A stretch of DNA of 64,000 bases from the NCBI GenBank assembly GCA_965113315.1, contig OZ220371.1, one strand, 5' to 3'. Below are positions 1-64,000 of the stretch, in pieces. Made by a program: the position numbers and the translations under genes. Below the pieces are notes generated by a model. That model ran no database searches and was not told where the DNA came from. It saw nothing but the letters and a program-made list of their open reading frames with translations. The first letter of the stretch is position 1; every line of letters begins with the position of its first letter. The DNA is from Podarcis vaucheri. Lineage: Eukaryota.

Positions 1-46
1 GCTATGTTCTAATCTAAAACATCATTCCTTCTACATTCCTAGTCTG

Positions 47-47
<1 letters not shown>

Positions 48-104
<57 letters not shown>
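48..104. repeat. (TG)n(AG)n microsatellite
   Basis: Seen directly. Confidence 0.95.
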
Positions 105-106
<2 letters not shown>

Positions 107-813
107 CTTTTTAGTTCACCCCCATTCCAAGGGATCAAGAAGGCAGCTAACAACTTAAAACAGCATGTTGATGGGGTTGTTGCCATCTTTGTTTCTGCAT
201 TTTAAATAACTGTATGAGTCGTAGAAATGTTTCAGATGTTGCCACTTTTCCCAGCATTGAGGTGCTTCGAAGAGGAAAGTGTCATCTCTTGCATGCATGT
301 ATGTCTTGCAGCTGCCAGGGGAGGTTAATATCAAAATGAGGTTAAAACCTGAAATCGATACAATATCCACCTAAAAACCAGCCCATGCAGCACAAAATAA
401 TTCTAGGAACATTGTATAAGCCCCCACTAGAAATCTTTATTATCCAGGACTAAACATGGTTTTAAATGGTCTGGGAAAATAAAAATCAGAAAGTCTTTAA
501 TGAAAAGAAAGGCATTAGCATGCACACCAGCAGGCAAGCCTTGCTGGAAAGGAGATTCCATTATTGGGGTGCCTGCACCAAAAATGTCTCCTCCTTAGTT
601 CATAGAACAGCAGCAGCTTTGAAAGAAGCCTCACACCATCCTGCAATTAAGCCAACTGGAAAAACAAACTCTTCCTCCACTTCAAAAAGCCGTATGGTAA
701 AGGTGCTCTAGGTCTGTTTTTTAATGAGTCTCTCTTTCACCACTGACAGCATCTTCCATATTTGCTTTTATACTAAGATGCATAGGTACGTAGGTATGTA
801 GGTACAATTACAT

Positions 814-1168
814 AAAAGGTAAAGGGACCCCTGAGCATTAGGTCCAGTCGTGACCGATTCTGGGGTTGCACGCTCATCTCGCTCTATAGGCCAAGGGAGC
901 CGGTGTTTGTCCGCAGACAGTTTTTCCGGGTCATGTGGCTAGCATGACTAAGCCGCTTCTGGTGAACCAGAGCAGCACACGGAAATGCCGTTTACCTTCC
1001 CGCCGGAGCGGTCCCTATTTATCTACTTGCACTTTGACGTGCTTTCGAACTGCTAGGTTGGCAGGAGCAGGGACTGAGCAACGGGAGCTCACCTCGTCAT
1101 GGGGATTCAAACCACCGACCTTCTGATCGGCAAGTCCTAGGCTCTGTGGTTTAATCCACAGCACCCGT
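814..1168 (-). mobile_element. Sauria SINE
   Basis: Reverse complement of the Sauria SINE body with (ACCTTT)n tail; highly similar to three other copies in the window. Confidence 0.9.
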
Positions 1169-2409
1169 CTGTGCAATTGGTAGAAGCAACTAACCAATAT
1201 TTGCAACACTAGATGGCAGCAAACTTCATAGAAGGTAGACCGAGATATATGGCCTAAATTAAAATTTCTTTCAGCTGTGGTGTCTCTATGGGACTACCAC
1301 AGCTCAGCTGTTGTAGATTTCCTGCCAAGCAGAGCCGATACTTTTCCAATTCTGCACTTAGGGAGCTGCAAATTAAAGATTTGCCAATCATGTTGAGGAA
1401 AATGAGTGTTACTTTATTTCCTGTAATAATTATTAAACAACATGCACTAATATCGTACAGCCACGGTTACAGTAAAGGGCTTCAGACTACAATCATAAAC
1501 ATGCTTACTAGAGAATTATTTCCAAGTAAACATGTGTTGGACTGTACTGGAAGCGAGACTGGTACACTGACATTTATGGCACAGAAGTAACTAGACCCTA
1601 TTAAATCACATTGTAAGTGATGCACTGCAAAAGATCCATTATTCACATGATGTGAAAAACCAGGACTTCTGTTAAGCACTATATAGCAACCTAATTTTAT
1701 AATGCAATGTATTTTATGCATAACCCCACCCAATACATTTTCCCCAGTCATCACAAAGCATATACCCAAGCATCTCTGCATGTAATCTTCCCCATAAAAA
1801 TAATGTTTATATTTTTACTAAAGCGGAACTTTTATTTCAAGCTGTCATCCTCCTGTGTAGCAATGAAGCAGAAGTGAACCAAGAGTGGAAAAGCCAGATG
1901 CTTCCCTAAAGATTTGTATCTTTTAAATGTAGGTAATAATTTAGAACGTCTGTTCTGCACTCCTTTCATTGCTTCATTTCTTACACAGTTTGAACATGCT
2001 GGGTTCATTTATCAAAGGACTTGTTTTCATGTGTGCAACAGTAGAGATGACCAGTCATGAAAGTTGGTCAGGCTTCTAGATCCCAGACCCAGTAATTTTT
2101 AAGGGGAACAGTAATGTTTTTAATTTACTTCACAGAGCTTTTTCTTCTTCTTTTTTTTAGGGCAAAGACAGTTACAAAACCGGCTTGAGAATCGTTATAT
2201 AAGAAGCCACCAGACTCCACAAGTAGAGGAATAACGCAGCTGGAAAGATCTTCTGACCACTTCAGTGCATTATGCAGTCCCAGCAGATGCAAAGCCAATC
2301 AGTTGACTCCACCATCATGGACTGAATTAGATTCTTGGCATGCCACCACAAACCATGCTAAGGCTGCATTCCTCTTTACACTTACCTGGGAGTAAGCCCT
2401 ACTGACTGG

Positions 2410-3080
2410 TGTTATAGATTTATAACCCCCCTAAACCTTATAAATTAATAAATGCTAGGATCTGGGTTATTTGTGATATGAAGGAAGAATGCAAGTTGCA
2501 GAGGAATTCTTGGTCTAGCTTATGCAAAACAACCTGGCTGAGCTACGGCTATCAAAAGAACAATAGAGGAACATTTACAATATAAGTGAACTCCTTCCAT
2601 CTTGCCCCAGGTGTGAACAGAGACTGGAGATTTGGAAGGTTGTCAAGGTAACTGCTGTGGGGGGGGGAGGATTGCTGGAAGAAGAGCTGAGATCCATCTT
2701 GGGCAGACTGGCAGAAGGTTGCCTGTGCTGCTGTGGGCACCAGCACCTCTGGAAAGGACTATGCTGTAAAATCCAGACTCCCTCCATGCAGACTGAAGTT
2801 GTAAAAGCCACAACAGTCTCTGCAGTCTCTTCCATTCTCCAAAGGGACACAAAGTGTGGGTGCCTGGGACCCCACGGGCTTTTGCCACCACTCTGCTGAA
2901 AGAGGGGCAGGCACCCAGACTTTTGTAACAATATTTAGTTCTGAGTAAACATGCACGGGAGGGGGGGTGGATAAACAGTAGTTTTCCTGAAAGTTGGAAT
3001 TGGCACATTGTTCCTGGTAATCATGAAGACTAGGTCCGGTTAAGCAGAGACTAACAGAGGCTGCTTTATCTCTCCTGACA
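2410..3080 (+). mobile_element. Probable solo LTR (~670 bp)
   Basis: TG...CA ends; flanks CTGG/CCAG are consistent with a CpG-decayed CCGG TSD; it appears to split an older cacttacctgggagtaagccc...acatagga element. Confidence 0.5.
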
Positions 3081-3193
3081 CCAGAAACTAACCTTGTGAG
3101 TGCAGAAAAATTTACACATAGGAAAGAGAACTTGTGGCCTTCCAGATTGGATTCTGGCTCGCAACAGCCCCAGACAATATCGCCAGTGGGTCA

Positions 3194-3453
3194 CAGGGGC
3201 GTAGCGAGCTGCTCCAGTACCAGGAGTGGCGGGGGCAGGGCGATCCACCCATGGGGGCACTGCAGCAATCTGCCCAGGGGGCTGCCACGGTGAGCTGCCC
3301 ATGGGGTCCACCTGGCGGACACAAGCCCCATGCCGCCATTTGGGGCAGCGTGGGGCCCCAAGCCACCGCGTCACTCCCAGTTGAGGTGCATGGCTGCAGG
3401 CCAGGCCCCATGGTAAGTTCCGTCCCCTGCAGTATGCCGTTTTGTCACCCCCT
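3194..3453. mobile_element. hAT MITE nested in an older hAT MITE
   Basis: CAGGGG...CCCCTG termini; perfect 8-bp TSD GTGGGTCA (3186-3193, 3454-3461). Confidence 0.8.
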
Positions 3454-4815
3454 GGTGGGTCAGAGTGATGGGAGCTGGAGCCCCACAATAGCTAGAGAGC
3501 CCCAGGTCTTCCACCCCTGATTTACACAGTAGCCAGGATTGGTTCTAAGGAGGAGGAAGAGTTTAACCTCCCATGCAGCCATCCCTCCTTGCCATCTGCA
3601 CTCACTGCAGGCTCCTGCGCAACCTCTCTTCATGGCAGATGGAGGCGACTGAAAGAGCAGAGAAATTCATGTAGTGTGTATAAATGGCTTTGCAGTTTCA
3701 GCACAAAATGTCCAGGAGAAACTCTGCCAGCTTTTTAATGCTCAATCTCTGCCCCCAAACACCTTAGGGTGCTTCCAGACTGTAGCTGTTTTCAGGATGT
3801 ATTCAGTCACAGACTAGCAAATTCAGGTTGCACAGTGAAAGCTGATTTGGAGCTCTTGCCAACAAACTTACTTTCCTGAGATTGGACTTTTTGCAATAAG
3901 AAAAGTGAGATGGAAATGCACTGAAAAATGGGTCAGCACTTGCATTGCAGCAGCATCTATCCTCCCCAGAAAAATAATTAGAATGAATACTCATTAAACA
4001 GTCATCACTACTGGACCAAGTTCAAGGTGCTGTTAGTATTAGTATTATTATAGATTTATTTCTACCCCACCTTTTTCCCTGACAGGGACTCAAGGAGTCT
4101 TATTAGCTGTCTTGGGGTGCCATTTAGGATCAAAGGGGGATATAATATTTCAATAAATAAAACATACTTTAAAAAAAATAAAACCATAGATGTTCTTCCA
4201 GTCCATTTTGTCCTGTATTAGTGTGCAGTTAGATTGCCTAATTCTAAAAAGAAGCCTAAAAAGAAGACAGATTTGAAGTGAGGAATCGTCCAATGGTTGT
4301 TAGTGAAGAAAAGTGAGACAGACCCAGCACAAACTGTCTGCTTTAGACCTGGACATCTGGAAAGTCTACTTCAGTGTGAGGACAAAATGGGGCTTCAAAG
4401 ATGTGTTTCTGGATAAATAAATCCCAGTGTCCCATAGCAGAAATTTGCACACAGGAAGCCATTCATGGCAAAGAGTGGACCCAGATGTTCCGTCAAAAAA
4501 AAAATGTTGACAAGCTCCAGCAGAAAACTAGAACAGGGGATGTGGCAACAGTAAGTACATAATGGAGATTGAAATACCACACCTATAGTGGCTAAGTTTT
4601 TGTAGTTTTTGTCTACTAGTGTTTTCCTATCCTCGATATTAACCCTAAAATGTTATGAATAAGAAACCATGTACATTTTTAATGTTAAAGCCCTCTTTCA
4701 ACTTATTAATATTTCTTCAGCAAAATTAATGAAGTTAAATACAGTACTGTATGCAGCTGCTTATGCGCTGGCTATTTTAGGAAACCTGGAGTGTATATGC
4801 ATATGGTATTATCAG

Positions 4816-4880
<65 letters not shown>
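4816..4880. repeat. (ATA)n microsatellite
   Basis: Seen directly; source of the spurious poly-Ile ORF. Confidence 0.95.
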
Positions 4881-4881
<1 letters not shown>

Positions 4882-6857
4882 TATATCATACGGGAGAATC
4901 GTATTTTTAGCATAACTCATTTCTTGCTAAGATTAAGAACCAAGATGGAAATCTTAAAAATCTGTGTGGATAAGCTTGGCCTCATGATTTTCAAAGAATC
5001 CATCCCTTGCTGCTAATGAAAATGCCCTGTCCTACCACTGCCATACCTCTGATGCTGAGAGAACATGGAGCATAACTTCTGTAGATAACTTACGTGTATG
5101 GGAGGTTCAGACAGCTGAAGCTTTCTTGAGATAATTTCTTGAGATAATTTCCAAGGTGCTATGATGACACACAGGCAGGCAAAGCTGATCAGTACAAATA
5201 AATAAAGAAGCAGAATTGGTAGTCTTCCTTCCCATTTGCTCACAATTTCTGTCAGCTGAGAAAACACTCATGACCCATCTCTAGAAACTTGTCTCAGATG
5301 CATGAGACAGCCAGATTGAATGAAGGCCTTTTTGTGCTTCCTTTGATTCATAATATTTTGCTCATTGGTAGCAGGAGAATCTCAGCAGCATCTTCTTCCT
5401 GACAGGTTTAAATAATCAGATTGTAGAGTTGGAAAGGACTATGAGGGTCATCTGCCTGAAATGCAGGAATCTCAACTAAAGCATCTATGACAGATGGCCA
5501 TCCAGCCTCTGCTTACAAACCTCCAAGGAAGGAGAGTCCACAATCTCCCAAGAACTATCATCAGAAAGTTCTTCCTGGTGTTTAGTTTGAATCTCCTTTC
5601 TTGTAACTTGAAGTAGAGCAGGAGAAAACAAGCTTGCTCCATTTTCCATGGGACAGTCCTTTAGATATTTGAAGATGGCTCCCATATCTCCTGTCTCCTC
5701 TTTTCTAGGCATGTAACATTAAACCATTGTTAAAAATATTATGTGGTTTAATTCAAATGAGTAGTGTGATAGTGCATGCTGCTATAAAGTGTTTGGTTTG
5801 CTCTTCCCATACTTCCCTCAGCCAGACTTGAGGAAACAAACTGGCTTAGCTTTATATGTGAGCTACTACTTGTGGTTTGTTTCTTCCTCATGGGGTAATG
5901 GGATGAGCAGGGAGAAAGCCAGCTTTAAAGCAATGTGCACCGGCACACTTTTCACTGATATTAAACCATAGTTTATTTATAACTGTTGTTCAACATTACA
6001 TGCAAACTGGGGAATAGCTGATATTTTTTTCTGAAGGTTTTGCATTTAGCAGAAGCAGGGCAAGCACTGGTTGTTATATCTCTGTTAAAGACACAGGAAC
6101 CCTTCCAGAAAAAATAAATGGCAACCCTAACAGCTTCCATCCTTCAGTTGCAAGCTCCTTTCTTCCTTAGCCATGCTTCTGACAATTAAGTCTTTTTTCT
6201 CTCTTGTCATGCTAGTTTTGCATACACAGGGAGATTTTGAAGCTGGAGTCCTTTCAAACAAGCTATCCCTTGTGTCTGAAATGGTAGACTGTATCAAATG
6301 GTAGGTCTGTTTATTCTTTGAGCTTGCAGTTCATGAAATCTATGTGGGCATGCGGGAAAAACAGAGGCCCAGTTATTTAGTTTTTGATTGAAAAATTTAT
6401 ACCCCACCTTAAGTATGAATCCTATAAGGGCAGCCAAGAAACAAACAAACAGATAAAATGATAATAAACTGAGCTGATTTAAAAGCAGAGACAAGTAAAA
6501 AAAAAAAAAAAGCCTCATGATAGAAAGATCCAACAGTCATATCCCCAGAAACTAGGCAAATCCTCCTAGAGGAGACCATTCAATGAGAGGGGCAGCACAT
6601 CATAAAAGGCCCTCTCTTGGGTCGCAGCTACCGATGGAAGAATCTGTAAATTTTTGTTCTCTTAGTTTCTCAGTTTCAATCTTAAATTGAAGCCTCCACA
6701 TATATGCAACAATTTGCAATTTTTTAAAATATAAAAAATAAATAAATATAACCCAGATGAAAATTCTTCAGCATTTTAGTACAAATTTCTCCCAATGAAC
6801 ACATTTTTTTCATGCAGGTTTTCACTAATGTACAAATTTTTGTTATCAATTTCTGTA

Positions 6858-7148
6858 GTGGCTCCCCATTTTTGGAATGCCTTCCCCAGAGAGGCTCGCC
6901 TGGGGCCATCATTACATGCCTATAGGTCCTAGGAGGAAACATTCCTCTTTCCCCAGGCCTTCAGCCATTAAACAATCGATGGTCTTTTACAGTGGGGGGA
7001 GTGTTATTATGATTTTATTTTTCTATGATTGCTTTGTTATTGTTTTTATTATTCTATGTAAATTGTTTTTGATGTTGTACACTGTCCTGGGATCTTCGGA
7101 TAAAGGGCAATATATAAATTGAATACGTAATAAATTAATAATAATAAT
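6858..7148 (+). mobile_element. Older L2 3' fragment
   Basis: Similar to 20445-20750 (ctgtagtggctccc...tggaatg...ccaggcctt) with an (AAT)n tail. Confidence 0.6.
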
Positions 7149-7179
7149 GGCTGTTTTTCATACAGAATCTGCCCATCTA

Positions 7180-7876
7180 CTGCAGCCAGGTGGTGGTACA
7201 TCCATTTACCCTTCTGGGGCACGTAGCTTTGCTGGTGGGCCGTGGGACCACACTCGTGAACCAATGTCTGGCAGGCTGGATCGTTCCCTGCAGCCCAATT
7301 GACCGATGGTGGCAGGGCTTTGTAGGTATTTCTTTGAGCGGCAGGGCTTTGTGGGTATTCCTCTGAGCGCAGGATCAACTGCCCAATGGGGGCACTTGGC
7401 CACGCACCCAGGGCCAAGATAATAGGTGACCTGCCAGGCCATTCGGCCTCATCTTGGTGGGTAGGCATTAGGTAAGCTTAGATCTTGAATGGAGGGGAGG
7501 TTGTAGCCTCCGCCAGCTCCTCCACACATAAGGGTATCCTGTTAAAAAGATCCAGAAGGAGTGGCTCCTGTCCAACGCCCAGACGGGGGCTAGGGCCATT
7601 CCACTCTTCCAACGGGAACCATTTGGGGGACGCCTCAATTTGACGTAGGTCATAGGGCATTCCCTGTCAATTGGCTTCTCCCTTAGTGACACTGCCAGCA
7701 GGTGGGCTAGAGTGATATTTGGCATTGCTTTCCTCATTGCTTATGGCCAAAACCTACACATCTGTAACCAATAAAGCTGTGGCCTTATTTAAACCCATAA
7801 CACCAACCTATTGTGCACTGTCTAGTTATTTATCCCCTCAGGGAACAGGGTGGTCACGGGGCCTCGACATGCAACA
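7180..7876 (+). mobile_element. GC-rich LTR-like insertion of unknown family
   Basis: Abrupt GC rise, internal ~28-bp tandem duplication (~7312-7368), AATAAA at ~7770, ends ...tgcaaCA; no TSD found. Confidence 0.4.
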
Positions 7877-9276
7877 GGGAACGGGGCCTTTGTATAGCAG
7901 CACCCTGTCTGCCAAACTCCCTGCCAAAGCTTCACTTTGCCTTCTCTCTCATTTCCTCCCATACTCACCTGCATTCCAGTTCTGATAAGAAACAGTCAAA
8001 ACTTAAAAACTCCTACCAGGCGTTTAAAAGGATGGGTCTGAATGAATAGCTAGCAACACTGTATTTGTCAGAGTTTACATTCTAAGTTCCTTTGCTTTAT
8101 GTGGCAAACAATGCATTCAAAAAGCTCAAGGGAAAAAGTGACACTGATGCAGCTTCTTATTGCCAGAGCTATTTTGGGCAACACACTAGTATGAGGCATC
8201 ATGATAGCCGTAATATTTCCTTTGAAGGAATGTGATTGTGAAGATAAGTGCTATTTTCTTTTCCTTAGCTTTCATACATCAGCAACTTTTTAGCCTCGTA
8301 GCCTGGTAATCTTTCTAAGCATTACAGACTGTGTCTATTTTTATTTGGAAATAGAGAGTTGGAAAGCAGCCTGCATGGGCATTGCACTTTTTTCCCTTTC
8401 CTGCATAAGACCTGCAGAGTGACGTTTCCTGTTTAACATTGGAAAAATCCACAGCAAGCATGTTACCCACTTGGGTCTTCCTCTTAATAATTGCAGGATC
8501 CGGTTTATTTCTGATTCAGTTTCAAGAATTCTCCACATTAAGAACCGAGCACAGAAAAGTGTTCACTTCAGAAAATGAAAACATACAAATTAAATTAAAC
8601 CAATGATCATACAGTGCAGGAAATAAATATCAGCTCCAGATTATATTGACTGACATTCATTTTTTTCTGTCTTACTTTACCAAATTGCTGGTTTTCAGAG
8701 TATATTTGAAGGTCTGAACAGAACCAGTGCATGCACAACTTGTACACGCCTTTTTCAGGGTCAGCTGGGTATATAATCAATTGGCTATATAAGGAGTGAG
8801 ATGATCTTTCAGGTATTCTGGTCACAAACTGTGTAGGGCTTTATAAACTGGAACCAGCACCTTGAAGTTATAGCAGCAAAACATGATGGTGTTATCCTGT
8901 CCCAGTAAGCAGTCAAGCCACTGAACTTTGCACTAGCTGCAGCTTCCTGACCAGCCTCAAGGGCAGCCCCACATACAGTGCATTGCACTAATCCAGGCTG
9001 GAGGCTACTTGGCAGGAATGGCAGCAGTCAGGCTCAACAGCATATAAAGAGTCAAGCTAAATCCCATTTTCACAGTGTCCAACTAGATCCCCATAGGAAA
9101 CCTGCAAGCAGTGAGCACAACAGTACTCACCTACCTTTGATTCTCTGCATCTGGTATTCAGAGGCATCCAGCCACCGACAGTGGAGACAGAACTTAGCCA
9201 TCAAGGCTAGCAACCAATGTGGGGGGTTTTCTTCAGCTAATTATCCATTGCTTTTTCAACGTGCGTAACATGTGTT

Positions 9277-9835
9277 TGTCAAGAGCTGGACGGTGCCAGT
9301 GCAGTCAACTCTTTATTCAAAGAAACCAAAACACCGCAGGCCTAGTGATCCCAGCAACTCTTCCCAGTAGGTCTTGCTCCAATATGGCAGTTGTGAGGAC
9401 TGAAGGTCCCCGCCTTCCCACCACTCTCTAAGGTTCCTCTCCAGGGTCCTTCCCAAGCAGTCGCAAACTGCGTATGCACACAGTCATTCTCTGCTCTGCT
9501 TTTTTCATTTCTAGGAGACCAGGAGTAGGGAAGCTGGTTGCAGAAGGAGGGGGAGACTTCCTGGAGCCTATCTCAACTCTGCCTCTTGGCTAACCTCCTC
9601 TCCAGCCTCCGCTTCAGCCTCGAAGTCTGAACTGCACTCTGCCACAACCTCTTCCTGCTCACTAAACCCTGTTACCTCTTCAGCTTCTAATACCTCATTC
9701 TCCCAGTCTGTTGCTTCTTCTCCCTCTGACCACTCATTGCTGTTGCACCGCCACTCCCCTGGCTTTGAACCTTCTTCTCCTGGGGATTCCCTTTGGGGTT
9801 CCCACCACTCCTCCGCACCCAGCCAGTCCATGACA
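9277..9835 (-). mobile_element. Solo LTR (559 bp)
   Basis: TGTCA...TGACA termini; 5-bp TSD GTGTT/ATGTT; AATAAA on the minus strand ~35 nt from the 3' end. Confidence 0.75.
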
Positions 9836-11149
9836 ATGTTTTAGGTCAGAACTTTAGATCTTTCTCAGAACTGCAAAAAAAGGACAAAATGATCTTTGCA
9901 TAAGAGGTGGAAGGAACAGGGGCAGTGGGGACCATCCCTCCCGACTAACTAAAAATGTTGCAAGAGTTATGATCAGACAAAAATGCAGAATAGTGGGGGG
10001 GGGAGTCTAGCCCAGGGGTTTGCCTGTCCCAAGCTTGAAAGTATCTGTTTCAGTAATGGGATGGGGAATGAAAACAGCTCTCAGCCTGATGACCAGGACA
10101 ACCAGAAATAAATGGAAGAGTGCTATTGTTCTAGAAAAACACTGAAGACAGATTCCAGGTGTTACTGCAAATAGAAGTAGAACAGGGGAGGTCAGAAAGA
10201 TGCCACCCAAAAAGCACAGGTGTTTCTTTGTTTGTTTTTAAGTTACTGTTTTTCTAAGTGACTCATGGGGCCTATAACTTCTCAGCAGCCTGCTCTCTCT
10301 GCAAAGGTATATCCATAATGCAATCAGGGAAGAATTAAAAAAAACAATCTTTTTACAAATGGTCCTTTATTATGCAGCATCTGTTTGGAAACTTACAAGC
10401 TAAACTTTTATAGGAGTTGCACAAAGTTCCTTTTGCAGCTCCATTTGTCTTGCCTTTCCCTGCATCAGGATTTTTGTTACACAAGCAAATCATGTTGAGG
10501 CTGCAGAGAGGGGACTAGGTTTGTTAACACTCCAGCCTCATTGGGAGATTCCTCCTTAATAAGAGCTAAATGAGCACATACGCAGAGGTGCAATCATCCA
10601 TTATGGTGCTTAAACACCAATAAATATCCTGTTTAATATGCCCCAAACTGTTGTGCATTGCTGAAGGGGCCTGGAGAAATCAAAATTTCATTTTTAATTC
10701 ATGGCGCTGTGGACACTATCCAGTTAGGTGCCTGTTACAGATGCACAGATGCTGGAGAAGGTTTCATCTGGTTTAGACATAGGAAGCTGCCTTATTCTGA
10801 CTCACATTGTTTGTCCACCTTGCCCAATATATTGTCTATGGCTACTGACAGCAATAGCCCCCCAGGGCCTCAGTGCTCTAAGCAAGCATTGAAATGGCCT
10901 GATTGTAAATATGGAGTGGCAATGGAAAATTGATTTATATTGACCACATCCGTTTCCCAGTTTCCTGGCATTTTATTGTTGTCCCACTGTAACCCTTACA
11001 CTCAGACCTTGACAAAGAAAGAGATATGGGGAGAGGGGCAGCTGGGAAATCATTCGCTTCTCACACATTGCGCATGCATGTGGCTCAAAATCTGCACAAA
11101 TTATTTTCTTCTTTGATTCCCCTCTCTGCACGTTGTATTCCTTATTCTT

Positions 11150-11335
11150 TTTTGGAAACAGAAATGCTAAACCAAACTTCTATCACAAAATTTGTTCTTC
11201 TGGGATTTTCTGGTATCACAAATCTACAACTTTTGCACTTTGTGATATTGCTTGACAGCCTTGATGAGGAACATACCTTCCGCATTCTCCTCAGATTCTT
11301 GTCCCACCCTTTTTCCTGATCTCCCTTCTACACGC
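11150..11335 (+). pseudogene. Decayed 5' fragment of an olfactory receptor gene
   Basis: MLNQTSITKFVLLGFSGITNLQLLHFVILL has the OR N-glycan NxT and FxLLGFS motifs. A shifted frame gives LTALMRNI (cf. TM1 LxALxGN), followed by remnants resembling DSxLHTPMYFFL. Confidence 0.7.
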
Positions 11336-11406
11336 TTGTCGAGAATGTGGATTGGGTGGTGGAATCATTTCTGATGCTTCTTAATCATAACTGTTAAAGT
11401 TGGGAT

Positions 11407-11718
11407 AGGTAAAAGTAAAGGGACCCCTGACCATTAGGTCCAGTCATGACTGACTCTGGGGTTGTGGTGCTCATCTCGCTTTACTGGTGGAGGGAACTGG
11501 CGTACAGCTTCCAGGTCATGTGGCCAGCATGACTAAGCCGCTTCTGGCGAACCTGAGCAGCGCACGGAAACACTGTTTACCTTTCCGCCGGAGCGGTACT
11601 TATTTATCTACTTGCACTTTGACGTGCTTTCAACTGCTAGGTTGGCAGGAGCAGGGACCGAGCAATGAATCGTGGGGATTCAAACCGCCAATCTTCTTAT
11701 CAGCAAGCTCTAGGCTCT
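11407..11718 (-). mobile_element. Sauria SINE (5'-truncated)
   Basis: Same family as 814-1168. Confidence 0.88.
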
Positions 11719-11736
11719 TCACTTACATAAATGGAG

Positions 11737-11995
11737 GGCTTGTCCACACTTCCCCCTTGACCCCGTGGCTAGAAATCATGGACCTGAGACATTTTCCACT
11801 TGTCCATTCTTTCTAGGCACAAATCCAAGTCTCTATTTGACTTGCTGCTGCTTTCCCCAAGAAAACCCACTCTTTACCACTGAATCAGAGCAAATGTCAG
11901 TTCATGGAAAACCTAATCGGTGTTTGGTCAATGCAGTGCTAAGCAGAAGACTTCATCAGGGGGAAGTAGCAGGGCAAGCAGAAGTGTGGACATGA
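11737..11995. mobile_element. Palindromic Harbinger-like MITE
   Basis: gggcttgtccacacttc ... gaagtgtggaca termini; similar to 12296-12540. Confidence 0.6.
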
Positions 11996-12295
11996 AAGCT
12001 CCTAACACTATTACACATTTACTGCCCTTAGATGTGATAGATGGTTTGTGGATTCATCAACAAACAGAAGGAGAAGGTATGGTAGACTGAGTTCTGGATA
12101 GCCTTGATTTAAGTTGTTCCATGCATTTATTTCCTCTTTCATCATGCATTCATTTCATCTTTATTTAACTGGCATGGAACAACAAGAATCACTTATTTAT
12201 TCTACATTTTACAGCCATGCAGCCTATGCATGTTTACAAAAATTAATTTCAGCGGTACTTATTCCCAAGTATGTATTCATAGGCTTAGAGTCTTT

Positions 12296-12540
12296 GGGTT
12301 TGTGCACACTTCTGCATGTCCTGTGGTCTGAGCGGTTTTCTGCTTGTCCCATTCTAGGCACGGGCCTGGGCAGTTTTTCGTTTGCCCTATCACTTTCCCC
12401 AGGAAAACCTGCTCTTTGGCACTCAATTGGAGCAAATGTCAATCCATGGAAAACTCAATTGACATTTGCTCTGACTCAGCAGTAAAGAGCAGGTTTTCCT
12501 GGGGCAAAGAAACAGGACAAGCAGAAGTCTGGATGAGCCC
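12296..12540. mobile_element. Palindromic Harbinger-like MITE
   Basis: gggtttgtgcacacttctgc ... gcagaagtctggatgagccc termini with a long internal inverted repeat. Confidence 0.65.
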
Positions 12541-15500
12541 TTCGTTTAAAGGCTGGTTGACGAAGCAGATTCTTAGCATTATTATACAAATGAAAGTACA
12601 TTAAGTCTTCATTGAACAGGTTAGCTAAAATAAAATCCATACTAAATGAAAAGAAAACTATCAGAAAATTGGTCACATATAGTATATAAGCAGAAAGCAG
12701 ACAACACATTTGATTTCCACCACCGCCCCCCTTACTGATACACCTCTTATATGTGGTGTCACTGCTTCAGGTTTCTGAGTGATACCACAATCTGTAAAAT
12801 GTTGTTCTATATATTTCTTTTATGTGAACTATCCTGCTAGCAGTGTCTAGATGAGAAGTATGGTTCCAAGCTGTGATGCAGCAGATCTCAGTGAATTATC
12901 ATCACGGCTTCTCTAGGAAAACTATCCCTTGTTTTTCTAATAAGTAAATGGATTTTCAAACAAATCTCTTTTGATTCTATTCCCCCAGGAACATGGGTCA
13001 ACGCACATGCAGTGACCTAAAGTACCCATTTATGAGAAATACACATTTTTCTCCCCCAAAAGATTCCCACAAATATACATATCTCCTGTGAGTTCTGGCC
13101 CCAATCATTTGTCTCTGTCTGTTTTGAGATTTATGAATCCTTGTTATGTGTAACAGATGTGTCTAGCTACATAAAGTGAAATTAGATGTGAGGCATTGCA
13201 GTGGAATACGCATTCTTTATATGGAATGTTATAAAGAAAAAAGCCTTCCCAAATCTCATGGTATAAGGAATGTGACCTCTGTATGAAAATAGTCCACACT
13301 TTTATAAAGAAAGCTCTGTGCATGGAATTGTGAGCCACAGAAACCCTTACATACATGGTGGAGAGAAAGGAGGAATAACAAAATAATTACAGAATTTCTG
13401 CAGACATTTAAAGGCATTTCCCCATTAAACGGGGGCAAATCAGAGGTGAAGCTACAACCACAGCATTGTTTTCTGATTTGCTTTGTACTGTTCATCAGCT
13501 GCCCTTTTGACCCAAGGACAGTTTTCTGCTCTCCAACATTTCAGTCATCAGTTACTTACAAAATTTCTGGAAAGCATCCAATATCCCATTCACTGAACAT
13601 ATTCAGCATGTCAAGACACATGACCAATGAAAATAGGACTCACATAAAATGTGGAATGAAATCAGTTCCAGGTAATATGAATCTAAATGCATCAAGAAAC
13701 TGAACATGTGAATTTGGGGTAGTATTATCAGCTGAAATGAGCTTCTTAAAAGAAGAAAAAGCTCACCGTAGACACAGTGCAAAACATGATACACAGAGGG
13801 AAGAAAATGATGTGCATCTTGAGCAAAGGGTGATATGAGACTGGACACTTGGAGCTATTGACTCATAACTTCTGTTATGCTTTATTGTAAACATCTGAGC
13901 AACTGTTATTTTATGTTTTTATATGTCCATTCCCATTGTCTTATCTAGCGTCTGTTCCATGGCAAAGGCTAATGAGCTGACGGAAGATGAATCATGACAA
14001 GACTGGAAAATGAGGTAACTAGCCTTGTTTGGAACCTTTTAACTTAGAGAAAAAGCAACGATGAGGTGACATGATAGAAGTTTACAAAGTTATATGTGAC
14101 ATGGAGTAAAGCTTCGCTCCACCTCTCATGAAAATGCAATGAAGCTGAATGTCAGGACAGAAAAAGAAAGTACTTCTTCATGCAGCACTTTTTTAAACTA
14201 TGGGACTCACTCCCACAAGAGGCAGCAATAGCCAGCAACTTAGATGGCTTTAAAAGAGGATTATACAAATTCAATATTAATTTAAATATTTAAGGCTTAT
14301 TTAATAGAATGGGTAGATGGAGCTTTCAAAATATTACATTAAAATACATCATCATTGATAAATAAAGTTCATTAGGTTTTATGAAGCTGTTCTTGGAACC
14401 TTGCAGTGTAAAGCCAGCAGAAAACAAAAATTTCTACAGAATTTTTGAATTCAGAATATTCTAAAATATACCAGCTTTACAATGCCGTATAAGAGTAGCT
14501 GCAAAAATAAGGAGCTACATGCACAGTCACTATCCTTTCAAAGGCAAACTTCAGAATCATGACTTTACAAAAGTCAGAGCTTGCTTAGAGTTTCATATCC
14601 TTTTAAAAAATATTTCAGTAGCCTCTGCATCTATCTGATATACTGAGGCCTATAAATTATACAGGAAGAAACATGCCACTTAATCCAGTAGGATTGGTAA
14701 TGCTTTCCTGTATGCCCAATAAAAATAGATCAAAGAATTTAGCGCTTGTACAGACAAATGTTAACCTGGCAAAAAATGAAACAATATTTGAGAGGCACTT
14801 TCTGAAATGAAGAAGAAAACCAGTAACTGCAGATCAAACCAACACAACAGATGTTTCTTTCATCTTCCCATTAGGAGATCTGCAAGTACCATCTGCAGTA
14901 GAAAGGTTTCCCTTTTACTCTTGAGAAGGCAAGCAAACTCAAGTAACGGCTAATTTAATATTCCACATCGACTATAGTGCTTTCTAAGTAGAACAACATG
15001 GTAAAATAGGTATTATGACGCCATATGCGTGTTGGGTAACAGATGGGGGGGGGGGGAATTGATATCAGTCCACATTTTAATACAGCTCCACCTGATGAAA
15101 ATGATGTACAAAAATGCAGTAGATATTATATTACATGTAACATTATATCGCTTATTATTGATATGCTTGCTGCCCTGAGCTACAGAAGTCATGCAATGTA
15201 CTCTTCCTTTGTTAGTAGCTAAAACACCCATGATGGGCATCATGCAGTCTCCTTGCAAACCTTCCTATTCCACGTTCCAGCTTTCTGTCCTCACTCCAGA
15301 GAACAACTAGGACTAATTGCTCTCTGACTGAAATTAGTTAGGTTCATTTCTCACTGAGTTGTTTGTTCCTTTGCTGTTAAATCTTGGGAAGGAACCAACA
15401 GTAGCCTCATGAGAACAGAAATAGCTAATTGGGGGGGGGGAGTACTGTACAACATGTACAGGAAATTCGTGCTGTGCATAATGGGATATTAATGTAAAAA

Positions 15501-15674
15501 TGGGAAGTACTGCCTTGCTGTCAAGTTGGGGATTCATCAGATAAACTCATTTCTGAATCTTGGCTGGAAAAAAGTCCATTTTTAACATTGCCACACTACT
15601 ATGAAAACTTATTAACACCCTTCCTTTCATCCTGCCAGTGCAACTTCTAAAGGAACATTATTTATTTTCAGATA

Positions 15675-15916
15675 CAGTGGTACCTCAGGTTAAGTACTTA
15701 ATTCATTCCGGAGGTCCGTACTTAACCTGAAACTTTTCTTAACCTGAAGCACCACTTTAGCTAATGGGGCCTCCTGCTGCTGCCGTGCTGCCAGAGCACA
15801 ATTTCTGTTCTCATCCTGAAGCAAAATTCTTAACCTGAAGCACTATTTCTGGGTTAGTGGAGTCTGTAACCTGAAGCGTATGTAACCTGAAGCATATGTA
15901 ACCTGAGGTACCACTG
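15675..15916. mobile_element. Tc1/mariner (Tigger-like) MITE
   Basis: TA|CAGTGGTACCTCAGGTTA ... TAACCTGAGGTACCACTG|TA. Confidence 0.9.
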
Positions 15917-17330
15917 TACCTGTTTGGTTCAGAGCGTGACTTCTACTATGCAGAGATGGTAGATCATGGGTTCACATTCAGAACATTCAGCAGCAACGAA
16001 AGTGCAATGAGCAAGACCCCTTTCTCCCTTTCTTCAGAGCTGGCAACCACATTTAGTTCCTGTGCTAAAGCTTCCCATACCCGTTGTGTGAGTAGCCAAG
16101 GCTTTTGCAGAAGAAGGAAGGGTTTCAGATTCAGGAACAGCCCTGCTCTTAAGGAACAGAGGCAATTGCCTCAGGTGGCACAAGTTGGGATCTGTGCCAG
16201 TTGGCATCCCCAGTCCCACCACTTGCCCCTCCTGACTTGACCAGCCTGGCTGCTACCCCATTGCCCCAAAATGCCCTCCTCCCTCACTGGCTTGCTATAG
16301 AAAGGGCCAATGGGATCCTTCCTCAGAACAAAGCATTCTGGGTTGGGTGGCCAGTTTGGTGTGGTGGCTAATAAGGCCTAAAATTAATTACTGCAGTGTT
16401 AAATTCCCACACACATGTCTAGTATGCATGCTCAAACCTTCCATAGGCTTGTTTAGCAGGCAGAACTATTTCAGTGAAGGTTTTTTTCCTGCATACCTTT
16501 GGGATTCTTCCAACCTGCAAGGTGGCCAAACCTTCCCTCTCCAATCACGCCTACTTTCTTAAGCTCCACTTTACTAAGAGAACAGATGATATATTTCTTT
16601 GGCAATGTCTAACATACACAAACATTAAACTACACACCCTTCGGTGGCCTTTGAGTATGAGGAGAGACGTGACTTAATTTCCTATTTTCCCCAATCTCAT
16701 GAACATTACAAGGTTTCTATTCATTAGCCAAAAAAAGAATTTCTTTTATAAAGTGCAGGAAGGAAACAATGTTTGGTGGGGAACCAAGTTCATTTTCCAT
16801 GGAAACGGGCTGAAGAAACAAATAATTGTTTAGGGCAGGGGAAAGCTGTTTCTCCTGTTTGCTGCAAACACATACACAACCATTATTGTGCATTTTGATT
16901 TCAGTTTTGTCAGTTTTATATACTGTACATATTGATTCTAACTGTTGTTGATGCTGGCCCAAATCTAGGGAAAGTTAAATAATAGTACCAATTATGTTGT
17001 ATTGATTTCAGTGGAACTAAATTAGTATGCCTTTCTTGGGATTTGGGCCAATGTGTTTTTATTTATTTCCATTTGTAATACAGTTGTGCAAATCATAATG
17101 GCGGACACTATTAATACTGGTACATATTCATATTAGCAGTCCACGTGGCATGGATACATCAGTGGTTATATTCCCATATTCTAGGTTCAACTGATTCAGC
17201 CTTCTTCAACCTGTTCTTTGGGACTACATCTCCCATCAGGTTCAGTCAGTATGGCCAACGGTTAAGGGGGATGGGATGAATGGTTCTCCAAATACGTGGA
17301 GGGCACCAGGTTGGGCAAGAATGCACTAGT

Positions 17331-17575
17331 AGAAGAAGAAGAGTTTGGATTTGATATCCCACTTTATCACTACCCTAAGGAGTCTCAAAGCGGCTAACAT
17401 TCTCCTTTCTCTTCCTCCCCCACAACAAACACTCTGTGAGGTGAGTGAGGCTGAGAGACTTCAGAGAAGTGTGACTGGCCCAAGGTCACCCAGCAGCTGC
17501 ATGTGGAGGAGCGGGGAATCAAACCCAGTTCACCAGATTACAAGTCCACCGCTCTTAACCACTACACCACACTGG
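17331..17575 (-). mobile_element. tRNA-derived SINE with L2-like 3' end and (CTT)n tail (Squam3-like)
   Basis: Minus strand shows A-box-like tggtgtagtgg, B-box-like ggtttgattcc, CORE-like gtgaccttgggccagtcac and a (TCT)n tail. Confidence 0.75.
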
Positions 17576-18044
17576 ATCAAAAGCATGCTACATACGATCA
17601 GCTTCAATACATGGAATTGTGGGGGCAGAAAAGTGATCCTCCCTTGTCCCAGGCAGCAAACTGTCTTGGGCTAGTCCTGACTCCATGAACAGATCAAACA
17701 TTCTTGCTTGGAACCTATTTATTTCTTTAAAAAAACATTTAAACGCTATGGCAGTCAAATTAAAAAGAATAGGTTAGGAAGCAGAACCAATTCAAAATGC
17801 TATAATCTGCAGCCAAGAGGACAAAAGAAAAGTGGTCGGGGAAGAGAGAAATCATCCAAGAATCTGCCTTTATAAAATATGAACGGATTATCAATAAGCC
17901 ACGGTTCCTCCTTTCCCAGAAGATACAATACAGCCTATGATTTCTTGCAACAATGCCCAGCCTACAGAAGGCATAAATGCTAGCCAAGATATTGCCTCTT
18001 ACCCTCCTTCCCAAACCCTTAGGAAATAATGCGACAAGTGAGTA

Positions 18045-18285
18045 CAGTGGTACCTCTAGTTACGAACTTAATTCGTTCCGGAGGTCCGTTCTTAACCTGA
18101 AACTGTTCTTACCTAGAGGCGTGCTTTCGCTAATGGGGCCTCTTGCTGCTGCTGCGCCGCCGGCACATGATTTCTGATCTCATCCTGGGGCAAAGTTCTC
18201 AACTCGAGGTAACTCTTCCAGGTTAGCGGAGTTTGTAACCTGAAGCATTTGTAACCTGAGGTGTTTGTAACTCGAGGTACCACTG
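18045..18285. mobile_element. Tc1/mariner (Tigger-like) MITE, same family as 15675-15916
   Basis: TA|CAGTGGTACCTC ... GAGGTACCACTG|TA with a similar interior. Confidence 0.9.
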
Positions 18286-19397
18286 TAATAAAAAATGGCA
18301 TAGATTTCAGAATATGCTCTAGAACTTTCTAATCAAATGTCTTTTGCTCATAAAGAATTAGCCTGCTTGTACCAGGCTGTTTCTGCAACACTCATAGAAA
18401 AAGGGAAAAATAATAGAGAGACATCTGAAATGGCTGCCACACAGCTGTGGAATTCTGTCCTTTGAGGACTTGCAAAGGCCCAAATGCGGACATTTCTTGG
18501 AAGCAGTGTAAAACTTTATAAATAAATTTGGTGGCACAGACTGAGACAATAAAGGGCAATGTTTCAGGTTTTCAATCTTGAAACAGTTTTTGATTAGATC
18601 ATTGATACTACTGTACCACATGCCAAGTCTTAATAATAATAATAATTTTATTATTATTTTATATCCCGCCCATCTGGCTGGGTTCCCCCAGCCATTCTGG
18701 GTGGCTTACAGCATATATAAAGCTTCTTAGAATTCCTAAGCAACACTGGATATGAAGCTAGCTAATAGTAATGGGATGGCCTATGCTGAACACATCAGCA
18801 AAATAAATGAAATAAATTAATGAACCTACATGATTGATGCTTATTATCTCCAGTAGATTTACTCTGAGTAGGGCTAGCTTTGTGCACAACACAAAATTGC
18901 AATTTGATGAAGAAATGAGACAAGCTGAATTTAAGATTGGGAAAATTAGGAACCGAGAAACGACAAAATTGGCATGATTCATCTATCTCTATATAAAATA
19001 AAGTCACATTAAAGCTGAAGGCAGGCTCAAAAATCCACAATGCATGAGAGACCAGGTGTTCTTCCTGCTTTGTCTTTCACGGGAAACCTAGGAGGTCCTG
19101 GTGGGCAAATTGAAACCTGCAGGGAATGAGTTAGTGACCCATACACTGGAACGTGCAAGATTATAACCCAATTTTGTGTGAATAAACGATCCATTTGGAA
19201 ACCCCAGTATTCATGCTCAAAATAAAACAAAGCAGAAAGCTCTGATTTTAAGGGGCTTTAAACTTCCTTCTTTGCTCTTTTCTGGCACTTAAAATGCATC
19301 AGCACTTTGGCTCACATGAACTTTCCTCGTCAGTAAATATGCTGGCTCTGTGGAGTATGCTACATGGGTCAAATATTCCTGAACTTAAGCAATAATT

Positions 19398-20750
19398 TCA
19401 GTGGCTTTCGATACAATCAACCATAGTTTTCCTTCTGGAGCAACTGTCATAGCTGTCAACGTTTCCCTTTTTTAAAGGGAAATTCCCTTATTCTGAATAG
19501 GATTCCTCACAAGAAAAGGGAAACGTTGACAGCTATGGTGACTGTCCGAACTCGGGGTAGGTGGCACCGCTTTGTGGTGGTTGAAGTCCTACTTGGATGG
19601 TCGTTCCCACAGGGTGTCACTTGGGGAATGCTTTTCAGCCCTGTGGAACCTTCAATGTGGAGTTCTGCAGGGCTAAATCCTATTCCCCACATTGTTTAAC
19701 ATCTACATGAAATTACTGGGTGGGGTTATCGGGAGGTTTGGAGTACATTGTCAGCAGTATGCTGATGACACTCAGCTCTATTTCTCCTTTACATCTTCAG
19801 GTGAGGCAGTGGAAGTGCTGGCCTCAGTAATGGACTGGATGAGAGCCAACAAACTAAAACTCAATCCAGATAAGACTGAGGTACTGTTAGTGGGTGGTTC
19901 CCTAGACCGGATGGGTGGGAGATCACCTGCTCTTGATGGGGTTACACTTCCTCTGAAGGAGAAGGTTCGTAGCTTGGGGGTACTCCTGGATTCTTTGCTG
20001 TGGCTCGAGGCTCAGGTGGCCTTAGTGGCCCCGAGTGCCTTCCATCAGCTTCAACTCAGGGCCCAGCTATGCCCCTATCTGGACAGGGATAGCTTAACCA
20101 CTGTTGTCTATGCTCTGGTAACCTCAAAGTTAGATTACTGCAATGTGTTATACATATTGCCTCTAAAGATGGTTCAGAAACTTCAGCTAGTGCACAATTC
20201 AGCAGCCAGGTTGCTCACTGGAGCATATTACATCAATCCTGGTCCAACTGCACTGGCTACCAATTAGCTCCCATGCCCAATTCAAAGTGCTGGTTTTGAC
20301 CTATAAAGCCTTAAATGGCTCAGGAACGCAATACCTCAAGGACCGCCTCTTTCCCTATGAACCCAGAAATCATCTTCTGAGGCCCTTCTTCCTGTGCCTC
20401 TCCCTCGAGAGGTCCATAGGGTGGCAATACAAAAATGGGCCTTCTCTGCAGTGGCTCCCTGTCTGTGGAATGCTCTCCCCAGGGAAGTTCGCCTGGCAAC
20501 TTCATTATACTTTTCGGCGCCAGGCAAAAATGTTCCTTTTTAACCAGGCCTTTAGTTGATTTGATTGACATCCTATGCCCTTTTAAAATGTGGTGTCTCT
20601 TGGGGGGGGAGGTTATTGGGTTGTTGCTTTTAGTTTGATTATATATTTTGTGGTTTTATATTTGATTTTATTCTGTGAATTGCACTAAGACCTCCGGGTA
20701 TAGGGTGGTATATGAATTCAACAAATAATAATAAAATCAATAAATAATTT
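19398..20750 (+). mobile_element. 5'-truncated, decayed L2/CR1-clade LINE (RT domain, 3' UTR, (AAT)n tail)
   Basis: AFDTI-H-like motif at ~19405; ORF 19692-20267 with QYADDTQLY, WMRANKLKLNPDKTE and LDYCN; frameshifts downstream. Confidence 0.9.
19448..19537. mobile_element. 90-bp hAT-type MITE inserted in the LINE RT region
   Basis: Perfect 24-bp TIRs CATAGCTGTCAACGTTTCCCTTTT; 8-bp TSD GCAACTGT/GTGACTGT. Confidence 0.88.
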
Positions 20751-20880
20751 CCAAATCTCAAAGAAGCTGTGTTGGTTATATGAGTAATGTCACATGAACA
20801 AACATTTCCACAAAGGAACAGTCAGGGTTCAATGTCCTCATGAAATGTCTAAATACATAAGAGAGAGCCATCCTGTAAAG

Positions 20881-20996
20881 CAGGGGTGGTCCTCCAGATG
20901 TTCTTGGACTCCAGCTCCCATGAGCCTCAGCCAGCATGACCAATAACCAGGGATGATAGGAGCTGTAGATGAGCAACATCTGGAGAACCACCCTGG
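20881..20996. mobile_element. hAT MITE
   Basis: caggggtgg...ccaccctgg termini; 8-bp TSD CTGTAAAG; internal palindrome. Confidence 0.8.
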
Positions 20997-22116
20997 CTGT
21001 AAAGGGGGAAACGGAGAGGTGTGACAGATATGTTTTTCTGGTAGCCAATTTGTAGCTTACTTTCCTTGATGTGATTTAATTATACCACAATGCTGTGAAA
21101 ATATGAGTGGACTAATTTTCCTATTTTGCACAGTTTTGCAAAATACTTTTATATTTTATGGGGGATACATTGTCTTTTCACAAACTTTCATTTTTTCCCC
21201 TCTTGATAGCTTGTTTATAGCTTAAAGGCCTGCTTCTTATATCCTTATTTCCTCTTATAGAATTTGATAACATTGCAAGTCCAAAAGTTAATTTTAGGTC
21301 ACTGATATTTTTAGTTTTTTGGGTTTGTGCTTCCTTTTGTGGAAAACAGGAAGTCCATCATCTTTCTCTTTTCTTTTCCTGAATTCTGTTGCATCTTCTT
21401 TTTTTGCTCTTTAGGGTCAAGGGGGTGCAAGGCCTAAGAGGATAAAGCTGTTTTTTCAACATTCCCAAATTAAGGCGGCTTCGGATAGGAGATAGCTCCC
21501 ACCATCTGTCAGACATAGTTCTCACACTTCAGGCAACTGCTTTAAACACTGGCATACTTTCTTCTGTGTTTGTTATGAATTGCTGCCAAATCTGGACATG
21601 TTTCACATGGCCCAACAAAGAATATCACTGATAATAAGTCAAGCTCACATTGCTCGGATGGCCTTCGAGGAATGCCAGATTAATTCCTGACGGGAAAATA
21701 TCATTCCTCAGATGACGCTAATATGACACAATGAGATCACAATTGCAGCACAAAAGTCTTGCAAGGAAAACCAGGAGGGGGACCATGGTTCATGGTATGC
21801 ATGCAGAAAGTTCCAGATTCAATCCTCTGGCATCTCCAGTTAAAAGGATCAGGTAGCAGATGATGTGTGCGATCAGAAATAAGTTTTATTTCTGACAAAG
21901 AAAACAGAAAATGGAATTGCTAATACATTGGATTTGGAGGGGGGGCTAAAGATGCTTTCAATATTAATTATATCTTTCTGCTTGCCCACTCCCCATAATC
22001 AATTTATATATTTATAAATAGCTAAAATTAAAATGCTGCAAGTCCCCGGAAGATTTTCACAAAATTGAAAAAAAATCTGTCCTAGAGGTTCTTATCTTAC
22101 AGGAAAACTAGAAAGC

Positions 22117-22188
22117 TTTCCTTCTTTCTTTCTTTCTTTCTTTCCTTCTTCTTTCTTTCTTTCTTTCTTTCCTTCTTTCTTTCTTTCT
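22117..22188. repeat. (TTTC)n microsatellite
   Basis: Seen directly. Confidence 0.9.
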
Positions 22189-23248
22189 ACATTTCTGTTA
22201 TACATTTCTTTTGCTGGTCCCACTTTTATATTTGGTCAATCCTCCCTAAATCACTGATCATAGGTTGTCACTCTGAAAGGACAGTCAATGAAAGTATTAT
22301 TTGAATGTGTCAAGTTATCCCAGAGCTAAACAGATTCTGGAATGCAAAACCTCTCCATGCTTATGAATGCAAATACATTACTTCACAAAGGCATAAAAAA
22401 AGAAAAATGTTGGCACGTTGTGGAAAGTAACAGCTGCCTTCATTTTGTCATGTTTCCCTTTCTGTTAAAAAAACCAAAACATCACTCTCTTATTCCATGC
22501 TGAAATACAGGCAGCTGTTCTATAAAGTGGAACTAAAGATCTGTTGGCAAACAGGGTTTTTTTCCTTCCAGAAAGTCTGCAATTTAGAGCTGCTTTAATA
22601 TAGATTTTTCTGTGGGAGGAAAATCCTTTTTTATCAGTTTTGTAGAGGTATAATTTGTGCATATATCTGACTTGAAAAGAACTGGGGAATAAGCCAAAAG
22701 GGTGCTGTGTTTTGTTGTATTACTTATTATTTTATCTATTCCAAATGTATATTTTCCCAACGATGTTTCCTTCCCCCAGATTATTGATTTACTGGCAGCC
22801 TTAATGTTACTTGGGAATTCTAATTAAAAAAACAACCATTGCAGTTTTGAAATCCGTGATTAACTCAGGATCTGTATGCAAAAAGTTGGTTACAAGCTGA
22901 AGAGGTGTCCAAATTTATAGTGAACAAACAACTTTCCAAAATATATATTACATTTTTCATGTCCCTGTTGTAACGTCTGATATACCTGTGGCATTCAAGC
23001 TACAGGTCAGTCATTCCAGATTTATAAGAGAGAATTTGGGTAGCCACAGCTCTGAGTACCACAATTCTTAGAACCTGGACTTCTTTGTCTTCCCCAGGTG
23101 CTTCAAAGCAAATAAGAAGCCCTTCATGCAGTTTTAACAACTTAAGAGACTTCTGGATCAAATCATAGACCAGACTGAGATTAAATCCTCATTTAATGTA
23201 TTGGTGCTAAAGAGCAAGAATTTACCCTTTTCTAAAATCATCACCAAA

Positions 23249-23604
23249 GGGCTGGCACTGTGGGTTAAACTACAGAGCCTAGGACTTGGCGATCAGAAGG
23301 CTGGTAGTTCAAATCCCCGTGATGGGGTGAGCTCCCGTTGCTCAGTCCCTGCTCCTGCCAACCTAGCAGTTCGAAAGCACATCAAAGTGCAAGTAGATAA
23401 ATAGGTACCGCTCCAGCGGAAAAGTAAACGGCATTTCCAGGCGCTGCTCTGGTTCGCCAGAAGCGGTTTAGTCATGCTGGCCACATAATCCGGAAGCTGT
23501 CTTCAGACAAACGCCAGCTCCCTCAGCCTATAGAGCAAGATGAGCGCTGCAACCCCAGAGTCATCCGCGACCAGACCTAATGGTCAGGGGTACCTTTACC
23601 TTTA
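23249..23604 (+). mobile_element. Sauria SINE
   Basis: tRNA-like head (tggcactgtggg...agttcaaatcc), characteristic body, tail ...tacctttaccttt. Confidence 0.9.
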
Positions 23605-26600
23605 ATTATTTTTTTCTATGTTTTTAGTTGATAACTACAGTAGAAATGCCACTAGCTTTGGGAGGGGTTCTGATTCAAAACACATAGTATTGTTACAATC
23701 CAGTCAAGATCTGTTTTCATAAAACAGTGCAGGTTCATTTAATAAGGAAAGAGGAGGGGACCACACCACTCCTTTAGCAGCACTCTGTTTCATATGATGT
23801 CCTTGGCTCTTCAAGGAAAGTGGACACAAGAGGCTTACACTCTTCAGTTACACAGCTGCTCATAGCAGATGTTGTCCTTTAGGGGAAGATCATTCTTCAT
23901 TTATCCTGGTGGCTGGCCAGTTGTGGGGGGGATAAAGGAGGCCCGAGTGAAGTCTGAGAGCCAACGTGGTGTATTCTCAGACTTATTCAGGTCAGAAAAT
24001 TAGCATATTTTTCAAGAAGAAGAAAAAACCCTGGCATATTGAAAACACGTTCTGGCCTAGCCAATGCACTTTTTATTTACCTGGGAAAGCATTTAAACAT
24101 GTGGCCTTCTGGCCAGAGCTGGCCCTACCATTAGGCAGAAGAAGGTAGCCATCTTGGGCAGCTGATTCTGGGTGTCATGAAACGGAAGAAAATATTGTTG
24201 TATTATTACTGCTAGGGAGGGGAAGAGGTGTTTCTGGGATTTGCCTCCCAACCTTGGGTGCCAAAATAACTTGTCCAGTTATGCCACTTCATGTGCGTGT
24301 AAGCCCTGTTCTCCACCTGCATTCTTAAGTGGTACATTCCCAGAAGTATGACATGATTTTGAGCATCAGCCAGTTTATGTTGTTTGAAGTTATTGCCATT
24401 GCTTTCCACCTCAAATACACAAGATTAGCTTTGAACCTAAATATGTTTGGAAGAGCAAGCACAGAAAAACCCAGAGGATATATTTAAAGGCAAGATATTG
24501 GCAACCATTACAAGTCAAATGAATAAACAACTAAAAATATTTCCATCAAACAAGGTTTCATAATCTATCTTGGGTTGTTTTTCTAAGCTAAGCTTATTCA
24601 AGTTTAAAAATAAATTAGCGACCTGTGCTTTTCAATAGAGTTAATATAATTACTTCAAAGCATCCAATATTTATAAAGCTGTGAAATACTGTTTTTAGTT
24701 TTTTGTGTGTTTTTTACCAAGACAACAGCAGAGACATTTTTTAAAATCCTCTTATAAAACCAAAAGTATATTTAACATCAACAGTGCAAGTGAAATATGC
24801 TAATGCTGCAAAAATATACATAAATTCAAAGCACAAACATAGATGGAATCAACTGCAAAGTTGTTACCAACAACACAATCCACATTACTCTGTATTAATA
24901 TTCTAGTGTGTCTTGCTAATATTTCAAATACATGTTTGCTTGGTTTTTACTTTCATTATTTAATTTCTATACATGCTTTCTTCTAGATAGAGGATAGAGT
25001 TGCCTGCTCTCAATACACTTCATCTTTTACAGTAATGTTTGCCAGCAAGAGTTTCATTAAAATTTCATTATACTGATGGTCTAATACAATGTGTTTTAAA
25101 AGGACAGTGCACATTCAGGTCAGGTTCCATGTTGACCACAAAGATAAGTCCCAGAAAGTTCAGAGTCTGATTATAATTTCTGGTGTCTGCCAGTTCAGAC
25201 ATAAGAAGGGACTGTTTCTTATCTAGCCTTGTCTCCTTGGGTAAACTGTGAGCATGGAGGAATGAACACCCATCTCTCCAGTATATGCAAAGACTCCTAG
25301 CACCAAGTGTGCAAAAAGAATTTATTCACAAGTCTCTATTAAACTGGATGGGAACGATTGGGGGGGTGTTTCGTGTGTGTAATGCTGAGCTCCAAATTGG
25401 AGCATTTCTCCTTAATGTAAAAAACAACAATAAACACAGTTTTGTAAATAAGTGAGCACTGCAATGGGGATCTGAACAGACCTGTTTTATCATTTGCAGC
25501 AAGAGAAAGCAGGGGATTCCTTAGCGTGAGAACAGCCAGCAAACTTCCCTAGATTTTATAATTATGAAAATATTCAGAGTTGTTTAAAAGTTGGCATTTC
25601 ACCCAATATTTTTCTTGAATATTTCTCCCACACAAAAGAGCTTGGATTCTTTGCTACTCCCATTGCTTCAGACTAGTCTGGAATGTGAAAATATGTCTGA
25701 TCCCATGTGCCCATAAATGGAAAGTAGCCTGATACAGATTCTTACAAAATAAGTGACTGAAACAAGTGTACGCTGCTCCGTGTTTGCCTGGGAAAGCTTT
25801 GTTTCTTAGTTCATTTTGTCCCGTTTCCCAGGCTGGAATAAAAGCCTGCTGCTTAATTTAGCTGTCACCCTTGCCCCAGCAGTTAAGGTGAGCAGGGGAA
25901 AAAATGTAATAGCATGTAAATGCCTGTGGCGAGTGCTTGTTTAGAACAAGCCACAGTTAGGGAAACTGGCACACAAAACACAGGGCTGGATTTATGGATA
26001 CAAAAAAAGGGTGGTTTTCTTTCAGGGACAAACACAGGCCATCATAATATGAGCTATTCAATCATTTACATTCAGCATGCCGCCATCATGCGTGTGTATA
26101 ATTAGATACAGGAGTGATTGCAATCTCTCATACAAAGAACAACAGGGGGGAAGCTACTTTGAGAACTTATATTGCAGTGGTGTTGTGGCCTGTGGGGTGA
26201 GGTTGGTTTTATGCTTTCTGTTGATGCAGTTTCAGCCAAGCCCTTCTGTCATTTGCACCTGAATGAATAAAGGGCAACCACCTGAGAATGAGATTCTGTA
26301 CGACCTGAAACCTATGACCCAGAGACTTAGGTTGGTTAATCTATACTTTAAAACACACTCATCAAACTATACATTTTAGGATTCTTTGGTGAGACACAGG
26401 ACAATGCAGCTGGTCAATATGAAGCTATACAAATACTAAAGACTCTTGAGGCAGACTCTGTCTCCAGGATACTAGAGGTGCATTTGCCTCCATCCCATCA
26501 TGAGTTCAAAGCCTATATGCTAACAATGAGATTGAAAAACCAGAACACAATGCTTTATGTCAAGCTTCCATACTAGTGACAATACCGATATTCATGTCCC

Positions 26601-27542
26601 TTTTAATTATGGTTTTATCAGTATTCTTAAAAATATATTAACTGGAAGGAATGTCTTCAAAGTCATGTTTTATGATATCATAGAATTCTCAAGAACTAAA
26701 ATTACAATTGCCAGTATTTTACATACTGAAAACCTGATTTCATTGATTAAACAGCTAAACAAAGGTAGACGGTTCTCTGCAGAATTTTTGAACAATGGTA
26801 GAGTTTGTAGGCAAGTTCTAAAAAGAACCTCAAAAGCAAGTATGAAACCTAACCATGAAACATCTGCTTAGTTCAATGGATAACATGTTTCCTTATTTTT
26901 TAAAAAAACTAAATATAAAATATCGTACTCCTAATTCCAAGAACACTGAATTTGGTCTTTTTACTAAACAATACTTGACACATACAGAAATATCAACAGC
27001 AGTTGGGATCTGCTATTTTTGTTGGAAAGAAACAGAAAAAATCCTTCTATAAATGTTTTTCTGAAGCTAGTCTGCAGCGATCCTAAAAACCACTTTTTTT
27101 AGAACAGTCCCATTGAAATAAGTAGTCTAAGATGTTTTTTCCCCTAAAGTGAGCAACATCTATTGAAATCAAATAAATGGTGAAACTTCTACCATATATT
27201 ATTGGTGTCCAAAGTAGAAACAAAAATAGATATATGAATGGTTTATAAAGCAAGTGATTTCAGATGCTTACATCTCAGGCTCCTTTAGAGAATACCTATT
27301 TAAAAAATGTTTGAACATTTGTTCATGTGTGCTTTATAAATTAAAAGTATTGTCAACAAGTTTCACATCAGGTGTGCCTGTCTGAGTTTCTTATTTGATG
27401 AAACTCTGTGACCCTTTCATTAGAACTAGTTTTTTTTTCTCATTCCCCCATTCAGCACAATCTTATGTGTGTTTACTTAGAAGTAAGTCCTGCTGTGTGC
27501 AGTGTTTCTTATTCCCATGTAAGTGTGCACAGGACTGAGCCT

Positions 27543-27779
<237 letters not shown>

Positions 27780-28308
27780 TCAAATTTCACAGGAATGCTT
27801 TTTTGTCAGTGATTTAAGCCTTTCCTATTTTTATACATCATTATTTCACTTGTAGTAAACGTAAAAGAGGCAAGGTGAATTCAGTCCTCCCCAAAAGAAG
27901 TATGTCAAGTGAGAAGCAAAAAGCAGGTAGCAAGAGTGGTGAGACCAGTGAAAGACTTGAAGATTCAAGAAGCAGAGCTGGAACAGGAACAGCAATGAGC
28001 AATATTTGTGAGATCTACGTATAATATGCTTTGTATATAGGAAGGTAGGCATGAAGAGGAAAGGACAGTGATTAATCATAGTGTAGTGAGAGACATCAAG
28101 GTCAAGAGCCCACAATTATCCACATGGAAAGGGATAATGCATAGAGTCCACATCACTAAACGTAACCCCAGTGTTCTTACAGCTCCCCAGCCATGTTGCT
28201 TAATGCCAATATATGGCCAGACAGAGAGGCCTGGAGATCTGCATTCAGCCTTTGGCTGGCCAGGAAGCTCCCCACCCTATACACATTGCTGGTATATTAT
28301 AGAACTTA

Positions 28309-28548
<240 letters not shown>

Positions 28549-29530
28549 TCAGGTAAATCATCAAGATGCAATCATATGAAAACATCTACCAGGTGTATGG
28601 GATGCCACCAAAGCACATGTGAACGTGAGGCATCATAACTGTTCATCAGCTTTAGAAATACCGTAAATTAAAATCCTTAATTCATACAGAGCTGCTACTC
28701 CCTGACTCCCTGGAGAGTTGCTTTCCAGGCCTGAGAAGAGTCAGTTACATGTACCATTTCTCTGACTCTGTAGAGGAGCTGTTTCACATGTTACAGGAAA
28801 AAAATAGACCCTAGCATTCCCAGAACCTTATTAACATTTGAAGACAAGACAGGCATATACAAATGTATAGGAAACTTGCACTTGACAACTACCTAGAGTT
28901 GTGACACTCATATTCCCAGCACACATGCATATGGCCTGCAAAAAATAAAAGTTTCCTGAAATATGTTTCGCTCAGCTCTTATAATATATGGCATGTGGTC
29001 TACAGGATACCTATATATTCCATACTCAGCATGATTGCTTCTACGTGTACAATTTTTGGCATGTTCGTGTTTGTTATTATCATTCCTTCTTGGCAAGGAT
29101 ATGTTTGTTTGGGCCCAATGCAGCCACTTAGGTACAGTTGAATGCTTGCAACACTCTCGTCCAAAGAGCTGCCCATTTGTGTATGCCTGGAATGTCAATC
29201 AAAGGGGAAGAGGTCAGTGGCAATCAGCTCCCATGCACAAGGGTATGTGGGAAGAGAGTGAGGAGGATACAAAGGGAGACTAGATCATGTTGCAAGTTGT
29301 GCAGCATTAATAGTAGCAGTACTATCTGACCAAATAGCAATTTACCATTCTGAAATGTTGCACTACTTGTGTCATTAATTTCCTCTGAATTATTATTAAT
29401 AATAAAATAATAATTTATATCTCGCCCATCTGGCTGGGTTCCCCCAGCCACTCTGGGTGGCTTACAATATATATAAAAACACAACAAAACATCAAACATT
29501 TAAAAACAAAATATCCTACACAAGCAACAA

Positions 29531-29889
29531 GGTAAAGGTAAAAGTACCCCTGACCATTAGGTCCAGTCATGGCCGACTCTGGGGTTGTGGCGCTCATCTT
29601 GCTTTATTGGCCAAGGGAGCCAGCATACATCTTCCGGGCCATGTGGCCAGCATGACTAAACCGCTTCTGGCAAACCAGAGCAGCACACGGAAACGGCGTT
29701 TACCTTCCCACCGGAGTGGTACCTGTTTATCTACTTGCACTTTGACGTGCTTTCGAACTGCTGGGTTGGCAGGAGCAGGGACCGAGCAACGGGAGCTCAC
29801 TCCGTCGCGGGGATTCAAACCGCCAACCTTCCGATCGGCAAGTCCTAGGCCCTGTGGTTTAACCCACAGCGCCACCCGCGTCCCTTGTC
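29531..29889 (-). mobile_element. Full-length Sauria SINE with 13-bp TSD in GASK1B intron
   Basis: ACACAAGCAACAA duplicated at 29518-29530 and 29890-29902. Confidence 0.92.
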
Positions 29890-31604
29890 ACACAAGCAAC
29901 AAACAAACCAATAAATCAATAGAAACGAACAACAACAATAAACAGTTTACAGTTATACCCAAATTATAATAACCGCCAACCCCAACTAAACATTTAACCA
30001 ACACTAACCCAACAAAAATAAAACAGAGGAACCAAAATTAGAACAGTTTAAAACATTTTAGCCAGTTGCCCCAACCCAAGAGTTGTTCCAGCAATGTCCC
30101 AGTGGCCTCCTAGGAGCCTCTTTTAACTCTTCAAAGTGAGTCTGGGCTCTGCCCCCTAAGCCAGGTGGAAATGGGCCTTGCAGCAGGGAGCAGGTCTTTC
30201 TTCCAGCATTCGCTTCCTTAAATTTCAGTGTGGTAAACTCAGCATGTGCTCTTCCCCAAACATAAATCCATACTCTGTGTCCTTTCATCTTGCTATGGCT
30301 GCTTCAGTTTACCAACACACTCCAGCTACTATTTCTGAATAATGATAATGGTGCCATGCTTTTTGCTAAGCTGAAGTGTTTACGCTACAGGCCCCTAAAT
30401 TTCAAAGTTAATGTGGCTTAAATGCGGTTCCCTAGAGAGAAGACCATTTACTATATACTCCATTACTGAGAGAGAAATATTAATGGTTCCACATGAACAC
30501 ATTGAGACTGCTACAGTCTCTATGCTATTCCTGTATGGCTGTTGCTATGTTTAGTATCCGTACAATAAATACCGTGACTTTCAGTTGGGTGCCAAGCATG
30601 ACATACTCAGGGATATACTGAGAGACATTAGACGTGACAATCTATTTTTAGTTTCGAAATCAATGTCCTATAATAGCCATACCTATAGTGTTTGCATATG
30701 AATTATACTTAAATACTGTATGTACTACCTACGCGCCATTATGAAAACCAGCAACTCAATGATTTCTGCAATTTACAAGTGTGCAGAAAGCTGAATTATT
30801 TTAGAAATCAAAGGACAATTTATACATGTAACTAGAAGTTACAGACAACCAGAACCTTCTCCTGGATTTGCACCAATGGAATGACTGAAAGCTGCATGTA
30901 TAGAAACGGAACTCTAATAGTGCCTTGTTGCCAGCATCACATGCTCTGGATAGTATATTTATTTAAGGATACCTAACCAGGCCTATTTCATGATTTTCCT
31001 TGTAGTAATAGGTAATGATAGAATTAAACATTGCCTCCCATTCTATGGGTTGGAGCTATGACTCCACCCTATAGCTTGTTCTTGTGGTTGCTTTCATTTT
31101 CCCATACTGTTGTGTATAAAACTGTTCATCCATAAACAGCCTCCTGTTCTGGGCTTACAAAGTGAGGAATCTTACCTTGTAAGAACTTAGATGAATGAGA
31201 TGAATAAGGTGACTCCCCTACAAGGTCATTATTTGATCAGGGGTAGGGAAGGAGTTGCTCTGTGGATCATGGTAAAACTCTGAGAATTTCAAGCTCTAGA
31301 CAGTTTCATAATGATGTGCTTGAATTGCCAAGCCTGCGACCTAACATTGCTACTTCCGCCCTAGTCAGGAACACAAGGACTTTGCAGTTCTTAAGAGTAA
31401 AGCCTTGACACAAATGGACCAGAATTTACTAAAGTAAGTGAGTTATAGTGGAAGGGCTAGGACATGTCAACCATTTGCCCCCTGGGTAAGAATTCTCTAT
31501 CATACTTTGTTTTGAATTCTAATTTCTGTAACACCTTTGCATTGCAGATGTTTCAAATGTGGCTCCCTCACCACTATCATTTTTTTATATAAATAGTTTA
31601 TTCA

Positions 31605-31937
<333 letters not shown>

Positions 31938-34900
31938 TCAACCCTTGATCATTCTGTAGGCATTTCCTAAAATCACAGTAGTTTTCCACACATGTTTTTT
32001 TAAAGAGGTATTCTAAAGATGTGGTAGGATGAATAAGAAATCAGCAATGATTTGACTTCCTTTGGTTAATGTGGTCATACTCCACATGTAAAGGAAGCCA
32101 CCACAGGAAAGGAAGAACCCTGGACATTATAATTATCATCATTGTCTGAGAATAACTGCTGACTTTATGCTACAAACCGCTTAAAAAAATCCATCTCTAT
32201 GAGAAGATATATTAAATAGATTAGAAGTGGTTTGACAGGTCAGCAGCTGATGTAAATCTCTGTAGCACATTCAATTTCAACAAAGCAATATTCGTTTATG
32301 AGAGCGTCGTCATTAAATGATATATGCATGAGCAAGCCATGAATTCCATCTTATAACAAATAGATTTATAGCTTCATCTTTACCACTTTGGGATTTTTTT
32401 CCTGTTTAGCGATGTATGATTTTGTAACTACAATGTCTTAAAAGAGGCAGGATGTATAAAAAATATGTGGCTGAATCACTCCCAAAGGTAAACCTACAAT
32501 GAGATTGTTCAGGCTACCCAAGATAAAAGCTAGACACATGGCACAGAGTGCTTTCATGCATTCTTGGTGCATGGTGCATACATTATACAGAACACATTTG
32601 AAAGCGTATGTTTTAAAATCTGCTTAGCTCTGCATTTGGAAGCAGAGGTGACTATGCCTAGTTCTCAAGATCAGACTAAACATGAAGTGGTGGGTGTCTG
32701 CTTTCCCCCTCCCACAGAATTCAAGGGGTACCCAAGGGCCAGACTGGACATAGTTTGTGACATGATCCCTGACAGTGTTCAGATGAGGATGAGGTCCAAT
32801 CCACTTTTCCCAGGGCAGGACCTGCAGTAGCTTCTCCCATGCCCTCCCAACCAAAGGATATGGCCCCTACCTCTTTCCTTGGACTCAGGAAACCATCTTG
32901 AACAGTTCCTCTGTTTCCTAGAGTCTAGGACACACACCACGCAAAAGTCAAAGGATACAACATCAGGCAAAGGCCCTTTAAGGAAAACAACTGGCTTCAG
33001 ATGGTGCCCTGTTGGAGCAACATCTTTCATAGCTCAGTTAGCAAGGCCCATTAGGAGCTGTCCAGGGTCCTGATTCTTGCTGGCTGGTACCTTGCCCAAC
33101 TAGATTTGACCAGCCTTGACCATGCCTAATCTGACCTTCCTGAAAGAAACTTAACTTGATTATACCTTTCCAACTTCCCACATGAGGATGGAACCCTGAG
33201 AGCACAATGGATTAATTTGGTCCAATATAACAGTTTTGTCTTAAAGCAATAAGCCAGCTAGGAAAGCCTCAAGCTGGATTGGAGCTGTGATGTGGGGAGA
33301 GGGGGGATTAAACCCGTTGCCCCCACTGTGGTCCCAGTTGGAACTGGATGCCCGCCACACCATGCTTGCATTTTCTTACTATTGTGAACTGGAAGTGTGG
33401 TGGTGGTGGGCCCAGCCACACAGGAGCAAATGGCATCACAAACATAAAAGAAATGTGCAGGAGAGGGACACTGAGCCTTCCTTCCCTGATGCCCAACCCC
33501 ACTTTACCTTAGATTCTCTCAGTCTCATTCTCCAGGCATTTGTCTCTCTCTTTCCTGCCTACTTCTGCTATGGAAAGGAAGAAAAGCATTTGGAGCAAAT
33601 GACTGTGCGTAGTCAGCTGTGAGAGAAGGAAAGCATCAGCAAACCTCTCTCCCATTTCACTGTTAAAATGAGTCTTGTCCACCAACTTCCAATCCATATA
33701 TGATCAGAACAGAGAATACTCCCTGTGAAAAACATTTCCCTACATAAACAAGCCTAGGTGTGTGGGAGGAGGCTAGGCTGGAAGCTTCTCTCCAGTTTTC
33801 AGGGAGGATTTGTATGTGTAGAAGAGAATTATCTCATATTAGCTCACACCAGCTTTCCAAAGTGGTTCAGCCACGGCACAGATTTCTGTTGGCTTATTTT
33901 CATTATTACATTTATATCACACCTTTCCCTTTGCCCCCAGTCATGACCTACAGCTTTTCCCTCCCTAGCGTTTTTCCCCAGCTGGGTCACATCAGGTATA
34001 TGAATGGGCATTTGGAATGAGGAGATTAAAGGAGGGTGGTGAGGAAGGGCTTGCTCTGTCTAGTGATCAAAGTACATCCCCGTCTCCTCCCCCACTTTCT
34101 AGCCAAACCAGCCAGTATGTCTATAGTCACAGATCATGGGCTGTTTTTCTCCCTGCAAATCAGAGAAGCACATGTCTTCCTTATTCCTCTCCTCTGTACA
34201 TTGACCCAGTCTTGCTTTACAAAAGCACATTCCTCACGTGAAGCCCTTCCTGTTTTTCTTTTTACTTGCTTCCTCCCATGGGCTCATGATAGGGAAGGGG
34301 GATAGAAGAGAGAGAGACAGAGAGACAAAAGTTTTGTCTTGAACAAATGTGAAAACTTGCCATTTGGAAAGAACAAAATGCAGCTAAGGTGAATCAGCGG
34401 AAATGTGTGTGATTCACAGGAAACAGACCTAGCAAACATCAATCATCCCAAACAGTGCTATCTGCAATGTGCTCCACCAAAACAGACTCAACTGAAACAA
34501 ATAAACCTTGTCCAAAGAAATACAGGAGGGGCAAAGCTGGAAGACATTGAGTGTCATATTATAATGTGAATAAAATGAACAGAAAAATAATTTCTTCTGC
34601 AGCCCATCCTAATGGAAATCTTTAGCCATACTGCAATACATTTTCTACTGATTAAGAATTCTGCCAGGTCTTTTTATTGTACATCCATGATTCTTTGTGC
34701 TCATGATGTTACCAGGGTAGTCATATGTGCTGCTGCTTTCAATTCTGCAAAGGTTTTGGTGTAGCCACACTGTTTCATCTCCTATCAGTGCATATCCTGC
34801 AACTTCCTACTAAGCACCCCATAACATTTTATACACAAAAATATTTGTGTTTTTTTGTCCTGCTTTCATTGCACTACAGTTCCTCTGGGCAGCAATAATG

Positions 34901-35704
34901 AGGCAGCATTGGGGAAGAATTACAAATGAAAGCAGAATAAATCCACCATTATTTCACTATTATTGTGTCAAGAGCAAGTTGAAGAAGACTCTCAAAATAA
35001 AACGCCTGTCTGGAGGGGTCCTAAGTCACAGCTACATTAAAGGATCCCTCGAGTGAACAAGGAATCCCCTCAGTAGAAACAGCAAATATAAATGTTTAGA
35101 TAAATGACCCAACAGCTCACATAGCAGATCTACCAGCCGGTGTGACTGAAAGGCCATGTCTCTCACCTCAAAGAATGTCATCTATTTTATTTAGCCTCAG
35201 CTTATATAATATAAACCTTGAGCTAGAAGCAGAAGGCATTAAGCTCCCACACACATATACCGGTCCTCCCAGCAAGCAGACTCCATTAGCATCCAGCCAC
35301 ACTGTAGGCGGGGAATGAAAAGGAAATGGCAACTCTGTGGCCTGCTGTTTTGAGATGCCCCAGGATTGGGTAGGAAAAGCTATTACAGCAGCCATGGGAA
35401 TGCTTGTTCTGCACTGAACCTGGAACCTCTACCCAACCTCCCACCATCCCACCATTTTGACTCTCCATTTCCATTAGAAAAACCATGCAGCATATGGATC
35501 ACACAGAGGTCATAGGAACATAGGAAGAAGCTGCCTTATACTGAGTCAGTCACTGGTCCATCTAGTTCAGTATTGTCTACACCAACTAGCAGTGACTCAC
35601 ACAGTGACACATAGGATTTCTCATCCCTACCCGATGTCAGGGAGTGAAGCTGGGGCCATCTGCACAACAGATGATCTAACTCATGTCCTGTAAGTAGTTG
35701 AGCA

Positions 35705-35842
35705 NNNNNNNNNNNNNNNNNNNNNNNNNNNNNNNNNNNNNNNNNNNNNNNNNNNNNNNNNNNNNNNNNNNNNNNNNNNNNNNNNNNNNNNNNNNNNNNN
35801 NNNNNNNNNNNNNNNNNNNNNNNNNNNNNNNNNNNNNNNNNN
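35705..35842. other. Assembly gap (138 N) in GASK1B intron
   Basis: Run of n. Confidence 1.
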
Positions 35843-36875
35843 TAGCTTGGTGATAAACACAGCATTGCTGACATACCAGCTATTTTTACCTAACTTGGTT
35901 TCCATCTCCATAGCAACTTAGTGCCTCGCCTACACTAATGTATCCTCCAGATTTCCTAATGTAAGAATTGCAGTTTTGTTACATTCTGCTACATAGTCAG
36001 AACATGAAAAAATCACCTTAGAGAACTCTTGCCTGGCTCTTTTCCCTTAAAGGCTTTAATTCCCTTAAAGGCTTTTCCCTTAAAGCCATGTTCTCTTCTG
36101 CAGGTTGAGTCACCTGGTTCTTCAAACACAAGACTTATTAAGCCACAGACTATAAAACCTCCAAAGGATTCAGAACTAAAGTTGCTTTCAGAGGTCCATG
36201 CATACACTTGTAAAGGATGGCAACGCATCAGTAAGATTTTGGGAGTGGCCTAAGCAAAGTAAAAAGGCAAGAGGAACCGAAAAGCCCTTGCTAAAACCCC
36301 AGAGTTGCTGCCATAGACATTTCCATTGTGAAACCATGACAGTATGCCTCACATCCTGTTAAGTTCGCAGGCAGGGAACGATGTAAACTGTAGCCTTTTG
36401 TGTAGCTAGCCATACATTCAAAAATTATTTCTTCTGTTATAGTAGACCCCTGCCTTCCCTTGCATCTGGACACATTAAAAAAATTGCAGCTGAGAAAGTC
36501 ACTGATACAGACAACCATCTCCCAGGATATCAATCCTAGACCTGCAAGTCTATGCAAGTAAAGATGGGGGCATGAATCAAGGGTGCCATAGTGACTTCTC
36601 TAGTTACTGCAGAGTGTAATACCACTTGCATGGCAAATGTGAATCACAGGATGTTGGCTGCATATTCTGGAGTTGGAAAGGGGAAATTCTATGAAGTCCA
36701 GACTAACAAACAAAGGGCATGGGAAATCTGTCGTACGAAGCAGGTTTTCCAATTTAAGGAGGAGTAATATTGTAACCCAGACCTGCACAATATTAAGACC
36801 CACCAAACTAAGCACAGCGCATTCACAATTCATGTATTGTGAAGGTTTAGCAAAATCCTAGCAGCTCACAATTTG

Positions 36876-37324
36876 GGATGGGAGAGAGATTCAATTCCAT
36901 TTGCATTTATAGATGAACCTACGTCATCCACACTTTCAAATCAATATGCAAACTGAAACAGCCATCTTTGGAAATCAACACATACTGTCTCTGAATTTTG
37001 CAATGCAATTCTCGTGCCAAGAAATATGTACAAAATGCAAATGCCAGGGTTAAGTATGCATACAAAAAGTATGTATTCATGAAAAACGGCATTCAAATAT
37101 GCACTATATAAGGTGATTTTTTTTTTGCAAACTTTTGTAGATTAGGCAAAATTGCACACAAAGATGTGCACTGTATATTGGGAGAAAATTGCATCAAAAT
37201 ACTGATGAATTTTCATGCAGGCTTAGTTTTTTAAAAAATAAATAAATCACAAACTGATGTAGAAATATGGAGTGCGAAACTGAGAAACTGAGAAATACTG
37301 AAATTGACAGATTCACCCATCCCT
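36876..37324. mobile_element. AT-rich non-autonomous DNA transposon (hAT-like)
   Basis: gggatggg...cccatccct ends; its right part is the reverse complement of ~6633-6850. Confidence 0.55.
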
Positions 37325-37421
37325 TGTCACAATACAAAGCTAGCAGGGCCAGCCCAAGACATGCAGGAGGGAAAAAATAATTACCGATATGACCTATAGC
37401 TTCTTCTGTGGGGTACACAAA

Positions 37422-38195
37422 TATAAGAATATAAGAAGAGCCTTGCTGGATCAGGTCAAAAGCCCATATAATTCCGTATCCTAGTCACCCAGTGGCCAAC
37501 CAGATGCCTAAGGGAAGCTTGCAAGCAGGGCTGAGTGCAATAGCATTCTCTCTACTTGTGACTCCCAGCAGTTGGCATTCAGAAACATAATGCCTCTCAT
37601 AGTGGAGGGAGAACATAACCATTGTGGCTAGTAGTCACTGATAGCCCTGTCCTCCACTGATTTGTCCAATCCACTTTTAAATCGTGCCATCATTACATCT
37701 TATGGATGCAAATTCCATTGTGTAGCTGTGTGGAGTGTGAAGCAGTACTGTCTCTTGTCTGTCCTGAATCTTCCAACGTTCAGCTTCACTGCATGCCCTC
37801 AGGGTCTAGTATTGTGGAAGAGGGAGGGAAAACGTCTCCCTATCCATTTTCTCTACACCATGCGCAACTTCCACACTTCTATCATTTTCTTTCCTTACTC
37901 ATCTTTTTTTTCTGAACTAAAAACCAACAAACATGTGCTGTGACCCAGTAGAAGCCAAGGTGGGAGTCTCCAGATATTGTTGGACTCCCAGCCTGCATGA
38001 TCACTGGTCAGGGATGAGGAGAGACTGTCTCCGATAGCTTCTAGAGAGTGCCAGGTTGGTTACCCCTGTTGTAACCATTCCTCAGAGAGTGGTTCCAGTC
38101 CCTTGATCACTTTGGTTCCTCTCTTTTCAACCTTTTCCAGTTCTACAACATCCTCTTTGAGGTAAAGTGACCAGAATAGTACACACAGTATTACA
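37422..38195 (-). mobile_element. CR1-type LINE 3' fragment, interrupted by a small hAT MITE (~37950-38068)
   Basis: ataagaatataagaagagccttgctggatcagg tail and a CR1-like body (cccttgatcactttggtt...ttttccagttctacaa); related fragments at ~14020-14270 and ~5420-5705. Confidence 0.65.
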
Positions 38196-38242
38196 GCACT
38201 TGAAAAAACAACAACACATCTACCTCAATCTTCCTTCCTAAT

Positions 38243-38333
38243 GTTTGATGTATTATAGTATTTTAATATTTTTTTGGAAGCCGCCCAGAGTGGCTGGGGA
38301 AGCCCAGCCAGATGGGCGGGGTATAAATAATAA

Positions 38334-38387
<54 letters not shown>
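38243..38387 (+). mobile_element. L2 3' terminal fragment
   Basis: Same 3' motif and (TTA)n tail as 47497-47933; further copies on the minus strand at ~18630-18715, ~29395-29500 and ~56695-56765. Confidence 0.8.
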
Positions 38388-38388
<1 letters not shown>

Positions 38389-41300
38389 CTTTGGCCCCTG
38401 GTAATTACCGTATGTTAAATATCAGGATATGAAAGCAAGCTGTGAACAAATGCAGTTAAATCTGATCCAGGGGGTGCAATAAAACTGAATACTTCAGCAA
38501 GGACAGGTTTTCTCCTTGTCCTTTGCCCAAACATTAATCATAATGATGACGTCCAATTTTAAGCGGGGGGGGGGGGACAACATCGTAAACACGTTGCTTG
38601 CCGGCTACTGCTTCTTTTTTTAAAGGCGGCACTCTGACTATGCTTATCAGCATGTGGCGATCGCTAGAGTAACATGGTAAATGGAATCAATGGAGCTTCC
38701 CCTTCTGTCTGGGCCAAGTTCCCAGCCTCTGTTGGTACAAGACCAATTACGGAGTGAGCAAACACAATGAGGCTAAAAGTCAGTCAGATGCTCTTCCATA
38801 CTAAGTATATTTCAGATGAAGGCAACTCTGAATATGAGCTCGTTCCTTAGCCAGCATTGCTGTGGTACTTTTGCCAGCAACAGCAAGGGTTAAAGTTCTG
38901 CTTCTCACTCGTCTGCAGAGGACGTGAACAGAGGCAATGTTTCTAAGAGAGCTTAAGATGTTTTGTTAGCTCTCGTCCAACAGGGCTTGTTCACATGTTA
39001 CAGTGAACACAGATGCAAGCTGATTCTACACACATACAAGTGTTTGTGTGACAGAAGGTACACGTGGTGATTTGCAGAGCTCAGTTGCTATGTACGCAGA
39101 CTGGAGAGTCGTTGAACATTAACGGGTGGATAACTGTCCATGAGTACAGCTAAACTAGTAGGCACATAATAGTAGTACATTTAGATAGTACATTTGTCAA
39201 GTGTAATGTGTGAACATCGCTACAGCCAACTCTCTTCACAGGTTCAAAACCCTGCGCAGCGCATTTGACTAGAGAGGATCACAAGGCAAGAGGATCTAGT
39301 GTGGCAGTGAAGACTGCCATAGTTAATACCTTCCAATCTGAAAATAATCACAGATTGGAGCAAAACCTGCTGTTGAACAAGTGGATGGCTCTTCTACTCA
39401 TTAATGGTGGCACTCAATTTCTGCCACTCCCCCTACTCCATGAAGCGCAACATCCCGTACTGTCCCCCCAAAGTTCCCAATTATTAAGGAATGGAATTCA
39501 GGAATAGGGCCACGGGGTACTGCAGAGGAAGAGGAACTTGCTTGTAATTCCCTTGGATCCAAGCTATTAGCTATTCCCAACTCTTGCCACCAGCTTTTTT
39601 TCCTGACAACATTTGTGTTTCAACACCGCCAAAGAAACCTGTGTCTTCACCATTTCAGTGACTTGCTCTGTTGGTGGATAAAGAGGCCTTTGCCAAATCA
39701 AGTCCATGTTGCAGAACATAGAGCTATAAATAGTAAAATACTCTGCATGTCCGGAATCTTTTTGTGCCTTGACATTCCTGTTGTACAGCTTATTTTATTA
39801 TTTGCTTTTAATTCCCCCATGCTAATTCCACTTTTCTGCCCAAGTGGCCCTCAGGATGGCTTCCCTCACATTTACACACACCCCATAGTTCTCCCCACAC
39901 ATCCATCATTTCCCTGATTATTCATTTCACCATTAATAGAAAGCCCTCCTTTAAAGTGGAATCTTTTCCTTCCTTACGAATGAGTGGCTCTGCTAAGTAA
40001 AAGCATCAAACCTGGGTGCTGGAGTAGACCCAAGGAGAAGCAGGTTCAGACTTCTACTCAGTTTGACACTCCTTAGGTAACCTCAGGACAGCCCCTGTCT
40101 CTCAACCTAATCCAGCACCCACAGGTTGCTGTGAGGAAGCAGCAAGATAAAAGAAAATATACAATATATAAAAACTCCTGCTTTCATATTTCCTCAGGCT
40201 GAGATCCAGAGAACCATGTTCCTCTAAGGTTTGGACATTTTTATAACAAACAATTTCCCCCATGCACTCTCTTCTTTTAAAACGTAGAGATCTGGGGGCA
40301 GCCAACCAACCAACCAAATAAAGCCCCAAACAGATCTTTGACTCCTGGACCTATTCCACCCAAAGTATACATATATTAGAAACCTTTATTCTTATCTTTG
40401 CCACTGCTCACAATCCAGGCTCAGCAAACACAGATGGCTGAGGAATTGGATCTATGCACTTGCTGCAAGTTTGTCTCCCTTAATACATACCTATTTGTTC
40501 ATCCTCCTCCACTGCCCCACCCCCCTTGGGATGAAGGGCCTTCATTCAGCCAACATCACATGTGAGCTCAGGGACAAAAGCAGCAAGTTTGCAACTGACA
40601 TTACGAATTATGGTTTGTTTGCTTTGCAAGTCAGAACTATGGGAGGCTTCCCTCTCTTGCAGCCCCCATGCCTTTATAAATTTTGATCTGTCAACAGTAA
40701 TGAATCTTAGGGGGGAAAGTTGTCAGGAGTCAGCTTTCCCTTCTAATAATGCAGACGTGTCACAGAACAATGTGAATTAATTCTCTTGATTTAGAAAGGT
40801 TCACAATTCATTTGGGCAACTGCAAACAGAGTGCATTTTGTTAGCCTGTCAAATGTGAAAAGGACTTCAGGCAGGAGCGGGGTAAGGGGGGAGCAAGGGG
40901 GGATGCAAGCGAAAGTTGCTTTATATGAGCTTCCTAAGTGCATCTCTGAAAAAAGGCTTCCACCAAATGAATGACAGCTTTGAGGAGCTTATTTTGTGAG
41001 ATGTTAACATGGCAGCAAATTTGTCTTTATATATCACATCGGTGCTGAGGCAGGCTGAAACGGAGACATCGCGTGGAGATGTCAACCCCAAAGCTGGATT
41101 TCAACAGACAGGGAAAGTCACTGGGTACAAATGTTTCTGTAACCTCACCTGGAAATACATTTGCTGAATAAGAGAGAACTGAAGAGTCCAAATGAGAATT
41201 TATTGATTATCTCATGTGTTTGATTTTCTTGATTTATATGTACTCATTTGTGGGGGGTTTTGTATATACTGCTTTTCTATCACAGAAATGTGGGGGTCCA

Positions 41301-43400
41301 AGAGAGCTTGGTGAATAAAGCTAATTGACAGCTCTATCCTACGCATACTCAGAAAGAAATCCCATTGAGTTCAGTGAGGCTTAGCGTCAGGCTAAATGAG
41401 TACAGGATTGCGGCCCAGGTTTGCCTCTGACCCCAAAATAACAATAGTCTATTTCCACTTCACCACAAAAGATTCTCCAACACAAGGCCCATTAGAGATC
41501 ATTGGAAGAACTCCCATTCATTTGAGTGGGACTTGTGTTGTGTGGATAAAGTCCACAGTAACTATTGATGGTTAAAAGGGGATGCTTCAAATCTAGAACA
41601 TTTCTGGGGGAAGTGGTGAGCTGTGGCTGTTCCGCATTCTGATCTCATCTGTAGCTAAGAAACTGTTTGTCGAGAAATAACCAAAATGAAAACTGGCTAT
41701 TCACTTCCTCCTACTCATTGCATAACAACAGCTCTTCATGTCTGGAACATCACCAAGGACAGAACACGAGAATAAGAAAGGGAAAAAGAAAGAGAAATTC
41801 AGTCTGACAATCTAGAATAATAATGCAGACTGAAAGCAACGCTTCCTAACGTTAGGCTAAGAGCTGTCCACAAGGGGCCTGCAGTCAATCATCTGTGTGA
41901 TCACACTGTCCAGGATCCCTAAAATGGATTACCTCATTCCTTCTGAAAGCTCTGCAGCAGTAAAAGCTCTCACTAAAAATAACATATGCATAATGTGCCT
42001 TCTATGCTCTGCTAACCCGAATATCTCTTGCAAGCAAGCAAAGAAAGCACATCGCTGCTCCGAGAAATCTATTGACACTCTCGCAGGGTCTGCCACTGGG
42101 AAAGCTTACAAAATGTAGATAAACCAGAGACTGTTATTTTATCTGCTTTCGGCAGCCTGCTGCCAGTGAATTTTCATTTTATTTTTCCTTTACTCATCTT
42201 TTAATGCTGGAACAGACTTTGTATAAAATAAAGTAACGATTGCTCTAGGTCAAAATTAGAACGTAAATAGCAAGCCTGTTTTAGCACTGATTCATTAAAA
42301 TGCAGTGCTACCTTTTCCAGCTATCACTACAGTACTGTGCTATATTACATTATTCTGACTGAAACTTCTGCCCAAGCCATAGTTTAGTGCAACTGTGGCC
42401 TATGAGACATATATACCAAGATGGTTTTATTTTGGTCTTATTTTCATTTCATTTCCAGATTCGCCTAATATAAGCAGTCTTGAAGTTCAATGCCTAAAAT
42501 ATTCAGCAAATCTTCCCTTGGCACACTGAGAAATAAAAAAAGAGTTAAAAGCAAAGTCATCGTTATATTTTTTCATTGTTTGAATTTTGGGGACTTTGCT
42601 ACTCTCCCCCCCCCACCCCCTTTTTCTTTTCACATTGATAGTAGGAATCGAGACTAGTTAATGGCTGATTGTCCTCTAGTCTGCCTGTGACAGAAAATGT
42701 TGGTGCTATGCATCTGTGAGAACCAGTGGTGTTGGAAGAAATCTAGCTTTTATCATATTAAGGGCCCCACAGTTCACCTTAATCAGTCTGAAGAACTGCC
42801 TGATGTATCTTAAATTAAACTCTGGACACAAACCACCAGGCACTGCTGTTTCACATCTTCCATTAAATCCACAAGTTTGCCCACAGAAGTGAGCAGATAT
42901 TGCACAGCTCCATCAGGGACACTATCTTTGGCTCATAAAGTTTTCTAGTATAAAAAACCAAAATCCAATCAAGGCCTCCTGTCCAAAACCCTGATGTGGT
43001 ATGCTATATCTGATGACAATTTCAAAGCTCTGCCACACTATCAGTTTTCCCTTCTCATCACTTTCTGCAACTTTTATATTAACTATGGATAATGAATCTA
43101 AATACTCACCCCCTCTGCTTTACATTAATTACCAAGCAAAAATTGGAGTCTCCCCCCCCCCCATTTTACATACATGCTGATACCTGGAATATTTATACAT
43201 TCCAAAGAGCAAAAGTTTATCTGGAAACCTGAAATCATTTTTTCGCTTATCTGAAGGATTTTCTGTTTATCTTTTGACTCTACTCTTCAGGGTATTTCTA
43301 CTGCATTTATTTCTGGTTATTGAACACACATGCCCAATAGTTGGGCCGGGGGTGGGGGTAGGAATGCCCTGGGTTCCTATCCATTATGTAAACCAATTAC

Positions 43401-44370
43401 CTTGTACAAATTCTGATTTCCTGCTTACTGTAGGCAAGGTCCGGTTCAGCCCAAGGATCCTGTCCAAATGGAAGGCAAACACTTCGCTCATGTCAAGAGG
43501 TCTCTTCATGAGGCCACAGTGCCCTTGGCTGCAAACACCTCCTTTGGCTGACCTGTTAACCATAGCAGCCCCCTCAAGTACCAGAAGTACTCCATACTGA
43601 GAAGGTGCCTCTTGTATATTCTCTATTTTGGAATCCGCCAGATGACGCATACTTAAGATATCATCTTTGCTCAGCCATGATGGTGGGCTTTCGCTGTACA
43701 TCCTGATATTGCTCTCCAGAGCACTGGGCTGAACATTTGCTCCTCTTACCAGAGGTCTCCAACGTCTCTTGTCTTTCTTGGGTGTTTCTTTCTCTTTGAA
43801 CTTCTCCTGGTGCTCCCTTGCTCTCTCTGGGACTGCTCCTGATCTCCTCTTATTCATAGAATTATTAGTCCCATGAAGTGGCTTTTGGATTAAGCTCTTC
43901 TCCTGGCCAGCGACAACCAATGGGTCCTTATTTTCATCGTGCAAAGGTACTGTTTGTTTCTTCCTTCGCTTGGGTTTCACGGTGCCTCGGATGTTGGCAG
44001 GTTTGCTGCGCTTGGACCGCAGGGTGATATACACCACATTGGGCAGTGCTGAAGTATCATTTGTTCCCATCTGGGGTCTTTCCAGATCAGAAAGCAACAA
44101 GGTGTCATCCAATGGGATTTCGAGGGAAAGAGTCTGCGCAGCATCTTGGAGATTCTGGGAATTTGCTTTCAGGGGTCTCATTCTGTGCTGTGGGACAATG
44201 TGACCTACTTGGCTGACAAGGAACCCCAGATATATCACAAAGGCTGTGCCCAACAACAAATTCCTTCTGGTCCTTGGGCACCTGCCACTCCAGAGTCTTA
44301 GCAACTGGGGTGCGCACAGAGAGCAAATGAACCAGTTTAAAATTTGGCATGTCTGATCCAGGAAGCTCAT
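43401..44370 (-). CDS. GASK1B: GASK1B/FAM198B coding exon 1: cytoplasmic tail, type II TM anchor, stem with RSKR site, start of the kinase-like domain
   Basis: [22 protein letters not shown]...[21 protein letters not shown]...[23 protein letters not shown]...[29 protein letters not shown] is recognisable as FAM198B. Ends at a CAAG|gtaatt donor; 970 nt, phase 1. Confidence 0.95.
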
Positions 44371-44492
44371 TTCTCCAGTGAATCAACATGATGAATGTAG
44401 CTTAGGAATTCACTGGTTGCCTGCTAGGATGATGATGGTGATGATGCATGCCTTCTAAATTATCGGATTTCTCCTCCTCTTTTTCCAGCTCT

Positions 44493-44541
<49 letters not shown>

Positions 44542-44644
44542 GTGTACACACACAAACACACACACACTGGAAATGCCCAAGGAATGTGAATGTTCAGTTG
44601 TAATTAATCTGACAGGCTGTCCCAACAAGCTGTTAAAATCTTAT
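44371..44644 (-). other. GASK1B: Putative GASK1B 5'UTR portion of the first coding exon, containing a dinucleotide repeat and two uAUGs
   Basis: Candidate acceptor ccctctgtggtggcag|ATAAG at 44645/44644. A candidate upstream non-coding exon donor AG|gtaaga lies at 45599/45598. The exon boundary is inferred, not proven. Confidence 0.45.
44495..44567. repeat. (GT)n followed by (CA)n
   Basis: Seen directly; self-complementary. Confidence 0.95.
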
Positions 44645-46612
44645 CTGCCACCACAGAGGGTGTGAGTTTGTTTCAGAGAATGAATGGAGTCGGCTGTGTA
44701 AACACAGTTAACTGAGTCACAGTAGGAAAAGTCTGGGAGTCCCTTCTGGGCTGGCACAGAGCTATAGAGGAGAGAATTATAAATACCATTTTATAGTCAT
44801 CATCATTCGTGGAGTTATTTTTAAACCCATGTAAATCTTTATAACACGGGAAGACACCCGAAGACACCAAAACCTGCATATATACACATATATATATGGG
44901 TATATATTATATGCACACAGAAAGGAAAAAAGATATTAAAATGCCAAATATTATGTCTATCAAATTAATAGAAACCCATGAAAATACCCTTCCAAACACA
45001 GCACAAAATGAATTTATTATCTACAATAACTGAACATGTAATAACAATTGTGAAAAGGAGACCTTTCCATGAGTCAGTGAAATCAGAGTTTCCTCTTCCC
45101 ATGCTAATGATAGGGAAGATGTTTTATAAAACCGTTTTTGCCTCCTATAATTATGCTCAGATATTGCATTAGCTGCCCTACCCTACCCCAATCAGGCATG
45201 CTTACATTATTTTATAATTCTCTTAGGCCTAACTTGAGCTAAACATACCCGCCAACTATTAAAATGCTTCCTGGCCCTGCGTTAAAGGTACATTGCTATT
45301 AATTGCATACATAAGCTGTGTCTCCAAAAATGGTCTGGATGTATTCACAAAACTACGCTACTGCAAATAACAATTGTAAGCTGTTCCTTGTTGCAGCAGA
45401 TTGGTGTGAGTGCTCGCAAGCCTTTATGTTTGTGTACACACACAGACACAAGTCCAAGAGCAACAGTTATATTGATAATAAACAAATGTGTACAAGTCTG
45501 TGAACTTTATTACACAAGCAGACACACACCCTGCAGTGGAACAAGAAATCACTTATGTTCAATTATGATAAGTTCATTATTTTGAAAAAGCATCTTACCT
45601 ACACAGCTTGTCTCTGTCTTTGTCTAGTAAAACTTCTTTTAAAAACACAAAAGAAACTGTGCTGGTCCATGCAAAAAAGAATTTAAAAATCCAAAATCCA
45701 CAGTTGGGCAGTATCTTTCTTAGGACCATCCAAGCTGTCACAAAATAGGGAGCAAGCTTTCAAGTTATCCAAACCTGTATTTCTGTGTTCAAAGTCCTGG
45801 AACACACAAGTCATACATGACTCTACAGCTCATGTTTTGGAGATTTCACTGCAAAGTCTACAGACCTTCAGAATGCTCTGACTGTACAGGGCGGTTGTTT
45901 CCAGATAACTGCTACACACTTACATGAACTTTTCGTCATTATTTTTTAAGCTATTTTAAATTCTGCATTGGAAAACCCCAGTGTGATGTCTTGTTTCCAA
46001 AAAGAACAGCCTTCTGTCTGTTTCTTTCTAACTCCTGGGAGCCCCCTAGTGCAAAAAACAGTTAAGAAATACCAAGCCTCTTTAATGAGAAGAAACATCT
46101 GGGAAGTCTTGACAATTTACAGCAGCGCACCTCTGCACATCAAACTAGGCAGTCATTTCCACTGAACTGAGTGAGGCTAGCTGTGATTCATTCATTTTAT
46201 TGGGCCATCAATGCCCCGAGAAGACTGTAATCAAAAACGCATAAGACAGAAAGAGGCAAGAGGGAGGTGGTAGTGAGGGTCACAAGGGAACAATATATGT
46301 TCAGTTCAATTCAATCCAACCTAACTTTGAAGTTGGGCACTAAGGGATTAAGCCAAAGATGGGGTAACAGCAGCCGTCCAAGTGTTGTTAGACTCCATCA
46401 GCCCAAGCCAAGCAGGGATGATGGGAGTTGTAGTCTAGCAATGCATGCGGGGCTATAGGTTCCCCATCTGTGGGTTAAAACAACAACAACCTGTTTGAGG
46501 AGAGTCCTGTAAGTTGCTGAGGCCCAAAGGAGCCCACCCACCATGACATAGCCTTTTTATTACTGATGCTCCATAATGTTGTACACAGCCCTGGGATCTT
46601 TTGATAAAGGGT

Positions 46613-46613
<1 letters not shown>

Positions 46614-46652
<39 letters not shown>

Positions 46653-46662
46653 CACACACACA
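46614..46662. repeat. (GT)n/(AC)n microsatellite
   Basis: Seen directly. Confidence 0.95.
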
Positions 46663-47496
46663 TATTAAACCGAACTGAACTGGGGGGGTGCTATCTGAAC
46701 AGCCCTCTAGTTGTGCTCTGAGGCACCTTGGCAGTTAAGCTAGACTGTTGGTCTCTATGAAGAAAACCTGACTGAAGACATAAAATAAAATTCTTCAAAC
46801 TGACAGGATTAATGATAGCGAACTGGTGAGGTGCATTAACAACCTTGCATTAATCTTCTTAGCATATTTTTAATATTCCTCCCTGCTTGACAAAGTATTT
46901 TCTTTCCTGGTGAAAGATGCTCTGGAGGCTGCTCTAAAATGTCGATGACAAGAGGCGTACGGAGGAGCCAAAGTCCTGGTACTCTTCTCACCTAAGTGGA
47001 GAAATTCACTCCTGACAAATCCCATAAGCTTCCCCCATGTACGAAATTCAACCTGCTTACATTATGATCAGCCTCTGCTGCAATTTTCTGTTTTGATGAA
47101 AATGCAAACAATATATAAGCTACTGATATTTTAGTTGGTGCTTTTGTACTCAGGTTTGTTTTAGGCCAGGCTTGGAATGAATTCATTCCGTTGAACGAAG
47201 AAAAAAATGCCTTGTGCCTTTTTAACAGCTGTATGGCTGTCACAAATTAAACAGGGCAAGCCTTTTTGAGTATGGAAATACAATGATGAGAAAGCTTCAC
47301 CAGTTGACATTCTGTATGCCAGGCATCTAATTACAAGTATGTGGCCTCTGATTTAATTTTGGGCTGTAAACTTCAGCTTGTACCATTCTGAATGATGGGT
47401 AAGATGATGGAGGACAGACTTTTTATGAAAAGGTTCATTTGGGTCAACTTGAACTAAACTAGTTTGCTTTTTTAAAAGGCAAACTTGAACTAGATT

Positions 47497-47890
47497 CATT
47501 TCCGAGCACAATTCAAAGTGTTGGTGCTGGCCTTTAAAGCCCTAAATGGCCTCGGTCCAGTATATCTGAAGGAGCATCTCCACCCCCATCGTTCTACCCG
47601 GACACTTAGGTCCAGCTCCGAGGGCCTTCTGGTGGTTCCCTCCCTGCAAGAAGTGAGGTTACAGGGAACCAGGCAGAGAGCCTTCTCAGTAGTGGCGCCT
47701 GCCCTGTTGAACGCCCTCCCACCAGATGTCAAAAAGAACAACAACAACCAGACTTTTAGAAGACATCTGAAGGCAGCCCTGTTTAGGGAAACTTTTAATG
47801 TTTGATGTATTACAGTATTTTAATATATTTTTTGGAAGCCGCCCAGAGTGACTGGGAAACCCAGCCAGATGGGCGGGCTATAAATAAAAA

Positions 47891-47933
<43 letters not shown>
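47497..47933 (+). mobile_element. L2 LINE 3' end with (TTA)n tail
   Basis: FKVLVLAFKALNGLGP...RAFSVVAPAL C-terminus, 3' motif ggaagccgcccagagt...gatgggcggg and a (TTA)n tail. Confidence 0.88.
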
Positions 47934-48679
47934 GTTAGATCAGAGGGTCAGTTATACCTAGGGGGGGTGAGGGTTTTTTTAAGGATACCTGAAAAGAAGT
48001 ACAACTTCCCATCCCACCTTAAATAATGTAACCTGGTAACTGGAATCCATGTGAGAACTCCTTAACAGCTTGCTGCATAGAGTCAGTAACAATAGGAAAA
48101 GGCAATTGCCTGTATTCTTCATGCACAGGATGAAGCCCTGCTTTACCACCTCTTTGCTTCAAGATTTCATGGTGGCCATAGAGGGATGGAAACAGCAGGT
48201 TAGTGGCTGCAGGAGACTCAACCACAAACAAGTCAGAGGCACTGCATGATTCCCAGTCATGAAAAATCAATCCTCTGTATTTTTAAAACTACATGAAATA
48301 ATAACAATAGAAAGCAACATCTCATCTAAACAGAATGCCTGCTAGTTGTAAACACTCTAGGACTGCAGAAACAGGTAGGGTATTTTCTAAAGATGGGAAA
48401 TAAAGTCAGTTGCTCTAGATTGCAAAGGAAGTAATGGTCTGGGAAGAGAGCTACACTAGGCCTCCTAATATTTTTAAACAGACCTGCACTGCGATCTCAG
48501 AAAGCAGTCCAATTGTACTCTTTGGGGCTTACTTGCAGGGAACTGGATAAAGACCACAGCCCTATTGTAAGCGGACTGTTGTGGCATAAGCTTTCCAATG
48601 CCTAAATCTGTAAGCCACAAGACTGTTGTTTTTGCTACTACATTCGTTGCCAACATGAGTCTGAGCATTGTTTCATCAG

Positions 48680-48698
48680 GACCGCCAGAGGGCAGTCA
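48680..48698 (+). promoter_or_regulatory. CTCF-like motif between GASK1B and TMEM144
   Basis: CCGCCAGAGGGCAG resembles the CTCF core CCASYAGRKGGCRS. Confidence 0.45.
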
Positions 48699-49429
48699 AG
48701 ACATTCAATTATGATTTAGTTTCTTCAGAACCACAATAAATATGTAGCCACGCAATCCAACCACGTCTCCTCAGAAGTAAGTTCAACTGAACTGAGTGGA
48801 GTTTACTCCAAGGTAAGTGGAGCTAGGATTGCATAGGCCACTGTTCTGGAACGAATCCACAAATCTAGCCTACATCATCCTGGATCCTAAAGAGTAGTTC
48901 ATTCGTCCAGCCAGCCAGCCAGCATAATCAAACAGCTCACCCGCACTTGTCGCTACAGACACTGGAATTCCCTCTTCCTCATATCTATTAAAAGCACAGG
49001 AGTGAGCCTCGTCCGCTTTTGCAATCCATGGCCGTAGCCCCCCTAGAGCCACAAAAATTATCGAAAAGCCTTGAAAGAACAGTACCCAGTTAACTGATGT
49101 TCTGCCCACCCCCAACCAAAGCCTTCCCCTTGTAATGTAATGTCCTGTTTGGGGGGGGGGAGTAATTTTCCCCAACAAACCTGACCAACTTTAGGGGGAG
49201 ATCTCCTTTAAAAAAGCTGATCAACTTTGGTGGATTCCATTTAAAAAGTTGAACAACTCTGGCAGATCCCCTAAAAAAAAGCTCAAAAACTTTGGCGACA
49301 CCCCCCTAATAAAAATTCTAGCTACGTCCATGTTGCATCCCCTAGTTTGTGGTGGCCTGCAGGTGACTCAAGGGGGTCATGAGTTGCTAAAAACAGCAGA
49401 ACAGTGGAGACATTTGCTGTGTATAAATA

Positions 49430-49894
49430 CAGTGGTACCTTGGTCCTAAACTTAATCCGTTCCGGAAGTCTGTTCCAAAACCAAAGCATTCCAAAACCAA
49501 GGTGCACTTTCCCATAGAAAGTAATGCAAAATAAATTGATCCATTCCAGACTTTTAAAAACAACCCCTAAAACAGCAATTTAACATGAATTTTACTATCT
49601 AACAAGACCACTTATCAATAAAATGAAAGCAATAAACAATGTACTGCAGTCACACAATCAAGCAATCAGTAGCTGAACTGGGTTCCACACAGCCACAAAA
49701 ACAAAACAAAAAAGCAGTAAAAACAAAAACGCAAAATAAATAGCAAAAACATGACAGACCTCAGCTAAACACTCAAAATGGAAGTGTGGTGCTCAGAACG
49801 GAAGCGTTCACAAACCTGGAACACTTCCGGGTTTGCAGTGTTTGGGTTCCAAGTTGTTTGAGTACCAAGGCGTTTGAGAACCAAGGTACCACTG
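49430..49894. mobile_element. Tc1/mariner (Tigger-like) non-autonomous element
   Basis: TA|CAGTGGTACCTTGG ... CCAAGGTACCACTG|TA. Confidence 0.88.
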
Positions 49895-50596
49895 TATACC
49901 AGACAAGTAGTCTTGCTTTCTGTTTGATAATCATAACCATCATCACCACCTACCTCTCAATTTAGTTGCGGCAAGGGAACAAAAAGAAGAGGCCTACCTA
50001 ACCCCTGGTGGGCTGCGTTTGGCTCAGTGGGTCACAAATTTCTTCAAAAAAACAGAATGGGGTTAACAGCAGCATAACGTTTGGATTTACTGATGCATGA
50101 ACATAATGGCTTAGATCCTAACTTCCCTTCCAGAACAAAAGGAAGGTTTCCTACTGTTAAGTTGTGGGCGAACATATCAGACGACACAGCAATTCTTCCA
50201 AAGCAACTCTTTATCTGTAAGCTGGAACAGAACTGAACTGAGGAGCTCAGTCAGCCTGCTTATATAGAACTCCACTAGAATGCAACAGTAACCATTTTCT
50301 GTAACTAGCCAATCACTGAACGTCACTTTCGATCCTTCATTTGCATAACTATCTACAATATCCCCCTGCTGGCCCAGGGTGAGAACATCAGTACATAACA
50401 CCTACCTTCCCCTTTCTTCCGCAGCCCCTGAATATCTGTTTCTAGGGTAAGGGGATCATTAGTAATGGTATGGATCATGATGCAGCGGGCTGAAAGTGGA
50501 GGGAAAGTGTGATTCACTTCCAAGTAAAAGTGATTAAGGGTTGGTTGAGAAGCACAGCTATAATGGCTGTTGCAATCACAAGAAAGGAAACTGACA

Positions 50597-51499
50597 TGTT
50601 AGTAGAAGAATTTTGGGCAGAATTCAGTCCCAGCGCAGTTGGAAGCAAGGTTAGGTAGAAGGGGTTCTAATAATAGAAAGACAATTCTAATTAATTGCAG
50701 GAAACCAAAGCTGTCAGAGGAAAGTTAAAAGAGGCAAATCGTTAAGGAAATCAAGGCTGGCTGACTCAAGTTTGAGTCAGCAAGACTGTCAAGAACATCT
50801 GACAGAGCTTTAAAAGTCACCTGAAGCTACAGACTGCAATGCAAAATGCCAAGTTCTTCTGTATTATAAGAATTTCAGAACAAGCCTATTCCTGGGGGAA
50901 AGTCAAAGCCTCGGGAAAGAGCCATAGCTCAGTGGCTGCCACTTGTGACTAAGAAAACGTGATCATCCTTTTTTGGAGAAGAGTGTCCCCTGCCCTGTTT
51001 GGACTTCAAACGGGATACCTTTTTTCACGTAGCTCATCCTCATTCTCAAAATTGCACGGGCAGAGGGTAGGGTGGGTCTGGGAGGAGGAGTCTGAGAGAG
51101 AAAGTTTTAGTGTTGGCAGAGGATGCGTCACAGAGAGTGAGAGAGGGAGTTTGCAATTCAAGGGCCTGTTACAGTCGAGTCTTGGGTTATGCACAGGCAA
51201 GGGACAGCAGGTGGATCAGAGAGTGAGAGAGGGGGTTTGCTGGGGCCTGTGCAGGAGAGAGGGTTTTTACATGCACAGAGGGGACAGGGTGGGTCAGACT
51301 CAGAGAGCAAGAGAGGGAGTTTCTAAAACCAATTTGCATTCCAAAGCCCAGCTATGCAGGTAATGTGCAATATTTTTCTTGTTGCTTTCACTGAATAAAG
51401 CACTGCAAACCCCATGTACCACTGTAATGGATTGAAGTCATTTCTGCAAAAGGGAAAGTAATTTTCAGTCCCCCAATCTCCACCCTAACCTGTCCCACA
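50597..51499 (+). mobile_element. LTR-like element with internal purine-rich degenerate repeats
   Basis: TG start, repeated ...gagagtgagagaggg(a/g)gtttg units at 51050-51325, AATAAA at ~51394, CA end; no TSD found. Confidence 0.4.
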
Positions 51500-51883
51500 T
51501 ATTTTGGCACGAGTCTTCCCTCTATGAGACAAAATATTTGCCCTCATAGGCCTGGTCACAACCACTCGCCCACACAATTTATTGAATGAGTACCAACATA
51601 TGATTTTTTTCCTGAAAATTAACAAAAATCTATCAACCATATATAACAGAAGTTAACAAAATGCTGGCCGCATAGAACAGAGCTGCCACATTTACAGTGA
51701 TAAAGAATTGCTTGTTGGATAGCCCAGGACACAGACACACCTGTCTGCTTATTTATCACCATCTAGAGATGCACATTTACATGAATCTTATCCATGCGTT
51801 GGCAGAACTGTCCGTTTGGGGATCTTTATTGGATACAGCTGCATACCCCAGATTTTATTGCACTGGATCTCATTACCTTAGAG

Positions 51884-52017
51884 CAGGCATCCCCAAACTT
51901 GGCTCTCCAGTTGTTTTTTCGGACTACAATTCCCATCATCCCTGACCACTGGTCCTGTTAGCTAGGGATGATGGGAGTTGTAGTCCCAAAGCTGAAGGGC
52001 TGAATTGGGGATGCCTG
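51884..52017. mobile_element. hAT MITE (palindromic)
   Basis: TIR CAGGCATCCCCAA; perfect 8-bp TSD CCTTAGAG; internal hairpin ggactacaattcccatcatccct/agggatgatgggagttgtagtcc. Related copies at ~17195, ~46355, ~52220, ~52965. Confidence 0.88.
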
Positions 52018-52554
52018 CCTTAGAGACACCCAACGTCACATAGCTCATTGTTGGAGAAATTAGCCCCAATACATTTCAATCTTTCCTTGTTTGCATTACT
52101 TGCATTAGATACACCACCAGTTCCAGGGGATTAATTAGATATATGCAGATTCCTGCCTGAAATCCTGGAAGCAGGAGCAAGGCAGTGCAGACCAGACCTA
52201 GATGCTGTAGAGTCATATGTTGTTTGACTACAATTCCCATCATCCCCAGCCAGTTTACTTGGTGACCAGGAATGATGGGAAATGAAGTCCACCAAAATCT
52301 GGGCACTCAGCGTAGCAATATGGACCAATGCTCTGACTTGGAATAAAGCTATCATCTGCCTATGGCCTTCTGTATCTAGCCCACAAGCGCTGATACATCT
52401 ATTAAGTCTTCAAGGGGTGGGTGAGTGTGGGTGTGCAAGGGCACACACACAATTAACATTCAGGAATTTCTCTTCTGGTCGACTCCAAAAGAGGAAAACG
52501 TCAACCTTAGCAAGTCTGCCTTAAATAAAAGCTATGTCTTCCTCTTTCCCTTAG

Positions 52555-53090
52555 CTCCTAATCTCGTGATCACGTCGAAGCGCACACGGGGCATTAAATC
52601 CATGGCACAGAAATGGAGGGGGTGCAGAATTGGGTTTGAACCCAGCGGTTTCTCTCGCCCGCCGTCCCTCTTCGGCTCTCCAACACAAAACTGGCCGGCC
52701 CGCTTGCAAAACGCCTCCCAAATGAACGAGGCACATAGTGGGAGGGAAGGTGGGTTGATCACATGAGGACAGGGTGGAGCTCCTGGTTCCCACCCGCAGT
52801 TTAGCGTTGACCAGGAAGCAGGATCCGCAAGGGAAGTAAATTCAGGAGACAGGTTTGCATTTCTCATTGAGAGCACTTGAGCAACTTCTCGGCGAAAGAG
52901 CCTGAAGGGCAACGGAGCAAGTAAGAGCTAAATTCCTCCCGCGTTGCAAGACTTGGGCGAAGGAGGAGGCTCCTACGGCTGAACTACAGCTCCCATCATC
53001 CTTTGCCACCGGCCGTGCTCCTGGGAACGGTGGGAGTTGGAGTCCGGCAAGTCTGTAGGGCCGCGGCTGCCCCATCCCTCCTTTGGGGGT
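52555..53090 (+). promoter_or_regulatory. TMEM144: CpG-rich putative promoter and first non-coding exon of TMEM144
   Basis: Marked local CpG enrichment ~1.6 kb upstream of the ATG exon; ETS-like GGAAG motifs (~52812, ~52831); M-box TCACATGA at 52759-52766; candidate donor CAA|gtaaga at ~52920. Confidence 0.65.
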
Positions 53091-53938
53091 GGTGAATGGT
53101 ATAAAAATTGAGGATTTTAGTTCAGTGGCCACTGTGGTGGTTTGTTGTCTGGAAACAACAAATATTACCAGATTGGGGATTAAATAAAATGTTTTTGTCT
53201 AAATTAGTAGACACTGGTGGAACAACTCTGCATGCGAACAGGTTTTCAGACCTGCTCTTGCTCATGCAATTCACTCCCACAGCATTGACAGGTTTAAAAA
53301 AATCGCATGTTTGGACAGGCTTTTCCTGACTCGTAATTTTATGATCACACACTGCTTTTTCATATTATGCACGTATTTACTTTTTGTTTGTGATTTTATT
53401 ACTGCACTTTGTGCGAACCGCTTAAAGATTTTCTAGCACTAAGTGATGGCTTTCCACTCTGCATAGCGTCCATTTATTATTTCATTTTTGTGTTTCCGCA
53501 AAACACTCTAGCCCCTTTCAGACGTTATGAATGGGGGGGGAGGGAATGGCATTGCAGTGAGCTCCCCTCTCCCCCAGAGCCAGATCCATGCAAAGTGCCC
53601 CCTCATGGTGTGTGGGGGGGTGTCATCTGTCAGTAGTTCACAGCAAGCTTACCTGGCTTCACTTGGAGGCTTGGTCTAACCATCCTTTAAATTCCCACAA
53701 TGCCTCAGAATGATGCTAAGCTGGGGGCATTGTGGGAAATTCAAAGGGTGACTAAATGCAGCTGCCCGATGCTCCATGGAGTAACCCCTCCCCCTTTTTA
53801 TGGGTGCTCAGAGCAGGGATCAGCAATTGGCCCTGCCAGCTCTCTGGAGCTCTGGCAGGTGCCTGAGGGTTCATGTGCTGGCTCCAGCCCTGCCCTCCTG
53901 AATGCATTTGTTATAAGATGTTAATGTTGCCCTTCACC

Positions 53939-53992
53939 TGTTTGTTTGTTTGTTTGTTTGTTTGTTTGCTTGCTTGCTTGCTTGCTTGCTTG
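53939..53992. repeat. (TTTG)n(CTTG)n compound microsatellite
   Basis: Seen directly. Confidence 0.95.
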
Positions 53993-54650
53993 TCTAAAGG
54001 GGAAAGGAGATCTGATCCCAACATTGCTGTGCCCATGGTGCTGTCCCACCATGCAGAACTTCTGAAAGATGAGTCTGTGATGTGTACAACTGCATAAACT
54101 TGGGGTTAGGAACCCTGCACTTCTGCAATTCATGGTGGCGTGGAACACCTTGCTCATACAACTGTCACTGTGTAGGCAATCATGTCAATACATGACAGTC
54201 AGGAGTGGGACTGCCTGGTGCATCAATGTTAAGGACAAGGCTAATGGGCAGAGTTCCACTTACCCCTCCAGTCAATGAATATATGCTGTGTGTGTGAGAG
54301 AGAGGGGGGGGGGAGAGGGAGAGAGAAGTTAAGTATTACCCTAATGGACATCCTCCTAAATATTAGTGTTGATTATCTACAGTACATTAAATATATATCT
54401 ATATCTGTATCTATATCTATATCTATCTATCTATATATGAAACCTTCATCCATATTATACATTTATTGTTCAGTATCCATAGTAACATTCTGTAACAGAG
54501 ACCATAGAAGAATTCTAGAATGATTCTTGCATAAAACTGTTGGGAATACTTTTGCCGAAATGTGTTATTTGTTCCATTTATTTCTCTGGTTCTAGAGCTG
54601 TCAGAAACGGGATCCAAATAGCTCCGTAAAGACTTCAGAGTCTCTCTTGA

Positions 54651-54818
<168 letters not shown>

Positions 54819-55027
54819 TGAATTGCTATTGTTATACTTTACATGGTACATGTTGCAAAATTTCCATACTCTTTAAAACAACAGCCACTTTATATTAGGT
54901 TGATGATAGAATCACAGAGTTGGAATATTTCTATAACTAAATCAACATTGTTATAAATGGGATTTAGTATTTGACTCACCCTCTAAACAAGCTGAGTAGC
55001 TGTGTTTTCTAGAAGCTATCACATCAT

Positions 55028-55115
55028 CAGCTCGGTTGGTGGAGCATGAGACTCTTAATCTCAGGGCTGTGGGTTCAAGCCCCATGTTGGGCAAAAGATT
55101 CATGCATTGCAGGGA
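55028..55115 (+). mobile_element. tRNA(Lys)-derived SINE head, degenerate
   Basis: agctcggttggtggagcatgagactCTTaatctcagggctgtgggttcaagcccc followed by a CR1-like tgcattgcaggg segment; not an intact tRNA. Confidence 0.65.
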
Positions 55116-55544
55116 TGTGAAGAGTCAATGCAAATGAATTACCCCTGATTCTGTTTGCAACAGATGCCAAACTTTTTATAAAATCTAAAAAAGCATGCTT
55201 TGAGTGTTGTTTTTCAGTAAACTACATGTTAAGGTAAACACATGGGTTTTTTTAAAAAAATTAAAAAGCATGCTAAAGCTGGCCACTTCTGTTCTGAATG
55301 GAAAAATAGCCACTAAAGTGGGGTCCTTTGCCCATTTTCCTGCTGAAAGTCCTACTCTATACCGCTGGCTACTGATGGGCTGTGGAAGGTGCTGTTTATT
55401 ACCAGCCCAGAGCCCTGAGTCGAGTGAAGAGTTCATTCTGGGTCATGAGTTAGACATAAGGAATAAGGGAAACATATTTATTGCAATACATACTTTGGTT
55501 CCCAGTTCAGTGGTCTTGATACAATGAAGGGCCATCACTCAGGA

Positions 55545-55715
55545 GATGGGCTGTAACTCAGTGATAGAGGGTCCCAGGTTCCATCCTTGGATATCCAGGT
55601 TGTACAGGGAGTGCCCTCTACCTGAAATCCTGGTGAGCTTCTGCCAGTCAGTGAAGACAACACTGATCTGGATGGACTAATGATATGATTCATTCTAAGG
55701 CAGCTTCCTATATTT
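55545..55715 (+). mobile_element. tRNA-derived SINE with ...ggcagcttccta 3' end
   Basis: gggctgtaactcagtg...caggttccatcc...aaggcagcttccta; related minus-strand copies at ~35510-35690 and ~10778-10900. Confidence 0.6.
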
Positions 55716-56129
55716 CTGCACTCTGCATCATCATGTTCTCAGACTATCCACATCTTTTCTTTCTAATTAGGCCCTGTCTACCTACTCTTCCCTTAGATTC
55801 TTGTTCTTAATCTACTGCCTACTGTGCATTCTCTTCCCCACTTTGAGAGGCCCCTTATAACTCAGTTTTCTGTCTTCAGCTTCCATACTTTTCCATATCG
55901 TTGTCATGGTGAGGTTTAACACCAGCCAAAGTGATGTTTTCCTTCTGTTTCTTACATCTTCGTTTCCCAAGTAGTTTTGAAACATTCCGTGATATCGCAG
56001 CTGCTCAGCCACAGACGTCACCACCACCAAATCTCCCAACGCTTCTTATGATATAGACTAAAACTAAACAGCCATGACTGCAGAATGGTCTGTTGTGCTT
56101 AATTATTCTTGGATTTATTTGTGTTCTAG

Positions 56130-56252
56130 GAATGTTCTTCCAGTGGATTCTCTGTGCCGCTATCTGGATAGTTTCTTTGATTGTTAACCTTATTCAGAAC
56201 AGCCCTAGATTTTGGCCTCTTGCCATGGTTGGCGGCTTTTTATGGGCTACAG
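56130..56252 (+). CDS. TMEM144: TMEM144 coding exon 2
   Basis: ttctag| GMFFQWILCAAIWIVSLIVNLIQNSPRFWPLAMVGGFLWAT G|gtatgg; 123 nt. Confidence 0.95.
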
Positions 56253-56360
56253 GTATGGCTGAAATAACACTTACCTTGTTTACAATTTAACACCCATGCA
56301 CATGTGAATCTATGCACCATTTGCAGATTGCAGGAATATCATAAAATGCAATTGTTAATA

Positions 56361-56603
56361 CAGTGGATTTTTGGGTTGCGAACATGATCCGTGCGGAAAG
56401 CACGTTCGCAACCTGCAGCGTTCGCAACCCGCAGTGCATGCGCAGGTCCGATTCGGTGCTTCTGTGCATGCGCAAAGCAGGAATTAGTGCTTAGGCGCAG
56501 GCACCGAAACCCAGAAGTAACCAGTTCCAGTACTTCCGGGTTCGGCGCAGTGCACAACCCGAAATTACACAACCTGAAGCGTCTGTAACCCGAGGTATGA
56601 CTG
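56361..56603. mobile_element. Tc1/mariner MITE (CpG-rich)
   Basis: TA|CAGTGG...GGTTGCGAAC ... GTAACCCGAGGTATGACTG|TA. Confidence 0.78.
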
Positions 56604-58175
56604 TACTGAGACATATGCATGTACTGGTCCTCTTCAAACAATTTTTGTCTTAAGGTAGGATGGGTGGGGCTTTAATGATAACAAAAACAATAGTAATGTT
56701 ATTATTTATACCCCACTTATCTGGCTGGGTTGCCGCAGCCACTCTGGGCGGCTTCCAAAACATATACAAAACATATACAGGTATTTTGGATTACAAGAAA
56801 ACAGAACACAGTTAACATTTGCTTTTTATTTTGAAGTAAAACCTGCACTGCCAGCTACTCTGCAGTGTAAACACACCACTGATTTGACCTTAAGGTGTGC
56901 ATCGTGGTTTCAAATAAAAAGCAAGATACAAAGGCAACACTTTCGCAAAGCTTCATAATAAGCAACGGGGGGAATAACACTCAGCACATTACAAGCATAT
57001 CAGTTCTGCCCACATCTACGCCTTGGTTCACATTCTGATCGCCCTCCACAGGCTGAAAAGCAATATTCTGCAGCACAGCGCCACCTGTGCTCTGGGAGGC
57101 TTCCTGCACATTTTAGAATCTGGGGGGGACGGGGGACTCATGGAGGGTTATCAGAAGGGCAAAGTCAGAGCACTTCTCCTCATGCCCTCTTCCCACCTGT
57201 TTACGAAATATGACGAAAGAATGTCTGAAGAGGGCTATTAATTTTGTCTCTCATCCACTGCTATGTAATTCAGCATGACGAGAATACTAAATGCTATTGC
57301 GTGGTAGAGTTGCATTAAAAACAAAATCAAGTGCTTGATCCTACAAGGACTTTCAGGGTTCTTCCAGCTGTGATTTGTCTGTCTGTTCAGTGGTCTTTTT
57401 TTCCTCTCTGAGATTTCATGTCAAATCACTTAAAGGCTGGTAGAGCTTTAGTGTGACTGCTTCAGAAAAGAGTGGCAAGTGTGGCATTCAGTTACTGTAT
57501 TGAAAACACTGGGCTGACCCAGACTTAAGTCTGAATCCAACCCACGGAGAATATTTTAAGTTTGCTTACATTGACTCAGAGACACTAGTGATGTTGCTGT
57601 GAGGTTGTGCTGGGCTACCATCCCCCCCTGCCAGCTGCAAAGTCATCAGTCATGTTAAAGAGACCTTTATGAATAAGGGCTCTGCGCATACATATTTGTA
57701 TGTATTTAGGGCCTATTCTGTGAAGCGGGGGCATGGCCAAAAAGAGTAGCGGCAGATATGGGTTCTCAAGATGGTTTCACAATCTTCCAACACATCGGGT
57801 GAATGTGTGGTTGGAGTAATTTGTACCCCCAGCATGGAAACGTACAGTCTGTGAGTACGGAGGGATGACAAATTGTTATCCTCCAGTGCCTTATATATGT
57901 TAAGAGGCATGTAATTTGAACAGTTAATGTACATAAGAGTTGGACGCTGTGCATATTCACCAAGCCTCATGGCGAATGTGCACATCATCCATCCGCAGGG
58001 AGGGAATTGTGCACAATTCCTGGTCAATATATAAAATCCTCAACGGGTTTCGGGAAACGGGTGTATATCTTGGTTGAGTTTTGTACATTCTCTGGCCATG
58101 ATGCATAATCTAGCGCACTAAATGTAGTGATTTATTGTAGATTATGCTTATTAGCAGTTGCATTAATAATACTGA

Positions 58176-58352
<177 letters not shown>

Positions 58353-59061
58353 TAAGCACCCGGTATACTTCACCTATAGTATGAGTATGTATTTGTAACA
58401 TTTACTTTAAAATTACCATTAACAAGACCAATGACAAAAGCATTTTTTCTCTCTCTGTAACGTACTTCATCATAATATACAATCTTGCCCCAAAGATCAG
58501 GCTCAAAATATTATCTGGATACTTCCATCCTGATGTAATTTCCTCCTTGATGTAATTTCTCAATCTTTATACATTCACAAGTTGACTTCAAGATGTTATT
58601 GTGTGTGTGTCAGATATAATGTTAGCTAGGCCCTATAAACCATGTGAGGATCCTTAATAGGCTGAATTAAATGTTTCCATGAGTGATTAATAGTTGCTTA
58701 TATTTTTAAAGAGTTGTTTAAATTTTTGCAATGTACAAGTCTAGCCTCAACTACTAAACATTTTTCAAGACAGTATTTTTATTGTTCAGATGGTAAATGA
58801 GATCGAGACATCTTTACTTCCAGGAATGGATTCATTTATATTTTTATATACATCCTTTCGGCATGTACAAGAACAAGTCAAACTGCAATGCTGTGACCCT
58901 GGAAAAAAAAATCAATGTTATTTGCCAAGCTATCATTCCCTTGTACTTGTGATTGCCACATGCAATTTATTTATGCAAGCTAGATAGCTTTCCCTGCACT
59001 TTTCTATGCCCTTCTCATTTTGGAAACAATTTAAAAGAGTTTTTAACCTTTCTGTTCACAG

Positions 59062-59142
59062 GTTTGGCTGGTTTGGGATTGACCCAGAAGAAGTAGCAAA
59101 ACCAGCTTTAAACTACATTGGAGCTGGACTTTCAGTATTAAG
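59062..59142 (+). CDS. TMEM144: TMEM144 coding exon 4
   Basis: ttcacag| RFGWFGIDPEEVAKPALNYIGAGLSVL AG|gtatta; 81 nt. Confidence 0.95.
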
Positions 59143-59596
59143 GTATTAATAATCTTACTATATTTCTATTTTGAAACACTACTTATGCATATAAGTATGC
59201 ATGTGTATGTGTGTATATACATATATACAAGTGAATCAGAATTTTAAAATGACTGAGGCAAAGTAAAACTTTTATTCTTTTGAGTCTGCAAGTAAGACTG
59301 CAATTCCTAACCACATACTAGGTAGGAAGGAAGTCCCACTGGCCCAGTCAACTTTACTTCTTAGTAAATATGCATAGTATAGCACCATTTATGAAGCAAT
59401 GTTGTCCCTCAGCCAGAGATATTAAAGGATAATGTCTTAACAAATTATTTTTAAAATCAGCAAAATGAAGTAAGGAAGACTAAATCATGTCTGATTTAGC
59501 TGAGATTCCTGCATTGCAAGGGGTTAGACAAAATAATCACAATTCTATGATTCTTTAAGACACATGCATGCATGCGCGCGCGCACACACACACACA

Positions 59597-59841
59597 GAGT
59601 CGTGCCTTGGAAGTCGAACAGAATCTGTTCCGGAAGTCCGTTCCACTTCCAAAACGTTCGGAAACCAAAGCACGGCTTCTGATTGGCTGTAGGAAGCTCC
59701 TGCAGCCAATTGGAAGCCACGGAAGCCCCATTGGATGTTTGGCTTCCAAAAATAGTTCGCAAACCAGACCACTTCCAGGTTTGCGGCATTGAGGAGCCAA
59801 AGCATTCAAGAACTAAGCTGTCGAAAACCAAGGTACAACTG
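59597..59841 (+). mobile_element. Tc1/mariner MITE, copy A
   Basis: Degenerate (c)agtcgt(a)ccttgg...ccaaggtacaactg termini; reverse-complement match to 61805-62054. Confidence 0.8.
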
Positions 59842-59915
59842 TGTGTGTTTGTGTGTGTGTGCATAAAATGCTACAACATGATGGTGTTTAGTTCATGATG
59901 ATATTTCATTTGCAG

Positions 59916-59994
59916 TGCCATCCTATTTCTTTTCATAAAAAGTGATGTTGAGAGCTCTTCACCGTCATCAGAGAGCACCCCACTATTAAGACAT
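59916..59994 (+). CDS. TMEM144: TMEM144 coding exon 5
   Basis: tttgcag| SAILFLFIKSDVESSSPSSESTPLLRH |gtaagt; 79 nt. Confidence 0.93.
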
Positions 59995-60641
59995 GTAAGT
60001 TTTTGCTTTTGTTCATGTTACACTTCCGCACTAGAAAAAAGCATTATAACACAGAACTTATTCCAACCACTTTCTTTTCAAGGTAGCCCTTACGAGGACT
60101 CCCACATTTTTTCACAACTGTAGAGGATATTGGAAAGAACAGAAAGTACCATTATTTGTGCCCTCTAGGGTTAGGAAGCAAGGAAGATTTAGCAAGACAA
60201 ACTTATCAGGATATAGGTTTCAATGTTGTTCAATTATCAATTCAAAAATGAAAATAACTGGGGTGTTGAGAAATCTCTTTTCTTGTGTGCGAGTGCTTTT
60301 AAATGGTTTTTTTGTGTGTTTTGGTGCATTTTTTTCATAGGGTTACTTATTTATTTGTTTTTTAATGTCTATATTTATTGTGTATTGTTGTACCTGCATT
60401 AATTTATGCTGTGAGCATCCTTGCGTCCTGCACTAGGAGAAAGCGGGGATATAAAGAAAAGAAGAGCAATGAAATGAAATGAATAATATCTGCAGATGCA
60501 CCAGCTGCAAATTCTTTAGTTATCAGCTCCTAGCTGTCCGACATCCTTCCTCATTCCCAAGTGAATGAGCATACCTAGCATAATCCAGGTCTGAATGTTT
60601 TCAGAAATCTTAGCCTTAATAGCTTTGCTTTTCACCAACAG

Positions 60642-60727
60642 TCAATCAACAGCTCTGACCATAGCGCTGAAAACAGGACCGATGCTTCATGGGTAGACCA
60701 TCTTTCTCCGTTAGGAAAGAGAATGAT
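60642..60727 (+). CDS. TMEM144: TMEM144 coding exon 6
   Basis: ccaacag| SINSSDHSAENRTDASWVDHLSPLGKRM AT|gtaagt; SWVD motif present; 86 nt. Confidence 0.9.
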
Positions 60728-60976
60728 GTAAGTTGTCCAGCCCTACCTGGATACCTCCTGTTTCATGCTTCCTTTGGTGAACTTCACAAGGCAATAAAGA
60801 CAACAAACTGTAACCATTCTGTGGCAGTGATGAGTGCTCCAACATCTCTTTCAAGACAGCAATTTCTAGAAAACTACTGACAGTTCTCCAGTATGTTTTC
60901 GGCCGCAGCCCTGCAAACCTGCAATGAATATTGTATAGTGCAATGGCTGTCTTTGAGTTTGTAATACGTATCTTGA

Positions 60977-61129
<153 letters not shown>

Positions 61130-61804
61130 TGAACTGTTTTAATATGAAATCTAAACTAGTGGGAAATTTTGCTCATTCACGATGGGCGAAAGGGGAGGAA
61201 AAAGTATTTCCCCCTTTGCTTATCTGTCCCTTGTTTGTTTATTATATGTATTAATCACCTCATAATATAGTTTCTCTAGCTCATTGGTGAGGCGTTTCTA
61301 GCTTGCAGGCCTAATTTGCCCCATGACATGGTTTGGCCCAAACCACATATGACATCAGATGCCAGACAGATAAAGTCATGGCAGCAAATTTAAAAGGAAG
61401 AATTAGGAGCACACTTTCTCAGCCCTAGGCTACTGTGCCTTTTAAAGCACATTCTTTCCCTCAAAGAATTCTGGGCACTGTAGTTCACCCCTCACAGAGT
61501 TACTGTTCCCAGCAATCCTTAACAAACTGCAGTAGTTCATGCACTGGTGACATCAACATTGAATTACAGCAGTGCACTCTATGTTGGGCTTCTCTTGTGC
61601 TTGACCTGAGAACTGCAGTTAGTGCAGAATGCTAGAGCAGTTGCTGATTTCTTACTGGGTAAAGTTTTAAGTTGCTATTATTGTTATATCAAGCCATTAA
61701 TGGCTTGGGACCAGTTTACTTGCAGAATCGCCTTATCCCATACGTACCCACTCAAAGGTTTTGATCTGTGAAACTAACCTTCACTGTATTCTTTCCAGCA
61801 CTTA

Positions 61805-62054
61805 CAGTCATACCTCGGAAGTTGAACACCTTGCTAGACTAATGTTTTGGCTCCCGAACACCACAAACTCAGAAGTGATTGTTCCAGTTTGCGAACATTC
61901 TTTGGAACCCGAACATCCATCACGGCTTCTGTGGCTTCCCATTGGATGCAGAAGCTTCCGGCAGCCAATCGGAAGCCGCGCCTTGATTCCTGAATATTTT
62001 GGAAGTTGAATGGACTTCCCGAACAGATTCTGTTCGACTTCCAAGATACCACTG
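61805..62054 (-). mobile_element. Tc1/mariner MITE, copy B (inverted relative to A)
   Basis: TA|CAGTCATACCTCGG ... CCAAGATACCACTG|TA. Confidence 0.82.
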
Positions 62055-62418
62055 TACTTGAAAACCTTTTTCATTTTGGCAAGCTTAGCCAGACACCAGA
62101 CACACAGATGTTGATGTGTTTACATATTTTCTACTGTTATTTTTAATTGTCTTAAAATGTTTTAGAATGGTTTTTAACTATTTCTATTGATGCTTTTAAT
62201 ATTTGTTGTAAACCACAAAGAAATCATTTAGTTTAAATCAGTGAGACATTTAGTATAGTATTTACAGTCACGTTTACATCGCACATACATACTGAGGAAA
62301 GCCTTTTGATCAGCTAAAACCGGGGAAGGTATTGAAGGCCTTATATGAACAAACGTGTGGCTAAGGTATGAGCAAGACCTTACCAGAAGTAATTGCTGCT
62401 TTTCTAGAATATTGTTGA

Positions 62419-62685
<267 letters not shown>

Positions 62686-62738
62686 TAGGTACTTTCAAGA
62701 GTGATGAGGTTTCTATCCTGCACACAGTCTTTAAGAGC

Positions 62739-62740
<2 letters not shown>

Positions 62741-62814
<74 letters not shown>
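62741..62814. repeat. (AT)n(AC)n microsatellite
   Basis: Seen directly. Confidence 0.95.
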
Positions 62815-63602
62815 CCAGAAGGTATTTTGGGGAGGTATTATATTAATAATGTCGTAGTGGAAAAGTAGCCAACACGGTGCTCTCTAGAAGTTGTTGAACA
62901 CCAATTCACATCTGGATCATCTGGAGAGCACTGCACTGGCTCCTCATAAAAAGAAACCTGTTACATATTGAAGAATACATCTGATCAGCTCATTCAACAA
63001 AGAATATGTTTGCGTTTGCAAGCATACATACAGCTCTGCCTGCATCCAGGAGCAGGTGGGGCGTTTCTGCTGCAGGGAAAGATCTGTGCCCCACCTGACT
63101 TAGTGCCCCTTAGCTCCTCAAGGGACCCAAAGGCTGGTGTTAAATAGTGGCTTTCACCCCAGGCTAAAAATCAGGTAGTCCATGCTTCATATTCAATTCT
63201 GACACGAACACCTGGTGAATTTAAAGTGAGCTCTTCTCCTTCAGCCTCAGTTCCGCCCATTTACAATAACCATTACAGGATTGTTGTTAAGAATAGGAAA
63301 TGCAGGCTAAGAGCTTTGAGCCCTTGAAAGCCCTTTGCAAATGCAGCATGGCCTTAGGATTCGAGCTGGGCAATATATTGGTAAATTGTCAGAAACCTGT
63401 ATGCCATTCAGATCGCAATACCCGTTTCAGACATTTTGGTCTGGCAGTACATCACACCAGCTCAAATTGCTTGCAGACGGCTCCTTCCTTGGAGCAGAGG
63501 TTGGATGGCCATTTGTCATACATGATTTAGCTGATATTCCTGCCTGGCAGGGGGTTGGACTAGATGACCCCCAGGGTCCCTTCCAAGTCTATATTGCTAT
63601 GA

Positions 63603-63971
<369 letters not shown>

Positions 63972-64000
63972 TAGATCAGAGGCAATTATATTTCATCCAG

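Follow-up and report, generated by a model that had tools for sequence, protein, structure and literature searches.

A six-histidine upstream open reading frame in the GASK1B leader of the lizard Podarcis vaucheri, with likely counterparts in a bird and in mammals

The window analyzed here is a whole 64,000-nucleotide (nt) stretch of Podarcis vaucheri DNA (contig OZ220371.1 of assembly GCA_965113315.1), which contains four coding blocks of GASK1B (FAM198B). The main open reading frame (ORF) is assigned to this gene by its match to the Pfam family FAM198 (E 1e-30) and its 99% identity to GASK1B of Podarcis muralis, and its N-terminus agrees with those of the squamate orthologues. An earlier note, made from the letters of the window alone, had named the same gene and had pointed to a short upstream ORF (uORF) with six histidine codons just before its start codon, and both identifications hold. 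On the minus strand, positions 44449..44402 encode MHHHHHHPSRQPVNS followed by a stop, i.e., 15 codons in frame +2 relative to the GASK1B coding sequence (CDS). The uORF AUG, at position -79 relative to the main AUG, has G at -3 and C at +4, and the distance from the uORF's TAA to the main ATG (44370) is 31 nt, the letters, the G at -3 and the spacing being as previously read.

The exon structure of the leader (Table 1) was pieced together from assembled contigs of several runs. Contigs of runs X2 and X9 (two of four runs, from two studies) join 45599 to 44761 with GT..AG ends and reach on into a CA repeat; these runs are not recorded as RNA, and the contigs are taken as spliced because of the GT..AG joint. 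One contig of run X1, 1148 nt in length, covers 44050-44492 with the CDS and the uORF unbroken and ends in the CA repeat; by its length it stops about 28 nt beyond the exon-2 donor, while a contig of the genome-sized run X17 measures 4285 nt. Thus, the X2/X9 joint and the X1 contig together define exon 2 as 44761-43401 and make the uORF exonic, with the exon being composed of contigs lying on both sides of the CA repeat, none of which spans it. The uORF sits in the mature 5′ leader, and the intronic location of 44402-44449 that the earlier note had allowed for is not borne out. The candidate acceptor that it placed at 44644 gives way to the joint at 44761/44762 seen in X2 and X9; among the contigs examined, which miss rare forms, there is no joint at 44644 or at about 44425, and no loose end at the latter. 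Its description of the uORF start as the first AUG after the acceptor stands for exon 2, of which the histidine AUG is indeed the first, but not for the transcript, in which the covered 409 nt of exon 1 contribute eight additional AUGs. Given these eight, few ribosomes may reach the histidine AUG unless the transcript starts further downstream. Two reads of the raw RNA of run X23 could be placed, neither of them on the uORF, and run X14, from a second organism, covers neither the uORF nor any exon.

The compound (GT)n/(CA)n repeat amounts to about 70 nt within the spliced leader and is likely to be polymorphic in length. One X1 contig joins 45599 to 31876, i.e., exon 1 directly to exon 3, through a loose end of 28 nt; it omits the 1361-nt exon 2, and with it both the start codon and the N-terminal hydrophobic segment. 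In exon 1, the motif TTCAT/GTAAGT is common to the lizard (45918-45925) and the bird locus L001 described below (about 880-888), and may represent an additional splice donor that is not used or else a start-stop uORF (ATG TAA). The human rows in PMC10032668 give at least two first-exon ends. Further downstream, an 18-nt block, CTCCATTCATTCTCTGAA, is identical in the lizard (44672-44689) and bird (L001, about 1757-1774) leaders and, judging by distance, may correspond to the acceptor region of human exon 2, 224 nt 5′ of the start.

Table 1. Coordinates of the GASK1B exons and leader features in the window.
Feature	Position	Strand	Basis or remark
Non-coding exon 1, 5′ end not defined	45599..46007	-	contigs; 8 AUGs in the covered part
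Intron 1, 837 nt, GT..AG	44762..45598	-	spliced contigs
Exon 2, 1361 nt, of which 391 nt are 5′ leader	43401..44761	-	joint 44761/45599 in X2 and X9; X1 contig over 44050-44492; donor CAAG/gt at 43401
Compound (GT)n/(CA)n repeat in exon-2 leader	44495..44567	.	contigs end in it from either side; missing in the bird locus
15-codon uORF, MHHHHHHPSRQPVNS and stop	44402..44449	-	X1 and X17, from a related organism, read identically
(CAT)n microsatellite, six His codons with one CAC interruption	44429..44446	-	TRF period 3, 6.3 copies, score 31; three units in the bird locus
94-aa ORF of the second upstream AUG (-19, A at -3), overlapping the CDS out of frame	44105..44389	-	AUG shared with the bird locus
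Likely remnant of ancestral overlapping-uORF frame (+1), HHVDSLEK then TGA overlapping the main AUG	44367..44393	-	L001 peptide ends identically
GASK1B (FAM198B) coding part of exon 2	43401..44370	-	G at -3 and A at +4 of the main AUG
GASK1B exon 3	31659..31876	-	joined straight to exon 1 in one X1 contig

Runs X1 and X17 come from an organism other than that of the window-matching runs and carry identical uORF letters; hence, the frame is not an assembly slip. In this related organism up to 10 of the 409 letters of exon 1 differ with the uORF letters unchanged, the sites being too few for a test. With respect to the histidine run itself, exact matches in this 1.61 Gb genome number 48 for ATG(CAY)6, 89 for TTG(CAY)6 and 67 for AAG(CAY)6. 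His6 runs are not preferentially preceded by ATG, which occurs there at the background level for the edges of (CAT)n microsatellites. As single CAC interruptions are frequent in the two control lists (TTG or AAG with (CAY)6), the one CAC in the lizard run is no mark of codon-level selection. We regard the run as a likely repeat expansion of a microsatellite-like kind. The leader folds no better than its shuffled versions (z +1.28 in the lizard and +1.33 in the bird) and gave no alternative structures.

A second upstream AUG, overlooked in the earlier note, lies at 44389, 12 nt past the stop of the His6 uORF and in the same frame as it. The 94-aa product of its overlapping ORF belongs to no Pfam family and has no candidate relative among 5.8 billion proteins of 51-165 aa; its three weak matches are all to unrelated repetitive proteins, and we rejected it as a protein. 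In the bird locus, the -19 AUG opens a frame of only MWIH and a stop.

An AUG at the site of the histidine uORF is present in three amniote lineages and, according to published data, is translated in two mammals, namely human and rat. For the birds, a metagenome scan recovered a single GASK1B locus with upstream DNA (L001, one of 186 stretches), whose nearest stored proteins are avian and whose leader is 71% identical to that of the lizard over 318 ungapped columns. It has an AUG at -71, beginning ATG-CAT-CAT-CAT-CCT, which opens 24 codons reading MHHHP...HHVDSLEK with a TGA that overlaps the main AUG; the bird evidence consists of this one DNA locus plus back-translation. In human, the overlapping uORF c4riboseqorf111, known from Ribo-seq, is 72 nt (23 codons) in length, begins MHH, ends HVDAAEK and a stop, and is entered with a peptide listed by one mass-spectrometry study and a PhyloCSF value for mammals of -398 (PMC10032668). 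Placing the CDS start as in PMC11473369 puts its AUG at -68 and makes its stop overlap the main AUG. The catalogue labels it 'primatomorpha - young' and classes its peptide as not conserved past primatomorphs, a label that, as defined there, covers peptide similarity and primate-level structure only (PMC10032668). The overlapping uORF of rat Fam198b has 23 aa, begins MNH, ends like the human one and was detected in 17 of 30 lines, with a gene-level correlation of only 0.09 between uORF and main ORF in the heart (PMC8240307). The human and rat counterparts are already catalogued as table rows.

These mammalian translation data carry the case for the homology of the AUGs, the lizard-bird matches being weak evidence one by one because 111 of 385 arbitrary triplets of the lizard leader are likewise retained in the bird. 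The repeat leaves the alignment ambiguous, as the global alignment places the bird ATG opposite the middle of the lizard CAT run, so that a new origin of the lizard ATG is possible. We prefer homologous AUGs with a run grown by slippage because no AUG then has to be lost and regained. On this comparison of leaders, the start looks ancient. The earlier suggestion of a microsatellite that follows an ATG by chance is right with regard to the run, which behaves as a microsatellite, and probably wrong with regard to the AUG, which with its counterparts in bird, human and rat is likely not accidental. The search for leaders of other vertebrates yielded none from 43 stretches and no pattern matches in genome contigs, and none from 41 stretches in viral contigs; a region search and cluster look-ups returned bird extensions only and no further squamate leader. 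Many annotated bird proteins carry an 11-residue N-terminal extension (MLFSSCGFTRE and variants) from an in-frame AUG at -33 (L001 1981-2013), a site at which the lizard has AAG and, in the frame concerned, a TGA. Starting from another in-frame AUG, at -122 (L001 1892), the bird overlapping uORF would grow to 41 codons.

The lizard uORF resembles its mammalian counterparts in having its AUG in exon 2, some 70-80 nt 5′ of the main AUG, in a start that in human also reads MHH, and in the end of its +1 frame, where HHVDSLEK and a stop stand opposite the human HVDAAEK and a stop. It differs in its shifted frame, its 15 codons, its six histidines and its stop 31 nt early, whereas the human uORF has 23 codons and a TGA overlapping the main AUG, the rat being alike by its peptide. 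Neither the number nor the frame of the histidines is constant across these species: the N-terminal count is one in rat, two in human, three in the bird locus and six in the lizard. The spacer from the histidine run to the motif CATCATGT is 36 nt in the bird and 35 nt in the lizard, and this net 1-nt shift accounts for the lizard's shifted frame and early TAA. As a result, uORF peptide and frame are not kept in the lizard, with MHHHP alone being common to lizard and bird. Frame-shifting of the repeat among relatives, which the earlier note named as telling against its proposal, is indeed seen across amniotes, as lizard and bird differ in frame and stop. The HHVDSLEK frame of the lizard is cut off from any AUG, including that of the histidine uORF.

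The two differences between lizard and bird in the last 29 nt both leave the peptide of the ancestral +1 frame unchanged, a hint that selection there may extend beyond the start codon. Over the bird frame-0 extensions, however, 7 of the 11 kinds of change relative to L001 alter the uORF peptide and 4 are silent, by a minimal back-translation that is biased toward an open frame 0; the altering changes include two that would convert histidine codons, one to Asn and one to Tyr. Together with the negative PhyloCSF value, these 7 non-silent changes argue against selection on the peptide. Such a pattern agrees with the general rule drawn in PMC7889888, whereby uORF starts are kept while their coding parts are neutral and often frameshifted.

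We posit, as the probable but by no means assured explanation, that the start of this exonic uORF is the counterpart of that of an old amniote overlapping uORF and that the uORF acts as a peptide-independent brake on GASK1B translation. The lizard AUG would be homologous to those of bird, human and rat; an ancestral run of two to three CAT units would have grown to six by slippage; and a net loss of 1 nt would have shifted the stop, formerly at the main AUG, to a place 31 nt 5′ of it. Ribosomes initiating at -79 would read through 15 codons and terminate 12 nt short of the -19 AUG, too near the main AUG to restart well. A distance of 31 nt is short for reinitiation. Restart depends on the distance from the stop to the next start, as described in PMC5972666. 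Ribosomes scanning past the first start would meet the out-of-frame -19 AUG, whose frame overlaps the CDS, such that the remainder alone would make GASK1B, and the histidines would be passengers. For the lizard, these steps are a proposal that we consider likely.

Among known systems, the proposed brake is closest in kind to the ordinary repressive uORFs treated in PMC7889888, in which likewise the start is kept among lineages while peptide, length and frame are free. It differs from them in that the depth of the GASK1B start (mammal, bird and lizard) and the shared stop position of mammal and bird lie at the strong end, and in that the repression is putative. The layout of a short uORF followed by an out-of-frame uORF overlapping the CDS recalls the delayed reinitiation of ATF4 (PMC5972666). 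However, the first uORF of the lizard has 15 codons as opposed to 3 in ATF4, and the second AUG follows after only 12 nt, with the main AUG 19 nt beyond it; the lizard thus lacks the very short first uORF and the room to regain the ternary complex. Moreover, the pair is not conserved, the second uORF of the bird being MWIH and a stop.

The conserved stop of the other amniotes raises the alternative that the ancestral overlapping uORF was a peptide-dependent or a stop-start coupling (AUGA) element, of which the lizard version is a recently broken relic. Coupled termination-reinitiation is known to employ an AUGA arrangement (PMC5972666), and both this overlapping stop and the frame are the same in human and bird, with the rat peptide ending alike. 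The human peptide is listed by one mass-spectrometry study and is identical to that of rat at 19 of 23 positions and to that of the bird at 10 of 23 with one gap (our own counts), and HHVDSLEK with its stop is still whole in the +1 frame of the lizard. Of 152 stored GASK1B proteins, 144 have T, S, N or I as residue 2 (the other 8 being unmatched by the pattern), and A, P or another residue requiring a different +4 base is never found there among the 144; this range is compatible with retention of A at +4 and thereby of the TGA/AUGA. Against this, PhyloCSF is negative and the peptide is classed as not conserved past primatomorphs (PMC10032668), most of the bird changes are non-silent in that frame, and the HV and EK-stop portions may simply follow from the -19 AUG and from the context of the main start. 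The histidine uORF of the lizard, moreover, does not end on a stop overlapping a downstream AUG, and the shift is tolerated in two organisms; we hold this alternative to be unlikely.

Another possibility is that the conserved unit is a site for an RNA-binding protein on a large, skippable exon 2, with the AUGs and histidines as by-products. Such a site could be a NOVA-type cluster, defined by the motif YCAY, or a CA-rich splicing enhancer of the kind described by SRSF motifs. The last 90 nt of the leader hold 8 YCAY in the lizard compared with 4.5 in shuffled versions (reached by 4 of 300) and 6 in the bird compared with 2.2 (reached by 0 of 300), and exon 1 is joined to exon 3 in one contig. 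However, this enrichment is post hoc, the stretch having been chosen around the motif, and the whole lizard exon-2 leader without the CA repeat shows no YCAY enrichment (its count is reached in 35 of 300 shuffles). The cluster also lies more than 300 nt from the acceptor, mammals retain the AUG and the frame with fewer CAT units, and skipping of exon 2 is based on a single 28-nt loose end; we find this possibility rather improbable.

We give still less credence to the notion that the lizard element is functionless, a decayed AUG beside an expanded microsatellite. Its frame and stop are unlike those of the other amniotes, its pattern occurs at the background frequency of the genome and eight AUGs lie upstream of it, but its -3 context is good, both upstream AUGs are common to lizard and bird, and the uORF letters are the same in the related organism, whose exon 1 departs from that of the window at as many as 10 of 409 letters, a number of sites too small for a test.

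Lastly, the earlier note had conceived of a histidine- or metal-responsive switch. In a form of this idea adapted to the present data, lacertids would have rebuilt the old overlapping uORF into a His6 uORF plus an overlapping inhibitory uORF, in which low charged tRNA-His would stall ribosomes on the six histidine codons and change the number reaching the main AUG. The bacterial his operon leader peptide attenuator has just such a run of histidine codons in a short leader ORF, to which the lizard uORF bears that likeness. However, the lizard mRNA is eukaryotic and spliced, with neither transcription-translation coupling nor alternative hairpins, GASK1B is not a histidine synthesis gene and the run is not conserved. 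While six tandem histidine codons directly follow a well-placed exonic AUG, histidine codons open the frame in bird and human too, and histidine starvation in yeast raises ribosome occupancy at such codons (PMC5972666), a conserved sensor appears very unlikely on the sequences compared, as does this lacertid form of it, given the variable count from rat to lizard, the apparent loss of histidines in birds, the want of alternative structures, the passages on GASK1B in PMC13170776, which hold no histidine or metal link, and a literature search that at the level of listings surfaced no vertebrate precedent.

Within titles and abstract openings, with few subscription journals covered, we found no literature on the function of this uORF or on its presence in birds or lizards. 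Literature on FAM198B together with uORFs came to one general review, a main-text search for c4riboseqorf111 gave no match, and neither the supplements of PMC7889888 nor the main text of 10.1101/2025.09.16.676541 mention this uORF. For the human Ribo-seq ORF labelled 'primatomorpha - young', our comparison suggests an intact counterpart in rat and bird, which extends rather than contradicts that label. Were histidine sensing by the His6 run true, vertebrates would have a parallel to the codon-run sensing of bacteria, born from a microsatellite, but the comparison speaks against it. What the locus offers instead is a small example of uORF evolution, in which the start stays while the microsatellite expands and the frame slips. 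The lizard, bird and mammal start codons span some 300 million years.
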